Of a stretch of 64,000 nt of DNA, positions 1 through 64,000 are shown piece by piece. A program made the position numbers and the translations under genes. Below the pieces are notes generated by a model. The model saw only the letters and a list, made by a program, of their open reading frames with translations, had not been told where the DNA came from and ran no database searches. Every line of letters starts with the position of its first letter. Within the stretch, counting starts at the first letter, position 1. Source of the DNA: Escherichia phage AV121; the sequence record OR352951.1, one strand, 5' to 3'.

Positions 1-163
1 AGTTCTTCATCACAGTTAAAGAGTTTACCAGGAGAAATAAATTTCTCATCCTGGATCATTTTTAAAATATGTTCTAACGGAAGATTATATTTCTGAGCAA
101 AATAAGGAAGGCCTGATTGCCAGCTTAAACATACTCCATCAATATCAGTTAAAATAGTAGGCT
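1..163 (-). CDS. HAD-like hydrolase, N-terminal fragment (gene runs off the window start)
   Basis: ATG at 161-163; translation MKPTILTDIDGV... carries HAD motif I (DxDG); remainder off-window. Confidence 0.4.
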
Positions 164-622
164 TCATAGAGAGTCTCTTAATAGGTTTAACACATCAATA
201 AATTCAGCTTCGGTTAGTATTGTATCATCTTTTGTTAGACCACTAGCCATGCTGTGCTTCAAAACTTTTCCTTTCGAGGCTTGTAATGCATCACGAAATC
301 CCTTGTTTTGGATCGCTGCTTCAAAATATGCATTTGTGTATAATTCTTTCCACGCTGGGGAGTATCTTGAAAACGGAACTCCGAGCCAGAAGAGGGTCCC
401 ACGGTCCTGAGCTCTAGCATAAGACCTTCCAGCTTGTTGGGCGGCAAGCCCGGATAACCCAAATATACGACGTTGTTGTTCAACATTTTTCACCTTGCAC
501 CCTTGAAGGAATCCTTCAAGACCTCCAAATTGAATACCATCCATAACGAAAGGCCATTGGGCGAAATTACTTAATGCGCATGATGGCCACCTAAAATTGC
601 TTCTAATCTCTAACTCAGACAT
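164..622 (-). CDS. NADAR/YbiA-like (DUF1768-like) protein
   Basis: ORF track 164..628 begins with TTG; first ATG at 620-622. Segment LSNFAQWPFVMDGIQFGGLEGFLQGCKV resembles YbiA FSNFAAWPIKVDGKTWPTSEHYFQAQKF. Confidence 0.45.
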   Translation of the reverse strand: MSELEIRSNFRWPSCALSNFAQWPFVMDGIQFGGLEGFLQGCKVKNVEQQRRIFGLSGLAAQQAGRSYARAQDRGTLFWLGVPFSRYSPAWKELYTNAYFEAAIQNKGFRDALQASKGKVLKHSMASGLTKDDTILTEAEFIDVLNLLRDSL

Positions 623-821
623 TTTCAATGCTTATAATTTCAACATCAGCCCAATGACCATAACAAGGAAGACGAAATTCAACTGGCCAGTTAGGGTCCT
701 TTTCTAATATAATAGACTCAACTTGTGGTTCTTCGTGTTCATCAGTGTACGGATTTTTATCTGTTACTTTATATGTGACCTTAATGTACTGAATTCCAAA
801 AATCTTATTAATTATATTCAT
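615..821 (-). CDS. hypothetical protein (68 aa)
   Basis: ORF with ATG start, tightly packed in a - strand early gene array. Confidence 0.4.
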   Translation of the reverse strand: MNIINKIFGIQYIKVTYKVTDKNPYTDEHEEPQVESIILEKDPNWPVEFRLPCYGHWADVEIISIENV

Positions 822-1015
822 ACTATTTCCTTTAATCCGTAGATAGGAGATAATTCATCGCCCATACGAAGGTCTTCATTTCCATCTACCCAAGAAACAA
901 TATAAGCCTCTTTTACTTGAATACCACTCCATTTAAATGGAGGTAGAACCTTAGAAATTAATCCAGGTATACCAACTCCCTTTAATTCAACAGTTTGGCC
1001 TAAAAAGAATTTCAT
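818..1015 (-). CDS. hypothetical protein (65 aa)
   Basis: ORF with ATG start, 4-nt overlap with downstream ORF. Confidence 0.4.
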   Translation of the reverse strand: MKFFLGQTVELKGVGIPGLISKVLPPFKWSGIQVKEAYIVSWVDGNEDLRMGDELSPIYGLKEIV

Positions 1016-1302
1016 TAGAACCTCATCTGAAAACCGTGCGATTTAACATTACCGCCGCCAATATCAGAAATATTAATTTCACGCGCAATTGAAGGGTCAA
1101 TGTCAATTTCACGATTGAGTTTAGTGATAGCTAAAGTATCGCGCCCATTTACAGTACGGAACTTTAAAGGACATACTACATTAACGTAGTTTTTAATCGA
1201 TTCACTAGTAGGTTGCAAATGAGCAGGAAGGTCTTTAGGCGCCTTAGAGAAAACTACTTCGCAGAAGTTTTTACGAGTATCAAAATAAGTAGTCATAAAC
1301 AT
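1015..1302 (-). CDS. hypothetical protein (95 aa)
   Basis: Track ORF 1015..1365 starts with GTG inside a promoter; first ATG at 1300-1302 is preceded by GAGG. Confidence 0.4.
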   Translation of the reverse strand: MFMTTYFDTRKNFCEVVFSKAPKDLPAHLQPTSESIKNYVNVVCPLKFRTVNGRDTLAITKLNREIDIDPSIAREINISDIGGGNVKSHGFQMRF

Positions 1303-1350
1303 AGTATTTTCCTCAGTAAGGGGCCAAAGCCCTTTTCTTTTGTTTGTGTA

Positions 1351-1385
1351 AGATAATACTATCACAAAGGAACCGTACTGTAAAC
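1351..1385 (-). promoter_or_regulatory. T4-type early promoter (GTTTAC -35, TAtAAT-like -10)
   Basis: + strand shows gataatact...gtaaac, the reverse complement of the early promoter consensus. Confidence 0.4.
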
Positions 1386-1409
1386 AACTTTATGCAATCT
1401 TTGGAAAAT

Positions 1410-1433
1410 AAAAAAGGACTCCCGAAGGAGTCC
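1410..1433 (-). terminator. rho-independent terminator (UUCG tetraloop hairpin + U-run)
   Basis: ggactcccgaaggagtcc hairpin followed on the - strand by a T-run; same hairpin recurs downstream of soc. Confidence 0.55.
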
Positions 1434-1438
1434 TCAAC

Positions 1439-1657
1439 TTATGCTTTCTGCTTACCAAAACGAGAAGCATCATCTCGAAGAACCGCACGTGCTCGGCGCA
1501 TGATCTTCTCAACAGTTTGATTGATACGAGAGTTCGACCCACGCTTGTAACCAGCGCGTTTAGAATCACCAACTTTCTTTTCAACTGCTTTCTTTGCTTT
1601 AGCTTGTTTTGCCATTATAAAGTCTCTTTTAAATGAAAATGCAGGACTTATTGGCAT
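1439..1657 (-). CDS. small basic protein (72 aa, or 58 aa from the internal MAKQ start)
   Basis: ORF, lysine/arginine-rich; two possible ATG starts. Confidence 0.4.
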   Translation of the reverse strand: MPISPAFSFKRDFIMAKQAKAKKAVEKKVGDSKRAGYKRGSNSRINQTVEKIMRRARAVLRDDASRFGKQKA

Positions 1658-2013
1658 TGCCTGCGCAAGCCCTCAAAGGGAACATAGGTTTTTGGATATT
1701 TAACGACCAGGATAACCATAAACCCGTCATCATACCTTATAGCTCTTATCTGTTGCACACCGTTAGCTTAAAGGTTCCGGGTCCGATTACTCGAGGATAA
1801 GATATATACTGATGGATATATAGGCCTTGAGGCGTACTCCCGATTGGCCATCACCTCGGGGTAGCATGCACTTGCCGCTATAAGAATAACATTCAAGAGG
1901 TACACCGTAAAACTGCCGGGGTCTTAAAACTATAATGATTCGCAAATCATTAATCAGACAGTTCGACGGCTCCTCGTTTTAACTTCACACTAAGGTAGTG
2001 ACTCTCCAATAAA

Positions 2014-2262
2014 TTACTTCAGTGTTACCACAAAGTGACGAACTGCTTTTCGTGCAGCAGAAGCCAGTGGCTTAGCATATTTAAGTTCATCTTTTTCCTG
2101 AAGCTCAGCAGCTAATGCAGTTTGAGCAGGATTCAGATGTTTGAAATAACGCAGGATTTCAAGAGCTTCGGCTTCAACATCAATAGATGCACCATAGTTT
2201 TCGTGACCATTATTCCATGCGTTTCGTTGCAGTTCAAGAGCGTGTTGTAATTGTTTAATCAT
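2014..2262 (-). CDS. rIII: lysis-inhibition accessory protein rIII
   Basis: 82 aa, immediately downstream of gene 31 as in T4. Confidence 0.75.
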   Translation of the reverse strand: MIKQLQHALELQRNAWNNGHENYGASIDVEAEALEILRYFKHLNPAQTALAAELQEKDELKYAKPLASAARKAVRHFVVTLK

Positions 2263-2409
2263 TTAAAAATTCTCGTTAGAGATTAAAACTCGGTAGTCAC
2301 GTTCTTCTGAATTTCATCTTCTTTCGACAGATCTCTCAGTTGTAGACTACCACATAGAATTGTTCGGTTAACTTATTATTCCGACACCCAATTCATATTA
2401 TTATTTATA

Positions 2410-2745
2410 TCACTTATAAAGACACGGAATAGCTTTATAGTGACAAGTAACGAATTTTTGTTTAATTTCTTTTGGCTGCTTAAGACCCAGAGCTACAAAA
2501 GGGTGTGGAACGTTTCGAATTTGACCAACTGGAAGAGAAGTCAAATCACCAACTTCACAGAAACCTTCAGGAACATCAGGACCGACAGAGTGAACTACAC
2601 ACAGTTCAGGAACTTCACCTTGAACACGTTTACCGATAATAAGTCCTGATTCTGTAACTTCTTCATCACCGGCTTGTGCAGGTTCAGAAACTAAAATAAC
2701 ATATTCACCGACAGCACGAATTGGTAGCTGTTGTACTTCAGACAT
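2410..2745 (-). CDS. 31: co-chaperonin gp31 (GroES analogue)
   Basis: 111 aa; translation [22 protein letters not shown]... matches remembered T4 gp31. Confidence 0.85.
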
Positions 2746-2801
2746 CGTTTTTCCTTTTTGTTAACAGATGAATTAATAATAACAAATAATTCTTAAAGCA
2801 T

Positions 2802-3110
2802 TTATTTACCAATAAATTGGAGCAAATGCTCAACTTTCATACCATTAACGGAAATCAATTTGTCAATAGAAAAACCTCGCCATGCACCAAGTTCAACATC
2901 AAATACTGGAATCATATCAGTAGATTCTTTCCGAGTAGATTCAGTCAATTTACCAGTTTGCATGGTTGGCATAAAGTCCGCGTCGCGAGTACCTTTCATA
3001 ACACGAATAGTACCGTCAGACTTTTCAAAAACTACGTTTGAAACACCCATGGACAATTTAGTTTTCAAAATTTCACGAATTGCTACTTTTTGTTCAGTCG
3101 TCAGTTTCAT
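2802..3110 (-). CDS. hypothetical protein (102 aa)
   Basis: ORF between gene 31 and cd. Confidence 0.45.
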   Translation of the reverse strand: MKLTTEQKVAIREILKTKLSMGVSNVVFEKSDGTIRVMKGTRDADFMPTMQTGKLTESTRKESTDMIPVFDVELGAWRGFSIDKLISVNGMKVEHLLQFIGK

Positions 3111-3347
3111 TTATTTACCTATTACAGTTTTAATATGAGTTGTTCCACGTTCTTTAAGAGTGGAAAGTAATTTTTGGCATTTTTCTAAATCAGATTTCCA
3201 ACTATATGGTCTATCAATACAAACCCATTCTGACTTATAATACTGCTTCCATTTAGAGAAAAAATATTTCTTATACTCTACAGCAAATGAAATATTCTCA
3301 TTAGAATAAGAACTAATTGCTGTGAGCTGTACCAAACGAAATTTCAT
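3111..3347 (-). CDS. hypothetical protein (78 aa)
   Basis: ORF abutting cd. Confidence 0.4.
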   Translation of the reverse strand: MKFRLVQLTAISSYSNENISFAVEYKKYFFSKWKQYYKSEWVCIDRPYSWKSDLEKCQKLLSTLKERGTTHIKTVIGK

Positions 3348-3928
3348 TATTCACCACAGAATTCGTTGATATTTTCCCAGTTTAACTTATTCAAGTTTTT
3401 CTTAGGAACATTAAACACTTCAATACCTGCATTTCGCAGAATATCATCCCAGCCAGGTTTATTTTTATCGTATGTTTCACAATAAACCAGCTTTTTAATT
3501 CCAGATTGAGCTATTGCTTTTGCACAATCTGGGCAAGGAGAAAGTGTTACATACATAGTAGCACCTTCAATTGAAGAACCGTTTCGTGCAGCAAACAAAA
3601 TCGCATTTAGTTCAGCATGAATTTCATTTTTAGACGACCATTCAGAGTGCGCGCTACGATGTTCTTTCGCCAATACAAAACGATCAGTTGAACCAAACGA
3701 TACACATTCAGGCTTATGACCTTGAATGATAGTATGTTTAGGTTTATTCAGCAACCAACCTTGCTCAGCAGCATAATCACAACAGTTCACACCACCTGCA
3801 GGTGAACCATTATATCCAGTAGAAATAATACGTCCATTCTTTTCAATTACTGCTCCTACTTTCCAGGAGCAACATTTTGATTCTTGTGATACTAAATATG
3901 CAATTTGAAGTACTGTACTCGCTTTCAT
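3347..3928 (-). CDS. cd: dCMP deaminase
   Basis: 193 aa; zinc-ligand motifs HAELNAI and PCPDCAKAI typical of dCMP deaminase. Confidence 0.85.
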   Translation of the reverse strand: MKASTVLQIAYLVSQESKCCSWKVGAVIEKNGRIISTGYNGSPAGGVNCCDYAAEQGWLLNKPKHTIIQGHKPECVSFGSTDRFVLAKEHRSAHSEWSSKNEIHAELNAILFAARNGSSIEGATMYVTLSPCPDCAKAIAQSGIKKLVYCETYDKNKPGWDDILRNAGIEVFNVPKKNLNKLNWENINEFCGE

Positions 3929-4263
3929 TTCATAATCACCAGATAAGCAGATTTAGCAGTTTCAACACGATAAATTTCGTGACGAAGTTTAGTTATACTT
4001 TTAATAACAGAACTAATTATATTCTGCCCATCTTTAAAGCGGTTTTTCTTATCAATAAAAATTGCGCCAACCATCTTTTTGTGAAGCTCAACCGGATACT
4101 TCGTCACAATAATAGCATCATACACAGAAGGATGAATACTATTCACCAAAGTATCATTCATTAAAGTTATTCTAATGAACTTTGCTGTTTCAGAGTCAAG
4201 CGCTCTATGATCGCCAGTATCATTTTCAAGACAATTATCAATTATATCAGTTAAATTCATCAT
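3925..4263 (-). CDS. hypothetical protein (112 aa)
   Basis: ORF with 4-nt overlap to cd. Confidence 0.4.
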   Translation of the reverse strand: MMNLTDIIDNCLENDTGDHRALDSETAKFIRITLMNDTLVNSIHPSVYDAIIVTKYPVELHKKMVGAIFIDKKNRFKDGQNIISSVIKSITKLRHEIYRVETAKSAYLVIMK

Positions 4264-4496
4264 AGTACGCCATACACCCTTTGTGCTTCAACTAATCCAT
4301 CAAAATCCAATTTGAGATGTGTTATTTGGTCACCATCACCTGGATTCACAATTACTAATACTGAACGAGGAGTTTCGGTAATAACACGAACCGATGTTTC
4401 GGGAAATCGTTCAGAAACCTTATTTACTAATTCCTGCGCAAATAGTTTAACTTTTTCTTGGAATTCTTTAACAGTAATTGGTTTTTCACTTAGCAT
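4260..4496 (-). CDS. hypothetical protein (78 aa)
   Basis: ORF in packed early array. Confidence 0.4.
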   Translation of the reverse strand: MLSEKPITVKEFQEKVKLFAQELVNKVSERFPETSVRVITETPRSVLVIVNPGDGDQITHLKLDFDGLVEAQRVYGVL

Positions 4497-5017
4497 GTTG
4501 ATCCCAGCTCCTTACTTTCAACGTTTTTAACTAATTTGACAGAAACTAATTCAGCATCTTGGGTAATCATTACCGGGCCTTCTTCATGCTCTTCAAGATA
4601 TTCTAGAGCTTTCTTTTTAGCTTCTTCCTTCGTATCAGTTTGAGCATAGATATAGAACATACAACCAGTAATACCTACTACTTTCCACTTAATTTCTTTA
4701 TCAGTTTTAATTTCAAATTTACTTACAGAATCATCTTTTTGAACTTCTTCGAAAAAAGAATATTCTAACATATAAGCAATTGAAAATAACGGGCTAACTT
4801 TATAGGATTCACCCATTACATCAACAGCTTTATACCAACAATCATCAATTTCGCGTTTAATGCTAATAACATTTTTCGCAGGATCTATTTTTACTTTAAA
4901 TGAATTTTCCCCAATAAACTGGGCAATTCGTTTATTAGCCCCGCAAGTTTCATTAAAAATATCTTTATACCCAGTTTTAAAGCGATAAACCTTATCTTCT
5001 TCAAACCATTCGCTCAT
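4490..5017 (-). CDS. hypothetical protein (175 aa)
   Basis: ORF in packed early array. Confidence 0.45.
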   Translation of the reverse strand: MSEWFEEDKVYRFKTGYKDIFNETCGANKRIAQFIGENSFKVKIDPAKNVISIKREIDDCWYKAVDVMGESYKVSPLFSIAYMLEYSFFEEVQKDDSVSKFEIKTDKEIKWKVVGITGCMFYIYAQTDTKEEAKKKALEYLEEHEEGPVMITQDAELVSVKLVKNVESKELGSTC

Positions 5018-5078
5018 TTCAATTTCCTCGTTTGTTTTGGTAGAGCTATAATATCACAACTCTACCGTAAAGTAAACT

Positions 5079-5354
5079 TTAAATTGCTTTGAATTCTGAT
5101 GTCTGTGATTCAAAGCGAATATCGCCTTTGATGACTAGCTCAGCATCAAGACCGAATACGACAATGATATGCGCGGAACCTGGATACAACGTGATGGCAA
5201 CAGAATCCACCTGGTCTGGAAGCAAAGTGTTCAATACATGAGTCACTTGAGCATGGATTCGAAGCTCAGCTGCGTTATCAAGTTTTTCAAACATATTATT
5301 AGCGATAATTTGGCTAAACACTACTTCTACGATTTTAGAGTAAGTCGGAAACAT
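5079..5354 (-). CDS. hypothetical protein (91 aa)
   Basis: ORF in packed early array. Confidence 0.4.
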   Translation of the reverse strand: MFPTYSKIVEVVFSQIIANNMFEKLDNAAELRIHAQVTHVLNTLLPDQVDSVAITLYPGSAHIIVVFGLDAELVIKGDIRFESQTSEFKAI

Positions 5355-5356
5355 AT

Positions 5357-5549
5357 TTACCTCACATAATTTTCTTCAAGCCAATCAATAACATCCAAAG
5401 CGTTATCAAAAGTTGCGCCATCTACTTTGTCTTCTGTTTCATAATCAAGAACATCTAGGCCTACTCTTCCGTCAACAATAGGCCATAGACAAAATAGATA
5501 TTTCTTTTCTTTTTCAATTTTATCACAAAGACGATAAATCTTTTCTAGG

Positions 5550-5557
<8 letters not shown>
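5357..5557 (-). CDS. hypothetical protein (66 aa)
   Basis: ORF in packed early array. Confidence 0.4.
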
Positions 5558-6965
<1,408 letters not shown>

Positions 6966-6969
<4 letters not shown>

Positions 6970-7196
6970 TTATTTTTCTCAACCAATGATTGAATATAAT
7001 CATGCAGGTCTTTAGATGCTTTGCCCCACTTATTTTGGTATTCATTTTTAAGATTAGCACGTGATTGAGCTAATAAAACATCATTAGTTGGAGGTAAAGA
7101 TTCTAATCGCTGAATCTGGCGTCCATAAATCATTGCAGCCATCTCGGATTCATAAATCAATCCTTTGAGATGTTCAAATTGATGCCATGAAATCAT
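6966..7196 (-). CDS. hypothetical protein (76 aa)
   Basis: ORF in packed array. Confidence 0.4.
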
Positions 7197-7492
7197 TTAC
7201 ATTTATCCTCTTTTAACTCTTGACGATAATAACATATCATAGTTTTCTGGTCGTGTACATATCGTTTTACATCATTAAGCCAAATACGAAATTCCTGAGA
7301 ATCTTCAAATGGCATACCGACCCAAGCTTTACCATCAATAACTTTAACTTGCCAAGATAATTTAGCTTCGTCATATGACTTTATTTGTACAGGCCAATTA
7401 GGATGAACTGTTTCTTTCTTTACTTCTAGAGGCTTTGTCGAACAACCAACTAGAAGACCAATAGATAATATTACTGCTGATAGTTTAATCAT
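7193..7492 (-). CDS. o-spanin (outer-membrane lipoprotein, Rz1-like; T4 pseT.2 equivalent)
   Basis: 99 aa; signal peptide with lipobox LLVGC. Confidence 0.55.
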   Translation of the reverse strand: MIKLSAVILSIGLLVGCSTKPLEVKKETVHPNWPVQIKSYDEAKLSWQVKVIDGKAWVGMPFEDSQEFRIWLNDVKRYVHDQKTMICYYRQELKEDKCK

Positions 7493-7842
7493 TTAGAAAG
7501 GTCCTGGATGTCTTCTGCGAACTTGTTGAAGGAGTTGTTGATTTGTTTTTCAACCAATCCTGGCTTACGAGCCACCACATCCGCCTTCTTTGCATCTTTG
7601 CGCAGTTTTTCATTTTCACGCTCAATAGCAGCAATCGCCTCACGATTTTTATTATTCATCGCATCAATATAATTATACTGAATTCGCAAATTATTTAATG
7701 CTAAGGCGTTTTCATTGGCCGTTTTTGTAATTTCTACAACAGACGTTTCTAATCTTTCAATTTTATTTTTTAAAATTAAAGAAGTTCCGCCTAATGCAAT
7801 TACAATTAATAGCAAACCTGCTGTCGTATTACTTAATTGCAT
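7489..7842 (-). CDS. i-spanin (Rz-like; T4 pseT.3 equivalent)
   Basis: 117 aa; N-terminal transmembrane helix then coiled-coil-like periplasmic region; overlaps the o-spanin ORF. Confidence 0.55.
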   Translation of the reverse strand: MQLSNTTAGLLLIVIALGGTSLILKNKIERLETSVVEITKTANENALALNNLRIQYNYIDAMNNKNREAIAAIERENEKLRKDAKKADVVARKPGLVEKQINNSFNKFAEDIQDLSK

Positions 7843-8339
7843 AAAGTTTTAATAACCTCTATAATATCGTCTTGAGAAAGACCGTTAATTAAAATATGAT
7901 GTTCAGCCGGAGATTTAGAAATTTTAAAGCACGCCGCAACATCTTCTGCCATATCCGATGCGCTACGATTTGGATTACTAATTCCAAGACGATGTTTTCC
8001 CGTTAAAGGATTAACGATGATATAGCATTTACAGTTGTTAATATGAACATTAGGTTGAGTCTGATTAATGAACACATCGCAATCATATTTCGCAAGCTGA
8101 TTTTCTAAAAAGACTTTCATCTCCTCAACCGCATCAGGAAGCATATCACGGGCTTGCTCAAGACGACGATTTCGATATTCTTTAATGGTCGTTTTCCGCT
8201 TGACTTGCTTAGCTAAATCTTTCTTAAGATCGGTGATATATCCAACTCGACGATTTCCTTTAAATACAGAAATCCCATCTGTAGTATCACCGTATGCTTC
8301 AACGACCATTTCAGTAGTAATAAGCTGCAAATCCATCAT
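7833..8339 (-). CDS. alc: Alc, inhibitor of host transcription
   Basis: 168-aa ORF at the T4 alc position between the spanin genes and rnlA. Confidence 0.6.
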   Translation of the reverse strand: MMDLQLITTEMVVEAYGDTTDGISVFKGNRRVGYITDLKKDLAKQVKRKTTIKEYRNRRLEQARDMLPDAVEEMKVFLENQLAKYDCDVFINQTQPNVHINNCKCYIIVNPLTGKHRLGISNPNRSASDMAEDVAACFKISKSPAEHHILINGLSQDDIIEVIKTLCN

Positions 8340-8400
8340 AAAGTCCTCATGTTATGTCAGTAAGACTACTATAACACAACACGAGGGACTTGTAAACAGC

Positions 8401-9988
<1,588 letters not shown>

Positions 9989-10015
9989 AATAAAATGGGC
10001 CTTGCGGCCCACTCC

Positions 10016-10518
10016 TTAAAAGTATTTTTTAAAACTCATCATAACTTTATCATCAACATCATTATCAATCTGTGCAACAAGATAAGATGACAGTTCTACT
10101 TCTTGCGGCGCGGATTGAACATTATCAGAATTAAGGTATTCACGAATCCAAGGATATGGATGTTTAATCGGAGCATCGGTAATCGGGCATGGAAGACCAC
10201 ACTGTTTCATACGAGATACAGTTAAGTAATCAATAAAGCTCCACATGCTATTTGTATTTAATCCAGGAACATCGCCATCTTTAAATAAATGAACTGCCCA
10301 ATCTTTTTCTTGGCGGTTAACTTCCATGAAAATATCAACTGCTTCTTGTTCACACTCTTGAGCAATTTTAACCCATTCATCGCCATCAGTGCCAAGTTGA
10401 AGTTGACGAATAATATATTGAGTGCCTTTAAGGTGAAGCTGCTCATCACGTGCAATGAACTTCATAATCTTGGCATTACCTTCCATGATTTCCATATTCT
10501 TGTGGAAGTTAAAGGTAC
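10016..10518 (-). CDS. nrdB: ribonucleotide reductase small subunit, exon 2
   Basis: In-frame continuation gives ...YVSFA-C-TFNFHKNMEIMEGNAK, matching class Ia NrdB (E. coli [21 protein letters not shown]); junction obeys exon-U / intron-G rule. Confidence 0.75.
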
Positions 10519-11609
10519 CGTTATGTTCGATTGAGCTCGCTAATTCTCAACCCGTTCTCTTATGAACTGCTACATATTACTATGCAGACCAGACTATATC
10601 ACAATCCCAGAGGGATTCTCCCCATTTCGAGTCGCTTGACCCTACGTCCGAAGACTAGTCGTTGAACCTTGCTTTGCAATTGTCGCCGTGCCATCGTTTA
10701 TATGTTGATGGTGATAAATCTTTCTTATCACAATATGGACAATTCAATTGAATTCTATTTGGATTTAATTTACATCTGTCATTATGTTTTAGATAAAATC
10801 CAGGACCTTTACCAATGTGACCGCAGAAATCACATGTGATTTCTTTTTGTGCAGGATGGGTCCCGTTCTTAACCATTTCTAATGTTTTTGCTGATGTTCT
10901 TTTCTTATGGTCTTCTGACAAGAAATGATGTGAACCGTCATTTACCCGTTTTGATTGAGTTTCTGACTGCATTTTACCACCGCAAAATACATGAGTACCT
11001 TCTTTTATAGCTGCAATATTGCGTTCTTTAACTTTTGCAATATGCTCAGCTTGTTGAAAATTATGTATACCTAATGCAACTCTATTTAAATTAGATTTAC
11101 GCTGTATTTCACCGTCTAAAAGATGAAATGTACCATTTTCTATCTTAGATTTAATAGAGGCAATATTTTTAGCTCGTACTTCAGGGATATTAAAAATCTG
11201 GATTTCTCTAGATTTTGCGGCTTTAGAAGCTAATTCAGAAATTTCTTCAGGAGAATATTTCATTCTAAGCTTTATAGCATGACAAGCCTGGTAATCTTTT
11301 TGAGCTAAATGTATATCATAATGTTCCTGTATAGAAAGGCACATCAAATTATCTAAATCATTATTTTCACGGTTACCGTCTTTATGATGGATTTCGTATG
11401 TTCTTCCATCAGAATCTTTAGGTATAGGTCCGTTAGCATCTATCCAAATTTTTCTATAGTTCAATTGTGCATCCTCTTAAAAGTATAATCATATTTATAT
11501 TATACTAATTAAAGGTGCAAGCAAAACCTTGGCTGCTAGTTTTCCTATAAAGGACTTTCCAGCAATTAAAGGAGTTTTCGATAAACGTTACCGTTTAAAG
11601 GCGCATTTT
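10519..11609 (-). mobile_element. group I self-splicing intron in nrdB (about 1091 nt) carrying an HNH endonuclease ORF
   Basis: Interrupts a conserved NrdB motif; shares cagaccagactatatc and cgtttcgagtc elements with the td intron. Confidence 0.7.
10655..11464 (-). CDS. intron-encoded HNH homing endonuclease (I-TevIII-like)
   Basis: 269 aa; HNH motif EIHHKDGNRENNDLDNL...H; C-terminal Cys-rich zinc-finger-like region. Confidence 0.7.
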   Translation of the reverse strand: MNYRKIWIDANGPIPKDSDGRTYEIHHKDGNRENNDLDNLMCLSIQEHYDIHLAQKDYQACHAIKLRMKYSPEEISELASKAAKSREIQIFNIPEVRAKNIASIKSKIENGTFHLLDGEIQRKSNLNRVALGIHNFQQAEHIAKVKERNIAAIKEGTHVFCGGKMQSETQSKRVNDGSHHFLSEDHKKRTSAKTLEMVKNGTHPAQKEITCDFCGHIGKGPGFYLKHNDRCKLNPNRIQLNCPYCDKKDLSPSTYKRWHGDNCKARFND

Positions 11610-12285
11610 ACGCAAAAGATACATAAAAACGAATAGCTTCTAAGGCATTAATAACGTGTAAACAGAGGTAAAGAGACTTCATTAAAGCACGTTTAGCTTC
11701 GGCTTCTTGTTTAATAGCTCGGTTTAAACGAAAGTCGGCATCAGGAGATTCTTTAGCTAGTTCTACAAATTCTTTAGCATTTTCCCATTCACGGGTTTTA
11801 ACCAAGACATCATCATAATAGCGACCGATAGATTCAGCACGTTTCATGATAGCTTCATCTAATACAATCTCATCAAATACCTTCGATGGATCAGTATAAA
11901 GATTTCGCATGATATGAGTATATGAACGACTGTGAATAGTTTCACTAAAAGTCCATGTAGCAACCCATGTATCAAGGCTTGGGTCTGAAATTAATGACAT
12001 AAGTACAGCAGACGGCGCACGGCCCTGAATGCTATCCAAAAGTGATTGATACTTCAGGTTGTTAGTAAAAATATTTTGCTGATACTGAGGAAGCTTATTA
12101 AACTGTGCAGCATCCATCATCAAGTTTACTTCTTCAGGACGCCAGAAAAATGATAATTGCTTTTCGGTTAAATCTTCAAAAACTTTATGACGTTGAATAT
12201 CATAACGCGCAATACCAAGACCTGAACCAAAAAACATAGGTTCTTTTAAAACATCAACTGGATTTGTATTAAAAACTGTGCTCAT
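11610..12285 (-). CDS. nrdB: ribonucleotide reductase small subunit, exon 1
   Basis: N-terminus ...KEPMFFG... typical of NrdB; ORF stop is the first intron codon. Confidence 0.8.
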
Positions 12286-12336
12286 AAATTTTCCGCTTAG
12301 TTAATAGTTGGTGACTCGTCCGTGAGTCAAATTATA

Positions 12337-14601
12337 TCATAATTTACAGGATGAACAATCTTCAGCTTTTGGAGTTTCTATTTCATAATCATCAGTACCA
12401 GAACCATCGCGGGTATTATGATAATAGAAATTTTTTCCGCCAAAATACCAAAAATACAAAAGGTCATCAATCATTATTGACATTGGAACCTTGCCTTTAG
12501 GGAAGATTTGGGGGTCATAGTATGTATTCGCCGAAGCTGATTGACAAACCCATTTCAGCATAATAGCTACCTGCGTAAGATAAGGTTTATTACCTTTCTT
12601 AGCTAATTTCCATGTATAGTCGTAAAGGTCTATGTTATGCTCAATATTGGGCACGACTTGATTAAAGGAGCCCTCTTTTGATTCTTTAACAGAGACTGGT
12701 CCACGTGGAGGCTCGATACCGTTTGTACTGTTAGAAACTTGGGAAGATGACTCACATGGCATAAGTGCTGATAATGTGCTATTACGGATGCCAAAGAGCT
12801 TAAGGTCTTCCCGCAGCGCCGACCAGTCACAAACGTATTTTGGAGCTGCGATTTGGTCAATCTTTTTATTGTACCAGTCGATAGGTAATTCGCCTCGAGA
12901 CCAACGAGTGTCTGAATAATATTCGCAAGGTCCTTTTTCTTTGGCGAGCTTAATGGATGCTTTAATGAGTCCATACTGTAATCTCTCAAATAGTTCATGT
13001 GTTAAATCATTAGCATCTTCATAAGAAGCAAAGTTACTTGCCAGCCAAGCTGCATAGTTGGTAACACCTACACCGAGGTTACGACGCTTTTTAGCTTTTT
13101 CTGCTTCAGGAACTGGATATCCTTGGTAATCCAACAGATTATCAAGAGCACGAACTTGAACTTCTGCCAATTCATTAATTTTATCTTGGTCTTGCCAGTC
13201 AAAATTATCTAGTACGAATGCAGAGAGAGTACACAATCCAATTTCAGCATCAGGACTATTCACATCATTTGTTGGAATAGCAATTTCACAGCACAAGTTA
13301 CTCTGACGAATAGGTGCCTTTTCACGAATAAACGGAGTATAGTTATTCGTATTATCAATGAACTGTACATAAATTCTTGCTGTTCCTGAGCGTTCAGTCA
13401 TGAGCAATTCAAATAGTTCACGGGCTTTAATACGCTTTTTACGAATATTAGGGTCTTTTTCTGCTGCTTCGTATAATTCACGGAAACGGTCTTGGTCTTT
13501 AAAATAAGAATAATAAAGCTCTCCGCCCATTTCATGGGGACTGAACAAAGTAATGTAATCGTTCTTTCCAAAACGTTCCATCATCAAATCATTCAGTTGA
13601 ACACCATAATCCATATGACGAATGCGGTTTTCTTCTACGCCTTTGTTATTTTTCAAAACAAGAAGATTTTCAACTTCCAAATGCCAAATAGGATAATAAG
13701 CAGTAGCAGCGCCGCCACGAATTCCACCCTGTGAGCATGATTTAACAGCAGTCTGAAAATGTTTCCAAAAAGGAATAACACCAGTATGGCGTACTTCACC
13801 CATGCCAATCTTAGAACCTTCAGCACGAATCATACCAACGTTAATACCAATTCCAGCGCGTTTAGAGATATATTCAACAATTGAAGCAGAAGCCTTATTG
13901 ATAGACTTCAGTGAATCGCCTGCCTCAATAACAACGCATGAACTAAACTGCCGAGTTGGAGTACGGCAACCAGCCATAATAGGAGTTGGTAATGAAATCT
14001 GTCGAGTAGATACCGCTTCATAAAAACGGATAACATGTTTTAATCTATCAACAGGTTCATCTTGATGCAAGGCCATTCCAATAGTCATAAATGCAAACTG
14101 TGGAGTTTCATAAATTTGACCAGTGGTTTTATCTTTAACTAGATATTTTTCTTTTAATTGCATCGCCCCGGAATAAGTAAATTCCATATCCCGTTCGTGC
14201 TTAATTTTTGATTCTAAAAATGTAATTTCTTCTGCTGAATATTTTGACAACAGTTCAGGGTCGTATTTACCTTCATTTACACAGTAAGAAATATGGTCAA
14301 TAAATGAACGCGGTTCATACTGCCCATAAACATGCTTACGAAGAGCGAACATTAGACAACGTGCAGCTACATATTGATAATCAGGCTCTTCGACCGAAAT
14401 AGAATTCGCAGCGGCCTTAATGACAATAGTCTGAATATCATCAGTTGTCATTCCATCACGGAGATAAGATTTAATATTTTCATATAATTCATAAGGATCT
14501 ACTGATGTTCCCTCAGATGCCCAAGATAAAACTTTAATAATTTTTTGCGGGTCAAAGCTCTGAGAAACACCACTACTTTTGATAACATTAATTAATTGCA
14601 T
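12337..14601 (-). CDS. nrdA: ribonucleotide reductase large subunit
   Basis: 754 aa; ATP-cone N-terminus and C-terminal redox-cysteine tail (CSSCKL). Confidence 0.9.
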   Translation of the reverse strand: MQLINVIKSSGVSQSFDPQKIIKVLSWASEGTSVDPYELYENIKSYLRDGMTTDDIQTIVIKAAANSISVEEPDYQYVAARCLMFALRKHVYGQYEPRSFIDHISYCVNEGKYDPELLSKYSAEEITFLESKIKHERDMEFTYSGAMQLKEKYLVKDKTTGQIYETPQFAFMTIGMALHQDEPVDRLKHVIRFYEAVSTRQISLPTPIMAGCRTPTRQFSSCVVIEAGDSLKSINKASASIVEYISKRAGIGINVGMIRAEGSKIGMGEVRHTGVIPFWKHFQTAVKSCSQGGIRGGAATAYYPIWHLEVENLLVLKNNKGVEENRIRHMDYGVQLNDLMMERFGKNDYITLFSPHEMGGELYYSYFKDQDRFRELYEAAEKDPNIRKKRIKARELFELLMTERSGTARIYVQFIDNTNNYTPFIREKAPIRQSNLCCEIAIPTNDVNSPDAEIGLCTLSAFVLDNFDWQDQDKINELAEVQVRALDNLLDYQGYPVPEAEKAKKRRNLGVGVTNYAAWLASNFASYEDANDLTHELFERLQYGLIKASIKLAKEKGPCEYYSDTRWSRGELPIDWYNKKIDQIAAPKYVCDWSALREDLKLFGIRNSTLSALMPCESSSQVSNSTNGIEPPRGPVSVKESKEGSFNQVVPNIEHNIDLYDYTWKLAKKGNKPYLTQVAIMLKWVCQSASANTYYDPQIFPKGKVPMSIMIDDLLYFWYFGGKNFYYHNTRDGSGTDDYEIETPKAEDCSSCKL

Positions 14602-14918
14602 AAGTCCTCAACTTGAAAATCGTCTTTAAACAGTCGGTTAACTATATGAGCTATTATATCACCATGACACGGCTTTGGTTTACATGTGCATCCTAGCCTC
14701 ATTCCACGTAAAGGCTCTAAATGTGCTTTAGTTATTTCTCCGGATTTAATTCGACGTATAAAATCTTTTTTGAATAATTCAATGGCAGCCTCCCGGCTGC
14801 CAGCATCTTTACCGACGTAATTTCCCCAAAATGTACCACGGTGAATATTAACATCAAAGTCGGATTTGTATTTATTCACTACCCGACATAGACGGCCCGC
14901 GCGGTGATAATTCGGCAT
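14592..14918 (-). CDS. hypothetical protein (108 aa) with CxC...CH motif
   Basis: ORF overlapping the nrdA start; motif [14 protein letters not shown]. Confidence 0.45.
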
Positions 14919-15135
14919 ATTGTTTTTCCGTTAAAACAGTAATATCGTAGTAACAGTCAGAAGAAGTTTTAACTGTGGAAATTTTATTATCAAAATACTC
15001 ACGAGTCATTTTATGAGTATAATATTTTTTGCCATAAATGATAATAGGCTGATTTGGTCCTGGAACTTCTAGCTCACTTGGATTAGGAAGTGTAAAAAGA
15101 ACTACACCAGAAGTATCTTTAAATCGTAAAATCAT
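14872..15135 (-). CDS. hypothetical protein (87 aa)
   Basis: ORF between td and nrdA. Confidence 0.4.
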
Positions 15136-15158
15136 AAATCCTCACAATTAAATTAAAA

Positions 15159-15470
15159 TTACACCGCCATTTTTCCTTTCAAGACGCCGTGGGACTGATA
15201 ATCTTTGAGAACGAAATCTTTAGGCCTGAGTTTAAGAATGTATTCCAATTGTTCTTTAGTAGAAAGATAGCGGAATTTATAAGGCAATCCGCCTATTACC
15301 AGTTCACAAAGCTCTTTAGGTTCACGACGCAAAATTTCTTTACATTGTTCTACGTGATTCATATAGATATGAGTATTACCACCGGAAAATATCAAATCTC
15401 CTGGGATAAGATTACACATCTTAGCTACAATATGAACTAACGTAGCATATGATGCAATATTAAATGGAAG
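15159..15470 (-). CDS. td: thymidylate synthase, exon 2
   Basis: Begins LPFNIASYATLVH...; the ATG the track uses is the last three intron nucleotides (...AUAAUG). Confidence 0.85.
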   Translation of the reverse strand, partial: LPFNIASYATLVHIVAKMCNLIPGDLIFSGGNTHIYMNHVEQCKEILRREPKELCELVIGGLPYKFRYLSTKEQLEYILKLRPKDFVLKDYQSHGVLKGKMAV

Positions 15471-16486
15471 CATTATGTTCAGATAAGGTCGTTAATCTTA
15501 CCCCGGAATTATATCCAGCTGCATGTCACCATGCAGATCAGACTATATCTCCAACTTGTTAAAGCAAGTTGTCTATCGTTTCGAGTCACTTGACCCTACT
15601 CCCCAAAGGGATAGTCGTTAGGCATTTATGTAGAACCAATTCCATTTATCAGATTTTACACGATAAGTAACTAATCCAGACGAAATTTTAAAATGTCTAG
15701 CTGCATCTGCTGCACAATCAAAAATAACCCCATCACATGAAATCTTTTTAATATTACTAGGCTTTTTACCTTTCATCTTTTCTGATATTTTAGATTTAGT
15801 TATGTCTGAATGCTTATGATTAAAGAATGAATTATTTTCACCTGAACGATTTCTGCATTTACTACAAGTATAAGCAGAAGTTTGTATGCGAACACCGCAC
15901 TTACAAAACTTATGGGTTTCTGGATTCCAACGCCCGTTTTTACTTCCGGGTTTACTGTAAAGAGCTTTCCGACCATCAGGTCCAAGTTTAAGCATCTTAG
16001 CTTTAACAGTTTCAGAACGTTTCTTAATAATTTCTTCTTTTAATGGATGCGTAGAACATGTATCACCAAACGTTGCGTCAGCAATATTGTATCCATTAAT
16101 TTTAGAATTAAGCTCTTTAATCCAAAAATTTTCTCGTTCAATAATCAAATCTTTCTCATATGGAATTTCTTCCAAAATAGAACATTCAAACACATTACCA
16201 TGTTTGTTAAAAGACCTCTGAAGCTTTATAGAAGAATGGCATCCTTTTTCTAAATCTTTAAAATGCCTCTTCCATCTCTTTTCAAAATCTTTAGCACTTC
16301 CTACATATACTTTATTGTTTAAAGTATTTTTAATCTGATAAATTCCGCTTTTCATAAATACCTCTTTAAATATAGAAGTATTTATTAAAGGGCAGTCCTA
16401 CAATTTAGCACGGGATTGTCTACTAGAGAGGTTCCCCGTTTAGATAGATTACAAGTATAAGTCACCTTATACTCAGGCCTCAATTA
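15471..16486 (-). mobile_element. group I self-splicing intron in td (1016 nt)
   Basis: 5' end TAATTGAGGCCTGAG directly after exon ...TTGGGT; 1016 nt as remembered for the T4 td intron. Confidence 0.85.
15618..16355 (-). CDS. I-TevI: intron-encoded GIY-YIG homing endonuclease I-TevI
   Basis: 245 aa; GIYQIKNTLNNKVYVGSA GIY-YIG module; matches remembered I-TevI. Confidence 0.85.
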   Translation of the reverse strand: MKSGIYQIKNTLNNKVYVGSAKDFEKRWKRHFKDLEKGCHSSIKLQRSFNKHGNVFECSILEEIPYEKDLIIERENFWIKELNSKINGYNIADATFGDTCSTHPLKEEIIKKRSETVKAKMLKLGPDGRKALYSKPGSKNGRWNPETHKFCKCGVRIQTSAYTCSKCRNRSGENNSFFNHKHSDITKSKISEKMKGKKPSNIKKISCDGVIFDCAADAARHFKISSGLVTYRVKSDKWNWFYINA

Positions 16487-17035
16487 ACCCAAGAAAACAT
16501 CTACTGATCGTTGATACCACTGCAAATCCAAATAGCCATTACGCACATTAAACTGATAGAACATATGACAGGGCGGTAATGCCATTTGATTGATTTCAGC
16601 TGGATTCCATGCTGAAACGATTTGACGTCGATCAGTTGGTAATTTTTTAATACGATCAATAGTTTCAACTAATTGATCCACACCGCCGAAATCACGCCAT
16701 TGTTTACCGTATATAGGACCAAGTTCACCACTATGATATCCTAGGTCTTTAGCCTGGTTTTCATAGTTATCGTCCCAAATAGTTTTACCTTGAATAAGAC
16801 TACCATGTGTGCGAAGACGTAAATCATTAACATTGGTAGAACCGGAAATAAACCATAGAAGCTCAGCAATGCATGCATTCCACGCAAGCTTCTTAGTTGT
16901 TACCGCAGGAAAACCTTTAGTTAAATCCCAACGTAATTTAGTACCGAACAAAGCAATTGTTCCTGTGCCTGTTCGGTCATCGGTTTCATAGCCATTTTCA
17001 AAAATGTCTTTAATTAAATCTTGGTATTGTTTCAT
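16487..17035 (-). CDS. td: thymidylate synthase, exon 1
   Basis: 183 codons ending ...QRSVDVFLG; exons total 286 aa as in T4 TS. Confidence 0.85.
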
Positions 17036-17080
17036 TTAGTACCTTATATAAATTATAATACATTTTATGAAGCTAAATAA

Positions 17081-17428
17081 TCAATACGGTTTAGCATCAA
17101 ATTTTCTCTCAATTTCAGGCGTGAAATATAATTCTTTACCGCGTTTGGAAAAGCGACCAATAATATGATAATTATTCTCATCAAACGTGATATTACCAAT
17201 ATCCATAGCTTTCAACCAAATATCGATATTTCTATCCAGCTTTATGTCAAAATTCCAATACGGAGAACTATTACCGAAAATACTGCAAGCGGATTCAGTG
17301 AAACAACTGCTATAAATCTTGTCTTTAGGAACTACTAATTGATAGACACCTTTAATAAACTGAGGACCCTGCCACTTTGGCTGTTTCGCGTCTTTTTCTA
17401 ATAGAATAGGGTAATAATTAAAATTCAT
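17081..17428 (-). CDS. hypothetical protein (115 aa) between frd and td
   Basis: Track ORF starts with GTG; first ATG at 17426-17428. No motif recognised. Confidence 0.45.
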   Translation of the reverse strand: MNFNYYPILLEKDAKQPKWQGPQFIKGVYQLVVPKDKIYSSCFTESACSIFGNSSPYWNFDIKLDRNIDIWLKAMDIGNITFDENNYHIIGRFSKRGKELYFTPEIERKFDAKPY

Positions 17429-17448
17429 ATTTTCCGCCACGCGTTATT

Positions 17449-18275
<827 letters not shown>

Positions 18276-18286
18276 ATCATCTCCAA

Positions 18287-18619
18287 TTAAAAAGGATCAG
18301 GAACGTATCCGCTAGCTTTAATCATTTTAATTAACGTTAACATTCCTTTGTTAACTGCTCGTGAGATTTCATCAAAAGCTTCAGGATTAAAAAGTTCTAA
18401 CACGCCCTTCTGAACTTTTAATTTACAGCCAACAATTTCTTCATCGCCTATAGTAAATTCATTACCACCAATTCCTCCGAAAAACTTAATTACACCAGTT
18501 AACTGTCTTCCACGAGAATATGGGTCGTGTGATAAATTAATATGAGTCACCCCGGGTACAGTTTTAAATTGGCAGCGAATGTTTACTTGGGAAATTCCAG
18601 TTACATGAATATCAGACAT
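18287..18619 (-). CDS. hypothetical protein (110 aa)
   Basis: ORF in frd-32 interval. Confidence 0.4.
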   Translation of the reverse strand: MSDIHVTGISQVNIRCQFKTVPGVTHINLSHDPYSRGRQLTGVIKFFGGIGGNEFTIGDEEIVGCKLKVQKGVLELFNPEAFDEISRAVNKGMLTLIKMIKASGYVPDPF

Positions 18620-18629
18620 AATATTTTCC

Positions 18630-18872
18630 TCAAACAGACTTTTTCACAATTTTCCAATCAGCTTTAAACTGTTCAACGTCAGAATGGTAAATCCAGAATC
18701 CTGCGCTTTCTCCATCCTCATAAAGAGGGCATCCATCACATTCATCTTCCCATCCCATATCACGCAAAAGACGTTCAGCTTTTTCAACAAGTTCAGAATC
18801 TTTACCAATAATATTAAAATACCATTTACCTCTAACTTCTGAATCTTTGATACTCTGACGTTGTAATCTCAT
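18630..18872 (-). CDS. hypothetical protein (80 aa)
   Basis: Track ORF starts with TTG; internal ATG at 18870-18872 has GGAG Shine-Dalgarno. Confidence 0.4.
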   Translation of the reverse strand: MRLQRQSIKDSEVRGKWYFNIIGKDSELVEKAERLLRDMGWEDECDGCPLYEDGESAGFWIYHSDVEQFKADWKIVKKSV

Positions 18873-18929
18873 TTTATTCTCCTTAGTTGATAAGGCTATA
18901 GTATCACTACCATAGCCTGTTGTAAACAA

Positions 18930-19190
18930 TTATTTTTGAATTTTATCGAGCCACTTACCAAGCTTAATCATTTCTTTAGTAGCCTTTTCCATACTTCTGA
19001 ACTTAACCAATAGAGGATAGGTATCGACACCCATAACTAAACTGGTTACAAGACTGTGTTCACCCACAAGCCATAACGAATACGTTTGAATATCGAGCCC
19101 GTAATTTCTGTCTTTGTGGACCCGTACACCCATCACTTCAAATTTCTCACTAGCTTTTTCTACCGCATTCAGGAAATCATCTTTAGTCAT
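18930..19190 (-). CDS. hypothetical protein (86 aa)
   Basis: Track ORF starts with TTG; first ATG at 19188-19190. Confidence 0.4.
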   Translation of the reverse strand: MTKDDFLNAVEKASEKFEVMGVRVHKDRNYGLDIQTYSLWLVGEHSLVTSLVMGVDTYPLLVKFRSMEKATKEMIKLGKWLDKIQK

Positions 19191-19191
19191 A

Positions 19192-19572
19192 TTAGGCCTT
19201 AAAAGTTTTTCGCAAAAGTTCAATGATTTCGTCTACATTGTTTTCATCTACAATGCAGTGAATTTTTGTTACGCCAGAAACCTTGTCTTTGACTTCATCT
19301 TTTTCAGAAGTCGGTTCTTTATACTCACGAAAACAATGAAATTCGTCTTCGCAAATTTCTAAAAGTCTATCTTTGAGGTAAAAATGCTTTCCATTTGCGC
19401 ATTCAATGTGTTTTACTGCTTTATATCCGTTAGCGACGGAAACTTCTTTAACTTCAAACCATCCGCCATTATCTCGAATGGCTTTAACTATTGATGAATT
19501 AGAACGTGGGCTATAATTAATAAATGTATCAATAAGTCTTGGAACAAGTTCATACTTTTTACCAGTATACAT
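19192..19572 (-). CDS. hypothetical protein (126 aa)
   Basis: ORF with ATG start. Confidence 0.4.
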   Translation of the reverse strand: MYTGKKYELVPRLIDTFINYSPRSNSSIVKAIRDNGGWFEVKEVSVANGYKAVKHIECANGKHFYLKDRLLEICEDEFHCFREYKEPTSEKDEVKDKVSGVTKIHCIVDENNVDEIIELLRKTFKA

Positions 19573-19616
19573 TACGGTTTCCTCATTTTGATAGGGGCTT
19601 GATAGCCCCTTGATAA

Positions 19617-19847
19617 TTATTGTTCAATCAGTCCCATGTAAAATTCTGCGTCTTCAGAATCCATGCCATCACAATATTCATTAGCCATAAAGCGGGTGAG
19701 GTCTTCAAGAGGACCTTCAATGACAATAGAAAAATTGCAATAATTGGGATCATCGTGAATACTTGTGATGCTAAGTTCAGGATAACGATTACGAATAATC
19801 TCTTCAATATATTCAAAATCAACGATGTCAATATCAACTTTAGCCAT
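19617..19847 (-). CDS. hypothetical protein (76 aa)
   Basis: Start MAKVDIDIV... with GAGG Shine-Dalgarno; the track's longer ORF reads through promoter and terminator. Confidence 0.45.
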
Positions 19848-19888
19848 ATTATTTTCCTCTTTAATCATCAGCAGTATTGCCGATAGTT

Positions 19889-19920
19889 GTATAGTACCAT
19901 GGAAGGACAAGGATGTAAAC
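19889..19920 (-). promoter_or_regulatory. T4-type early promoter
   Basis: + strand tatagtacc...(18 nt)...gtaaac, then ttttgtgaaaaaattttt A/T-rich upstream element. Confidence 0.45.
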
Positions 19921-19943
19921 AGCTTTGTGAAAAAATTTTTGAA

Positions 19944-19971
19944 ATAAAAAAAGGGGACCTCTAGGGTCCCC
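19944..19971 (-). terminator. rho-independent terminator downstream of gene 32
   Basis: ggggacctctagggtcccc hairpin followed on the - strand by a U-run. Confidence 0.6.
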
Positions 19972-19993
19972 AATTAATTAGTAATATAATCTG

Positions 19994-20902
19994 TTAAAGG
20001 TCATTCAAAAGGTCATCCAGGTCCGTGTCATCAGCACTAGATGAACTGTCAGAGCTTGAGCTCATAAAATCATCTTCAGTTTTTGTTTTGAAGTCATCAA
20101 CATTGAATGCATCCAAATCGTCAGCAACTTTATCAGCTTTCTTAGCGGCAGTTGCTGCGGCACCGCCCATCACAGCAGTTCCCATAACTTGACCGAATTT
20201 AGTATTCAGTTCTTCAAATGATTTGAATTTATCTTTAGAAGTCATTTCAGAAAGGTCAACCATTTGTTCGAACAGTTCTTTCTGGAAAGATTCATCATCA
20301 ATGTTTGGAATCGCAGATTGATTCAGGAATTTAGATTCGTCGTAGTTACTAAATCCAGAAACTTGTTTAACTTTCAGTACAAAGTTAGCACCTTCCCACG
20401 GACAAGTTACATCAACAGGAGTTTCACCCATTTCAACATCAACCGCAATCATTGCATTGATTTTATCCCAGATTTTCTTACCGAAACGGTATTTAAATAC
20501 TTTACCTTCGTTTTCTGGAGCAGCTGGGTCTTTTACTACAAGAATGTTAGCCCAGTAAGAAGTTTTACGTTTAACAAGACTGTACTCTTTATTGTCAGTG
20601 TTGTACAGATCATTTTTACTAATGTATTGACATACTGGGCAAGAATCGTAATCACCGTGGGTAGATGAACACGTTTCAATATACCATTTGCCATTTTTCT
20701 TGAAACCGTGATTTACAAGAATTGCAAATGGTGCTTGTTCATCATTTTTAGACGGAAGAAAACGAATTACTGCTTGACCGTTACCCGCATTATCGAGTTT
20801 CAGTTTCCACTCGCCTTTATCTTCAGAAGAAAAACCACCTTTATTTCCAGCCAGTTTAGCCATTTGTGCAGCGAGTTCAGCAGTAGATTTACGTTTAAAC
20901 AT
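19994..20902 (-). CDS. 32: single-stranded DNA-binding protein gp32
   Basis: Translation [17 protein letters not shown]...DDLLNDL matches remembered T4 gp32 almost residue for residue. Confidence 0.95.
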
Positions 20903-20990
20903 TTTTATTTCCTTTTTAATTTAATTAACAGTTGGTGCTATGACGATGTATGACCTCATAGCTGGTCAATGAGATAATTATAATCTATTT
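20903..20990 (-). promoter_or_regulatory. gene 32 translational operator (5' pseudoknot plus A/U-rich leader)
   Basis: mRNA reads ...TGACCAGCTATGAGGTCATACATCGTCATAGCAC...AATTAAATTAAAAAGGAAATAAAAATG, the known gp32 autoregulatory leader. Confidence 0.7.
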
Positions 20991-21001
20991 ATAATAAGCA
21001 A

Positions 21002-21655
21002 TTAATACTTACAAGATTTCACAGTTTCAATGAAAACATTTTTAGCTTTCTGTGAATCAATATTTAAAATTTTTCTATAAGCCTTTAACTTTATAGAATA
21101 ATTATTCCAGACTAAATTATCAGTCTGTTCATCATGTTTATCAATTATATTTAAAAATGAATCAAGCAAGATAAACGTCTCAAACGAAATTATGTTCGAT
21201 TGCAGAAGTTTAAAAATATAACTTGACTGAACCTTTGGATTATATTCAAAGATTTCTTTAAAAGCAGAAACTTCAACTTTTTTACTAAAATAGTAAATAT
21301 TGCGAATATCTTCTTCAAACTTAAACTTAATTTGCTTTAAGCGTCCGATATATTCACGATAAAACACAAGTGCATCAGCGTCAGAGATGTCACCAATCCA
21401 AGCATCTTGGTTAGCAACCAAATTACTTATAAAGATTAAAGCAAGTTCCTTTAATTTATATTTTTCTGATAACTTCTGGAAAAAATACTTATCCCTTCGC
21501 TTTTGATAAGCGGCATCAGACACCCGCATGCACCAATTATACTTAATTACATCATACTTTCCATTCATATGCTGTTTTATCATTAAGTATAATTTATAAA
21601 CTGATTTACCATCAATGTATCTTTCACCACCAGCAGGCATGCGGAGTTTAATCAT
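21002..21655 (-). CDS. 59: helicase loader gp59
   Basis: 217 aa at the T4 gene 59 position downstream of gene 32. Confidence 0.8.
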   Translation of the reverse strand: MIKLRMPAGGERYIDGKSVYKLYLMIKQHMNGKYDVIKYNWCMRVSDAAYQKRRDKYFFQKLSEKYKLKELALIFISNLVANQDAWIGDISDADALVFYREYIGRLKQIKFKFEEDIRNIYYFSKKVEVSAFKEIFEYNPKVQSSYIFKLLQSNIISFETFILLDSFLNIIDKHDEQTDNLVWNNYSIKLKAYRKILNIDSQKAKNVFIETVKSCKY

Positions 21656-21990
21656 AGCAGAAAATCTAATGTATTAGTTTTTTCACAACGAACAACAGAA
21701 GGACGTAAAAGATTTTCGTCAATAGCTTCTGACTGAATTTTTTCAATTATACCCGAAGGAATAAATTTAGCAAATTGAGTTTCAGGAATAGAGTTTTCTT
21801 CTAAGAATGCTGTTGTAGCTTCAAGATAACTCATTCCAAACTCTTCTACCATTTTTTCAATAATAAATCCATTTTCTTGACGATCAAGAAGCTTTGCTAT
21901 TTCATCCTTTTCTTTCTTGATTGAAAGTTCTTTTTCTGAAAGACCGGTCTCATCGACCGGACGAATGTCATTTAGAGAAAACTGTGTCAT
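21652..21990 (-). CDS. 33: late transcription co-activator gp33
   Basis: 112 aa from the MTQFSLNDIRPV start; matches remembered gp33. Confidence 0.8.
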   Translation of the reverse strand: MTQFSLNDIRPVDETGLSEKELSIKKEKDEIAKLLDRQENGFIIEKMVEEFGMSYLEATTAFLEENSIPETQFAKFIPSGIIEKIQSEAIDENLLRPSVVRCEKTNTLDFLL

Positions 21991-22237
21991 AAAGTTCAAC
22001 TACCTCTTCAGTTTCAGCTTCAAACACATCACGGTTATCTTTATGATACAAAGCTAATAGACGATTAAACATCTTACCATCAACGCCAAGTTCATCTTTG
22101 GCACGAATTCGAATATCTTTAATCAGTTCATTATAACCGGAAATTTTCAGTTTATGATCAGATGCTTCTTTAATAAATTTAGCCAAGTCTTCGCCATGGA
22201 TAGCTTCATCAAATTCAACCATTTCTTTTTTAGCCAT
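21968..22237 (-). CDS. dsbA: dsDNA-binding protein DsbA
   Basis: 89 aa between rnh and gene 33 as in T4. Confidence 0.75.
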   Translation of the reverse strand: MAKKEMVEFDEAIHGEDLAKFIKEASDHKLKISGYNELIKDIRIRAKDELGVDGKMFNRLLALYHKDNRDVFEAETEEVVELYDTVFSK

Positions 22238-22245
22238 TATTCACC

Positions 22246-23163
22246 TCAAAATTCATTAATGCTATTAGTTAATTTAGAAAGACCCGCTTTTACAAAATAT
22301 GAATAAATTTTGCCACGCGGTGGTAATTTATATGAATTATAGTAATTCACAATGTTTGAAGCAATATTATCAGGAATATAATCAAAATCAATTAGAACTA
22401 AATTTTCTTTATAACGATTATATTCAGATTCTGTGAGAAGCACCTTAGCTTGCTCACGGTCATTAGCAATAGCTTCAACGATTGAAGTTTTCATTGAAGG
22501 GGTTCGTTCACCTTCAACTCTGGTAAACCAAAAGTCAGATCGTACTTTAACTGAAGCAACGTTATCCTTTTTGTCGCCTTTAAGGATTTTAGTCATACAG
22601 TCAATTTCAGCAGAACCGCTTTTAATTTTAACCCATTTCTTATGCATCGGTGACCATTGCTTAACATTTGGATATTTGTGAAGCTGTGTAAAGTCACCGT
22701 CCGATGAAATGATTAAAATCTTATGTCCTTCTAAAGAGAACTTTTTAACAAGAACAGCAATGTGGTCATCTGCTTCATACTTATCAATATCCATAACAAT
22801 GTATGGCATATAAGCTTTCAATTCATCTATAACTTTATGACTGGATTCAAAATAACCTTCCCAGTCCCAAGTAGATTCTTCTCGTGCTTTTCCACGGTTT
22901 TTCTTGTAATAGTAAGCGAAATCACGACGCCAGTATCCAGATTTCGCGTTATCAATACATAGTACAATTTTAGTGTATCCAAGCGTTTTTGCTTTTTTGA
23001 CATTAAACTTAATTGAGTTCAATATCAAATGACGAACCATCGATAAATTAATTTTTTCTTTATCTGGGAAGTTTACCAGAGCAGTTGAAAGAGCAATTTG
23101 ACTAAAGTCAATAAAGCAAATTCCTTCTTTGTAATCTTCATCCAGCATCATTTCTAAATCCAT
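22246..23163 (-). CDS. rnh: RNase H (5'-3' exonuclease, FEN family)
   Basis: 305 aa from the MDLEMMLDEDYKEG start. Confidence 0.85.
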   Translation of the reverse strand: MDLEMMLDEDYKEGICFIDFSQIALSTALVNFPDKEKINLSMVRHLILNSIKFNVKKAKTLGYTKIVLCIDNAKSGYWRRDFAYYYKKNRGKAREESTWDWEGYFESSHKVIDELKAYMPYIVMDIDKYEADDHIAVLVKKFSLEGHKILIISSDGDFTQLHKYPNVKQWSPMHKKWVKIKSGSAEIDCMTKILKGDKKDNVASVKVRSDFWFTRVEGERTPSMKTSIVEAIANDREQAKVLLTESEYNRYKENLVLIDFDYIPDNIASNIVNYYNSYKLPPRGKIYSYFVKAGLSKLTNSINEF

Positions 23164-23225
23164 ATGAACCTCGTTCAATTAGTGAGATTTCTATTATATA
23201 CTATCTAAATCTTAAAGTAAACAGG

Positions 23226-23233
23226 TATAAATA
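23226..23233 (+). promoter_or_regulatory. T4 late promoter box TATAAATA upstream of gene 34
   Basis: Exact TATAAATA about 35 nt before the gene 34 ATG. Confidence 0.6.
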
Positions 23234-23267
23234 CTTATTATTGAAAACACAATAGGAGCCCGGGAGA

Positions 23268-26200
23268 ATGGCCGAGATTAAAAGAAAGTTCAGAGCAGAA
23301 GATGGTCTGGACGCAGGTGGCGATAAAATAATCAACGTAGCTTTAGCTGACCGTACCGTAGGAACTGACGGTGTTAACGTTGATTACTTAATTCAAGAAA
23401 ACACAGTTCAGCAATATGATCCAACTCGTGGATATTTAAAAGATTTTGTAATCATTTATAATAATCGTTTTTGGGCAGCAACGGATAATATTCCAAAACC
23501 TGCTGGAAATTTTAATAGAATTCGTTGGAAAGCATTACGTACTGATGCCGTATATACAACCGTATCATCTGGACCATATCAATTAAAATCCGGAGAAGCA
23601 ATTTCAGTAGATACATCAGTTGGCAATGACATTGAGTTTACTTTACCACCTTCTCCGCTTGATGGAGAAACCGTAATAATTCAAGATATCGGTGGAAAAC
23701 CTGGCATAAATCAGGTTAAAATAAATTCTTCAAATCAGAGTATTGTCAATTTTAGAGGTGAACAGGTACGTTCAGTTTTAATGACTCATCCAAAGTCACA
23801 GATGGTATTCATTTTTAATAATCGTTTGTGGCAAATGTATATTGCTGATTATAGCAGAGAAGCTGCGATTGTTACTCCATCGACTGCATATCAAGCACAA
23901 TCTAATGATTTTATCGTACGTAGATTTACTTCTGCTGCACCAATTAATGTTAAACTTCCGAGATTTGCTAATCATGGCGATATTATTAATTTCGTTGATT
24001 TAGATAAACTGAATCCACTTTATCATACAATTGTTACTACATACGATGAAACGACTTCAGTACAAGAAGTTGGAACTCATTCCATTGAAGGCCGTACATC
24101 GATTGACGGTTTCTTGATGTTTGACGATAATGAGAAATTGTGGAGATTGTTTGACGGGGATAGTAAAGCACGTTTACGCATTATAACAACTAATTCAAAT
24201 ATTCGTCCAAATGAAGAAGTCATGGTATTTGGTGCGAATAATGGAACAACCCAAACAATTGAGCTTCAGCTTCCGACTGATATTTCTGTTGGTGATACTG
24301 TTAAAATTTCCATGAATTACATGAGAAAAGGACAAACAGTTAAAATCAAAGCTGCTGGTGAAGATAAAATTGCTTCTTCAGTTCAATTGCTGCAATTCCC
24401 AAAACGTTCAGAATATCCGCCTGAAGCTGAATGGGTAACAGTTCAAGAATTAGTTTTTAACGGTGAAACTAATTATGTACCAGTTTTGCAACTTGCTTAT
24501 ATAGAAGATTCTGATGGAAAATACTGGGTTGTACAGCAAAACGTTCCAACAGTTGAAAGAGTCGATTCTTTAAATAATTCTACTAGAGCAAGATTAGGCG
24601 TAATTGCTTTAGCTACACAAGCTCAAGCAAATGCTGATTTAGAAAATTCTCCGCAAAAAGAATTGGCAATTACTCCAGAAACGTTAGCTAATCGTACTGC
24701 TACAGAAACTCGCAGAGGTATTGCAAGAATAGCAACTACTGCTCAAGTGAATCAGAACACCACATTCTCTTTTGCAGATGACCTTATCATCACTCCTAAA
24801 AAGCTGAATGAAAGAACTGCTACAGAAACTCGCAGAGGTGTCGCTGAAATTGCTACGCAGCAGGAAACTAATACAGGTACTGATGATACTACAATCATCA
24901 CTCCTAAAAAGCTTCAAGCTCGTCAAGGTTCTGAAACATTATCGGGTATTGTAACTTTTGTATCTACCGCAGGAGCTACTCCAGCTTCTAGTCGTGAATT
25001 AAATGGTACGAATGTTTATAATAAAAACACTAATAATTTAGTTGTTTCACCTAAAGCTTTGGATCAGTATAAAGCTACTCCAACGCAACAAGGCGCAGTA
25101 ATTTTAGCAGTTGAAAGTGAAGTAATTGCTGGACAAAGCCAAGAAGGATGGGCAAATGCGGTTGTAACGCCAGAAACGTTACATAAAAAGACATCAACTG
25201 ATGCAAGAATTGGTTTAATTGAAATTGCTACACAAAGTGAAGTTAATACAGGAACTGACTATACTCGTGCAGTCACTCCTAAAACTTTAAATGACCGTAG
25301 AGCAACTGAAAGTTTAAGTGGTATAGCTGAAATTGCTACACAGGTTGAATTCGACGCAGGCGTCGACGATACTCGTATCTCTACACCATTAAAAATTAAA
25401 ACCAGATTTAATAGTACTGATCGTACTTCTGTTGTTGCTCTATCTGGATTAGTTGAATCAGGAACTCTCTGGGACCATTATACCCTTAATATTCTTGAAG
25501 CAAATGAGACACAGCGTGGTACACTTCGTGTAGCTACACAAGTTGAAGCTGCTGCAGGAACATTAGATAATGTTTTAATAACTCCTAAAAAGCTTTTAGG
25601 TACTAAATCTACCGAATCGCAAGAAGGTGTTATTAAAGTTGCAACTCAGTCTGAAACTGTGACTGGAACGTCAGCAAATACTGCTGTATCTCCAAAAAAT
25701 TTAAAATGGATTGTGCAGAGTGAACCAACTTGGGCAGCAACTACTCTGATAAGAGGGTTTGTTAAAACTTCTTCTGGTTCATTAACGTTTGTTGGTAATG
25801 ATACGGTAGGTTCAACACAGCCATTAGAATCATATGAGAAAAATGGTTATGCAGTATCACCATATGAATTAAATCGCGTATTAGCAAATTATTTGCCATT
25901 AAAAGCAAAAGCTGTAGATAGTAATTTATTAGATGGTCTAGATTCGCTCCAGTTCATTCGTAGGGACATTGCACAAACAGTTAATGGTTCACTAACCTTA
26001 ACCCAACAAACGAATCTGGGTGCCCCTCTTGTATCATCTAGTACTGCTACATTCGGTGGATCAGTTTCAGCAAATAGTACATTAACTATTTCTAATACTG
26101 GAACGGCAACTCGTCTGATTTTTGAGAAAGGACCTCAAACTGGAACAAACCCGGCTCAAACGATGACAGTCAGAGTGTGGGGAAATCAATTTAGCGGGGA

Positions 26201-27137
26201 ATCAGACACAACACGTTCTACCGTATTTGAAGTTAGTGATGAAACGTCTAGTCATTTTTATTCTCAGCGTAATAAAGCTGGAAATATAACATTTAATATC
26301 AACGGTACAGTAACACCGATAAATGTTAATGCTTCAGGAACATTGAATGCAAATGGTGTAGCAACATTTGGTAATTCAGTCACTGCAACTGGTGAAATTA
26401 TTTCTCGAAGCGCAAATGCTTTCCGTGCTATTAACGGAAATTATGGTTTCATTGTTCGCAATGATGGATCAGTAACGAATTTTATGCTTACTGCATCGGG
26501 TGATCAGACTGGTGGATTTAATGGATTACGTCCTTTAGCTATTAATAATGCATCTGGCCAAGTAACGATTGGTGAAAGCTTAATCATTGCCAAAGGTGCT
26601 ACTATAAATTCAGGCGGTTTGACTGTTAACTCGAGAATTCGTTCTCAGGGCACTAAAACATCTGATTTATACACCCGCGCTCCAACATCTGATACTGTAG
26701 GATTCTGGTCAATTGATATTAACGATTCAGCCACTTATAACCAGTTCCCGGGTTATTTTAAAATGGTTGAAAAAACTAATGAAGTGACTGGGCTTCCATA
26801 CTTAGAACGTGGCGAAGAAGTTAAATCTCCTGGTACATTGACTCAGTTTGGTAACACACTTGATTCGCTTTACCAAGATTGGATTACTTATCCAACGACC
26901 CCAGAAGCACGTACCACTCGCTGGACGCGTACATGGCAGAAAACTAAAAATTCTTGGTCAAGTTTTGTTCAGGTATTTGATGGAGGTAACCCTCCTCAAC
27001 CTTCGGATATAGGAGCAATCCCATCTGATAATGGAATAATAGGTAATCTTACTATTCGTGATTTCTTACGAATTGGTAATGTTCGCATTATTCCTGACCC
27101 AGTGAATAAAACTGTTAAATTTGAATGGGTTGAATAA
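23268..27137 (+). CDS. 34: long tail fibre proximal subunit gp34
   Basis: 1289 aa, the T4 gp34 length; internal ~25-aa repeats of the form TPxxLxxRtATExxxGiaxIAT. Confidence 0.9.
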   Translation: MAEIKRKFRAEDGLDAGGDKIINVALADRTVGTDGVNVDYLIQENTVQQYDPTRGYLKDFVIIYNNRFWAATDNIPKPAGNFNRIRWKALRTDAVYTTVSSGPYQLKSGEAISVDTSVGNDIEFTLPPSPLDGETVIIQDIGGKPGINQVKINSSNQSIVNFRGEQVRSVLMTHPKSQMVFIFNNRLWQMYIADYSREAAIVTPSTAYQAQSNDFIVRRFTSAAPINVKLPRFANHGDIINFVDLDKLNPLYHTIVTTYDETTSVQEVGTHSIEGRTSIDGFLMFDDNEKLWRLFDGDSKARLRIITTNSNIRPNEEVMVFGANNGTTQTIELQLPTDISVGDTVKISMNYMRKGQTVKIKAAGEDKIASSVQLLQFPKRSEYPPEAEWVTVQELVFNGETNYVPVLQLAYIEDSDGKYWVVQQNVPTVERVDSLNNSTRARLGVIALATQAQANADLENSPQKELAITPETLANRTATETRRGIARIATTAQVNQNTTFSFADDLIITPKKLNERTATETRRGVAEIATQQETNTGTDDTTIITPKKLQARQGSETLSGIVTFVSTAGATPASSRELNGTNVYNKNTNNLVVSPKALDQYKATPTQQGAVILAVESEVIAGQSQEGWANAVVTPETLHKKTSTDARIGLIEIATQSEVNTGTDYTRAVTPKTLNDRRATESLSGIAEIATQVEFDAGVDDTRISTPLKIKTRFNSTDRTSVVALSGLVESGTLWDHYTLNILEANETQRGTLRVATQVEAAAGTLDNVLITPKKLLGTKSTESQEGVIKVATQSETVTGTSANTAVSPKNLKWIVQSEPTWAATTLIRGFVKTSSGSLTFVGNDTVGSTQPLESYEKNGYAVSPYELNRVLANYLPLKAKAVDSNLLDGLDSLQFIRRDIAQTVNGSLTLTQQTNLGAPLVSSSTATFGGSVSANSTLTISNTGTATRLIFEKGPQTGTNPAQTMTVRVWGNQFSGESDTTRSTVFEVSDETSSHFYSQRNKAGNITFNINGTVTPINVNASGTLNANGVATFGNSVTATGEIISRSANAFRAINGNYGFIVRNDGSVTNFMLTASGDQTGGFNGLRPLAINNASGQVTIGESLIIAKGATINSGGLTVNSRIRSQGTKTSDLYTRAPTSDTVGFWSIDINDSATYNQFPGYFKMVEKTNEVTGLPYLERGEEVKSPGTLTQFGNTLDSLYQDWITYPTTPEARTTRWTRTWQKTKNSWSSFVQVFDGGNPPQPSDIGAIPSDNGIIGNLTIRDFLRIGNVRIIPDPVNKTVKFEWVE

Positions 27138-27145
27138 GAGGTATT

Positions 27146-28261
27146 ATGGAAAAATTTATGGCAGAGTTTGGACAAGGATACGTCCAAACGCCATTTTTAT
27201 CGGAAAGTAATTCAGTAAGATACAAAATAAGCATAGCGGGTTCTTGCCCGCTTTCTACTGCGGGGCCATATGTTAAATTTCAGGATAATCCCGTTGGAAA
27301 TCAAACATTTAGTGCAGGTCTTCATTTAAGAGTTTTTGACCCTTCTACGGGAGCATTAGTTGATAGCAAGTCATATGCTTTTTCTGCTTCAAACAATACA
27401 ACATCTGCCGCTTTTGTCAGTTTCATGAATTCTTTGTCAAACAATAGACTTGTTGCTATATTAACTAGCGGAAAGGTTAATTTTCCTCCTGAAGTGGTAT
27501 CTTGGTTAAGGGGAGCAGGAACTTCAGTTTTTCCATCAGATTCAGTATTGTCAAGATTTGACGTATCATATGCTGCTTTTTATACTTCTTCTAAAAGAGC
27601 TATTGCATTAGAGCATGTTAAACTAAGTAATAGAAAAAGCACAGATGATTATCAAACTATTTTAGATGTTGTATTTGATAGTTTAGAAGACGTCGGAGCG
27701 ACAGGATTTCCAAAAAGAACTTATGAAAGTGTAGAGCAATTCATGTCAGCAGTTGGTGGAACTAATAACGAAATTGCGCGATTGCCAACTTCAGCTGCTA
27801 TAAGTAAACTTTCTGACTATAATTTAATTCCTGGTGATGTTCTTTATCTTAAAGCACAGTTATATGCTGATGCTGATTTACTTGATCTTGGAACTACAAA
27901 CATATCCATTCGTTTTTATGATGCATCAAATGGATATATTTCCTCGACCCAAGCTGAGTTTACTGGGCAAGCTGGGTCTTGGGAATTAAAAGAAGACTAT
28001 GTAGTTGTTCCAGAAAACGCCGTAGGATTTACGATATATGCACAAAGAACTGCTCAAGCAGGTCAAGGCGGCATGAGAAATTTAAGTTTTTCTGAAGTAT
28101 CAAGAAATGGCGGCATTTCAAAACCTGCCGAATTTGGCGTCAACGGTATTCGCGTTAATTATGTCTGTGAATCGGCTTCACCTCCAGATATAATGGTACT
28201 TCCTACACAAGCCTCTTCTAAAACTGGCAAAGTGTTTGGACAGGAATTTAGAGAAGTTTAA
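27146..28261 (+). CDS. 35: long tail fibre hinge protein gp35
   Basis: 371 aa directly after gene 34. Confidence 0.85.
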   Translation: MEKFMAEFGQGYVQTPFLSESNSVRYKISIAGSCPLSTAGPYVKFQDNPVGNQTFSAGLHLRVFDPSTGALVDSKSYAFSASNNTTSAAFVSFMNSLSNNRLVAILTSGKVNFPPEVVSWLRGAGTSVFPSDSVLSRFDVSYAAFYTSSKRAIALEHVKLSNRKSTDDYQTILDVVFDSLEDVGATGFPKRTYESVEQFMSAVGGTNNEIARLPTSAAISKLSDYNLIPGDVLYLKAQLYADADLLDLGTTNISIRFYDASNGYISSTQAEFTGQAGSWELKEDYVVVPENAVGFTIYAQRTAQAGQGGMRNLSFSEVSRNGGISKPAEFGVNGIRVNYVCESASPPDIMVLPTQASSKTGKVFGQEFREV

Positions 28262-28266
28262 ACTGA

Positions 28267-28289
28267 GGGAGCCTTCGGGTTCCCTTTTT
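28267..28289 (+). terminator. hairpin + T-run terminator after gene 35
   Basis: gggagccttcgggttccc then TTTTT. Confidence 0.5.
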
Positions 28290-28292
28290 CTT

Positions 28293-28300
28293 TATAAATA
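28293..28300 (+). promoter_or_regulatory. T4 late promoter box TATAAATA upstream of gene 36
   Basis: Exact TATAAATA about 24 nt before the gene 36 ATG. Confidence 0.6.
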
Positions 28301-28323
28301 ATATTAAAATAAAGGGGCATATA

Positions 28324-28974
28324 ATGGCTGATTTAAAAGTAGGTTCAACTGTGGGTGGATCTGTCATTTGGCATCAAGGAAATTTTCCATTGAATTCAGC
28401 CGGTGACGATGTACTCTACAAATCATTTAAAATATATTCAGAATATAATAAACCGCAGGCAGCTGATAACGATTTCGTTTCTAAAGCTAATGGTGGTACT
28501 TACGCCGGTCCAATTACTATTAATTACGGGGTAAATAGTTATCTTCAATTAAGTAATAATGAAACCCCTATCCGAATTCGTTCTGGTGGCGGCACTGGTA
28601 ATACTCTTGTAGTTGGCGGCTCTTCCGGTGGTATTAGTTTTAGACCTGCAGGTAGTGAAATCACTACTGGACAAATTACTATTACGCCAGAAGGTTTGAC
28701 AACATTTACCAGGGCTGTAACGGCTCCATCGGTAACTGTTACATCTACTCCTTCCGCAGCATCTGATGTTACTCGCAAAGATTATGTTGATGGAGCAATA
28801 AATACTGTTACAGCAAATGCAAACTCTAGGGTATTACGCTCTGGAGACACTATGACAGGAAATTTAACTGCGCCAAACCTTTTTTCACAGAATCCTGCAT
28901 CTCAACCTTCACACGTTCCACGATTTGACCAAATCGTAATTAAGGATTCTGTTCAAGATTTCGGCTATTATTAA
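28324..28974 (+). CDS. 36: long tail fibre distal connector gp36
   Basis: 216 aa at the gene 36 position. Confidence 0.85.
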
Positions 28975-28982
28975 GAGGACTT

Positions 28983-31931
28983 ATGGCTACTTTAAAACAA
29001 ATACAATTTAAAAGAAGCAAAACTGCAGGTCAACGTCCTGCTGCTTCAGTATTAGCCGAAGGTGAATTGGCTATAAACTTAAAAGATAAAACAATTTTCA
29101 CAAAAGATGACTCAGGTAGTGTTATAGAATTAGGTTTAAAATATGGAGGAACTATAAATGGGTCTTTAGAGGTTACAGAAAATATAACTGGAACTTTAAT
29201 TGGAAATTCTAGCACAGCTACTAAATTGCAAACACCTAGGAAAATTAATGGTATATCTTTTGATGGGTCAAAGGACATTACCTTAACTCCATCTGACATA
29301 AATGTCAATAGCACAACATTTATAAAAAATAATGGCGAATTACCTACTGATGCTAATTTAGATACGTATGGGCCCATTGAAGAATATCTTGGTGTTTGGT
29401 CGAAATCTACTTCAACAAATGCGCAACCAGCAAATAAATTCCCAGAAGAAAATGCCGTAGGTGTACTAGAAGTGTTTGTGGCCGGCCAATTTGCTGGCAC
29501 TCAGCGTTATACTGTAAGATCTGGTAACGTCTATATTCGTTCCTTATCTGCTAAATGGAATGGCGTCGATGGTCCATGGGGTGTGTGGCGTAATGTTCAA
29601 GCGTCAACTCGTCCACTTTCACAAACGATTGACCTTGATAGCTTGGGAGAATTAGAACATTGCGGCTTATGGCGAAACAGTTCAAGCGCAATCGCATCAT
29701 TTGATCGCCATTATCCAGAAGAAGGATCAGCCGCGCAAGGATTTTTAGAAATATTTGAAGGTGGTTTATACACGAGAACTCAGCGTTATACTACCCGCAT
29801 GGGTATGGTTTATACTCGTTGTCTCGCTGCTGCATGGGATGCTAGTGCACCTAAGTGGGAGGAATGGAAGCAGGTTGGTCATGGCACACCAGCGACTTTC
29901 TATGATGGAGATCTGAATGATTTTAAAACTCCCGGGTTATATAATATTTTAGGCACTGATGCCGTTATTAACTGTCCTACAGGTGAAGGTTTGCCGACTG
30001 TTATTGTTGGTTTGCTGGAAGTTAAACAGCGTGCTTCTGGCGGTGCTATTTTCCAACGTTTCACTACCGCAGGAACGGGTGCAACTACTCGCGATCGTAT
30101 TTTTGAGCGTGCATATACTGGTGGTGCGTGGGGTGCATGGAACGAAGTATATACATCTTATTCTCTGCCAATTACTTTGGGTATGGGTGGTATTAAAGCT
30201 CAATTAGCGGAGTTAGATTGGCAAACCTTTGATTTTGTCCCTGGTAGTATGTTTAGTGTTCCTTTGAACAAAATAAAGAATATGCCAGCAAATATGGATT
30301 GGGGCACGATTGATGGAAACCTGGTTATGTTTTCTGTCGGTCCTAGCGAACATACCGGAACGGGTCGAACTGTTCAAGTGTGGCGCGGTACTGTATCTCA
30401 GGCGAACTATCGTTATTTCGTTGTTCGTATCGCTGGTAATCCAGGAAGTAGGACTAATACTTGTCGTCGTGTTGTTCTTGAAGACGGATCACATACTTGG
30501 ACTGCTCAACAAAACTTTAGGGGATTGCTGAATATCACTGCTGCTGTTAATCTTGGTGCTAATCAGAAAATTTCACTTGCTCCAGGAGCATATATTCAAG
30601 CCCCTGCTAGCGGTTCTGGTTCTAATACTTACGTAAATCAGAATACTACCATTGCGCCATTATATCAGGCTATTGACGATTCAAATAAAAACCAGTTTGC
30701 GCCAATTGTTAAACAGAAAAACACTGTAACAAATATTACTATGGCTTCTGGTATGGATATTGCTAGTTCAGAATATCGTATCGTTGCTCAGGGTGATTTA
30801 TCCGCTACTGGAACTACAGCCACTGAATTAGCTATATGGCGTTTCTTGCCGTCTGGCCGATTCATGTCACAAAGCCGAGTTTATGCTGGCGCAGCATTCT
30901 TGAACACTGATGGTAACATTGCTGGTTCAATCTGGAAGAAATACAACGATGCAACCAATTTAGATGCTGCCTTGAATACTCGCCTAGGTAAAGGCGGTGA
31001 TACGATGACAGGTCGGTTAACAATCAATGCACCTAATGATTCTATTGTATTATCAACAACTGCTAGTAATTCTTTACATATTCGCGGTGACATAGACGGG
31101 ACTGGTAACTGGTATATTGGCAAGGGTGGTGCTGATAATTCGCTGGCATTTTATAGCTATGCTTCTCAGGCGGCAGTACATATCACAAACAATGGTGAGA
31201 TTGCGTTAAACCCGCAAAATACCGCAATGGTTAACGTTAACCGTGACCGTGTACACATTAACGGTTCTGGATGGATTGCTAGACAACCGGGTGATTGGGG
31301 CAACCAATGGCGAGTAGAAGCTCCATTATTCGTTGATCATGGTTATGTTAGTCAAGATAGTTATTATCCTATTCTTAAAGCAAGAAGCGTTATAACCAAT
31401 CAAGGATATAGCACCGCTGTTGACTTTGGTATGCGTCGTATTCCATCACAGTGGGGGCAAGCAATCATTCGTGTCGGATCCACGGAGGCTTCTCCTGATG
31501 CTGGACACCCACAAGCTGTGTTTGAATTCCATCATGATGGATTCTTTTATACACCAGGAAATGGTAGCTTTAGCGATGTGTATATTCGTTCTGACTCCCG
31601 TCTCAAGATTAATAAAGAAGAATTAGAATATGGAGCAGTCGAAAAAGTTTGCCGACTGAAAGTTTATATTTACGATAAAGTTAAGTCTATTAAAGACCGT
31701 AGTGTTATTAAACGTGAAGTTGGTATTATTGCTCAGGACCTTGAAAAGGAATTACCGGAAGCTGTATCTAAAGTTGAAGTTGATGGATCTGATGTTCTGA
31801 CAATTTCTAACTCTGCTGTGAATGCTCTTTTAATTAAGGCTATTCAGGAAATGAGTGAAGAAATTAAAGAATTGAAAACGCCTCTCTTTACTAAAATTGC
31901 TCGCAAAATTAGTAAATATTTTAAATTCTAA
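28983..31931 (+). CDS. 37: long tail fibre distal subunit gp37 with C-terminal intramolecular-chaperone-like domain
   Basis: 982 aa; C-terminal ~120 aa ([15 protein letters not shown]...) resembles self-cleaving chaperone domains. Confidence 0.85.
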
Positions 31932-31967
31932 CAACAAGGGGGAAATGCCCCCTTTGGAGTATAAATT

Positions 31968-32759
31968 ATGGCAGTAGTTGGTGTTCCTGGTTGGATTGGA
32001 AGTTCAGCCGCAAATGAAACAGGACAGCGCTGGATGAGTCAAGCGGCTGGTCAATTAAGATTGGGTGTTCCTTGCTGGATGAGTCAATTTGCAGGTCGCT
32101 CACGAGAAATTATTCACACGCTTGGAGTAGACCATAACTTCAATGGTCAATGGTTCCGAGATAGATGTTTTGAGGCAGGTAGTGCACCTATAGTGTTTAA
32201 TATTACAGGTGATTTAGTATCATATTCTAAAGATGTTCCTTTATTCTTCATGTACGGAGATACACCAAATGAATATGTTCAGTTAAATATACATGGCGTA
32301 ACGATGTATGGACGTGGCGGTAATGGTGGTAGCAATAGTCCTGGCTCAGCTGGAGGTCATTGTATTCAAAACGATATTGGTGGGAGACTAAGAATTAATA
32401 ATGGTGGAGCTATTGCTGGCGGCGGTGGCGGCGGTGGCGGCGGTGGCGGCGGATATTATTCTCCTTTTTCACAAATGAGATTAACCTTTGGCGGTGGTGG
32501 TGGGCGTCCGTTTGGTGCACCTGGGGGGTCTATTGATATGCAATCAGGCGCAACTGCTGGTACTATTTCTGCACCTGGCTCAGGATCCGTGAATGGTATC
32601 TATAATGGTGGAAACGGTGGTGAAGTAGGTTCCGCGGGAGGTAGATGCAATATTCGCGGTCAAGGATCTGAATATAATGGCGGCGCTGCTGGTTATGCTG
32701 TCATAGGGTCTGCTCCAACGTGGCAAAATGTTGGAGTAATATATGGTCCAAGAGTATAA
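31968..32759 (+). CDS. 38: receptor-recognising tail-fibre adhesin gp38 (T2 type, glycine-rich motifs)
   Basis: 263 aa with several poly-Gly tracts separated by variable segments; unlike the T4 gp38 assembly chaperone. Confidence 0.8.
32418..32453 (+). repeat. (GGC GGC GGT)n trinucleotide repeat encoding poly-glycine in gp38
   Basis: ggcggcggtggcggcggtggcggcggtggcggcgga read directly. Confidence 0.8.
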
Positions 32760-32789
32760 TGTGAATAAATACCCTTAAAAGGAGGGTCT

Positions 32790-33446
32790 ATGGCAGCACC
32801 TAGAATATCATTTTCGCCCTCTGATATTCTATTTGGTGTTCTAGATCGCTTGTTCAAAGATAACGCTACCGGGAAGGTTCTTGCTTCCCGGGTAGCTGTC
32901 GTAATTCTTTTATTTATGATGGCGATTGTTTGGTATAGGGGAGATAGTTTCTTTGAGTACTATAAGCAATCAAAGTATGAAACATACAGTGAAATTATTG
33001 AAAAGGAAAGAAATGCACGCTTTGAATCTGTCGCCCTGGAACAACTCCAGATAGTTCATATATCATCTGAGGCAGACTTTAGTGCGGTGTATTCTTTCCG
33101 CCCTAAAAACTTAAACTATTTTGTTGATATTATAGCATATGAAGGAAGATTACCTTCAACAATAACTGAAAAATCACTTGGAGGATATCCTGTTGATAAA
33201 ACTATGGATGAATATACAGTTCATTTAAATGGACGTCATTATTATTCCGACTCAAAATTTGCTTTTTTACCAACTAAAAAGCCTACTCCCGAAATAAACT
33301 ACATGTACAGTTGTCCATATTTTAATTTGGATAATATCTATGCTGGAACAATAATCATGTACTGGTATAGAAATGATCATATAAGTAATGACCGCCTTGA
33401 ATCAATATGTGCTCAGGCGGCCAGAATATTAGGAAGGGCTAAATAA
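32790..33446 (+). CDS. t: holin T
   Basis: 218 aa; single TM segment VAVVILLFMMAIVWY then large periplasmic domain; AAGGAGGG Shine-Dalgarno. Confidence 0.9.
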   Translation: MAAPRISFSPSDILFGVLDRLFKDNATGKVLASRVAVVILLFMMAIVWYRGDSFFEYYKQSKYETYSEIIEKERNARFESVALEQLQIVHISSEADFSAVYSFRPKNLNYFVDIIAYEGRLPSTITEKSLGGYPVDKTMDEYTVHLNGRHYYSDSKFAFLPTKKPTPEINYMYSCPYFNLDNIYAGTIIMYWYRNDHISNDRLESICAQAARILGRAK

Positions 33447-33719
33447 TTATTTGTTTGTATACATCTCTAGATATCGATATACACCCTCAAAACCCTCGTT
33501 GAATTCGTCGATGAGGGTTTTCTTATCTTCTTGAGTTAATTCAGAAACAATTTTACGAAATGAATTCTGATTTAACTTTCTACCTTCATGCGTTACTCCA
33601 ATCTCATTAAGAAATGCAATAAAATTAGCACGATTCTCAACAATATCTTCTCTGGAAAATTTAATCAAAATAGATGCAACAGTAATAATTTCACGAACTG
33701 TATCAATGTTTTTATTCAT
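33447..33719 (-). CDS. asiA: anti-sigma-70 factor AsiA
   Basis: 90 aa; matches remembered AsiA; stop codon abuts the t stop codon. Confidence 0.85.
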   Translation of the reverse strand: MNKNIDTVREIITVASILIKFSREDIVENRANFIAFLNEIGVTHEGRKLNQNSFRKIVSELTQEDKKTLIDEFNEGFEGVYRYLEMYTNK

Positions 33720-33731
33720 TAACTATACCAC

Positions 33732-33884
33732 TCAATTAGTTGACTTTGTTATAATATCATCAGACGCTTGATTTGTAAACTGGTCTGTGTTATTTTCTTC
33801 AAAAATTTTTTCTACGAATTCCTTGAACGACTCGCGTTCCTGAGCTACATTATGCTCGATTACCTTTTCAAGATTATGACTCAT
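33732..33884 (-). CDS. hypothetical small protein (50 aa)
   Basis: Not in ORF track; ATG overlaps the arn stop (ATGA); translation MSHNLEKVIEHNVAQ... Confidence 0.35.
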   Translation of the reverse strand: MSHNLEKVIEHNVAQERESFKEFVEKIFEENNTDQFTNQASDDIITKSTN

Positions 33885-34159
33885 TCGAAATAATCTTCAA
33901 TTTCGTAATCATGGACATAAATCATTATAGTTTTTAATACATCATCAATACTTTTTCCTGGAGCTGGAATTACGTAAAAATATCCTGCTTTTGAGAGGTC
34001 TTTATAAGTTCCAATCAAGAAATCATTATTCTCAAGATGTAACTCTTCAACTAATTCATTGACAATTGAATGGTATAGGTTTGGTAGAAACTTATATAGC
34101 TTTTCTAGAATATCAATTTTGATTGTGTATTGAACCACGGACTGAGAATCAATAATCAT
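33881..34159 (-). CDS. arn: anti-restriction nuclease Arn (McrBC inhibitor)
   Basis: 92 aa at the T4 arn position between asiA and motA. Confidence 0.7.
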   Translation of the reverse strand: MIIDSQSVVQYTIKIDILEKLYKFLPNLYHSIVNELVEELHLENNDFLIGTYKDLSKAGYFYVIPAPGKSIDDVLKTIMIYVHDYEIEDYFE

Positions 34160-34242
34160 AGACCTTCCCCTTATGTTTCTGTTTGCGATTAGATTCTTTA
34201 AACGCTTTCTTCTTATCCTTATGAACAGAAGCTTTATTAAAA

Positions 34243-34461
34243 TTATGCTTTGCGACTAAATTGTTCATAGTGCTGAATTACCTCTCTTAAACATTTGCAT
34301 GTGAATGAAAACTTTTTAGCTACACCACATTCAAATATATGTTCTCTTAAATCGCGTGTATCGGTATATCCCATCTCAACAATAAAATGTCTTATTAGAT
34401 TTTTATCTTTATCATTGAGAGAATTAAAATAATCGGATTTTGAATTAATTTCCCTGGCCAA
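34243..34461 (-). CDS. hypothetical protein (72 aa)
   Basis: ORF in arn-motA interval. Confidence 0.4.
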   Translation of the reverse strand: MAREINSKSDYFNSLNDKDKNLIRHFIVEMGYTDTRDLREHIFECGVAKKFSFTCKCLREVIQHYEQFSRKA

Positions 34462-34741
34462 ATTGAATCACCTTCAGTTGACGTTTTAGTTCTTTTATCA
34501 TTTCTTCGTTCATCGCAATATAAAGATCGCGTAAAGCAGGTTTTAACATTCCATTTACTGGAGAACTAAATGGACATACATAATCTTTTCCTACGAGCTT
34601 TTTGGTGAATTCCATATCACAGAACTGAAATGCCGGTTCATTGGCATAAATTCCCCAATTAGTTGACATCATTTTATTGGCATATTCCAACGCCTGGATT
34701 TGATTCTTAATTCCATCAATTTGAAACTTTTTAATATTCAT
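34445..34741 (-). CDS. hypothetical protein (98 aa)
   Basis: ORF in arn-motA interval. Confidence 0.4.
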   Translation of the reverse strand: MNIKKFQIDGIKNQIQALEYANKMMSTNWGIYANEPAFQFCDMEFTKKLVGKDYVCPFSSPVNGMLKPALRDLYIAMNEEMIKELKRQLKVIQFGQGN

Positions 34742-35202
34742 TAGTAAAGGTCCTCAGAGTAAAGTTCTTTTTCACTACCACCGCGTTCAATACGTACTTG
34801 TCCGGCGTAAGTTGCAATAATCATTGCTTCTTCACGTGTCCAGTAATTGCTATACTGATCAATAAACCCTTGGTCATCATCACAAACTTGCTGAGTAACT
34901 AATTGGGGTTTAACTACATCTAAAACTTCTGCCATATCTTTAGAATAATGACGAGCACCTGGAATAACAAGAGTTCGTCCATCTTTTAATTTAAAACGGT
35001 TGGCGGCACAAACAATTCGTCGTTGATACTTTTGGTTTTCATCCCAGTATGCGGTCTGCCAACAGATTTCAGGAACTTCTTTTAGAATATCTTCTTCTGT
35101 GCATTTATAACCATGCGCTTTAAATTTTTCAACAAGACTTTCTGGAGTTTCACGACATAAAGGAACATTCAGCATTTTTAAACGATTAATAAATGGGTTC
35201 AT
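34741..35202 (-). CDS. hypothetical protein (153 aa)
   Basis: ORF in arn-motA interval. Confidence 0.45.
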
Positions 35203-35528
35203 TTAAACCATCCTTTAATACGTTGCCATAAAGTTTTCTGTTGAGCTTTGTTAACACCAATTGAACGAATAACTGGTTGAGATTCCTGAAATTCTTTATA
35301 ATCAGCAAGGTAAATTTCGTAAGCTGCATCCGTAAATGAACTTATCGCTGCCATAAAATTATTGCGAATACCTACTGGAGCATCTTTACTTTCACGAATA
35401 ATCATGTATTTACCAGTCTTAATCTTTACGATAGTTCCAAGATAAGCTCCATGGTACCAGATGTCCCAACCCTCTTGAGTAGGTTCTACACAACGACGAA
35501 GTTCATTGACAATTTCTAACTTGTTCAT
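35199..35528 (-). CDS. hypothetical protein (109 aa)
   Basis: ORF in arn-motA interval. Confidence 0.4.
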
Positions 35529-35538
35529 TATTTATTCC

Positions 35539-36174
35539 TCACAGTTCAGATGCTACAGTAATTACAGCTTCAATGTTTTCTGCCGAGCGTTTAATGTCAA
35601 GATACACATTACCGTTTTTAGCGATTTTACATGACATTCCGATATCAGTAAATTTCTGAATATGATGTTCCATCATTTTGTATCCAAAAATTCGCATATT
35701 TCCATTATTGTTAATTTCAAAATTACGAATTCCGTGAGTGCGTTTTTCTAAAATGGCAAGATAATTACTACGATAAGTTTCAACCTTTTTAAGAACAAAT
35801 CCATTTTCATCTAAAAGTTTTAACATGAGGTCTTTATCTTCTTCCATATCAGAAGTAATCTCACGAGCTTTACGAGTTGCTCGTTTTTTCAGTAGTTCCG
35901 GAGCATTTTCCTGCGCGTATAAAGTTGCTGCGTTTGAAATAATATCTTGAGCTTCACCTGTAATGATTAATCCATCACCAGATTTCTCCACCAGGCCTTT
36001 TTTAATCAATACCCCAATATTACTATTAACTACTGCGTTACCTAAATCTGGATGCACCTCACGAACTTCTGCAGCTGTAATGAAATCTTTCTTAGCAATG
36101 GTAATTAAAATCGCAGCAGTTTTTTCATTCAGAACATCGTTAGAAGCTTTGATGATGTAAGTTACTTTAGACAT
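35539..36174 (-). CDS. motA: middle-transcription activator MotA
   Basis: 211 aa at the T4 motA position. Confidence 0.8.
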   Translation of the reverse strand: MSKVTYIIKASNDVLNEKTAAILITIAKKDFITAAEVREVHPDLGNAVVNSNIGVLIKKGLVEKSGDGLIITGEAQDIISNAATLYAQENAPELLKKRATRKAREITSDMEEDKDLMLKLLDENGFVLKKVETYRSNYLAILEKRTHGIRNFEINNNGNMRIFGYKMMEHHIQKFTDIGMSCKIAKNGNVYLDIKRSAENIEAVITVASEL

Positions 36175-36185
36175 TTTAATCTCCG

Positions 36186-36240
36186 TTTCAGTTCATTTAT
36201 TTGATAGGTCTATAGTATCATGTTTAAAGCAGAAGTAAAC
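36186..36240 (-). promoter_or_regulatory. early promoter cassette upstream of motA (PeSL-like)
   Basis: tatagtat...gtaaac; shares cagttcatttatttgatag with the cassette at 36531-36586. Confidence 0.45.
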
Positions 36241-36279
36241 ACTTTTTTGCACTCTTTTTCAAGAGCTCTAATAAAGTAC

Positions 36280-36507
36280 TTACTTAATGTTCAGATTACG
36301 AACTTCGATTTCGTCTTCATGGGCAAAATCAAACTGTTTGAATTCTGTGTCACCTTTAAATTTAAAAATCATTGTGAAGAAAGTCAGAACACCAGGTTTT
36401 TCTTCACGAACTCCACAGATATCATATTCAATACCATCTACAACCAGTTTGTTAGCAGTCAGAGCATTTTTAGCTTTAACGATTTCGTTTTCGATTTTAA
36501 ATTTCAT
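36280..36507 (-). CDS. hypothetical protein (75 aa)
   Basis: ORF flanked on both sides by near-identical promoter cassettes. Confidence 0.45.
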   Translation of the reverse strand: MKFKIENEIVKAKNALTANKLVVDGIEYDICGVREEKPGVLTFFTMIFKFKGDTEFKQFDFAHEDEIEVRNLNIK

Positions 36508-36530
36508 TTTTTGTATCTCCGGGTTGTTTG

Positions 36531-36586
36531 TTTCAGTTCATTTATTTGATAGTTGTATAGTACCACAGTATGCTTTGGTTGTAAAC
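36531..36586 (-). promoter_or_regulatory. early promoter cassette (PeSL-like)
   Basis: tatagtacc...gtaaac then ttttgtgaaaaaattttt. Confidence 0.45.
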
Positions 36587-36609
36587 CGTTTTGTGAAAAA
36601 ATTTTTGAA

Positions 36610-36637
36610 ATAAAAAAGGGAGAGCCGAGGCTCTCCC
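36610..36637 (-). terminator. rho-independent terminator
   Basis: gggagagccgaggctctccc hairpin followed on the - strand by a U-run. Confidence 0.55.
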
Positions 36638-36642
36638 TAAAA

Positions 36643-36792
36643 TTACTGCATGACTGTGATAACTGTCATGATAACACGTTGAATTCCGAACGCAAGAAGA
36701 CCTCCTGCTACGGCAGGAACAACACCTAAACCCGCCAGTAAAATGCCACCAGATACTAATGCAGCGCTTGTGATACCAATGAATGGACTCAT
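36643..36792 (-). CDS. 49-aa glycine-zipper membrane peptide, translationally coupled to gene 52
   Basis: Not in ORF track; ATG overlaps the gene 52 stop (ATGA); translation MSPFIGITSAALVSGGILLAGLGVVPAVAGGLLAFG... Confidence 0.4.
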   Translation of the reverse strand: MSPFIGITSAALVSGGILLAGLGVVPAVAGGLLAFGIQRVIMTVITVMQ

Positions 36793-38117
36793 TTGATTTC
36801 CTCTAAATCTTTGGTGTATTCTGTAACTACATCAGTAGTTTTCCAATATTCGTTTTCTTCTTTTTTGGCTTTAGCTTCTTCAGCAAGTTTCTTTGCTTCG
36901 TCGGAAGTCATATGAAAAATATTCATTCCGACTAGTTTATCAACATAAGAAGAATACATATCAATTTTAGAAAGTTCTTCGGTCAGTTCTTTGCGAGTTT
37001 TACCCTGCACAACAATTTCACCTGAAATTACTTTCTTAATGAAATGTGCCTTGGCAAAGGCTAAACGAAATGCTGATTCAGTTTCTTTGATTTTGTTATC
37101 AATTCGTTTTTGGACATAAGTTTTACGAACTTCAACGAAGTCTTTGATTAAATCAACTACATTATCGTAAACTTGCAGCTTTCCTTTCTCATTAATGACG
37201 GTAATATTCTGGGAACGACGCTCAATCAACCCGAAGTCTTTCATAATTTTTGCATGGCGTTCTTCTTCATTATCGCTCAAAGAGTATTCTTTTCGGAATT
37301 TAACTTTGAAGCCAAAGCCATGCTCACCACAAGCATCATCCCATGTAATGAAGCCTTTATCTTCAAGCGGGTCTAAGATTTTACTCACATAAGTTTCACG
37401 ATCATACTTATATGGAATCTCAGTGATATGCATTTGAGTTCGTGAAGTAAACTTATATGTTCCACGAATTTCATATTGCCCATCAATTTCAACGACTTCA
37501 CCACGAAATTCTGGGAATTCTACCTTCGGTTTAGTTACTTTCTTTCCTTGAAGAGCTTGCAGTACAGCTTTCTTGACAGAAGAAACACTATGAGGAAGAA
37601 TGTAAGTTGCATAACCAGTTGCAATACCGGAAACGCCATTAAGAAGAACAGTAGGAATAATAGGCAAATAGAAAGCAGGCGGAATGTGTTCTTTATCTTG
37701 ATGTACTGGAGCATATTCAGTATCTTTATATACGTTATAGAAATTTTTACTTACACGAGCAAAAATATAACGACTTGCTGCTGCCTTTTGGACAGTACGA
37801 GAACCAAAGTTTCCTTGACCGTCTAACAGAGGAAAGTTATTATTCCAAGTGTTAGCCATCAAAGCACCTGCGTCTTGCGCAGAGTTTTCACCATGATGAT
37901 ATCCAAGGTCCGCTACACCGCCTGCGATAGAAGCGAGTTTGTGAAACTTATCTTTATTTCCTCGTGCCAAATCAAGAGCTCGAGCAATAACAAATCGTTG
38001 AACTGGCTTAAATCCGTCAATCATATTTGGAATGGCACGATTTTCAACCGTGTACATAGCATAAGCCAATGCTTCATTATCAATGATACTTTTTAAATCA
38101 CGATTATTCAGTTGCAT
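36789..38117 (-). CDS. 52: DNA topoisomerase II medium subunit gp52
   Basis: 442 aa, the T4 gp52 length, at the gene 52 position. Confidence 0.85.
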   Translation of the reverse strand: MQLNNRDLKSIIDNEALAYAMYTVENRAIPNMIDGFKPVQRFVIARALDLARGNKDKFHKLASIAGGVADLGYHHGENSAQDAGALMANTWNNNFPLLDGQGNFGSRTVQKAAASRYIFARVSKNFYNVYKDTEYAPVHQDKEHIPPAFYLPIIPTVLLNGVSGIATGYATYILPHSVSSVKKAVLQALQGKKVTKPKVEFPEFRGEVVEIDGQYEIRGTYKFTSRTQMHITEIPYKYDRETYVSKILDPLEDKGFITWDDACGEHGFGFKVKFRKEYSLSDNEEERHAKIMKDFGLIERRSQNITVINEKGKLQVYDNVVDLIKDFVEVRKTYVQKRIDNKIKETESAFRLAFAKAHFIKKVISGEIVVQGKTRKELTEELSKIDMYSSYVDKLVGMNIFHMTSDEAKKLAEEAKAKKEENEYWKTTDVVTEYTKDLEEIK

Positions 38118-38121
38118 AAAT

Positions 38122-38262
38122 TTACCATACTAGTGAATGTAGTGCCATAATAACATCAGAAATGAAAAGCACGACTTGAATTAATCCGAACATTATTCCG
38201 TAATATAATGCTATCAATAAAATAGCAAGGGCTAATGAATAGCCCAAGATTTTCTTAATCAT
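38122..38262 (-). CDS. 46-aa hydrophobic membrane peptide
   Basis: Not in ORF track; translation MIKKILGYSLALAILLIALYYGIMFGLIQVVLF...; start overlaps the ac stop. Confidence 0.4.
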   Translation of the reverse strand: MIKKILGYSLALAILLIALYYGIMFGLIQVVLFISDVIMALHSLVW

Positions 38263-38413
38263 TAGTAGATAACAACACAAATGTTAAATATGCACACATA
38301 CCCTGAGCTAAAGCTTGCGAAAACACACTGCTGGCATCAATACAGATAGTTAAAACACATGCTACTATCCAACAAATAAATGAAATAACTCCTAATAATT
38401 TTGCGATATTCAT
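38255..38413 (-). CDS. ac: acriflavine-resistance membrane peptide Ac
   Basis: Not in ORF track; 52 aa, MNIAKLLGVISFICWIVACVLTICIDASSVF..., at the T4 ac position. Confidence 0.6.
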   Translation of the reverse strand: MNIAKLLGVISFICWIVACVLTICIDASSVFSQALAQGMCAYLTFVLLSTND

Positions 38414-38420
38414 ATTTTCC

Positions 38421-38501
38421 TCACTGGCGTCCGAAGACGCCTTTAGTTTTAAGATTATTACGATAGAACTGCATCACGTGTTCGTTGTGGAAATTACTCA
38501 T
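38421..38501 (-). CDS. stp: Stp peptide (26 aa)
   Basis: Not in ORF track; translation [26 protein letters not shown] matches remembered T4 Stp; start overlaps the ndd stop (TAATG). Confidence 0.85.
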
Positions 38502-38959
38502 TAATATGCCTGCAAAACGAATTTAAAATTATCAGCCAACATACGGTTCATTTCTTCAAGTGTTTGATACTCAGAATGATGATTACGAGTAAACGCTAAA
38601 GCTAACTGTCCTTTTCCAAATCCCGTCGTCAGAGGTTTCATCTTAGAAGCAGGCAGATAAAATACTGCGTATGGAACATTGTTATTTGCAATAGTACGCG
38701 CAAGCTGAGACCGACGTTGACGAATATGACTTAGAACTGCACTGAATCCTTGCTTAGAACGCTGATTACCTACATAAAATCGTGCAGACACGCATGGATT
38801 ACTAAATGGACGACCATCTAATTTACTCACTAAAAAGTAAAATCCAGGTTTAGATAAAAAGTCTTTATGCGGAGTTCCCAAAAACCATTCACCGTTCTTG
38901 ATTGTACCAATAACGGTAGCGCCCGCATTATTCAGATCAGTAGCAGTCATATATTTCAT
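38501..38959 (-). CDS. ndd: nucleoid disruption protein Ndd
   Basis: 152 aa from the [19 protein letters not shown] start; matches remembered Ndd. Confidence 0.8.
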
Positions 38960-39019
38960 ATTAATTTCCTCTAAATTATTTTCTACTCCAAGGCCGCATG
39001 AATACACGCGGCCATTAAA

Positions 39020-39235
39020 TTAATCGTCGCAGTCGACGCTCAATTCCCAAAACTCTTCTACGGTATAAGTTTCAGTATCATTTTCAATACAGAAACGTTC
39101 ATTACTGTTATTTGCTAAAGTAGCATTAACTGTCGGTTTCTCGCTAGTGCTCTTAAGAGGTGAAATACGAATTAACTGATCACCATTATCTAAACAAAAA
39201 ATTTCACCAACTTTTACATCTTTAAAGATTTTCAT
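39020..39235 (-). CDS. hypothetical protein (71 aa)
   Basis: ORF downstream of ndd region. Confidence 0.4.
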   Translation of the reverse strand: MKIFKDVKVGEIFCLDNGDQLIRISPLKSTSEKPTVNATLANNSNERFCIENDTETYTVEEFWELSVDCDD

Positions 39236-39350
39236 AATTCACCTCAAGGAGTATAAAATCCAAACGCAGTTGTTGACCATCCCATCCAATATGGGAAATT
39301 TGCGCCAATGTAAAACATAAGAATATAAAACCAACCGCTCAGCAAATTCA

Positions 39351-39548
39351 TCATTTTACACCATTCCAAATTGTTTCAACCACGGATTTTAAACCATTTT
39401 GATGAATGTCCATTCCAACTACCGCCATCAAATAGATTCCAACTACAACTGAACCTAAGGCAAAAATCAGCATGAAAATGAATAAAGCCGGAAAAATATT
39501 ATCGAAAAACCATTCAATAAATGTAAAAGCACTGCGTTTACGCTTCAT
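39351..39548 (-). CDS. hypothetical membrane protein (65 aa)
   Basis: Track ORF starts with TTG; ATG at 39546-39548 with GAGG Shine-Dalgarno; hydrophobic core. Confidence 0.4.
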   Translation of the reverse strand: MKRKRSAFTFIEWFFDNIFPALFIFMLIFALGSVVVGIYLMAVVGMDIHQNGLKSVVETIWNGVK

Positions 39549-39555
39549 ATTTTCC

Positions 39556-39669
39556 TCACATAAATCCAAAGTAAGCGTTTAATACATCAATCATTAAAAC
39601 GATTGGGAATATACTCAAAACTATTAGTATTATAACTACATTCCATATAGCTTTAACAATCTTTTTCAT
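39556..39669 (-). CDS. hypothetical membrane peptide (37 aa)
   Basis: ATG with GGAGG Shine-Dalgarno; MKKIVKAIWNVVIILIVLSIFPIVLMI... Confidence 0.35.
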   Translation of the reverse strand: MKKIVKAIWNVVIILIVLSIFPIVLMIDVLNAYFGFM

Positions 39670-39695
39670 TTTCTGTTCCTCCGTAGTTGATAGGG

Positions 39696-39728
39696 TAATA
39701 GTACCACGGAAGAACAGTCTTGTAAACA
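39696..39728 (-). promoter_or_regulatory. T4-type early promoter
   Basis: taatagtacc...gtaaac. Confidence 0.4.
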
Positions 39729-39912
39729 ACTTTTTTAAAAATATTCGTAATAAATGTGAATACCAATCACTACTGCCGAAACTTGTGCAACCCACCACGC
39801 ACAAGCAATAAGTACAGAATTAAAAATTTTCATAATAACCTCATCACAAAAGTAAATGTTAAACAAATTGCTGGAATACTAATTAACCAAACAAAACACC
39901 ACCATAGTGAAC

Positions 39913-40176
39913 TCATAGTTCAATCTCAGCGATTTTCATTTCATTACTATTAATAGCCGCTTTAAGACTATCTGAAAGAATTACATTCCAGTGGTCATTC
40001 ATATGACCATTAACTAAGCGTGTAATTTCTTCAGGAGTTGAAAAATAAGGCTGATCGGACTCCCAATGCGATAATCCTAAGCGAGTATAAATCATGCCTT
40101 CATCATCGCTAGAATATTCAACTGACACAAACTCATCAGTTATTTTATGCTTAGCATAATAAAATTTAAATTTCAT
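39913..40176 (-). CDS. hypothetical protein (87 aa)
   Basis: ATG at 40174-40176 with GGAG Shine-Dalgarno; the track's longer ORF reads through the promoter. Confidence 0.4.
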   Translation of the reverse strand: MKFKFYYAKHKITDEFVSVEYSSDDEGMIYTRLGLSHWESDQPYFSTPEEITRLVNGHMNDHWNVILSDSLKAAINSNEMKIAEIEL

Positions 40177-40210
40177 TTTACTCTCCAAATCCGTATTAGT
40201 TGATAGTTGT

Positions 40211-40240
40211 ATAGTACCACGGTCCTTGTGGTATGTAAAC
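40211..40240 (-). promoter_or_regulatory. T4-type early promoter
   Basis: tatagtacc...gtaaac then ttttgtgaaaattttt. Confidence 0.45.
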
Positions 40241-40256
40241 CGTTTTGTGAAAATTT

Positions 40257-40814
40257 TTAAATGGAAAGATACCATCCGTTGTAGTTGCTTTTTCTTACAA
40301 CCTTACGAAGGTCTTCTCTATCACCGATGAACTTCGGAGTGTACTGGATGACACCTGGGTGAATTTCTTTAGTGTTGAATATAATTATACAGTCAGCGAC
40401 CTGATGATTCAGAATGGGCCCTAGATTTATTCCAGAACCGTATGGATACTCTCCGCTGCATCCTGTTGTTACAGAAATCCAACGCGAGTCAGTTTGATGT
40501 GTCTTAACTTCTACACGAAGCCCGCAGTATCTTGGATGCGCCAATACATCCCATGCGTATGTATACGGGTCATTAACATCCTCTTGGCCTTTGTTAACAT
40601 ACCCGTTTAGCCAATCTGCTACAAAAAACTCTGCGTACACCGCGATACGACATCTTTCAATAACTTCTGCTTTATCCTGGTTCGGGTTTTGTTTTAAAGA
40701 GTATCTTGCTGTATCAGCAATTTTGACCTTCATTTCACTAGTCAAGTCACTGTTCGATAGGGTAAATGTCGGAATCTGAAATAGTCTCTGTAACCCCGGA
40801 TTCGTTTTCTGCAT
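40257..40814 (-). CDS. denB: endonuclease IV
   Basis: 185 aa, the T4 EndoIV length, at the denB position before rIIB. Confidence 0.75.
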   Translation of the reverse strand: MQKTNPGLQRLFQIPTFTLSNSDLTSEMKVKIADTARYSLKQNPNQDKAEVIERCRIAVYAEFFVADWLNGYVNKGQEDVNDPYTYAWDVLAHPRYCGLRVEVKTHQTDSRWISVTTGCSGEYPYGSGINLGPILNHQVADCIIIFNTKEIHPGVIQYTPKFIGDREDLRKVVRKSNYNGWYLSI

Positions 40815-41076
40815 TTAAACTTTCCTTTTTACCACTAAGATAAGCGTTATACACTTTAAGAGTACCATAGTAAATTCGATCATTTTCATCTAAAGAATTA
40901 CGATCAAGTTCATCGAGATTCTTTTTGTCCATGACTATAACATCATTGCAGTAAAGAACTCCAAGTTTTTCATGCCCAAACTCGAATTTATTGCAGTACA
41001 CAATATTAGCGTAATGATTACCATGTAGAGAAATTTCTTTTATGTCGGTGTCACCGATATTCATACAATAAATCAT
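40747..41076 (-). CDS. hypothetical protein (109 aa)
   Basis: ORF; 3' end overlaps the denB start by about 68 nt, so the true extent is uncertain. Confidence 0.35.
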   Translation of the reverse strand: MIYCMNIGDTDIKEISLHGNHYANIVYCNKFEFGHEKLGVLYCNDVIVMDKKNLDELDRNSLDENDRIYYGTLKVYNAYLSGKKESLNAENESGVTETISDSDIYPIEQ

Positions 41077-41086
41077 AATTTACCTT

Positions 41087-41110
41087 AAAACAAAAGGGCC
41101 GAAGCCCTTA
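41087..41110 (-). terminator. rho-independent terminator (GGGCUUCGGCCC hairpin + U-run)
   Basis: aagggccgaagccctt hairpin with a T-rich tract on the - strand. Confidence 0.5.
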
Positions 41111-41111
41111 T

Positions 41112-41306
41112 TTATTTGAATTGTTCAATTCTTTTCTCTAGACATTCAGCATAAGATTTCATTGAGATGAACTGTGAAAGTAGCAATTCTTGCTCAACTG
41201 CACTAACTGTTAGAAACTTTGCGCTTTCTAAAAATTTGCTCAGTGCATTAATTTTGAGCATTAATTGATCGTATTCTTCTTTTACTCGTGCTTGATAACC
41301 TAACAT
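41112..41306 (-). CDS. hypothetical protein (64 aa)
   Basis: ORF with AAGGAAAA Shine-Dalgarno downstream of rIIB. Confidence 0.4.
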   Translation of the reverse strand: MLGYQARVKEEYDQLMLKINALSKFLESAKFLTVSAVEQELLLSQFISMKSYAECLEKRIEQFK

Positions 41307-41334
41307 AATTTTCCTTAGTTAAGGGCCGAAGCCC

Positions 41335-42273
41335 TTATTTAAATTGTTCAGTAACGTCTTCAACTACTTCGTATTGGCAGGTACGCATTTTAGCATCGTT
41401 GTAATCAATCGGAATTGATACTACATCACGCGGATGTACTTTAACTTTTACAACTCGGCTGGTTGAACTGCCAAAGTGACGAATATAAGATTTAGAACAT
41501 ACATGCAGACCACGAGAACAAGTTTGTGTATCATCGTCATTCACACGAGTACGTGGCATTTTAACTACTTTACCCGGACTGTTATCAAAGGTGTTTGAGT
41601 GACAGTCAAAGTAATTGCTGCGAACTACTTTCCAAGCATAGAAGTAGCCATCTTCTGTAATTTCAATATCGTTTGCTACCAAGAAATCAAAGAGTCGAGA
41701 TACCGCTTTTTGGCTTGGGTTTTCCAACAGATTTTCCAAGAACGGAAAATAAAATTCAAAGTTTTCGCCTTTTTCCATCGAGTCAAGAATACGATCAACC
41801 AAACCAGATCGCAATTCAATATTTTGATAGAACAAGCTTCCACCTTCAATTCGAACATCGCCGGAAATATATTTTTCAACAGCGCGACGAACATTAATTT
41901 TTTGTGCCGCTTCTTCCAACTTATCCGCTACAAGCAGATTAAGAATTTCCTGGAAGTTTGAATGAGTATTAGGAGTTGCGTTATAAGTTACACCGTCAAC
42001 AGTAATTGAAATGAATTTTTTAGATGCATTCCAAATAATGTCAGATTTAGCAACTGGAGCAATAACTGCATCGCTATTAACTTTAACTGTAATATCACCG
42101 CTAATAGTAACTTTAGAGCGTTTAGCTTCTTCAGCATTTTTCAAAACACGACGGATTGTGTCAACCGATACACCTTGCCAATCAGCCAATTCCTGTTGGG
42201 TGTAATTACCACTTGAATATAGTTTAACAATTTCAGCTTGTTCGTTTTTGGTCAGGCATTTAATATTGTACAT
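41335..42273 (-). CDS. rIIB: rIIB membrane-associated protein
   Basis: 312 aa, the T4 rIIB length, directly downstream of rIIA. Confidence 0.85.
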   Translation of the reverse strand: MYNIKCLTKNEQAEIVKLYSSGNYTQQELADWQGVSVDTIRRVLKNAEEAKRSKVTISGDITVKVNSDAVIAPVAKSDIIWNASKKFISITVDGVTYNATPNTHSNFQEILNLLVADKLEEAAQKINVRRAVEKYISGDVRIEGGSLFYQNIELRSGLVDRILDSMEKGENFEFYFPFLENLLENPSQKAVSRLFDFLVANDIEITEDGYFYAWKVVRSNYFDCHSNTFDNSPGKVVKMPRTRVNDDDTQTCSRGLHVCSKSYIRHFGSSTSRVVKVKVHPRDVVSIPIDYNDAKMRTCQYEVVEDVTEQFK

Positions 42274-42284
42274 AATTTTCCTTA

Positions 42285-44462
42285 TTAGGCCGCAAGGGCC
42301 TTCATAGTTTTAGCGATTTGAGAAACTTCATCATCACTTAAAGAGTTGCGATATCCGATGAAGTCGGAAACAATTCGGAATTTCTTGGTAAACTCAGCAA
42401 CCATTTTATCACTGTTTTTTGAAGCATTATTTGATAATACATCAAAAAGATTAGTTACTGTCCAGATGTCATGACCAATGGTATCTTTTCCACCATTAAA
42501 ATATACACCGCGCAATGAACTAACTATATTAGCGAGTCGTGTATATTCTTCAGAAACTTCATCTGTACTGAAGTACTTCATCATAAAATCTAACTCAGGA
42601 TACTTGATAATTTTATCAATATATCGTTGAGCTGAACTTGAATAACCTACGTACTTATCATAATCTACATCATCAAAAGCATCTACATATAAATCACGCA
42701 AAGTTTCAAAAATACATTGGCACTGACCGAGTTCTTTTACCTTTTTCTGTAAAAGCGGACGAATAACATAAAATTCATTAATGCCAATAAGATTAGCCAT
42801 ACGAATCAAAATATTCATAGATGGATGACAAAGAGATGTAGTACCATCCATAGAGAAAATATCAGAACGATGCATATACGCTACATAACCAGTAATTTCA
42901 TCTGCTTCTGATGTGAGCGTAAATAATTCCTCTTTTTCCCAGCGCCCGTCTTTAATTTCAAACTTAAATGCTGTAGCAGCTTTAGGACGAGGAGCTTTAC
43001 TTTTAACTACCTTTGGAATATAGCTTTTAACTAAAGCTTCGATTTCTGACAAATAATGAATGTTAACTTCATCATTTTCAAACATTGCCATAATATCAGG
43101 GAGTAAATCAATCTGTGATTCTACTTCCGGATTAATAAACAGAAGACGCTCATTATGATGAATATTCAAAGTGTTATTAAATTCACTATCATCTAACGCA
43201 TGTGCTAATCCACGAACAATATTAACACGATTTTTAATATTATCAATAACGATATTAATTTTTGTTGTATTAATACCAAACAGACGATAACTTGATGCAA
43301 CGGCTGAAGTTTCATGACTTTGCTTAATGCGCTTCAGTCGAGGGTCAAGATTTACTTCATACACAACTCCTGCATTGCATAACTTACTATCAGGTTCAAA
43401 CATGCTTTGCATCTTCTTATATGACAGATTTTTAGTCGTAAATTTGACTGAATTACTAATCATATAATCTCGAGCAGAATACCCCATCTTCATCAATTCA
43501 CGATATGTGTGACGAGGAGATGTAGATTCTTTAAATCGTTTTACATCTTCATTAAATGCTTTCTCACTGAGTTCTTTAACTCGTTCAATAATATTTTTAC
43601 GAGTGCGATCATCCAGTGAAAGAGCCTCGCGAGATGGAGCAATATCAAGTGAACCCATTGGAAACTTAATGTAATTCACTTCATTGCGAATGCTTAGCCA
43701 GTTACGGTCTCTAATAACACCATCGATAGGATAAACAATACCGCCATAGATAGCATATAATCCACCACGATCAGGCCAGTATCTTTCTGGATTTATGCCG
43801 TAATAATCATCAAAATCCGGAAAATAATCAATTTCGCGGTCAAGACCATTAATGATAGCCAAATCTTTGAATGGTCGCATGATATAAGAAACTTCATAAG
43901 CAAAGTTTCTAAAGTCTTTTTCTTCAACTGGAACTACAATTTCAATACCAGTTTTATCGTCTGGACCCATTTCCTTTACGAATGTAGGTTTAATCTGCGG
44001 ACCATCACCATCCATGTAAGCTACATAACCACGAATTTCACCTTTATGATACGAAGTAATACTAAACGTATCAGTATAACTAAACGGAGATTTAGAACCT
44101 AAACCAAATCCGCCAATAAAGTCATTAGATTCAGCTTTAGATGAACTGAAGTATGAATTATACAACCCAGGAGAATTATCATCACCCTGAATATCAAAAT
44201 CACTCATACCCGGACCAAAATCTCGACAAACAAATCGTGGGTCTAAACGTCCAGGAACTTGAATGATAAATTTTTCAGGATTTCCATTGAGAGCATGGGC
44301 ATCAATCATGTTAGTAATTAATTCACGGACCACTGCGCGAATCTTGTTTGTATACAAATCAGATGATAGAATTTTAAATACTTTAGGATTTGCTGCGATG
44401 CTAAATGCTTTTGATTTAGAACCATTGCCAAGAATTGTTTCTTTTTCAGTGGTGATAATCAT
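42285..44462 (-). CDS. rIIA: rIIA protein
   Basis: 725 aa, the T4 rIIA length; N-terminal ATPase-like region. Confidence 0.85.
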
Positions 44463-44472
44463 AATTTCCTCA

Positions 44473-44676
44473 TTAATTCATATTACGCTTAATAACTTCA
44501 GCAACTTCTAGTAGTTCATCTTTAGTTGCGGTGTCGGATTGAATTTTATCTCTAATATCCTTAAAGCGGTTTTTAAATTCTTCGGCTTCTCCCATATCGA
44601 AAAAGCGTTGAATGATTCTATATTCTCGATGAACTGCTTTATCAAAAAGTTCTAAATTTACTTTATATGATTTCAT
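44473..44676 (-). CDS. hypothetical protein (67 aa; rIIA.1 position)
   Basis: ORF immediately upstream of rIIA. Confidence 0.45.
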
Positions 44677-44702
44677 TTCAATATCCTCATTTGCCCAATT
44701 AA

Positions 44703-44731
44703 TTATACCACATCCTTGTGGTAAAGTAAAC
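44703..44731 (-). promoter_or_regulatory. T4-type early promoter
   Basis: ttatacc...gtaaac. Confidence 0.4.
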
Positions 44732-46548
44732 TACTGGCTCATCCATTCTTTACGAAGGTCAGCATTATCTCCCATGAGCATTTCAAAAAGCTCTTTCCAA
44801 TTCTCAGGAAGTTTAACAACATCATATACTGGATTTTGAATCATCTCACGATATTCAGATTTTTCCAAAGAGCCAAGTCCTTTAATATAACGGATGCTAT
44901 GTTTAGGTAGAGCATCTTTAGCACTCTCATATTCAGCGACTGTATAAAACCATTCTTGTTTTTTACCGACCTGAGCGATGATTACAGGAGTTTTGACAAA
45001 ACGAATTCGTCCTTGCTCAAACAATTCTGGCCAATTACTAAAAAATCCAAGCAGAGAAGGATAAATGCTTCCTAGGCCATCATGGTCAGCATCAGTCATA
45101 ATAGCGATATTATGATAATTCAAGTTTTCAGCTTTTTCACCGAGAACTAATCCAGTGATTGCGCAAATATCAAATAGTTCTTTGTTTTTAAGCATATCTG
45201 CATAAGACATACCCCAACTGTTGAGAACTTTACCGCGCAATGGATAACCACCGTGAAGTTCTTTATCACGAACATCAATAAGATATCCGATAGCCGAATC
45301 ACCCTCAGTCAAGAAAAGAGTAGTGTCAGCATCTTTACCACAAAGATTCGCTTTGATATGTTTATGAACCTTAGCTTTAGAAGCCTTTTTAGCTGCTTTA
45401 GTTTCTGCTGCTTTTTCTGCCGCCAATTTACGAGCCAAAGCAGCTTCAATAATCGGCATTAGAATTGCTTCATTATTTAGAATAGCGCGTGAAATCTTTT
45501 TAGCATCAAGTTGAATATGACTACGAATTTCGCCAAATGGAGAAGTCAAACGCTCTTTAGTTTGAGAATCAAATCGCATGTTTTTCATATCACGAACAAA
45601 CATAACGATAGTCAAACATTCTTTAACACGCGCTTTAGTTACATCAATTTTGAACTTACGTTTGATTTGTGGAATAAGGTCTTCACAAATATCATCCATA
45701 ACACAGTCAATGTGATGGCCACCATTTTTAGTGTGAATGTTATTGACGTATGTTAATTGACGAAAACCATCCGGTGAACGACCAACCGCAATAGAACAAT
45801 TTTCTTGTTCTTGAACGATAGCATGCTCATCATATTGGCGTGCATATTTCTTAAAATTGCCCTGAACCTTTTTACCATTAAAGGTAAATTGAATATCAGG
45901 ATAAACTACTGCAAGTGTCTGGAGACGATCTAGTGTAATGTCAAGATAAACTTGAGATAATTCATTAGTTTCAAATGACATAAAATCTGGAATGAAAGTA
46001 ACACGAGTTCCTTTCCATTTTCCAGGAATAGTTTCCCATGATTTATTTTCCATGCCATTTGAACAACGAACTACAATATTATTTTGACCATCGCCAGTTT
46101 CACCGACAAACATCACAGAAAAAATGTTAGTTAAACTAGAACCAACACCATTCATACCACCGGTGACGCGTTCTTTATCATCACCAAAGTTACCACCTGC
46201 TTTTGGAATAGTCCACGCAGCAACTGGACCAGGAATTTCTTCACCGGTAGGTGTTTTGACCATCGCTTGTGGAATACCACGACCGTTATCTTCAACTGTT
46301 ACTTGATTGTTTTTAATAGTAACATTAATTTTATTTGCGAATTTAAACTTAGTACGAATACCTTCATCTACTGAGTTATCGATAATTTCATCAATAAGCT
46401 TAACAAGACCAGGTACATACTGAACACTTTCCCATTTACCAAACAGAAAGCGCTCATGCATTTCATTAGCGGAAGAGCCAATGTACATGCCGCTACGCTT
46501 TTTGATATGTTCAATATCGCTCAGAATTTTAATTTCATTCTTAATCAT
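44731..46548 (-). CDS. 39: DNA topoisomerase II large subunit gp39, unsplit
   Basis: 605 aa from MIKNEIKIL; GHKL ATPase and Toprim regions in one frame. Confidence 0.85.
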   Translation of the reverse strand: MIKNEIKILSDIEHIKKRSGMYIGSSANEMHERFLFGKWESVQYVPGLVKLIDEIIDNSVDEGIRTKFKFANKINVTIKNNQVTVEDNGRGIPQAMVKTPTGEEIPGPVAAWTIPKAGGNFGDDKERVTGGMNGVGSSLTNIFSVMFVGETGDGQNNIVVRCSNGMENKSWETIPGKWKGTRVTFIPDFMSFETNELSQVYLDITLDRLQTLAVVYPDIQFTFNGKKVQGNFKKYARQYDEHAIVQEQENCSIAVGRSPDGFRQLTYVNNIHTKNGGHHIDCVMDDICEDLIPQIKRKFKIDVTKARVKECLTIVMFVRDMKNMRFDSQTKERLTSPFGEIRSHIQLDAKKISRAILNNEAILMPIIEAALARKLAAEKAAETKAAKKASKAKVHKHIKANLCGKDADTTLFLTEGDSAIGYLIDVRDKELHGGYPLRGKVLNSWGMSYADMLKNKELFDICAITGLVLGEKAENLNYHNIAIMTDADHDGLGSIYPSLLGFFSNWPELFEQGRIRFVKTPVIIAQVGKKQEWFYTVAEYESAKDALPKHSIRYIKGLGSLEKSEYREMIQNPVYDVVKLPENWKELFEMLMGDNADLRKEWMSQ

Positions 46549-46595
46549 CACTTATCCTCGTTTGGTTTCGGGAATATTATACTCCGGTAATCATA

Positions 46596-46615
46596 AAGCT
46601 AAAGGCCCGAAGGCC
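46596..46615 (-). terminator. UUCG-tetraloop hairpin, probable terminator
   Basis: aaaggcccgaaggcctttt palindrome between the lipoprotein ORF and gene 39. Confidence 0.4.
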
Positions 46616-46617
46616 TT

Positions 46618-46878
46618 TTATTTAAAACGAATAGTTGAATCCTTAAAGAACAGCCCAGAACATACTGTTCCTTCTACTTTCTGCCCGGTAGGTCCAATAG
46701 CACGAAATCCAGTATGTTGGAAATCATTTTCAGAGCAACCGAACCAGTTATATCCAGTGATTTCAATATTCGTAAAACCACTTGATGATAAAATTTTAGT
46801 TGCATTATCAGCATCAGTACATCCTACTAAAGATACTGCTAATACTAATGCTGCAATAGAACGATTAATATATTTCAT
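46618..46878 (-). CDS. putative lipoprotein (86 aa)
   Basis: Signal peptide with lipobox LVGC. Confidence 0.45.
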   Translation of the reverse strand: MKYINRSIAALVLAVSLVGCTDADNATKILSSSGFTNIEITGYNWFGCSENDFQHTGFRAIGPTGQKVEGTVCSGLFFKDSTIRFK

Positions 46879-46880
46879 AA

Positions 46881-47057
46881 TTACCCTTTAAGCAAGTCGT
46901 AAAATCCGCCATTCACATGCTTAGGAGCGGAAACTAACCGAATAGCAATCCGATGACAATCAGGACATACATCAGTATCTCTTTCAGAAATTTTCTTGAT
47001 TTTTTCGTATTCTTTTGCGCAGTCTTTTGATTGACATTTATAATCATAAAGCGGCAT
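46881..47057 (-). CDS. zinc-ribbon small protein (58 aa, CxxxxC...CxxC)
   Basis: Not in ORF track; translation MPLYDYKCQSKDCAKEYEKIKKISERDTDVCPDCHRIAIR... Confidence 0.4.
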   Translation of the reverse strand: MPLYDYKCQSKDCAKEYEKIKKISERDTDVCPDCHRIAIRLVSAPKHVNGGFYDLLKG

Positions 47058-47059
47058 AA

Positions 47060-47473
47060 TTATTCCTTAAAGTGAGCTTTCAACATCTGATACAAGGACC
47101 ATGCCTGTTCATCATTTTCAATAGTAACTTTCATTACAGGGAATTTAGATTGATCAGTTATCGGTGCAGATTCTTCCTGCTCTTCAGCTGCCTGGTATGG
47201 ATTTTCAACTTCATTAAAGAATTCAGCTTCATTCGATGAAAGCCAAATAAAATCTTCATCCAAAATATCTTTACCAGAAGATAGTACTAAATTTCCAGCA
47301 AATGACATAATTTTAATAGGACGCCCAAGAGCATCCACATCTAAAATTTTAAAAGGATGCATACCTAAACGGCGTGCATAGATTCCGTTATCAGTATGGT
47401 CTTTAATAAAATTTTCTTGAGCTTGTTTATTTTTAAATTGATACCATTTATTAACTTCAAATTTAATAGCCAT
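47060..47473 (-). CDS. hypothetical protein (137 aa); goF position by synteny
   Basis: ORF; positional guess only. Confidence 0.4.
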
Positions 47474-47688
47474 TAATAAATTTCCTTCCAGTAAGTTGTG
47501 CCGTCTTCAGTAATTTCACGAAATACACCGTAAATTGGCTGTTTATCACCGACTTTCTCATACACATAAACAGAAGTCAAGTGAGTAAACTTGCTAGTAT
47601 GTTCCTTTTGAACTACTACCAAATTTGGATCAAATAATACATCTTCAAATTCATCATTAGTGCAATTCTGAACAATTTTACGTTTCAT
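47473..47688 (-). CDS. hypothetical protein (71 aa); cef position by synteny
   Basis: ORF; positional guess only. Confidence 0.4.
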
Positions 47689-47789
47689 TACAATTTCCTC
47701 ATTAATTGAACATTGAAGCGATGCGTTTCAGAAGAGTATCAGCACCTTTAACGAATTATCCATTTTATTCTTCAAGTTGTTTTCTGTAT

Positions 47790-47830
47790 CAGTAGTTGAT
47801 ATTGATATAGTACCATAATCAACTACTGAT
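47790..47830 (-). promoter_or_regulatory. early promoter with -10 element inside an 11-bp perfect inverted repeat
   Basis: cagtagttgat...atatagtaccat...atcaactactg. Confidence 0.35.
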
Positions 47831-47860
47831 GTATATAGTTTTATGAAAAAATTTTAAACT

Positions 47861-48352
47861 TTATGCATAGCGAGCTTTGCTGTAGTGTTTAATCCAACTT
47901 TCAGGAATGACTTTGTATGTTCCTAAAAATACCGCGTTGTATAACTTAACGCCATCTTCTACCCATTGATCAGTAATGTATGCACACATAGCGCGAGTAC
48001 GCCGAGGAAGTGGTTGTCCACCTTCGATAAATTCAAACTCATAAGGAGCAATGAACTTAATAGCTTGACCGAGTTTCCACTTAAAGTCTACACCTACATG
48101 CGAAGTATCAATCGTTTCAATTCCTTTAGCGGGAACAGCTTTCAAAAACGCAGATTCAAGAAATTTCGCGCGAACATAACCAAACTGAGGTTTAGACTTT
48201 CCATCTTTAGGAATGATACGCACTTTTACTTCAGAATCTTCATCTTTAACGCCGTGTTTAAGCTGAATGCTTACAATTTCGACCAATTTTCCTGCTGCTT
48301 TAGAACGGGATTTATCAGATACACGAGCAATTTCACCAATATTAATAATCAT
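47861..48352 (-). CDS. MotB-like protein (163 aa)
   Basis: Size and position fit T4 motB; shares a C-terminal domain with the next ORF. Confidence 0.5.
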   Translation of the reverse strand: MIINIGEIARVSDKSRSKAAGKLVEIVSIQLKHGVKDEDSEVKVRIIPKDGKSKPQFGYVRAKFLESAFLKAVPAKGIETIDTSHVGVDFKWKLGQAIKFIAPYEFEFIEGGQPLPRRTRAMCAYITDQWVEDGVKLYNAVFLGTYKVIPESWIKHYSKARYA

Positions 48353-48378
48353 AGTTATCTCTCACTTGTTAAAAAGAT

Positions 48379-48426
48379 TTTATACTCCACAGGACCATTA
48401 TACTCTGGTCCCAAGAGTTTGTAAAC
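48379..48426 (-). promoter_or_regulatory. T4-type early promoter
   Basis: Two ttatactc copies and gtaaac. Confidence 0.4.
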
Positions 48427-48428
48427 TA

Positions 48429-48974
48429 TTAATTCAAAATAGCTACCACCGCACTACGAGGTACTACACTAAAATCTCCTGCATGGACAACGTTCAGAAG
48501 CTCAACACCATCTTCAATCCACTGGTCTGTTACCCAACCACAGATAGGATTATCAAAAGGACGACGGATAGACACAGCAGCACACAACAGGTCTGTAGGG
48601 TCTTGTTCTTCAACTTCTTGGAACAGGATGAACTCATCTTCATAAACCAGGTTTTTCTTTATTTTGTTATTATCTAACCGGCGACCGTGGATGACGTAAG
48701 ATTTGTCAAACCACTCACTTTTGGCAAATTCTTCAACAATAAATTCGCCTTCGCCAAAAACATCAGTCAGAGTTTTATGACCAGAAATCAAGGCATTAGT
48801 TTTAATTTTAGGTTCAACCAGTTTGTAGGTTTTGCCGATTTCAATAGCGGTAGTCATAGTAGGTTCCTTAATTTCCAGTGGTTTAACAGGGCATACATAA
48901 GTGCTTACAACATCAAAATCAATCAGTTTAGCTACCGGATTTGGTATGTATTCAGGATTATAATTAAATTTCAT
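48429..48974 (-). CDS. hypothetical protein (181 aa), paralogue of the MotB-like ORF
   Basis: C-terminal WVTDQWIEDGVELLNVV parallels ITDQWVEDGVKLYNAV in ORF 47861..48352. Confidence 0.45.
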   Translation of the reverse strand: MKFNYNPEYIPNPVAKLIDFDVVSTYVCPVKPLEIKEPTMTTAIEIGKTYKLVEPKIKTNALISGHKTLTDVFGEGEFIVEEFAKSEWFDKSYVIHGRRLDNNKIKKNLVYEDEFILFQEVEEQDPTDLLCAAVSIRRPFDNPICGWVTDQWIEDGVELLNVVHAGDFSVVPRSAVVAILN

Positions 48975-48976
48975 AA

Positions 48977-49477
48977 TTATCTCATTTCAATAAAATCTAC
49001 GAGTTCAGCATGCGATTTGCGGAACATTACTTGGTGCCCACCAATGATAACTTCATCTTCAGGAACTTCGTATACAGCGAGATAAAATCCTTTAGAAGAT
49101 AATTCTTCCCGCTCTTCTCGTGTGAACCATCTCATCATATCATATTCACTAGCGAAAGCAAAATGATAAAGACCTATAAACCATCCTGGAATATGATATT
49201 CTACTCCAACATAATCTTTCTTGAACTTAGTATTAATTACTATATTAGCGTTTTTAACTAATAGTTTATCTTCGTGTGGTAAAGGAATTCTTTTATTATT
49301 ATCGCTATGATGCATAAAATTAGGTCTGTCATAACCTACGTGTAATAGCCACTCTTCGCTCCATGAATCTATTATACTCCTGTACGGCGTTATTTGAACA
49401 CAAAGATTTCGACGTATTGTTATAGCATCTTCATAATCAAGAATACTAAACGATGATTCAACACGATAAATTTTCAT
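48977..49477 (-). CDS. hypothetical protein (166 aa)
   Basis: Track ORF starts with TTG; ATG at 49475-49477 with GAGGA Shine-Dalgarno. Confidence 0.4.
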   Translation of the reverse strand: MKIYRVESSFSILDYEDAITIRRNLCVQITPYRSIIDSWSEEWLLHVGYDRPNFMHHSDNNKRIPLPHEDKLLVKNANIVINTKFKKDYVGVEYHIPGWFIGLYHFAFASEYDMMRWFTREEREELSSKGFYLAVYEVPEDEVIIGGHQVMFRKSHAELVDFIEMR

Positions 49478-49501
49478 TTTATTATCCTCAGTAGCTATGG
49501 T

Positions 49502-49534
49502 GTTATAATACCACAACTAACCGAGGAAGTAAAC
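49502..49534 (-). promoter_or_regulatory. T4-type early promoter
   Basis: gttataatacc...gtaaac. Confidence 0.4.
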
Positions 49535-49540
49535 AACTTT

Positions 49541-50224
49541 TTATCGTTTTGTTGGAAGAGATAGAGGATCGCAATCTTCCTCTGATGGAGCATCTTCAAG
49601 ACCCATAGCATATCGCAAAGCGTACTTCATCATCAGGATGTCTTTCGCACAGTCATGAATAGAATCATGCGCAACGAATCCATCTAAAGTTCCTTTTGGA
49701 AGAGGACACGTGGTCATATCACGAACAAGCAGAAGTGCTTCAATTCTGGTACGAATATCACGCTGATTCCAGAATTTACATGGTTCTAACTTAAATGTGT
49801 CAAGTTCATTCTCAGAAACACCATTAAGACGTTGAATATCACGAATGAGATCGACTAAAATTGGAAAATCAAACGACATTCCACGGCACCAGCCTTGAGA
49901 TTTCCAAGGATCGATATTATGTGCATTGATGTAATCATTAAATTTCGCAATACCGTCGATAGTGCTTACATCTTCATCGGACGGTGCAATATTTTTTCGA
50001 GCTTCAGGAGACTGATTTTTCCACCATTCGATAGTGCTTTTAGTAAAAAGACGATGTCCTTTTTGGCTTTTTAAATCAAATTTGATTTTAATGCCGCGTG
50101 AAACTAATTCATCAAATGTTTCAACTACTTCTGGGTTAGGGTCAAAAGCAATTACAGCTAAATCAATAACAGCTGCTTTTTCACCACTTCCCATTGTTTC
50201 AAAATCTATAATAAAATCAAACAT
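49541..50224 (-). CDS. dexA: exonuclease A (DEDDh 3'-5' exonuclease)
   Basis: 227 aa; N-terminal FDFIIDFETMG exonuclease motif I. Confidence 0.8.
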   Translation of the reverse strand: MFDFIIDFETMGSGEKAAVIDLAVIAFDPNPEVVETFDELVSRGIKIKFDLKSQKGHRLFTKSTIEWWKNQSPEARKNIAPSDEDVSTIDGIAKFNDYINAHNIDPWKSQGWCRGMSFDFPILVDLIRDIQRLNGVSENELDTFKLEPCKFWNQRDIRTRIEALLLVRDMTTCPLPKGTLDGFVAHDSIHDCAKDILMMKYALRYAMGLEDAPSEEDCDPLSLPTKR

Positions 50225-50466
50225 TAAATTTTCCTTGCTAAATCGCGAATTTGACCTACAGTATAATCTTGAATATAAACTTTATTAATAGGTTCATCAA
50301 TAAATTTTGCCATAGATTCAATATCTTTTTGTATTTCTTCAAGACTGTATATTATCTTTAAAGCTTTTTCGCGAATAGTAATATTTTCAGGACCAGAATT
50401 TTTCTCAATGACAGCTTTAACATTTGTCATAAGAGATTTAAATTGGTACCAACTTAATTCAATCAT
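50224..50466 (-). CDS. hypothetical protein (80 aa), tandem paralogue A
   Basis: Shares LEEIxKD...DYxVGxI pattern with the adjacent ORF. Confidence 0.4.
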   Translation of the reverse strand: MIELSWYQFKSLMTNVKAVIEKNSGPENITIREKALKIIYSLEEIQKDIESMAKFIDEPINKVYIQDYTVGQIRDLARKI

Positions 50467-50719
50467 TAATAATCGCCTTATAAAGATAGCTAATTTCGCC
50501 TAAAACGTAATCATTGATTGTAACAGTTTTAACTTCACCACAAAAGAATTCTAACGCAATTAAATCTCGTTCAATTTCTTCTAATTGAAGCATCAACTTA
50601 CTAGATTCAATTTTTACAGTTTCACGATTTTTGCTATAAGCTATTTCATAAATTTCGCTTACTTTATCTTGAAGAAGATAAAACTGATCTTTAGTTATTT
50701 CCACGAATAGCTTCCTCAA
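50459..50719 (-). CDS. hypothetical protein (86 aa), tandem paralogue B
   Basis: Shares LEEIxRD...DYxLGxI pattern with the adjacent ORF. Confidence 0.4.
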   Translation of the reverse strand: MRKLFVEITKDQFYLLQDKVSEIYEIAYSKNRETVKIESSKLMLQLEEIERDLIALEFFCGEVKTVTINDYVLGEISYLYKAIIND

Positions 50720-50758
50720 ATTTAATTAGTAATTTACAGACACTTTCATCTAGTGTAA

Positions 50759-50953
50759 TTACCGTATCTCTGTATTACTGTGATATGATTGTTTTTCAAT
50801 TCGTTTAATTGCTAATATAGTATCACTTATAAGATAAAGCTTATGAAGGAGCTCAGCTCCTGTTACCATAACATCGAGATTATCTTGCTTATTAGTATGC
50901 TTCCTTATACCATCTATTAGACGATTTAAATATTTTGAATTGATGTTAATCAT
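50759..50953 (-). CDS. hypothetical protein (64 aa)
   Basis: ORF downstream of dda. Confidence 0.4.
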   Translation of the reverse strand: MININSKYLNRLIDGIRKHTNKQDNLDVMVTGAELLHKLYLISDTILAIKRIEKQSYHSNTEIR

Positions 50954-50959
50954 ATATCC

Positions 50960-52279
50960 TCACACATAAAATACGTCATAACGACCACGGGTAACACCAA
51001 CATAAAGAAGTTGTTGAGCCAATTCAGCATCTGCATAATGAATACAAGGTGTATAGATGAAAGCACGGTCTACAGACATACCCTGCGCTTTATGGAATGT
51101 TGATGCAGGAAGTGCTTTCACTTTACTAAACTGTGATTTAGCATCCCAAAAATCACTCCATGGAGCTTTTCCACCCTTATTCCAGTTTTTATAAGTTTCT
51201 GCTGTTTTACCTAAAAATAGGTTAAACTTATATAGCTCTTCATCAGATGAAATTATTTTAATCTTTTCACGATAATATTCATCATCGCCGTAAGTTTCTA
51301 CTGTTAAATCCCAATGACGAATTAAGTATTCTCCAGAAACACCACGAGCTTTAACAAATGTTGATGTATACTCTGCTTCTATAATACGAACTAATTGTCC
51401 GTTATTAAAAATAATTTCTGACACAGGCTTTCCATCAATTTTATATGTTTTAATTAATGGTTCCTGCATTACAATAATTTCACCTACAATAAAATCTTTA
51501 TCAGTTTCAAAAATCTTTTTACGAATAATGCTATTTAACTTGTCAACAGATTTATTCGTAAATGCCATTACGCGATTTTCAAACAAATCATCTAGAGATT
51601 TGACGATTGAAAAATAATTTACCATAAAATCGCGTAAAGCGGTATCACCAGTAAATCCACGTACTCCATGCCCGTCAACAACTTTATCATAAATCCACTT
51701 ACCGTTGCGAACATCAGTAGCTACATCAATAATAGGAGCATTACTGCGTTTAACTTCAGTAAGTTCACACTGATAAAAATCTTTGTGTGTAAAGAATGGA
51801 CTGATATAAGCAGTATTTTCTCCTGGGTCAACAGGTCTAATTTGCTTATTATCACCTATTCCAATTATGGTACACCATGGCGGGATAGTTGAAAGCAGAA
51901 TTTTAAATAGCTTTCTATCATACATTGACACTTCGTCGCAGATTAATACCCTGCATTTAGCTAAATCTGGTACTTCCTTCTGTTCAAAAAGAACGTTTTC
52001 TTCATACGTAACTGGGTTAATTTTAAGAATACTGTGAATAGTACTCGCTTCTTTCCCCGACAGTTTTGAAAGAATCTTTTTAGCTGCATGTGTAGGAGCT
52101 GCTAAAATAATACCAGTTTCACCCGTAGATATTAAAGCTTCAATGATGAACTTAGTAAGAGTAGTCTTACCAGTACCAGCAGGTCCATTAATAGTTACAT
52201 GATGTTTCTTTTCTTTAATAGCCCTCATAACGATGTTAAAGGCATTTTTCTGGCCTTCTGTCAAATCATCAAATGTCAT
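50960..52279 (-). CDS. dda: Dda DNA helicase (SF1B)
   Basis: 439 aa; Walker A GPAGTGKTT; matches remembered T4 Dda. Confidence 0.9.
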   Translation of the reverse strand: MTFDDLTEGQKNAFNIVMRAIKEKKHHVTINGPAGTGKTTLTKFIIEALISTGETGIILAAPTHAAKKILSKLSGKEASTIHSILKINPVTYEENVLFEQKEVPDLAKCRVLICDEVSMYDRKLFKILLSTIPPWCTIIGIGDNKQIRPVDPGENTAYISPFFTHKDFYQCELTEVKRSNAPIIDVATDVRNGKWIYDKVVDGHGVRGFTGDTALRDFMVNYFSIVKSLDDLFENRVMAFTNKSVDKLNSIIRKKIFETDKDFIVGEIIVMQEPLIKTYKIDGKPVSEIIFNNGQLVRIIEAEYTSTFVKARGVSGEYLIRHWDLTVETYGDDEYYREKIKIISSDEELYKFNLFLGKTAETYKNWNKGGKAPWSDFWDAKSQFSKVKALPASTFHKAQGMSVDRAFIYTPCIHYADAELAQQLLYVGVTRGRYDVFYV

Positions 52280-52587
52280 CGGAAAGTCCCTGCAATTGGA
52301 ATACTAACAATACGCCCAGTATCTAGAATTCGTTGATATAATCTTTGTGTATCTACATCAGGCTTAACATGTTTAACTTCTATTTTATTAAACCAAAACT
52401 TGCGTGGAGTCTCAACTAGTCTTGGAATTCCCATACCTAAAGCTAGTTTATATTGGTCTTTGAGAGTAGTAAAAACTCTATCAGCAATCTCTCTTTCAAA
52501 AAACACAGCAGGACGATGTTCATCAAGTGGAACTGGCGCCGTAAATCCGTCTTTGTCTCGGTAAACTATTGCATATACATAAACCAT
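52276..52587 (-). CDS. hypothetical protein (103 aa)
   Basis: ORF with ATGA overlap to dda. Confidence 0.4.
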   Translation of the reverse strand: MVYVYAIVYRDKDGFTAPVPLDEHRPAVFFEREIADRVFTTLKDQYKLALGMGIPRLVETPRKFWFNKIEVKHVKPDVDTQRLYQRILDTGRIVSIPIAGTFR

Positions 52588-52588
52588 A

Positions 52589-53335
52589 TTATCCTCGGAT
52601 AAGTTTAAAAATTGAACAATTTAGCGGGTATCCTCTTTTCAGTTTAAGTTTATCAATAAAAGACAAATTTTGATACCGCTCTACACCTTGAATAATTTTA
52701 TCACACATATCATATTGCATTTCTGCTTCTGACAGCTTTTTCACAATTTTCCAATCCGAGCCTTTAAGAAGAACGTTCAATTTAACAACTTCAGCGCCTT
52801 CTGCTATGCGAGAACCATCAATACGTGCTTTAAGTGCTATAATCCTTAGCTTAATGTCAGAGGTCTGTTTTGATTTAGAAAGCTGAGAAATGTGTTCAAT
52901 TCGGTTTTCACGTTTTTTCTGTATAGCTTTAATTTGATTATAAGTCTTTTTGATTTTAGCCCATTTCTTTTCATCTAAATTTAGTTTATGAACTTTTTTC
53001 GCAGATGAACGACCAATTCGCAAAGCAAATAAATCACGCTTTTCAATCAACTCTTCTAAAGTATAATCAGAACGAAATGTATTATACTTTTTCTTTACTG
53101 CAATAACATTCCCTTTAATGTATCCAACGTTATTATCAAAACGTTCTAATGATAATTTCTCTCCTTCAATACGATTATCAAAAGGTTCTCCCGAGTAAGC
53201 ACAAACTTTTTGATCTAAAATGTTCTTAATGTAATTGAAGTCTAAGTTAAAATCTTTAGAACGTCTTTTTGCAGATGCCTGAGTATGCTCTAGACGACGT
53301 TTAATTTTACGAATTTGGTTATTAGACAGCTTCAT
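52589..53335 (-). CDS. srd: Srd-like protein (sigma-factor-like)
   Basis: 248 aa, highly basic, at the T4 srd position between dda and modA. Confidence 0.5.
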   Translation of the reverse strand: MKLSNNQIRKIKRRLEHTQASAKRRSKDFNLDFNYIKNILDQKVCAYSGEPFDNRIEGEKLSLERFDNNVGYIKGNVIAVKKKYNTFRSDYTLEELIEKRDLFALRIGRSSAKKVHKLNLDEKKWAKIKKTYNQIKAIQKKRENRIEHISQLSKSKQTSDIKLRIIALKARIDGSRIAEGAEVVKLNVLLKGSDWKIVKKLSEAEMQYDMCDKIIQGVERYQNLSFIDKLKLKRGYPLNCSIFKLIRG

Positions 53336-53368
53336 ATTTTTCTCACATCTTACTGACGGTTAACTACT

Positions 53369-53401
53369 TATACTATAACATTTTTACCTTAACTTGTAAA
53401 C
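53369..53401 (-). promoter_or_regulatory. T4-type early promoter
   Basis: tatactataac...gtaaac. Confidence 0.4.
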
Positions 53402-53457
53402 AACTTTATGAAAAATGCTTTAAAACTTTCATGGTATAATGAATCTAAGTCCTTCCA

Positions 53458-54060
53458 TTATAGATTAAATCCTTCAAAATCAAGAGTATAGATAGTGTAT
53501 GTTGAATACTTTTTATACTCGTATCTATCCGCAATTCTAAATACACTTCCAGCTGGTATCATTACTTCTTGTTCATCTGAAACTAATTCCATATTACGAT
53601 AGCGATGGCTATCCGGAAACTTAAAACTCGGACTATATTCTTTACAACGTAAAGCTTTTATAGCATACTCCTGGAAATTAAACACCATAGGAGCTTTGAA
53701 TTCAAAAATAACTTGTGTGTTGTATTCTAATCCAGAAGCAAAATGTAGAGCTATATTTTTATCATATGAAGCTGATACTACTTTATCAAATGTAATAATA
53801 TCAATTCCTTGATTTAACACCTGTTTAGTCTCAACTGGAACACCTCTCCAAAGAGGTTTATCGTTTGGAACCAAACGAGATTTGACTATTTCATTTAACC
53901 AAGAATGATCGTCTGGTTTATTAGTAATACAATGAATTAAAAGTTCAATTTCAGATAAATTAAATCCTTCAGAAAGTAATTCTTCACGAATAGAAGCACG
54001 CACCGATGCATCCATTGATTTGATTTTAAAATCTTTTAATTGCATTGCTGAATATTTCAT
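53458..54060 (-). CDS. modA: ADP-ribosyltransferase ModA
   Basis: 200 aa; paralogous to the adjacent 207-aa ORF. Confidence 0.7.
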   Translation of the reverse strand: MKYSAMQLKDFKIKSMDASVRASIREELLSEGFNLSEIELLIHCITNKPDDHSWLNEIVKSRLVPNDKPLWRGVPVETKQVLNQGIDIITFDKVVSASYDKNIALHFASGLEYNTQVIFEFKAPMVFNFQEYAIKALRCKEYSPSFKFPDSHRYRNMELVSDEQEVMIPAGSVFRIADRYEYKKYSTYTIYTLDFEGFNL

Positions 54061-54680
54061 TCAACTACCTCAATATCATACACTTTAAATGTTCCAAATG
54101 AATCGTGTAATTTTTCTTTTGAAATAGAAGTTATTTTATACTTTCCAATTGGAATCATCCATTCTTGTTCACGTACAATCATCATTAAGTTATCAGTACG
54201 TTCTGAATCTAATCCATCAGTATCTTCATATGTATACTTAAATTCAGTATTAGGAGAAGAAAGTATAATATCGCTGATATGGTCAGAATAATTAAAAGCT
54301 TTATCAGTTTTTAAGCGAAATATTATTTCAGTGAAATACTCAACATAAGAAAAACCACATGCTGTGTGCAAACTAGTAGTAAATGAATCTACTCTGTTCG
54401 TTGAAAACACTTCTCCGACTTGTAAATCTTTAATGAGTTCTTTTGTCGATTTTGATATACCACGATATAGCTGATAAGGCGATTTAGTTAAATGCTTTTT
54501 AACGATTTTATTCAACTGCCGATGAAGAGCTTCATTCTTTTTGGCTTCCATACATTGCCAAAGAACGGATTGTTCAAAGTCAGTAAATTTTTCACAGACC
54601 TTTTTATACATATCATATTGAAAATCAACGCTTTCAGCTTTTATAGATAACTGTTCAACATCTGCAAGATTAATAATCAT
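54057..54680 (-). CDS. modB: ADP-ribosyltransferase ModB
   Basis: 207 aa; ATGA overlap with modA. Confidence 0.7.
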   Translation of the reverse strand: MIINLADVEQLSIKAESVDFQYDMYKKVCEKFTDFEQSVLWQCMEAKKNEALHRQLNKIVKKHLTKSPYQLYRGISKSTKELIKDLQVGEVFSTNRVDSFTTSLHTACGFSYVEYFTEIIFRLKTDKAFNYSDHISDIILSSPNTEFKYTYEDTDGLDSERTDNLMMIVREQEWMIPIGKYKITSISKEKLHDSFGTFKVYDIEVVE

Positions 54681-54705
54681 GATAGCCTCCGTATACTTCA
54701 GAAGC

Positions 54706-54736
54706 TATCATATCATCGTTAGAAAGGAAAGTAAAC
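54706..54736 (-). promoter_or_regulatory. T4-type early promoter
   Basis: ctatcatatc...gtaaac. Confidence 0.4.
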
Positions 54737-54747
54737 AACTTTTTGAA

Positions 54748-54930
54748 TTATTTTGCCCAGGGAGCCCAAGGCGGAGGGTCAAGATGGTATGAAGCTAGTT
54801 CTTCTAGAAGAGCATCTGGGGCTTCAATTCCATAATTCTGTAATACTATACGGTACTCTTTCTTATAATCACTAGAATCATTCTGGATATTCGTAGAATG
54901 ATTATCTTCTAACATCTCAAATAAATCCAT
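54748..54930 (-). CDS. hypothetical protein (60 aa)
   Basis: ORF. Confidence 0.35.
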   Translation of the reverse strand: MDLFEMLEDNHSTNIQNDSSDYKKEYRIVLQNYGIEAPDALLEELASYHLDPPPWAPWAK

Positions 54931-54938
54931 ATTAATTC

Positions 54939-55409
54939 CTAGCGATAAAAACCAAAATAACGATTAGCTTCAATAATCTTTCTTTCTTCTTCGGACATTC
55001 TCCAGCGTAGTCCAACATCAAAATGAGCCCAGACCATCTTAACAAATGCATTTATATCTTTAATATCTTCAATAATGAATGATTTACTTTTAGAAGGTTG
55101 ACTCGCTAATTTAACTTTATCGTCTTCAAACAGGTCAAAAAGACCATATTCATGGGCTCTTTTATAGCCTTTAATAGTTAAAGCTTCAGAAGAAGAAAAA
55201 GGTGAATCAGTATTCTGCAAAATATCTTCAGTATGCTTTATAATTAGAATAACATTTTCTGGATATTTTCTTTCTTTTATATCTTTAATTAAAATATCCG
55301 GATTTTCTGCTAAAGGAATAATTAATGAGCATTTTTTACCAAGAGTATTTACTGATTTACCTTCTTTAGACATAAATTCTATTGAATAATGTTTTGCTAC
55401 TTCAATCAT
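54939..55409 (-). CDS. hypothetical protein (156 aa)
   Basis: ORF. Confidence 0.4.
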
Positions 55410-55562
55410 GCGATTTCCTTTTGCCTACTAATGGACCGTCAGGAATTTTGTTTTCCTGGATATATTTCTCATTTTCTTCCATCATTTTACTACCGATTTT
55501 AAGAAGCAAATCCATTGCTTCATTTGCTTTAGCTTTAGCCTCTTCTAATATCATATCTCTGT

Positions 55563-55766
55563 TCACGATTTATCCCCATAGATGTCTCTCATTAATTTAA
55601 GCGCTGAGCGTTCTAATTTCTTTTCTTTCTCAGCACTAATCATTGATTTCATCCATTCTTCCGATTCGTTCTGCATTTCTTTATTTGCTTGTTCAACCCA
55701 ACCATCATCAATATACATCGAGTTTGGTCTATTGAACCATTCAAGCATCTTCTTCAGAGCTTTCAT
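55563..55766 (-). CDS. hypothetical protein (67 aa)
   Basis: ORF. Confidence 0.35.
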
Positions 55767-56238
55767 TTGTTTTACCTAAAACAACAGTAGGAGCATCATC
55801 AAATTCATGAATTTTGAGCAAATTTGGATGTAAACTATTCCATACAGAAGAAATAAAGTATGATAAAGCATCTTCACTCGCAATTATAAATTTATTTCCT
55901 TTATCTATTTTCCAACTATATACTGAATCGTACGAATAAAAAGATAAAGGTTTATTATTATATTGTTCTGCGCTAACATTAATGTATTCTGATTTAGTAA
56001 ATGCTTCAATTGCTCTAAACGGAATATTTGGTACAGTTTCAATAATACCAATCTTTTTAAGTTTTATTTCAGCATCTTCTGGAACTGGCATTGAAACGAA
56101 ATTTTCTACGAGATACATTGGGTCACAATAACCCTTATCAATCATTACTGCTACGGTAATTGGAACGTCTTTAGCAAACGACATACTATTACTGCTAATA
56201 TACATTTCAAACAAAATCGCTTCCATAATTTTCCTCAA
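55741..56238 (-). CDS. hypothetical protein (165 aa)
   Basis: ORF. Confidence 0.4.
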
Positions 56239-56576
56239 TCACAAGATGTAGATGAACAACTAGAATCACAAGAACTTCCACATGAATCGCCTTCCCATAC
56301 ATGAACAGGAACATTAGTATCATATGAATCAGAACTAGACTGTGTATTCTGCGTATTAGATGATGTAGTAGGTGTTGACCAGCGCCAAGGATTTTTATAA
56401 TATTCTTGGGCTTCTTCATAAGTCATAGTAACTGCTTCTACTGTTCCATCTCCCATATAAACATACTCAACTACAGTTAAAGGAAGGTAGTCATTTGAAA
56501 TAGGAACTACACCTTCCCCAGGAGTCGTAGAGAAAAAATCCGTAAAGAAACTTTTAAACCAATTAAAGATAAACAT
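56235..56576 (-). CDS. hypothetical protein (113 aa) with Cys/Ser-rich C-terminal tail
   Basis: C-terminus ...[20 protein letters not shown]. Confidence 0.4.
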
Positions 56577-56782
56577 TACAAAAAGCCTCTCTTGAATTCG
56601 ACATGCTTTTCACCATAATCATATCGAATCTCTGCATTAAATTCGACAGAACCATCTGCGTACATCATAAATGAATGCACAACAACTTCTGTAGACCATG
56701 GCTGTAGTTCATATTTCTTCATTACATGCCGTGAAATGATAATATCTAAATCTTCATTTGGTTTAATCCAACGATTTAACAT
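56576..56782 (-). CDS. hypothetical protein (68 aa)
   Basis: ORF with ATG start. Confidence 0.4.
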   Translation of the reverse strand: MLNRWIKPNEDLDIIISRHVMKKYELQPWSTEVVVHSFMMYADGSVEFNAEIRYDYGEKHVEFKRGFL

Positions 56783-56807
56783 AGTGCTCTCCTCTATAAG
56801 ATAATTC

Positions 56808-56837
56808 TATTATACCATACTCATTTTGGAAAGTAAA
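56808..56837 (-). promoter_or_regulatory. T4-type early promoter
   Basis: tattatacc...gtaaac. Confidence 0.4.
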
Positions 56838-56845
56838 CCAGTAAA

Positions 56846-56870
56846 ATGAAAAAGGACTCCCGAAGGAGTC
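56846..56870 (-). terminator. rho-independent terminator downstream of soc
   Basis: ggactcccgaaggagtcc hairpin + U-run; identical hairpin to the one at 1416-1433. Confidence 0.6.
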
Positions 56871-56877
56871 CTTGAAT

Positions 56878-57123
56878 TTATTCACCAGTTACTTTCCACA
56901 AATCTTCATTTGCAGCAATCCATTCAGTACGTTGATTTTCTTCATATACTGTAGAATATGCTGCTTTTTCTGAAGGGAATGTCTGGTAATGAGCACCAGA
57001 AATTTTGTGAACGTCAGAATAAAGAGGGAAAGCTACGGAAATTTCCTTTCCTTCAATTTTCTTATTTCCATCTAATTTCTGCTCAAATGTTTTAATATTA
57101 ACATAACCGCGAGTACTAGCCAT
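56878..57123 (-). CDS. soc: small outer capsid protein Soc
   Basis: Translation MASTRGYVNIKTFEQKLDGNKKIEGKEISVAFPLY... matches remembered Soc. Confidence 0.85.
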   Translation of the reverse strand: MASTRGYVNIKTFEQKLDGNKKIEGKEISVAFPLYSDVHKISGAHYQTFPSEKAAYSTVYEENQRTEWIAANEDLWKVTGE

Positions 57124-57139
57124 GTAATTCTCCTTTTAT

Positions 57140-57349
57140 TTAAATTACATGATTATTTATAATAAATTCTCGCGGAACGTTAAAATACCCGATTTTAGTT
57201 AATATAACAACATCGCCGTTAATAATTACCGGAGAATAATCTTCTGGAGCATTAAATTTCCAATGGGCTCTAATATTATATCCATCAGAACCAAATGCTC
57301 GAGTAGCTGGTCTCCCAGCTTTTTGCCATGCGTAGAAATCAAATTTCAT
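57140..57349 (-). CDS. hypothetical protein (69 aa)
   Basis: ORF between gene 56 and soc. Confidence 0.4.
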   Translation of the reverse strand: MKFDFYAWQKAGRPATRAFGSDGYNIRAHWKFNAPEDYSPVIINGDVVILTKIGYFNVPREFIINNHVI

Positions 57350-57540
57350 TTTGAATGCTCTATAATTAATTTTAAAGCTTCTTCACTGACAAAAATTTCG
57401 TCAGGACCTTCTATAACTTCAACCATACGAAGTTGATTAGTTAAGAGCTCACATACGAGCTCCTTGTTATAATCTTTAAATAGCTGGTCAATACGTTTCT
57501 TATGGGCTTTCTTGAGCTGACGTTTATTTAAACGAGCCAT
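57346..57540 (-). CDS. hypothetical protein (64 aa)
   Basis: ORF; start overlaps the gene 56 stop (TAATG). Confidence 0.4.
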   Translation of the reverse strand: MARLNKRQLKKAHKKRIDQLFKDYNKELVCELLTNQLRMVEVIEGPDEIFVSEEALKLIIEHSK

Positions 57541-58058
57541 TAATAGCCTCGGTCTTGACGAGCGAAGTTTTCAGCATTTTTCAGATAATAAAGTTTAAAG
57601 ATTTCCTCAGCTGACATTCCAAGAGCAATGAATTTATTCATGAAAAAGTGAAATTGATCAATCAGTTCAAATTTAATTTCAAGTTGATCTTCAGGAGATA
57701 AATCTTGAATTTTCTTGGATTGCATTTCAGAATAACGTTTCTTCCAAGGTTTCCATACAGCAGAAGCTTCTTTTTCGCCATTACTCATACCGCCAAGAGA
57801 AGTATATAACTCGCGGGTTTCATCTGCGATATAATCGTCTTGGTTTCGCAACCAAGCAAGAACTTCTCCTGCAGTTTCAAGTGAATCAGGATGACGATTT
57901 GTTTCTGGTTTATCATTAGCCAAACGAATCTGTAAATGCCGCTGCATGTCAAGCATAACCTGCAGTGGGTCAATATTGTGCATAATATTCTCAGCATATG
58001 CACGATTTGCTTTATCAACACCTTCAATCAAATGAGCACATTCATTAAAGTGAGCCAT
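57540..58058 (-). CDS. 56: dCTP/dUTP pyrophosphatase gp56 (MazG-like)
   Basis: Start MAHFNECAHLIEGVDKANR (track ORF has a TTG extension). Confidence 0.8.
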   Translation of the reverse strand: MAHFNECAHLIEGVDKANRAYAENIMHNIDPLQVMLDMQRHLQIRLANDKPETNRHPDSLETAGEVLAWLRNQDDYIADETRELYTSLGGMSNGEKEASAVWKPWKKRYSEMQSKKIQDLSPEDQLEIKFELIDQFHFFMNKFIALGMSAEEIFKLYYLKNAENFARQDRGY

Positions 58059-58118
58059 TATTTTTCCTTTCAATTCATTAATAAGTTAAATAATTATATC
58101 ATTTGAATATGTAAGCAA

Positions 58119-59458
<1,340 letters not shown>

Positions 59459-59482
59459 TATATCATCCTCAGCAATTTATTT

Positions 59483-59513
59483 TATAATACCATAACAAGC
59501 TGAGAAAGTAAAC
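59483..59513 (-). promoter_or_regulatory. T4-type early promoter upstream of the 186-aa ORF
   Basis: ttataatacc...gtaaac. Confidence 0.4.
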
Positions 59514-59557
59514 AAATTTATGAAATTTGTGATAAATATTAATTTAAAGGAGGACAT

Positions 59558-59758
59558 ATGGCACAAAAATTAATGGCACTTGTTAATGCCATCAAAGGTA
59601 ATAAGAAACGTATAGCTTTTACTATTTCTGCTATGGTAGGAATTTTACTCTGGAACTTTATTTTATCACCAATTGCAATTGCGCATGGTGTTAATATTCC
59701 AGTAGTTACTCTTGATACATTCGTAGATCTAGCATTTGCTTTAGTTGGGTTAATTTAA
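59558..59758 (+). CDS. small hydrophobic protein (66 aa), opposite strand to neighbours
   Basis: Perfect AAGGAGG Shine-Dalgarno 5 nt before the ATG; late-promoter-like gATAAATAtt upstream; one or two predicted TM helices. Confidence 0.45.
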   Translation: MAQKLMALVNAIKGNKKRIAFTISAMVGILLWNFILSPIAIAHGVNIPVVTLDTFVDLAFALVGLI

Positions 59759-60783
59759 ATCTTGGCATATTTAGATAACCGCATTTTAGCCATTAACCCC
59801 TGGGCAATATTATTTTTCATATATTCCATAATTTGTTCAGGGGTTGCACCTTCCTTTCTAATCATATCATTAACATCTTTTGATTTCCAGGGAGATTTAT
59901 CCCAAAACATAACCCTTTCTCCTGCATCAACTAATTTAGTCATTCGCTTGATAGTGTCAGGGTGACGAGGTTCATTATCTAAAACCCACACTCGTCTATC
60001 TTTAAATGGAACAACTTCTAGGTCTAATTGACCACCCGTAATAGCTATACCATTTTCAATAAAAAGTGAATCTATAGGTCCTTCTAGAACATATACATCA
60101 CCATCTTTAACTCGTTCGACTCCATATATTTTTGTTGCCTCAGGATAAGCTTTGATGGTGATATATTTTTGAGGAGCATCTTTCTTTAATGCACGTCCTT
60201 GAAAAGACTCAGCTTTTCCATTAGCATTATAAATTGGAATAACAAGACGAGGCTCAGAAATTTCCTTTTTGTATGTTCCCGGTGCTATGCTATTAACTAA
60301 TTTAGGCCATTCGGTTGTAAACCAAAGATATTTCCATTTATCCTTTGGAATACAACGAGCTTTTACATATTTTATAATTGGATGGTCTTCCGCCAATTTA
60401 TCTAATCTGATGCATGACGGAAGAGATTTAATTATTTTCTTCTCAGGTTGTTTAGGAAGTTCTTTAGGTTTTTCTACTGGACGACTTTTACCTTTTTCTT
60501 TTCTTATTTCAAAGATATACTCACGATATAAATCAGGTTCAAACTCCTTTAAATATATTCCGATTGGCGCATGATAGTTACAGTTATAACAATGAATATT
60601 TCCTTCATTATTATCACCATAATACCATCCACGGGCTTTATTTTGGTCGGTTTTTGAATCTCCACAAACTGGGCATCTAAACCGTAATTTAAAAGTTGAA
60701 CTATTATTTACTTGTGTGAATTTAGGTAAATGAGCTAATGCACGATATGCAAACTCATTATCAATCCAAGGTATTGATGACAT
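59755..60783 (-). CDS. 61: DNA primase gp61
   Basis: 342 aa; N-terminal zinc ribbon CPVCGDSK...CYNC and Toprim core; matches remembered gp61. Confidence 0.9.
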   Translation of the reverse strand: MSSIPWIDNEFAYRALAHLPKFTQVNNSSTFKLRFRCPVCGDSKTDQNKARGWYYGDNNEGNIHCYNCNYHAPIGIYLKEFEPDLYREYIFEIRKEKGKSRPVEKPKELPKQPEKKIIKSLPSCIRLDKLAEDHPIIKYVKARCIPKDKWKYLWFTTEWPKLVNSIAPGTYKKEISEPRLVIPIYNANGKAESFQGRALKKDAPQKYITIKAYPEATKIYGVERVKDGDVYVLEGPIDSLFIENGIAITGGQLDLEVVPFKDRRVWVLDNEPRHPDTIKRMTKLVDAGERVMFWDKSPWKSKDVNDMIRKEGATPEQIMEYMKNNIAQGLMAKMRLSKYAKI

Positions 60784-60786
60784 TCT

Positions 60787-60951
60787 TTACTCTTCTTTTT
60801 CTTTAGATTCCTCTTTTTTCTTTTTAGGAATCTGTTCAGGACCTTTATTTACTACAGCACCTGATGTTGTTCCAGTAGAGATATTTTCAGGATTACCACC
60901 TGAATCTCCAGCAACCATATCTTCTTTGATAAATTCTTTATATGTTTTCAT
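60787..60951 (-). CDS. 61.1: hypothetical protein (54 aa; 61.1 position)
   Basis: Not in ORF track; translation MKTYKEFIKEDMVAGDSGGNPENISTG... Confidence 0.45.
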   Translation of the reverse strand: MKTYKEFIKEDMVAGDSGGNPENISTGTTSGAVVNKGPEQIPKKKKEESKEKEE

Positions 60952-60952
60952 A

Positions 60953-61309
60953 TTAACCTCTATTCATAAAAGCATTAAAAATTTGGTCATCAATAGATGG
61001 AATAGCAACCTTTTCGGCATCATTTAGCAAATCATTAATTTCATCAGATAGCATAACACATGTGCCTTTATTTCCTGTAATTGTTACTGCACAATTACGA
61101 ACGTTTTCTTTATCAAATTTTAGGTTAATATTTTCGTAGTGAAAATCCTTTAATGCCGAATATATCTTTAAAATGAAATTGTCTTTTACTACAATAAACC
61201 CAACCTCACTATTAAAACGTGGTTCATGGAAACTGTAATAAACCTTTTCATCTATAAAATCGTATGAAATTTTTTCCATTTTTAAATATGAAAATTCAGA
61301 ACTATGCAT
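60953..61309 (-). CDS. 61.2: hypothetical protein (118 aa; 61.2 position)
   Basis: ORF with ATG start. Confidence 0.45.
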   Translation of the reverse strand: MHSSEFSYLKMEKISYDFIDEKVYYSFHEPRFNSEVGFIVVKDNFILKIYSALKDFHYENINLKFDKENVRNCAVTITGNKGTCVMLSDEINDLLNDAEKVAIPSIDDQIFNAFMNRG

Positions 61310-61321
61310 ACTAACCTCTAA

Positions 61322-61615
61322 TTACTCACCTACCACTTCAGCGATGATATTTTTGTTATTAAAGTTTTTATCGCAATACAGAACATAATTATACTGCATT
61401 ACACCACCAGACTTAAGCTGTTTTTGCACTTCAGCTTTCATTTCAGGACGATCGCGCTCAACGATATTCATAATATCTGCTTCAATTTGAGTTTCAACTT
61501 CAGTCTGATCCGCAGTCATAGACCATTCACACAAATCTTTATCATAACCTGCCATAGCAGGCTGAGCAGCACAAGAAGCTAAAGCAAAAATTGTGGCAAA
61601 GATAAATTTTTTCAT
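61322..61615 (-). CDS. sp: Spackle, periplasmic inhibitor of tail lysozyme
   Basis: 97 aa with signal peptide MKKFIFATIFALASCAAQPAMA; matches remembered Sp. Confidence 0.75.
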   Translation of the reverse strand: MKKFIFATIFALASCAAQPAMAGYDKDLCEWSMTADQTEVETQIEADIMNIVERDRPEMKAEVQKQLKSGGVMQYNYVLYCDKNFNNKNIIAEVVGE

Positions 61616-61640
61616 GATAATCTCCTCAGTAGTTTATGTT

Positions 61641-61673
61641 TATATAGTATCTCAATTTCCAACAAAAGTAAAC
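61641..61673 (-). promoter_or_regulatory. T4-type early promoter
   Basis: tatatagtat...gtaaac. Confidence 0.4.
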
Positions 61674-61675
61674 AA

Positions 61676-61933
61676 CTATTTTAAAACTTTTGCATAATCA
61701 CATGTTACAAACTGTTTCTCTAGCTTGACGATTTTACGAAAGTATCTTTTGCATTGGCGAATCTGCCGCTTCGTAGGGCGAACAGCAAACTTAATAAATT
61801 CCACTCGACCAAATGGAGGACTTTCTTCTGCTGGAATATCTAGCACCAATTCCCACGTATCTGCAATAAGTGCTTTGAATTGTGTATTTTTCCTAACGTT
61901 ATACGGAGTAGGTTTAAATAAAACAATATGCAT
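61676..61933 (-). CDS. 61.4: hypothetical protein (85 aa; 61.4 position)
   Basis: ATG at 61931-61933 with AGGA Shine-Dalgarno, 1 nt after the dmd stop. Confidence 0.45.
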   Translation of the reverse strand: MHIVLFKPTPYNVRKNTQFKALIADTWELVLDIPAEESPPFGRVEFIKFAVRPTKRQIRQCKRYFRKIVKLEKQFVTCDYAKVLK

Positions 61934-61934
61934 A

Positions 61935-62117
61935 TTATCCTCGGCAATCCACTTCACACACTTTCTTGTCATCAATGAAAGCTTTAACTAATGCTTTATT
62001 AACTTCAGCATACTGAGTAGTAGCCCATTGAACGTCATCTTTCATCATTGTGGTTTCTTTAGTAAACATGCTTTCATTCTTAAACCACCCCATAAAAACT
62101 ACCTTTACCAATTCCAT
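61935..62117 (-). CDS. dmd: Dmd antitoxin (inhibitor of host RnlA/LsoA)
   Basis: 60 aa; MELVKVVFMGWFKNESMFTKE...KVCEVDCRG matches remembered T4 Dmd. Confidence 0.85.
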   Translation of the reverse strand: MELVKVVFMGWFKNESMFTKETTMMKDDVQWATTQYAEVNKALVKAFIDDKKVCEVDCRG

Positions 62118-62146
62118 AACAATCTCCTCATTTAACCAACAAGACT

Positions 62147-62176
62147 ACTATACCATAGTCTCGTCAGCTTGTAAAC
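62147..62176 (-). promoter_or_regulatory. T4-type early promoter upstream of dmd
   Basis: ctataccat...gtaaac. Confidence 0.4.
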
Positions 62177-63603
62177 TAAAATTTTAATTCATTCGCCAAA
62201 GCATCTAACTGAGCTCGAGTGGATTCATTTCTTTGATAGCGATTCTGCTCAGCCTGAATCTGTTGTGAACCTGCTACTTCGTTCACTTCAGTTGGAGTAG
62301 AATCTTGTTCAATTTCTACCCATTTCTGATTTCCCTTTTGAACACCCATCAAAAACTTATTCCACTTATTCTTATCGCCATATCGTGATTTGATTTGCTT
62401 AATGAGTTGTTGTTCAGCAGCTGCTAGCTCCTCGGTTTCAATGACCGCAAGCATAAAATCAGCTGTTGCTGGAAGACCGGCAGATTCTGCAATATCGCTC
62501 ATGTTAACATCAGAAGAATCCCAAGCTTGTTTACCAACCTGTGCTGCAGTCCAAAGAACAGTTTCGGTTTCAACAGCAAGAGCACGTAATTCCTCTGCAA
62601 TGGCTTTAACAGTTGTGTAACTATTTTCTGAGTAAACTCTAATGCGGCAAGATTTACAAATACCTAGATAGTCGACAATAATGATTGTTGGAACAAAATT
62701 CTTCTTGAGCTTTAATTCGTTTAAAAGCGATCGAAATGTATTAGCATCTGCTCCACCAGTAGGATACTGTTTAACTATTAAACGACCGAGAGTAGATTTC
62801 TCGCGCCATTTTTCCATTTTTCCTTTATACTCAGCGTAAGAAATATGCCCGTCATCAATGTCATCAAGAGAAACATCAAGCATATTAGCATCAATACGCT
62901 TAGCACAGACTTCTTCTGCCATTTCCATGGAAATGTAAAGAACATTATGTCCGAGCTGCAAATAATCTGCTGCCAATGAACACAATCCTAATGACTTACC
63001 AACGTTAACGCCAGCCATTAAAACGTTCAGTGTTCCAGTCTCAGCTCCGCCTTTAGTAATTTTGTTCAGAATTCTGAGTTTAAATGGAACCTTACGAGCT
63101 TTATTCATATAAGATAGCCAACGTGCTTCATAGTCATCCATCCAATCATGGCCAACGTAGCTATCAAATGAAATTGATAATGCTTGGCGCATGATGTCAG
63201 GAATAGCACCTACATCTGGCATTTTCTTATTTCGTTTTTCTGGAGGAAGCTCAGCATTAGTTTGAATTTCGATTATTTTAGACGTAGCATTAAACATCGC
63301 CCTTTGCTGAACATATTTTTCTGTTTCTTTTATTAACCAACTGTGGTCTTCCGGAGAATCAGCTAGTTTTGAAATAAGTGTTTTTACACCAGAATATTCT
63401 GTTTCAGTAAATGAACTATTTTCTAATGCAACATTTAACGCATTAATAGATGGAACGCTATGATACTCATTGACATGAGATTTAATTAATTTGAATGTAT
63501 TTTTAGCTGGACCACTTTCAAAATATTCTGAATCCATATATGGCCAAACTTTTGAAAAATAAGCTTGATCAAATATGAGATGAGAAAGAATAATTTCTAC
63601 CAC
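62176..63603 (-). CDS. 41: replicative DNA helicase gp41 (DnaB family)
   Basis: 475 aa; Walker A GVNVGKS and DnaB-like motifs. Confidence 0.9.
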   Translation of the reverse strand: MVEIILSHLIFDQAYFSKVWPYMDSEYFESGPAKNTFKLIKSHVNEYHSVPSINALNVALENSSFTETEYSGVKTLISKLADSPEDHSWLIKETEKYVQQRAMFNATSKIIEIQTNAELPPEKRNKKMPDVGAIPDIMRQALSISFDSYVGHDWMDDYEARWLSYMNKARKVPFKLRILNKITKGGAETGTLNVLMAGVNVGKSLGLCSLAADYLQLGHNVLYISMEMAEEVCAKRIDANMLDVSLDDIDDGHISYAEYKGKMEKWREKSTLGRLIVKQYPTGGADANTFRSLLNELKLKKNFVPTIIIVDYLGICKSCRIRVYSENSYTTVKAIAEELRALAVETETVLWTAAQVGKQAWDSSDVNMSDIAESAGLPATADFMLAVIETEELAAAEQQLIKQIKSRYGDKNKWNKFLMGVQKGNQKWVEIEQDSTPTEVNEVAGSQQIQAEQNRYQRNESTRAQLDALANELKF

Positions 63604-63612
63604 ACTTACTCC

Positions 63613-63957
63613 TTAAAAGAATTTAAATTTTTTCTTTGACCTTTTATTAAATGCATCTTGCAGTTGCATTGTAATACATTTTTCTACATGAGGAGCTAAC
63701 TCAGCTTTTCTTTCTTGGTCAAGAACAGCAAAGTCCATTACAACCTTTCCATTAACCCAATCCAGTTTTGTTACATATACTATATGCGTAGAACCATCTT
63801 CTAGTTTAATGACAATCTCCTGGATAACATTTTCCATAGCGGATTTAATTATCTTAAGAGATTCATTAAAAAGACGTTCTTTTCTTTCTTCTTCCCCCTC
63901 CGAAGAGGGGGATTCATCGATAATTTCTAGATCTAAGTCTAAATCATCTTTATTCAT
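63613..63957 (-). CDS. 40: gp40-position protein (head vertex assembly chaperone by synteny)
   Basis: Track ORF starts with GTG; ATG at 63955-63957 has GGAAG Shine-Dalgarno; sits between uvsX and 41. Confidence 0.5.
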   Translation of the reverse strand: MNKDDLDLDLEIIDESPSSEGEEERKERLFNESLKIIKSAMENVIQEIVIKLEDGSTHIVYVTKLDWVNGKVVMDFAVLDQERKAELAPHVEKCITMQLQDAFNKRSKKKFKFF

Positions 63958-64000
63958 TAAATTCTTCCATATCACTTAACTGCTCGAGGTCAGTTTCTAA
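63950..64000 (-). CDS. uvsX: UvsX recombinase, C-terminal fragment (gene starts beyond window end)
   Basis: In-frame acidic tail ...LETDLEQLSDMEEFNE then stop, at the T4 uvsX position upstream of gene 40. Confidence 0.45.
   Translation of the reverse strand, partial: LETDLEQLSDMEEFNE

Follow-up and report, generated by a model that had tools for sequence, protein, structure and literature searches.

Very probably, the open reading frame at positions 164-622 (minus strand) of Escherichia phage AV121 encodes AdfN (gp30.3), a core-only NADAR enzyme that undoes the marks set on DNA by DarT1, and the adjoining gene product, gp30.2, is a separate phosphatase. The frame lies near one end of a 64,000-nucleotide stretch of the phage sequence (record OR352951.1), here called the window. 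Its product is the already published AdfN (anti-DarT factor NADAR), known as T4 gp30.3; the find is correct but ordinary.

Gene 30.3 and its product

The gene is intact both in the window sequence and in the list of open reading frames, running from an ATG at 622-620 to a TGA at 166-164. An in-frame TTG at 628 offers an alternative start; the ATG is preferred because it is the start annotated in T4 and the one from which the published residues are numbered. Its main features are these:

164-622, minus strand: gene 30.3 (adfN), 152 amino acids, phage-type NADAR, predicted DNA ADP-ribosylglycohydrolase; the stop codon (164-166) is included
515-517, minus strand: codon (GAA) for the catalytic Glu36, invariant in a 49-sequence family alignment and aligned with YbiA E48
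494-496, minus strand: codon (AAG) for the catalytic Lys43, at least 90% conserved in the 49-sequence alignment and aligned with YbiA K55
254-256, minus strand: codon (CAC) for His123, invariant in the 49 sequences, in the last strand (predicted strand 120-123); a marker of the phage NADAR subfamily
167-211, minus strand: codons 138-152, the intact C-terminal helix (predicted helix 138-151) of a full-length copy

The protein is identical to T4 gp30.3 at 151 of 152 residues (99.3%), equal to it in length, and colinear with it to the stop codon. The single change is a conservative substitution, I125M, and M125 is the consensus residue in the family alignment. Direct family scans return two matches only: Pfam PF08010 (Phage_30_3), scoring 235.3 bits where the cut-off is 36 (E=2.2e-70) and covering all 138 profile positions; and phrog_652, whose function is unknown. 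The full-length PF08010 match places far above chance the motif that runs through the amino-terminal part of the protein: S18-N19-F20-A-Q-W23-P24; D28-G29; E36; Q40; and K43. The AF2 model of the protein has a pLDDT of 92.8 and a pTM of 0.88.

Like T4 gp30.3, the window copy retains E36, K43, H123 and the C-terminal helix, and with them every feature known to be needed for AdfN activity. Judged from its sequence, the I125M allele should be as active as T4 AdfN. We infer that H123 has a catalytic role.

Membership in the NADAR superfamily

Pfam keeps the phage proteins as a family of their own, PF08010, separate from PF08719 (NADAR), and homology between 30.3 and NADAR proteins is visible only at the level of profile and fold. 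For the 30.3 protein alone, a Pfam scan yields no PF08719 match at E<=1, NCBIfam and PADLOC scans for NADAR or DarG yield no match, and a single-sequence phmmer search of the PDB returns only a chance match (3rjz, E=0.6). A profile built from the 49 family sequences gives a different result. Searched against the PDB with hmmsearch, it finds E. coli YbiA (2b3w, E=0.0063) across the SNF..WP..DG..E..Q..K motif region. Aligned to YbiA with hhalign, it reaches 93.8% probability (E=1.7e-7) over 91 columns and pairs E36, Q40 and K43 of 30.3 with E48, Q52 and K55 of YbiA; extending this alignment by one residue sets H123 opposite YbiA E125. Moreover, 19 of the 49 family members match Pfam NADAR individually (best 1.5e-7).

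The 30.3 protein also has the YbiA/NADAR fold, a helical core with small flanking beta-sheets. The catalytic Glu and Lys are spaced by seven residues (E36/K43), as in C7 DarG1 (E88/K95) and PnNADAR (E43/K50). With no direct PF08719, NCBIfam or PADLOC match, membership of 30.3 rests on profile, fold and literature, and these support its place in the NADAR/YbiA superfamily of ADP-ribose-processing enzymes.

The first-pass annotation, made from the raw letters, had pointed to an SNFxxWP...DG...E..Q..K pattern in the 164-622 frame and assigned it to the YbiA/NADAR family. Frame and motif residues are as described, and the family profile bears out the assignment. Among the checks it proposed, the search with the NADAR profile divided. 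For 30.3 alone it gave no significant match, literally the outcome that the annotation had named as refuting, and it succeeded in the family-level match to YbiA; the comparison with the YbiA active site found the catalytic E36, K43 and H123 in place within a confident AF2 model. The motif-based call was thus correct although the standard Pfam NADAR model overlooks this protein.

Subfamilies differ in the last strand: phage NADARs carry His, YbiA carries Glu, and DarG1 carries Asp (PMC11125620, PMC11543638). YbiA itself, a PF08719 protein with about 20% identity to 30.3, serves riboflavin metabolism as a housekeeping N-glycosidase; 30.3 falls below the PF08719 threshold.

AdfN as an anti-DarT1 factor

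The function of this protein has been established in T4 and its relatives. Johannesman, Carlson and LeRoux used phage crosses to trace DarTG1 resistance to gene 30.3, which they renamed adfN (PMC11257639; published version PMC11825919). It is necessary, in that deletions in T2 and T4 drop plating on DarTG1 by about four logs (PMC11257639); and it is sufficient, in that T4 AdfN, expressed ectopically and alone, rescues plating of RB69 (PMC11257639). Purified AdfN strips ADP-ribose from DarT1-modified DNA (PMC11257639). Either of the substitutions E36A and K43A abolishes the function of T4 AdfN, and an RB69 frameshift allele that lacks the last 15 residues is inactive (PMC11257639).

The substrate shown is the guanine-ADP-ribose that host DarT1 places on phage DNA (PMC11257639, PMC11543638), and the preference in vivo may be for hydroxymethylated phage DNA. 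In vitro, the T4 phage NADAR is active on guanosine-ADP-ribose (PMC11125620, PMC12945103). In a HIDEN-SEQ transposon screen, insertions in 30.3/adfN were lost only with DarTG1 present (10.1101/2025.11.20.689424). The gene is otherwise dispensable on K-12, and DarTG1 sensitivity is the only loss phenotype reported (PMC11257639, 10.1101/2025.11.20.689424). At 99.3% identity, the window protein would be expected to act against DarTG1 as T4 AdfN does.

This suggests the following course of events. AdfN would be made early, from the closely packed series of small genes that extends from 30.6 to 30.2. When the infected cell has the bacterial toxin-antitoxin defence DarTG1, its toxin DarT1 would ADP-ribosylate guanine in the phage DNA and thereby block replication. 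AdfN would then cut the bond between ADP-ribose and guanine, restoring the base and freeing ADP-ribose, and replication could resume. Catalysis would proceed through E36 and K43, which presumably make the ribose and phosphate contacts, together with the subfamily-specific H123 of the last strand; the C-terminal helix would also be required. AdfN would in effect be a phage-borne "orphan antitoxin". The gp30.2 protein would be an enzyme apart, a phosphatase for nucleotides or sugar phosphates; its gene is in synteny with adfN, with probable translational coupling, but AdfN would act without gp30.2.

The closest functional parallel in the host is DarG1, the NADAR antitoxin of DarTG1 (BC4488 family; for example Geobacter lovleyi 8bat and E. 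coli C7). AdfN differs from it in three further respects: it is not encoded beside a DarT toxin and so is an orphan; it lacks the N-terminal extension and consists of the core domain only (PMC12945103); and T4 AdfN neither neutralizes DarT1 in uninfected E. coli nor rescues such cells from its toxicity (PMC11257639). Nor is there a DarTG1 operon at 30.3 in the window, where the neighbors are 30.4 and 30.2 and no PADLOC DarTG model matches. Gene 30.3 is antitoxin-like but orphan, rather than part of a DarTG1 system.

The adjoining gene 30.2

The stop codon of 30.3 overlaps the start of a second gene, of which the window holds the beginning:

164-167, minus strand: ATGA overlap of the 30.3 stop and the 30.2 start, the same in all 13 close T4-like loci
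1-167, minus strand: gene 30.2, first 55 codons, predicted HAD-fold phosphatase; the remainder lies past the window edge
132-146, minus strand: HAD motif I of gp30.2, D8-I-D10-G-V12, with D8 and D10 invariant in a 50-sequence alignment

The frame starts with an ATG at 167-165 and stays open to the window edge (55 codons, in 3-167). It reads MKPTILTDIDGVCLSW..., the visible protein opening with MKPTILTDIDGV. Over the 55 residues in view it matches the start of T4 gp30.2, a protein of 278 residues annotated as hypothetical, at every position. The T4 protein falls in phrog_420 (function unknown), and a literature search for gp30.2 found no publication.

A homologue search with the 55-residue fragment found four short proteins only, and full-length T4 gp30.2 served as the query instead. 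In the resulting 50-sequence family alignment T96 (motif II) is near-invariant, and K132 (motif III) and D150-D151 (motif IV) are invariant; these three motifs lie past the window edge and are read on relatives, the window and T4 being identical over the 55 residues. An AF2 model, computed for a relative with 97% identity, is confident over residues 1-200 and shows a HAD fold with a cap domain.

Sequence searches give weak but consistent HAD links. Among the 50 relatives, 15 match PF00702 (best 9.6e-5) and seven match NT5C (best 1.2e-4); the relative P0109 has no HAD profile match itself, and gp30.2 reaches the cut-off of no Pfam or NCBIfam model, the NCBIfam scan returning nothing relevant. 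The best PDB sequence match is 2jao. In a library of viral structures the close matches are uncharacterized T4-like proteins; the remote ones are phage 5'-nucleotidases and the phosphatase domains of polynucleotide kinases.

On the strength of a confident fold, gp30.2 is a HAD-superfamily hydrolase with four catalytic motifs, closest to the 5'(3')-deoxyribonucleotidases. Its DxD signature marks it as a predicted phosphatase; it would be Mg-dependent, with a helical C1-type cap, and its substrate is probably a nucleotide. The first-pass annotation had noticed a truncated frame with the HAD motif DIDGV at the window edge and called it a HAD-like hydrolase. The frame is real, DIDGV being residues 8-12, and the call holds: some relatives match PF00702 or NT5C, the fold is confident, and motifs I-IV are conserved.

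Compared with the NT5C-type 5'(3')-deoxyribonucleotidases (PF06941; 3bwv, 2jao, 6g2n), gp30.2 falls below every Pfam and NCBIfam cut-off and has an extra tail of about 80 residues. This C-terminal tail is disordered in the AF2 model and rich in aromatic residues and proline (Trp, Tyr and Pro in residues ~200-279 of P0109). Many family members share a conserved G-(I/V)-G-T-G-I-E-Y-L..Q-P-T near the end, which might be a docking motif; shorter members have no tail at all.

Synteny or a two-enzyme module?

The first-pass annotation suggested that 30.3 and 30.2 could be a nucleotide or ADP-ribose processing module. In such a scheme AdfN would free ADP-ribose for the HAD enzyme to act on, either directly or once it has been broken down (Nudix cleavage, for instance, would give ribose-5-phosphate); alternatively, the HAD enzyme would be needed for counter-defence in some other way. 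Several points are in keeping with this: the ATGA overlap found here and in the 13 close T4-like loci; the intact phosphatase active site of gp30.2; and reports of host systems in which enzymes that release ADP-ribose are coupled with phosphatases, HAD 5'-nucleotidases among them (PMC9503650).

The wider neighborhood argues otherwise. In a sample of 80 viral loci with AdfN homologues (37-100% identity), searched with a gp30.2 HMM, a gp30.2-type HAD gene is found near the homologue in 19. It follows adfN directly, with the same overlap, in 13 of 13 close T4-like loci, and it directly adjoins adfN in one other, L017; four more have it 0.7-1.2 kb downstream, and one has it upstream. The flanks examined (about 5 kb in most) contain no gp30.2-type HAD gene in 60 loci, and in the one remaining locus the contig ends at adfN, with the downstream side out of view. 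When the two nearest genes on each side of the homologues were clustered, no partner recurred outside the T4-like clade. As a general rule, a two-gene module is rejected on this analysis of the 80 loci.

The biochemistry points the same way. T4 AdfN alone restores RB69 plating, purified AdfN alone removes ADP-ribose from DNA (PMC11257639), and its chemistry gives guanine back directly, with no need of a phosphatase. Since adjacency is confined to T4-like relatives, no partner recurs, and AdfN is sufficient for a reaction that requires no phosphatase, the two genes look like neighbors whose synteny is conserved in a packed early transcription unit, rather than like an obligate two-enzyme system. 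The module proposal accordingly does not hold up, and a joint pathway for the two enzymes is improbable. Strict ATGA coupling in the close relatives nevertheless leaves some room for a functional link. There is, likewise, a small chance that gp30.2 is a second player in an ADP-ribose or nucleotide conflict, either by clearing phosphorylated breakdown products of ADP-ribose or through deoxyribonucleotidase activity that would shape nucleotide pools or work against a nucleotide-based defence.

Other substrates for AdfN

Two other substrates for AdfN can be weighed against the DarT1 adducts on DNA. One is soluble: AdfN would mainly destroy immune signals or metabolites derived from ADP-ribose, such as cADPR variants or intermediates of the riboflavin pathway. 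YbiA is an N-glycosidase on riboflavin intermediates, and a 2022 survey predicted that phage NADARs favor low-molecular-weight derivatives of ADP-ribose (PMC9503650). However, the residue in the last strand is His in AdfN as against Glu in YbiA, and experiments show de-ADP-ribosylation of DNA and counter-defence against DarTG1 (PMC11257639, 10.1101/2025.11.20.689424). A mainly soluble substrate is very unlikely, though AdfN might act on a soluble one in addition.

The other is the ADP-ribosylation that the phage itself sets on host proteins or RNA with its transferases Alt, ModA and ModB; AdfN would reverse or edit these marks. The first-pass annotation noted that the same genome encodes ModA and ModB, and both were located in the window on the minus strand: ModA at 53461-54060 and ModB at 54060-54680, adjacent and sharing one base at 54060. 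(Both are 96-97% identical to their T4 counterparts, and srd and dda follow.) In T4, Alt lies about 3 kb downstream of 30.3, and the 2022 survey describes the T4-like NADARs as early genes encoded along with ADP-ribosyltransferases (PMC9503650). Yet ModA and ModB are 53 kb distant from 30.3 and act on targets of another kind; DarTG1 sensitivity is all that has been reported on loss of adfN; and the published activities of the T4 NADAR are all on guanosine-linked ADP-ribose in nucleic acid (PMC11125620, PMC12945103, PMC11257639). The papers examined gave no evidence of NADARs acting on the protein targets of ModA or ModB, and contained no trial of a NADAR on protein arginine-ADP-ribose. This proposal is very unlikely. 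The tie drawn earlier between AdfN and ModA/ModB gives way to the published substrate, the guanine adducts of host DarT1 on phage DNA (PMC11257639, PMC11543638); indeed, published experiments supersede the functional speculation on 30.3 as a whole.

The surrounding locus

A T4-like gene order (Tequatrovirus), gene 30 - rIII - 31, fills the first 3 kb of the window; every gene there is read from the minus strand, and the DNA is 97-98% identical to T4 and to hundreds of relatives. With ModA/ModB, srd and dda further on, the window spans the map origin of T4, its ends falling at roughly 128 kb and 23 kb on the T4 map. Further features of this region are:

2410-2745, minus strand: gp31
2014-2262, minus strand: rIII
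615-622, minus strand: 8-nt overlap of the 30.4 stop (615-617) and the 30.3 start (620-622), from the open reading frame list and the T4 annotation
259-486, minus strand: internal out-of-frame frame 30.3', 75 amino acids, annotated in T4 and open here

Genes 30.6, 30.5, 30.4, 30.3 and 30.2 are packed, with stops overlapping starts, and 30.3 occupies the same slot between 30.4 and 30.2 as in T4. The frame 30.3' encodes 74-75 residues in eight of 11 close relatives, is cut to 53 residues in the other three, and is lost in distant ones. Its standing as a real gene is doubtful for these reasons.

Relative to T4, the locus lacks genes 30.7 and 30.8. At the junction 1332/1333 (1303-1440), 782 bp of T4 (129476-130257) are absent. 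The best-matching GenBank phage records all have this segment, but one IMG/VR genome, L007 (IMGVR_UViG_2974742932_000001), lacks it too, and the deletion is thus a natural polymorphism. Between gene 30.9 and rIII (1734-1888), about 155 bp have no T4 counterpart, and phage G4498 has small open reading frames at the equivalent place.

Just past gene 30.9 lies a strong terminator-like hairpin (1414-1435, minus strand; GAGGACTCC-TTCG-GGAGTCCTT and a T run). After the hairpin comes a promoter-like site, TTTACA-17-TAGTAT with a TG (1356-1384, minus strand), which the 30.7/30.8 deletion has placed directly before 30.6. This site may drive the 30.6-30.2 unit, including adfN. No firm claim is made for it, since promoter-like sites are not enriched over shuffled sequence (6 versus 6.5). 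An Rfam search of window positions 1-3000 found no RNA family.

At the other end of the window, the slot of T4 61.2 (adfA, the other anti-DarT1 factor) holds only a 118-residue frame (60953-61309, minus strand). Compared with T4 gp61.2 over 144 residues, this region is 31% identical and contains an in-frame stop; full identity is limited to the last 14 residues. Unlike T4, the phage thus lacks a full-length adfA of the canonical kind, and AdfN is probably its only answer to DarT1.

Implications

In AdfN, a lytic phage carries what is becoming a textbook case of an orphan antitoxin-like enzyme that undoes DNA ADP-ribosylation by DarTG1; as a discovery, its presence here matters little. At this locus gp30.2 stands out as a well-conserved, predicted phosphatase with a confident fold and an intact active site, and if it did take part in an ADP-ribose or nucleotide conflict, 30.3 and 30.2 would work as one unit in the Tevenvirinae. 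For AV121 itself, the sequence indicates an intact and presumably active adfN in a phage that lacks a canonical adfA.

Follow-up and report, generated by a model that had tools for sequence, protein, structure and literature searches.

Introduction

[quoted passage not shown] A full-length form of this intron with the I-TevIII homing endonuclease gene was reportedly described in phage RB3 by Eddy and Gold in 1991. The RB3 element was characterised by Robbins et al. in 2007, who found that RB3 I-TevIII cleaves intronless nrdB, drives homing and acts as a dimer, and that intron inheritance is more than 40-fold above that of the T4 copy (PMC1865063). Each of the substitutions H26A, H27A, N39A and H48A abolishes cleavage by the RB3 enzyme, and the cysteine pairs C211/C214 and C242/C245 are zinc ligands on which DNA binding depends (Robbins et al., PMC1865063). 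The endonuclease copy in T4 is dead, and that intron is mobilised in trans by MobE (PMC2790892), the product of a free-standing HNH gene that both T4 and RB3 carry between nrdA and nrdB. The promoters of the intron open reading frames (ORFs) of these phages have been mapped, a hairpin that occludes the ribosome-binding site has been described for I-TevI to I-TevIII, and an autorepression operator for I-TevIII has been proposed, although it is putative and undemonstrated (PMC2988022).

Two further systems are instructive. The td intron of T4 with its endonuclease I-TevI resembles the nrdB intron in residing in a gene of nucleotide metabolism, in having its ORF looped out of a group I core, in a 3' core that is visibly related to that of the nrdB intron, and in possessing a late promoter and a ribosome-binding-site hairpin as described for the nrdB intron (PMC2988022). 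The two endonucleases are nonetheless distinct: I-TevI is a monomeric GIY-YIG enzyme that cuts 23/25 nt upstream, whereas I-TevIII is a dimeric H-N-H enzyme that cuts 14/16 bp upstream. The other is I-HmuI, encoded by the DNA polymerase intron of phage SPO1, which like I-TevIII is an intron-encoded H-N-H enzyme with an extended modular DNA-binding region, but which nicks a single strand and cleaves intron-containing DNA too, whereas dimeric I-TevIII breaks both strands.

Here we describe the nrdB locus of the Tequatrovirus Escherichia phage AV121 (OR352951.1), using coordinates of the 64,000 nt stretch of DNA that was analysed, hereafter the window. Unless stated otherwise, all features lie on the minus strand.

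The nrdB intron of AV121 and its splice junctions

The initial annotation of this DNA proposed that coordinates 10519-11609 are a group I intron in nrdB with a full-length HNH endonuclease, and this reading is borne out by near-identity to the RB3 element and by the intact catalytic and zinc-binding residues of the encoded protein. We conclude that the segment is almost certainly the RB3-type nrdB group I intron of the Tequatroviruses, with an intact I-TevIII gene in its P6 loop. The interpretation is correct but not new, because the full-length I-TevIII form had been described before and occurs commonly among sequenced Tequatroviruses.

The nrdB gene consists of a 676 nt exon 1 (11610-12285), the 1091 nt intron (10519-11609) and a 503 nt exon 2 that includes the stop codon (10016-10518). 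The exons were assigned from the ORFs and the sequence together with collinearity to the intronless nrdB gene of phage slur03, and the intron from alignment to RB3 and T4, the Rfam group I family RF00028 and covariation. Without splicing, the frame that opens at 12285 provides the 225 N-terminal residues of NrdB and meets a stop codon just past the sequence YVSFA. Joining 12285-11610 to 10518-10016 yields a NrdB protein of 392 aa that reads AIRFYVSFAC/TFNFHKNMEIMEG across the junction (YVSFAC/TFNFHK), which falls after the first base of the cysteine codon (T/GT). This spliced product differs from RB3 NrdB at three positions.

Exon 1 ends with TTTGCGT, and its last base is the U of the U-G pair in P1; the intron, read from 11609 to 10519, begins with AAAATGCGCC and ends with AACATAACG, and exon 2 opens with GTACCTTT at 10518. 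The last base of the intron (10519) is a G, the 3'-terminal base that characterises group I introns. The slur03 allele is collinear and gap-free over the junction, with GC(A/G)T immediately before and GTACC immediately after the insertion site (TATCTTTCGCAT and GTACCTTTAAC), and because it is collinear there the 3' junction of the intron is fixed; moving the boundaries by one base either way spoils the frame or the match to slur03. An interruption inside the YVSFAC/TF motif of about 1091 nt with an exon U and an intron G at its ends, as had been claimed, is thus exact to the base, and we expect the spliced mRNA to read UUUGCGU/GUACCUUU across the junction (11610/10518).

At the homing site slur03 (L003 301-445) has two synonymous differences relative to the window (11611-11616), located 2 and 5 nt before the insertion site, such that slur03 reads TTC GCA T and the intron-bearing alleles TTT GCG T. 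Either co-conversion tracts or selection on the homing site could account for them.

Relationship to the RB3 and T4 introns

The region from 10400 to 11750 is 100% identical to phage NIC06P2 and 99.4% identical to RB3, RB5, RB6, RB7, RB9 and RB10, whose records give nrdB as a two-piece join enclosing a gene labelled 'I-TevIII: homing endonuclease'. The AV121 and RB3 introns share the gene, the insertion site, the 1091 nt length and a 269 aa endonuclease with an H-N-H motif and two zinc fingers; they are identical at 1090 of 1091 positions, and the 45 nt of the homing site that precede the insertion point are the same in both. The single intron difference specifies D23 in RB3 I-TevIII and Y23 in that of AV121, and together with the three NrdB substitutions it distinguishes the two alleles. 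The phages also differ in that RB3 has mobE between nrdA and nrdB, whereas AV121 does not: nrdA (12337-14601, minus strand) is followed by a gap of 51 nt (12286-12336) that contains neither mobE nor nrdB.1. AV121 therefore differs too from T4, whose intron depends on MobE for its spread, and it appears to combine an active intron endonuclease with the lack of the neighbouring mobE that mobilises the dead T4 intron.

The T4 intron has the same boundaries and core and is 598 nt long, the AV121 form being longer by 491+1+1 nt. The 491 nt that T4 has lost correspond to intron positions 210-700 (10910-11400), as placed by alignment, and encode the H-N-H domain and linker; the near-repeat GAAGAACATA/GAAGACCATA flanks the deletion. 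Through it T4 loses the H-N-H domain and the reading frame shifts, but the part encoding the zinc fingers is kept, and the T4 intron additionally has two single-base deletions and a few substitutions, among them compensatory ones in P9. The statement in the initial annotation that the T4 intron ORF is truncated is accurate, since T4 lacks these positions and its own record labels I-TevIII as 'defective ... deletion in proximal half'.

The ribozyme core

We placed helices P1, P2, P3, P4, P5, P6, P7, P7.1, P7.2, P8, P9, P9.1 and P9.2 on the window coordinates before counting pairs. The 5' half of the core (11531-11613) comprises P1, P2, the 5' strand of P3, P4, P5 and the 5' strand of P6, and its assignment draws on helix mapping, covariation and the Rfam alignment of an identical core in phage PD112. 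P1 (11613-11610/11604-11601) pairs exon GCGU with GCGC at intron positions 6-9; it is short, with 4 bp, has the U-G wobble at the 5' splice site, and its pairing is invariant in seven relatives. P2 lies at 11596-11583, P4 at 11564-11559/11539-11534 and P5 at 11554-11543. P3 and P6 join the two halves, with 5' strands at 11574-11571 and 11532-11531 and 3' strands at 10621-10618 and 10668-10667, respectively. The 3' half (10531-10668) contains the 3' strand of P6, P7 (GACUA/UAGUC, 10660-10656/10596-10592), P7.1, P7.2, the 3' strand of P3, P8 (10617-10603), P9 (10587-10570), P9.1 and P9.2.

An Rfam scan of the whole window with default settings returned no matches at the gathering threshold, because the 810 nt ORF inside P6 splits the core model. 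A relaxed scan of the window finds RF00028 on the 3' core only, with 33.9 bits, below the gathering score of 50. The naturally ORF-less copy of the intron in PD112, whose core is identical to that of the window, reaches 68.6 bits across the full RF00028 model, so that correspondence of P3-P9 to the covariance model comes from this copy, the window itself matching with its 3' half only. Matches to rseX, ceN113 and Atu_L1 in Rfam were dismissed as chance (E 4.6-6.8).

Seven versions of the intron entered the covariation analysis, namely those of the window, RB3, T4, PD112, Gelderlandvirus UTK0003, HY03 and Mosigvirus AV114. Pairing is found in 99.8% of the pairing cells, compared with 34-46% in a control with the partners slid. 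Four pairs show compensatory changes, two in P2, one in P5, where UCCU[UUAU]AGGA is replaced by UCCA[GAAA]UGGA, and one in P9, where an A-U/G-C exchange is accompanied by a G-U/G-C pair; the remaining substitutions lie in loops or preserve pairing. P3, P4, P6, P7, P7.1, P7.2 and P8 are invariant among these relatives and are therefore uninformative, such that covariation support is confined to P2, P5 and P9. The folding of the core from P1 to P9 that had been suggested as a check, and the comparison with the T4 intron, which shares core and boundaries and is shorter by the three deletions, both come out in favour of a group I intron, with all helices mapped, the full-model match of the identical core and the four compensatory pairs.

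The 3' core also resembles sequences from many unrelated phages, with a nucleotide similarity of 70-92%, and a few of these sequences lie in genes whose annotation is thymidylate synthase, DNA polymerase or anaerobic ribonucleotide reductase. These matches probably reflect a shared phage intron core, as expected.

The I-TevIII endonuclease

The I-TevIII ORF (10655-11464) encodes 269 aa and is located in the P6 loop, as supported by the ORF call, PHROG 12324 and an exact-protein look-up. It has a TTG start codon with AAGAGGA 7 nt upstream, and its last codons and TAG stop share sequence with J6/7 and the 5' strand of P7. PHROG 12324, 'intron-like DNA endonuclease', spans residues 1-269 (E 1.9e-193). 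The H-N-H catalytic domain (residues 4-48; 11321-11455) matches Pfam HNH_3 with 48.7 bits against a cut-off of 24.8 (E 6e-13) and includes H26, H27, N39 and H48. Two zinc fingers of the form CX2CX12-13HX3C are present near the C-terminus, at residues 211-231 (10772-10834; CDFCGHIGKGPGFYLKHNDRC) and 242-263 (10676-10741; CPYCDKKDLSPSTYKRWHGDNC), in agreement with the HNH motif and zinc-finger-like C-terminus that had been noted from the sequence. The H-N-H motif, the two zinc fingers and orthology at the same nrdB intron site identify the protein as I-TevIII; it falls in the same 90% cluster as TEV3_BPR03 and is identical to RB3 I-TevIII at 268 of 269 residues.

Closer alignment, which could have revealed inactivating changes, disclosed none: the ORF is full length without a frameshift or internal stop, and all eight mutationally tested residues are kept (the catalytic H26, H27, N39 and H48 and the zinc ligands C211, C214, C242 and C245). 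The sole difference from RB3 is at codon 23 (11396-11398), which is TAC (Tyr) in AV121 and GAC (Asp) in RB3, RB5, RB6, RB7, RB9 and RB10, three residues ahead of the catalytic H26. Tyrosine is present at this position in nine of the ten full-length cluster members aligned, including copies that are only 90-93% identical, and aspartate only in the RB3 sequence; the exact AV121 protein occurs on 164 contigs in public collections compared with six for the RB3 sequence. The D23 of the biochemically characterised RB3 enzyme is a minority allele among the aligned full-length copies. That the Y23 allele is a more active endonuclease than the D23 reference is a speculation we consider rather unlikely; if true, it could partly explain the large amount of protein that RB3 I-TevIII needs for cleavage and its homing of only 4.3%.

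The linker between the catalytic domain and the zinc fingers (residues about 98-207; 10844-11173) contains five tandem modules of ~21-24 aa, each built around G-x-H/F, with the cores NGTFH, LGIHNF, EGTHVF, DGSHHF and NGTHPA. By eye these resemble the small repeated modules with which other phage homing endonucleases bind DNA. A Pfam match to FlgM, an anti-sigma-28 factor, at residues 74-114 (11123-11245; 26.2 bits against a cut-off of 25) has no support from context and probably reflects chance similarity over a short helical stretch. No meaningful match to a solved structure emerged when the Protein Data Bank was searched by sequence, either with the whole protein or with just its H-N-H domain. 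Small plus-strand ORFs of 42-56 aa over the intron are unsupported.

Expression of the intron ORF

A T4 late-promoter motif, TATAAATA, is located at 11492-11499, with 27 nt separating it from the ORF downstream. Its 7 occurrences in the AT-rich window show no enrichment over the 10.4 expected, and its designation as a putative late promoter rests on position and the literature rather than on statistics (PMC2988022). It lies across the loop and 5' arm of an RNA hairpin predicted by folding (11468-11519), in which the Shine-Dalgarno sequence AAGAGGA (11472-11478) pairs with the upstream GCACCUUUA. The hairpin has a minimum free energy of -17.9 kcal/mol and a z-score of -3.8, none of 200 shuffled sequences is as stable, and its pairs are preserved in seven relatives.

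Just upstream of the TATAAATA motif, at 11509-11526, is an operator-like copy of the homing site that resembles the sequence spanning the intron insertion site, with 16 of 18 positions identical (TTTTGCTTGCACCTTTAA compared with TTTTGCGT/GTACCTTTAA). This element would fit the operator proposed for I-TevIII autorepression and is a possible candidate for it.

A proposed life cycle of the AV121 intron

The core, the junctions and the splicing of the T4 intron suggest that the AV121 intron also splices. In the nrdB pre-mRNA the ribozyme core would fold, guanosine would attack at the 5' splice site that follows the exon U (11610), and ligation of the exons after the terminal G of the intron at 10519 would give an mRNA for the 392 aa small subunit of ribonucleotide reductase. 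The hairpin would keep the ribosome-binding site of the ORF locked in early and middle transcripts. Late transcripts are predicted to start just downstream of TATAAATA, within the upper part of the hairpin, and would therefore lack its 5' arm, freeing the ribosome-binding site, such that I-TevIII would be translated only late; this scheme draws on the sequence and on published work on the T4 introns, and near-identity suggests that late expression applies to AV121 as well.

The I-TevIII dimer would then bind intronless nrdB through its two zinc fingers, and in a mixed infection repair off the intron-containing copy would transfer the intron, along with flanking exon sequence, to the recipient. 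An allele that contains the intron would be protected, since its recognition sequence is split by the insertion. Cleavage and homing by the AV121 enzyme are likely, given the difference of one residue from RB3 I-TevIII and the identical upstream homing site.

Two other explanations of this locus deserve consideration. The intron might splice but encode an inactive or decaying endonuclease, as in T4, being a passenger kept by vertical descent or by a neighbouring endonuclease. Decay of the ORF is common in this intron family, with the T4-type 491 nt deletion, the AV114 deletion and the complete loss of the PD112 type, and Y23, where the assayed RB3 enzyme has D, is three residues before a catalytic histidine. 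However, the AV121 ORF is free of lesions and has every functionally tested residue, Y23 is the consensus of the full-length copies even among the more divergent versions, and MobE, the helper of the dead T4 copy (PMC2790892), is absent, the nrdA stop (12337) and the nrdB start (12285) being separated only by the 51 nt gap. Because mobE is missing, trans-mobilisation cannot account for upkeep of the intron in this genome, and we regard a decaying passenger as very improbable. If I-TevIII is active, the intron in the mobE-less AV121 genome would depend wholly on that activity.

Alternatively there may be no intron, with nrdB existing in pieces as two separately translated fragments around a free-standing HNH gene. 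This is how many GenBank records present it, with two NrdB coding sequences (nrdB_1 and nrdB_2) and a separate endonuclease, and the ATG at 10495 offers a possible start for a C-terminal fragment. Against this, the flanks of the ORF fit a group I model from P1 to P9 with U/G splice junctions and compensatory changes, the insert is absent in frame and base-exactly from intronless alleles, and the curated T4 and RB3 records join the nrdB exons with I-TevIII inside. A gene in pieces is so improbable that it can be set aside in favour of an RB3-type group I intron with an intact I-TevIII gene.

Distribution and decay at the nrdB site

In the phage collection the full-length form is present in at least 84 records, several of them annotated as I-TevIII, the T4-type deletion in 16 and an ORF-less 304 nt form in seven; these counts are of records, including GenBank and RefSeq duplicates, and not of independent phages. 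We estimate that roughly 470 of the ~590 nrdB-bearing records are intronless at this site, calculated by subtracting the short-intron forms from the 479 records that cover a spliced-junction query at a single place.

The ORF-less 304 nt intron occurs in PD112 (L004 367-670), CE1, BYEP01, SP21535, CJY920 and DCP80. It has lost 785 nt between two ACAATTG repeats (positions 142-148 and 927-933 of the window intron) and its late-promoter motif has a 2 nt deletion; in PD112, CE1, BYEP01 and SP21535 the ribozyme core and splice sites are identical to those of AV121 and the ORF is gone. None of the records with the ORF-less form annotates an intron, and that of PD112, which was inspected in detail, has nrdB as two coding sequences. 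Mosigvirus AV114 (L007 375-1045) has an independent internal deletion of I-TevIII with boundaries unlike those of T4 (...GATTCTGATGG/AAGAACATCAGC...), and phage G8 has an 87 aa I-TevIII remnant. The AV114 deletion and the G8 remnant thus indicate repeated decay of the ORF at one site.

In the collection searched, this single site is therefore represented as empty, with an intact element, with internal deletions of at least two independent origins and with clean loss of the ORF, a natural series convenient for studying endonuclease gain and decay. As a discovery the AV121 intron carries little weight, since the element, the endonuclease, its cleavage chemistry, its regulation and the degenerate T4 derivative are textbook examples of phage mobile introns. 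Its practical value is for annotation, as many records split nrdB into two 'genes' and a 'hypothetical protein', and a default Rfam scan misses the intron.

Neighbouring genes and a second intron

Downstream of nrdB, a 144 aa GIY-YIG ORF (9578-10012, minus strand) is situated where T4 and RB3 have denA (endonuclease II), and a 386 aa ORF (8401-9561, minus strand) where they have rnlA (RNA ligase 1), the gene order being as in both phages. The window also contains a second mobile group I intron (15471-16486, minus strand), which splits the thymidylate synthase gene td after the sequence VFLG. It is 1016 nt long, begins with UAAUUGAGGCC and ends with ACAUAAUG, and is likewise missed by the default Rfam scan. 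Its ORF (15618-16355, minus strand) encodes a 245 aa GIY-YIG protein that starts with MKSGIYQIKN and is presumably I-TevI.
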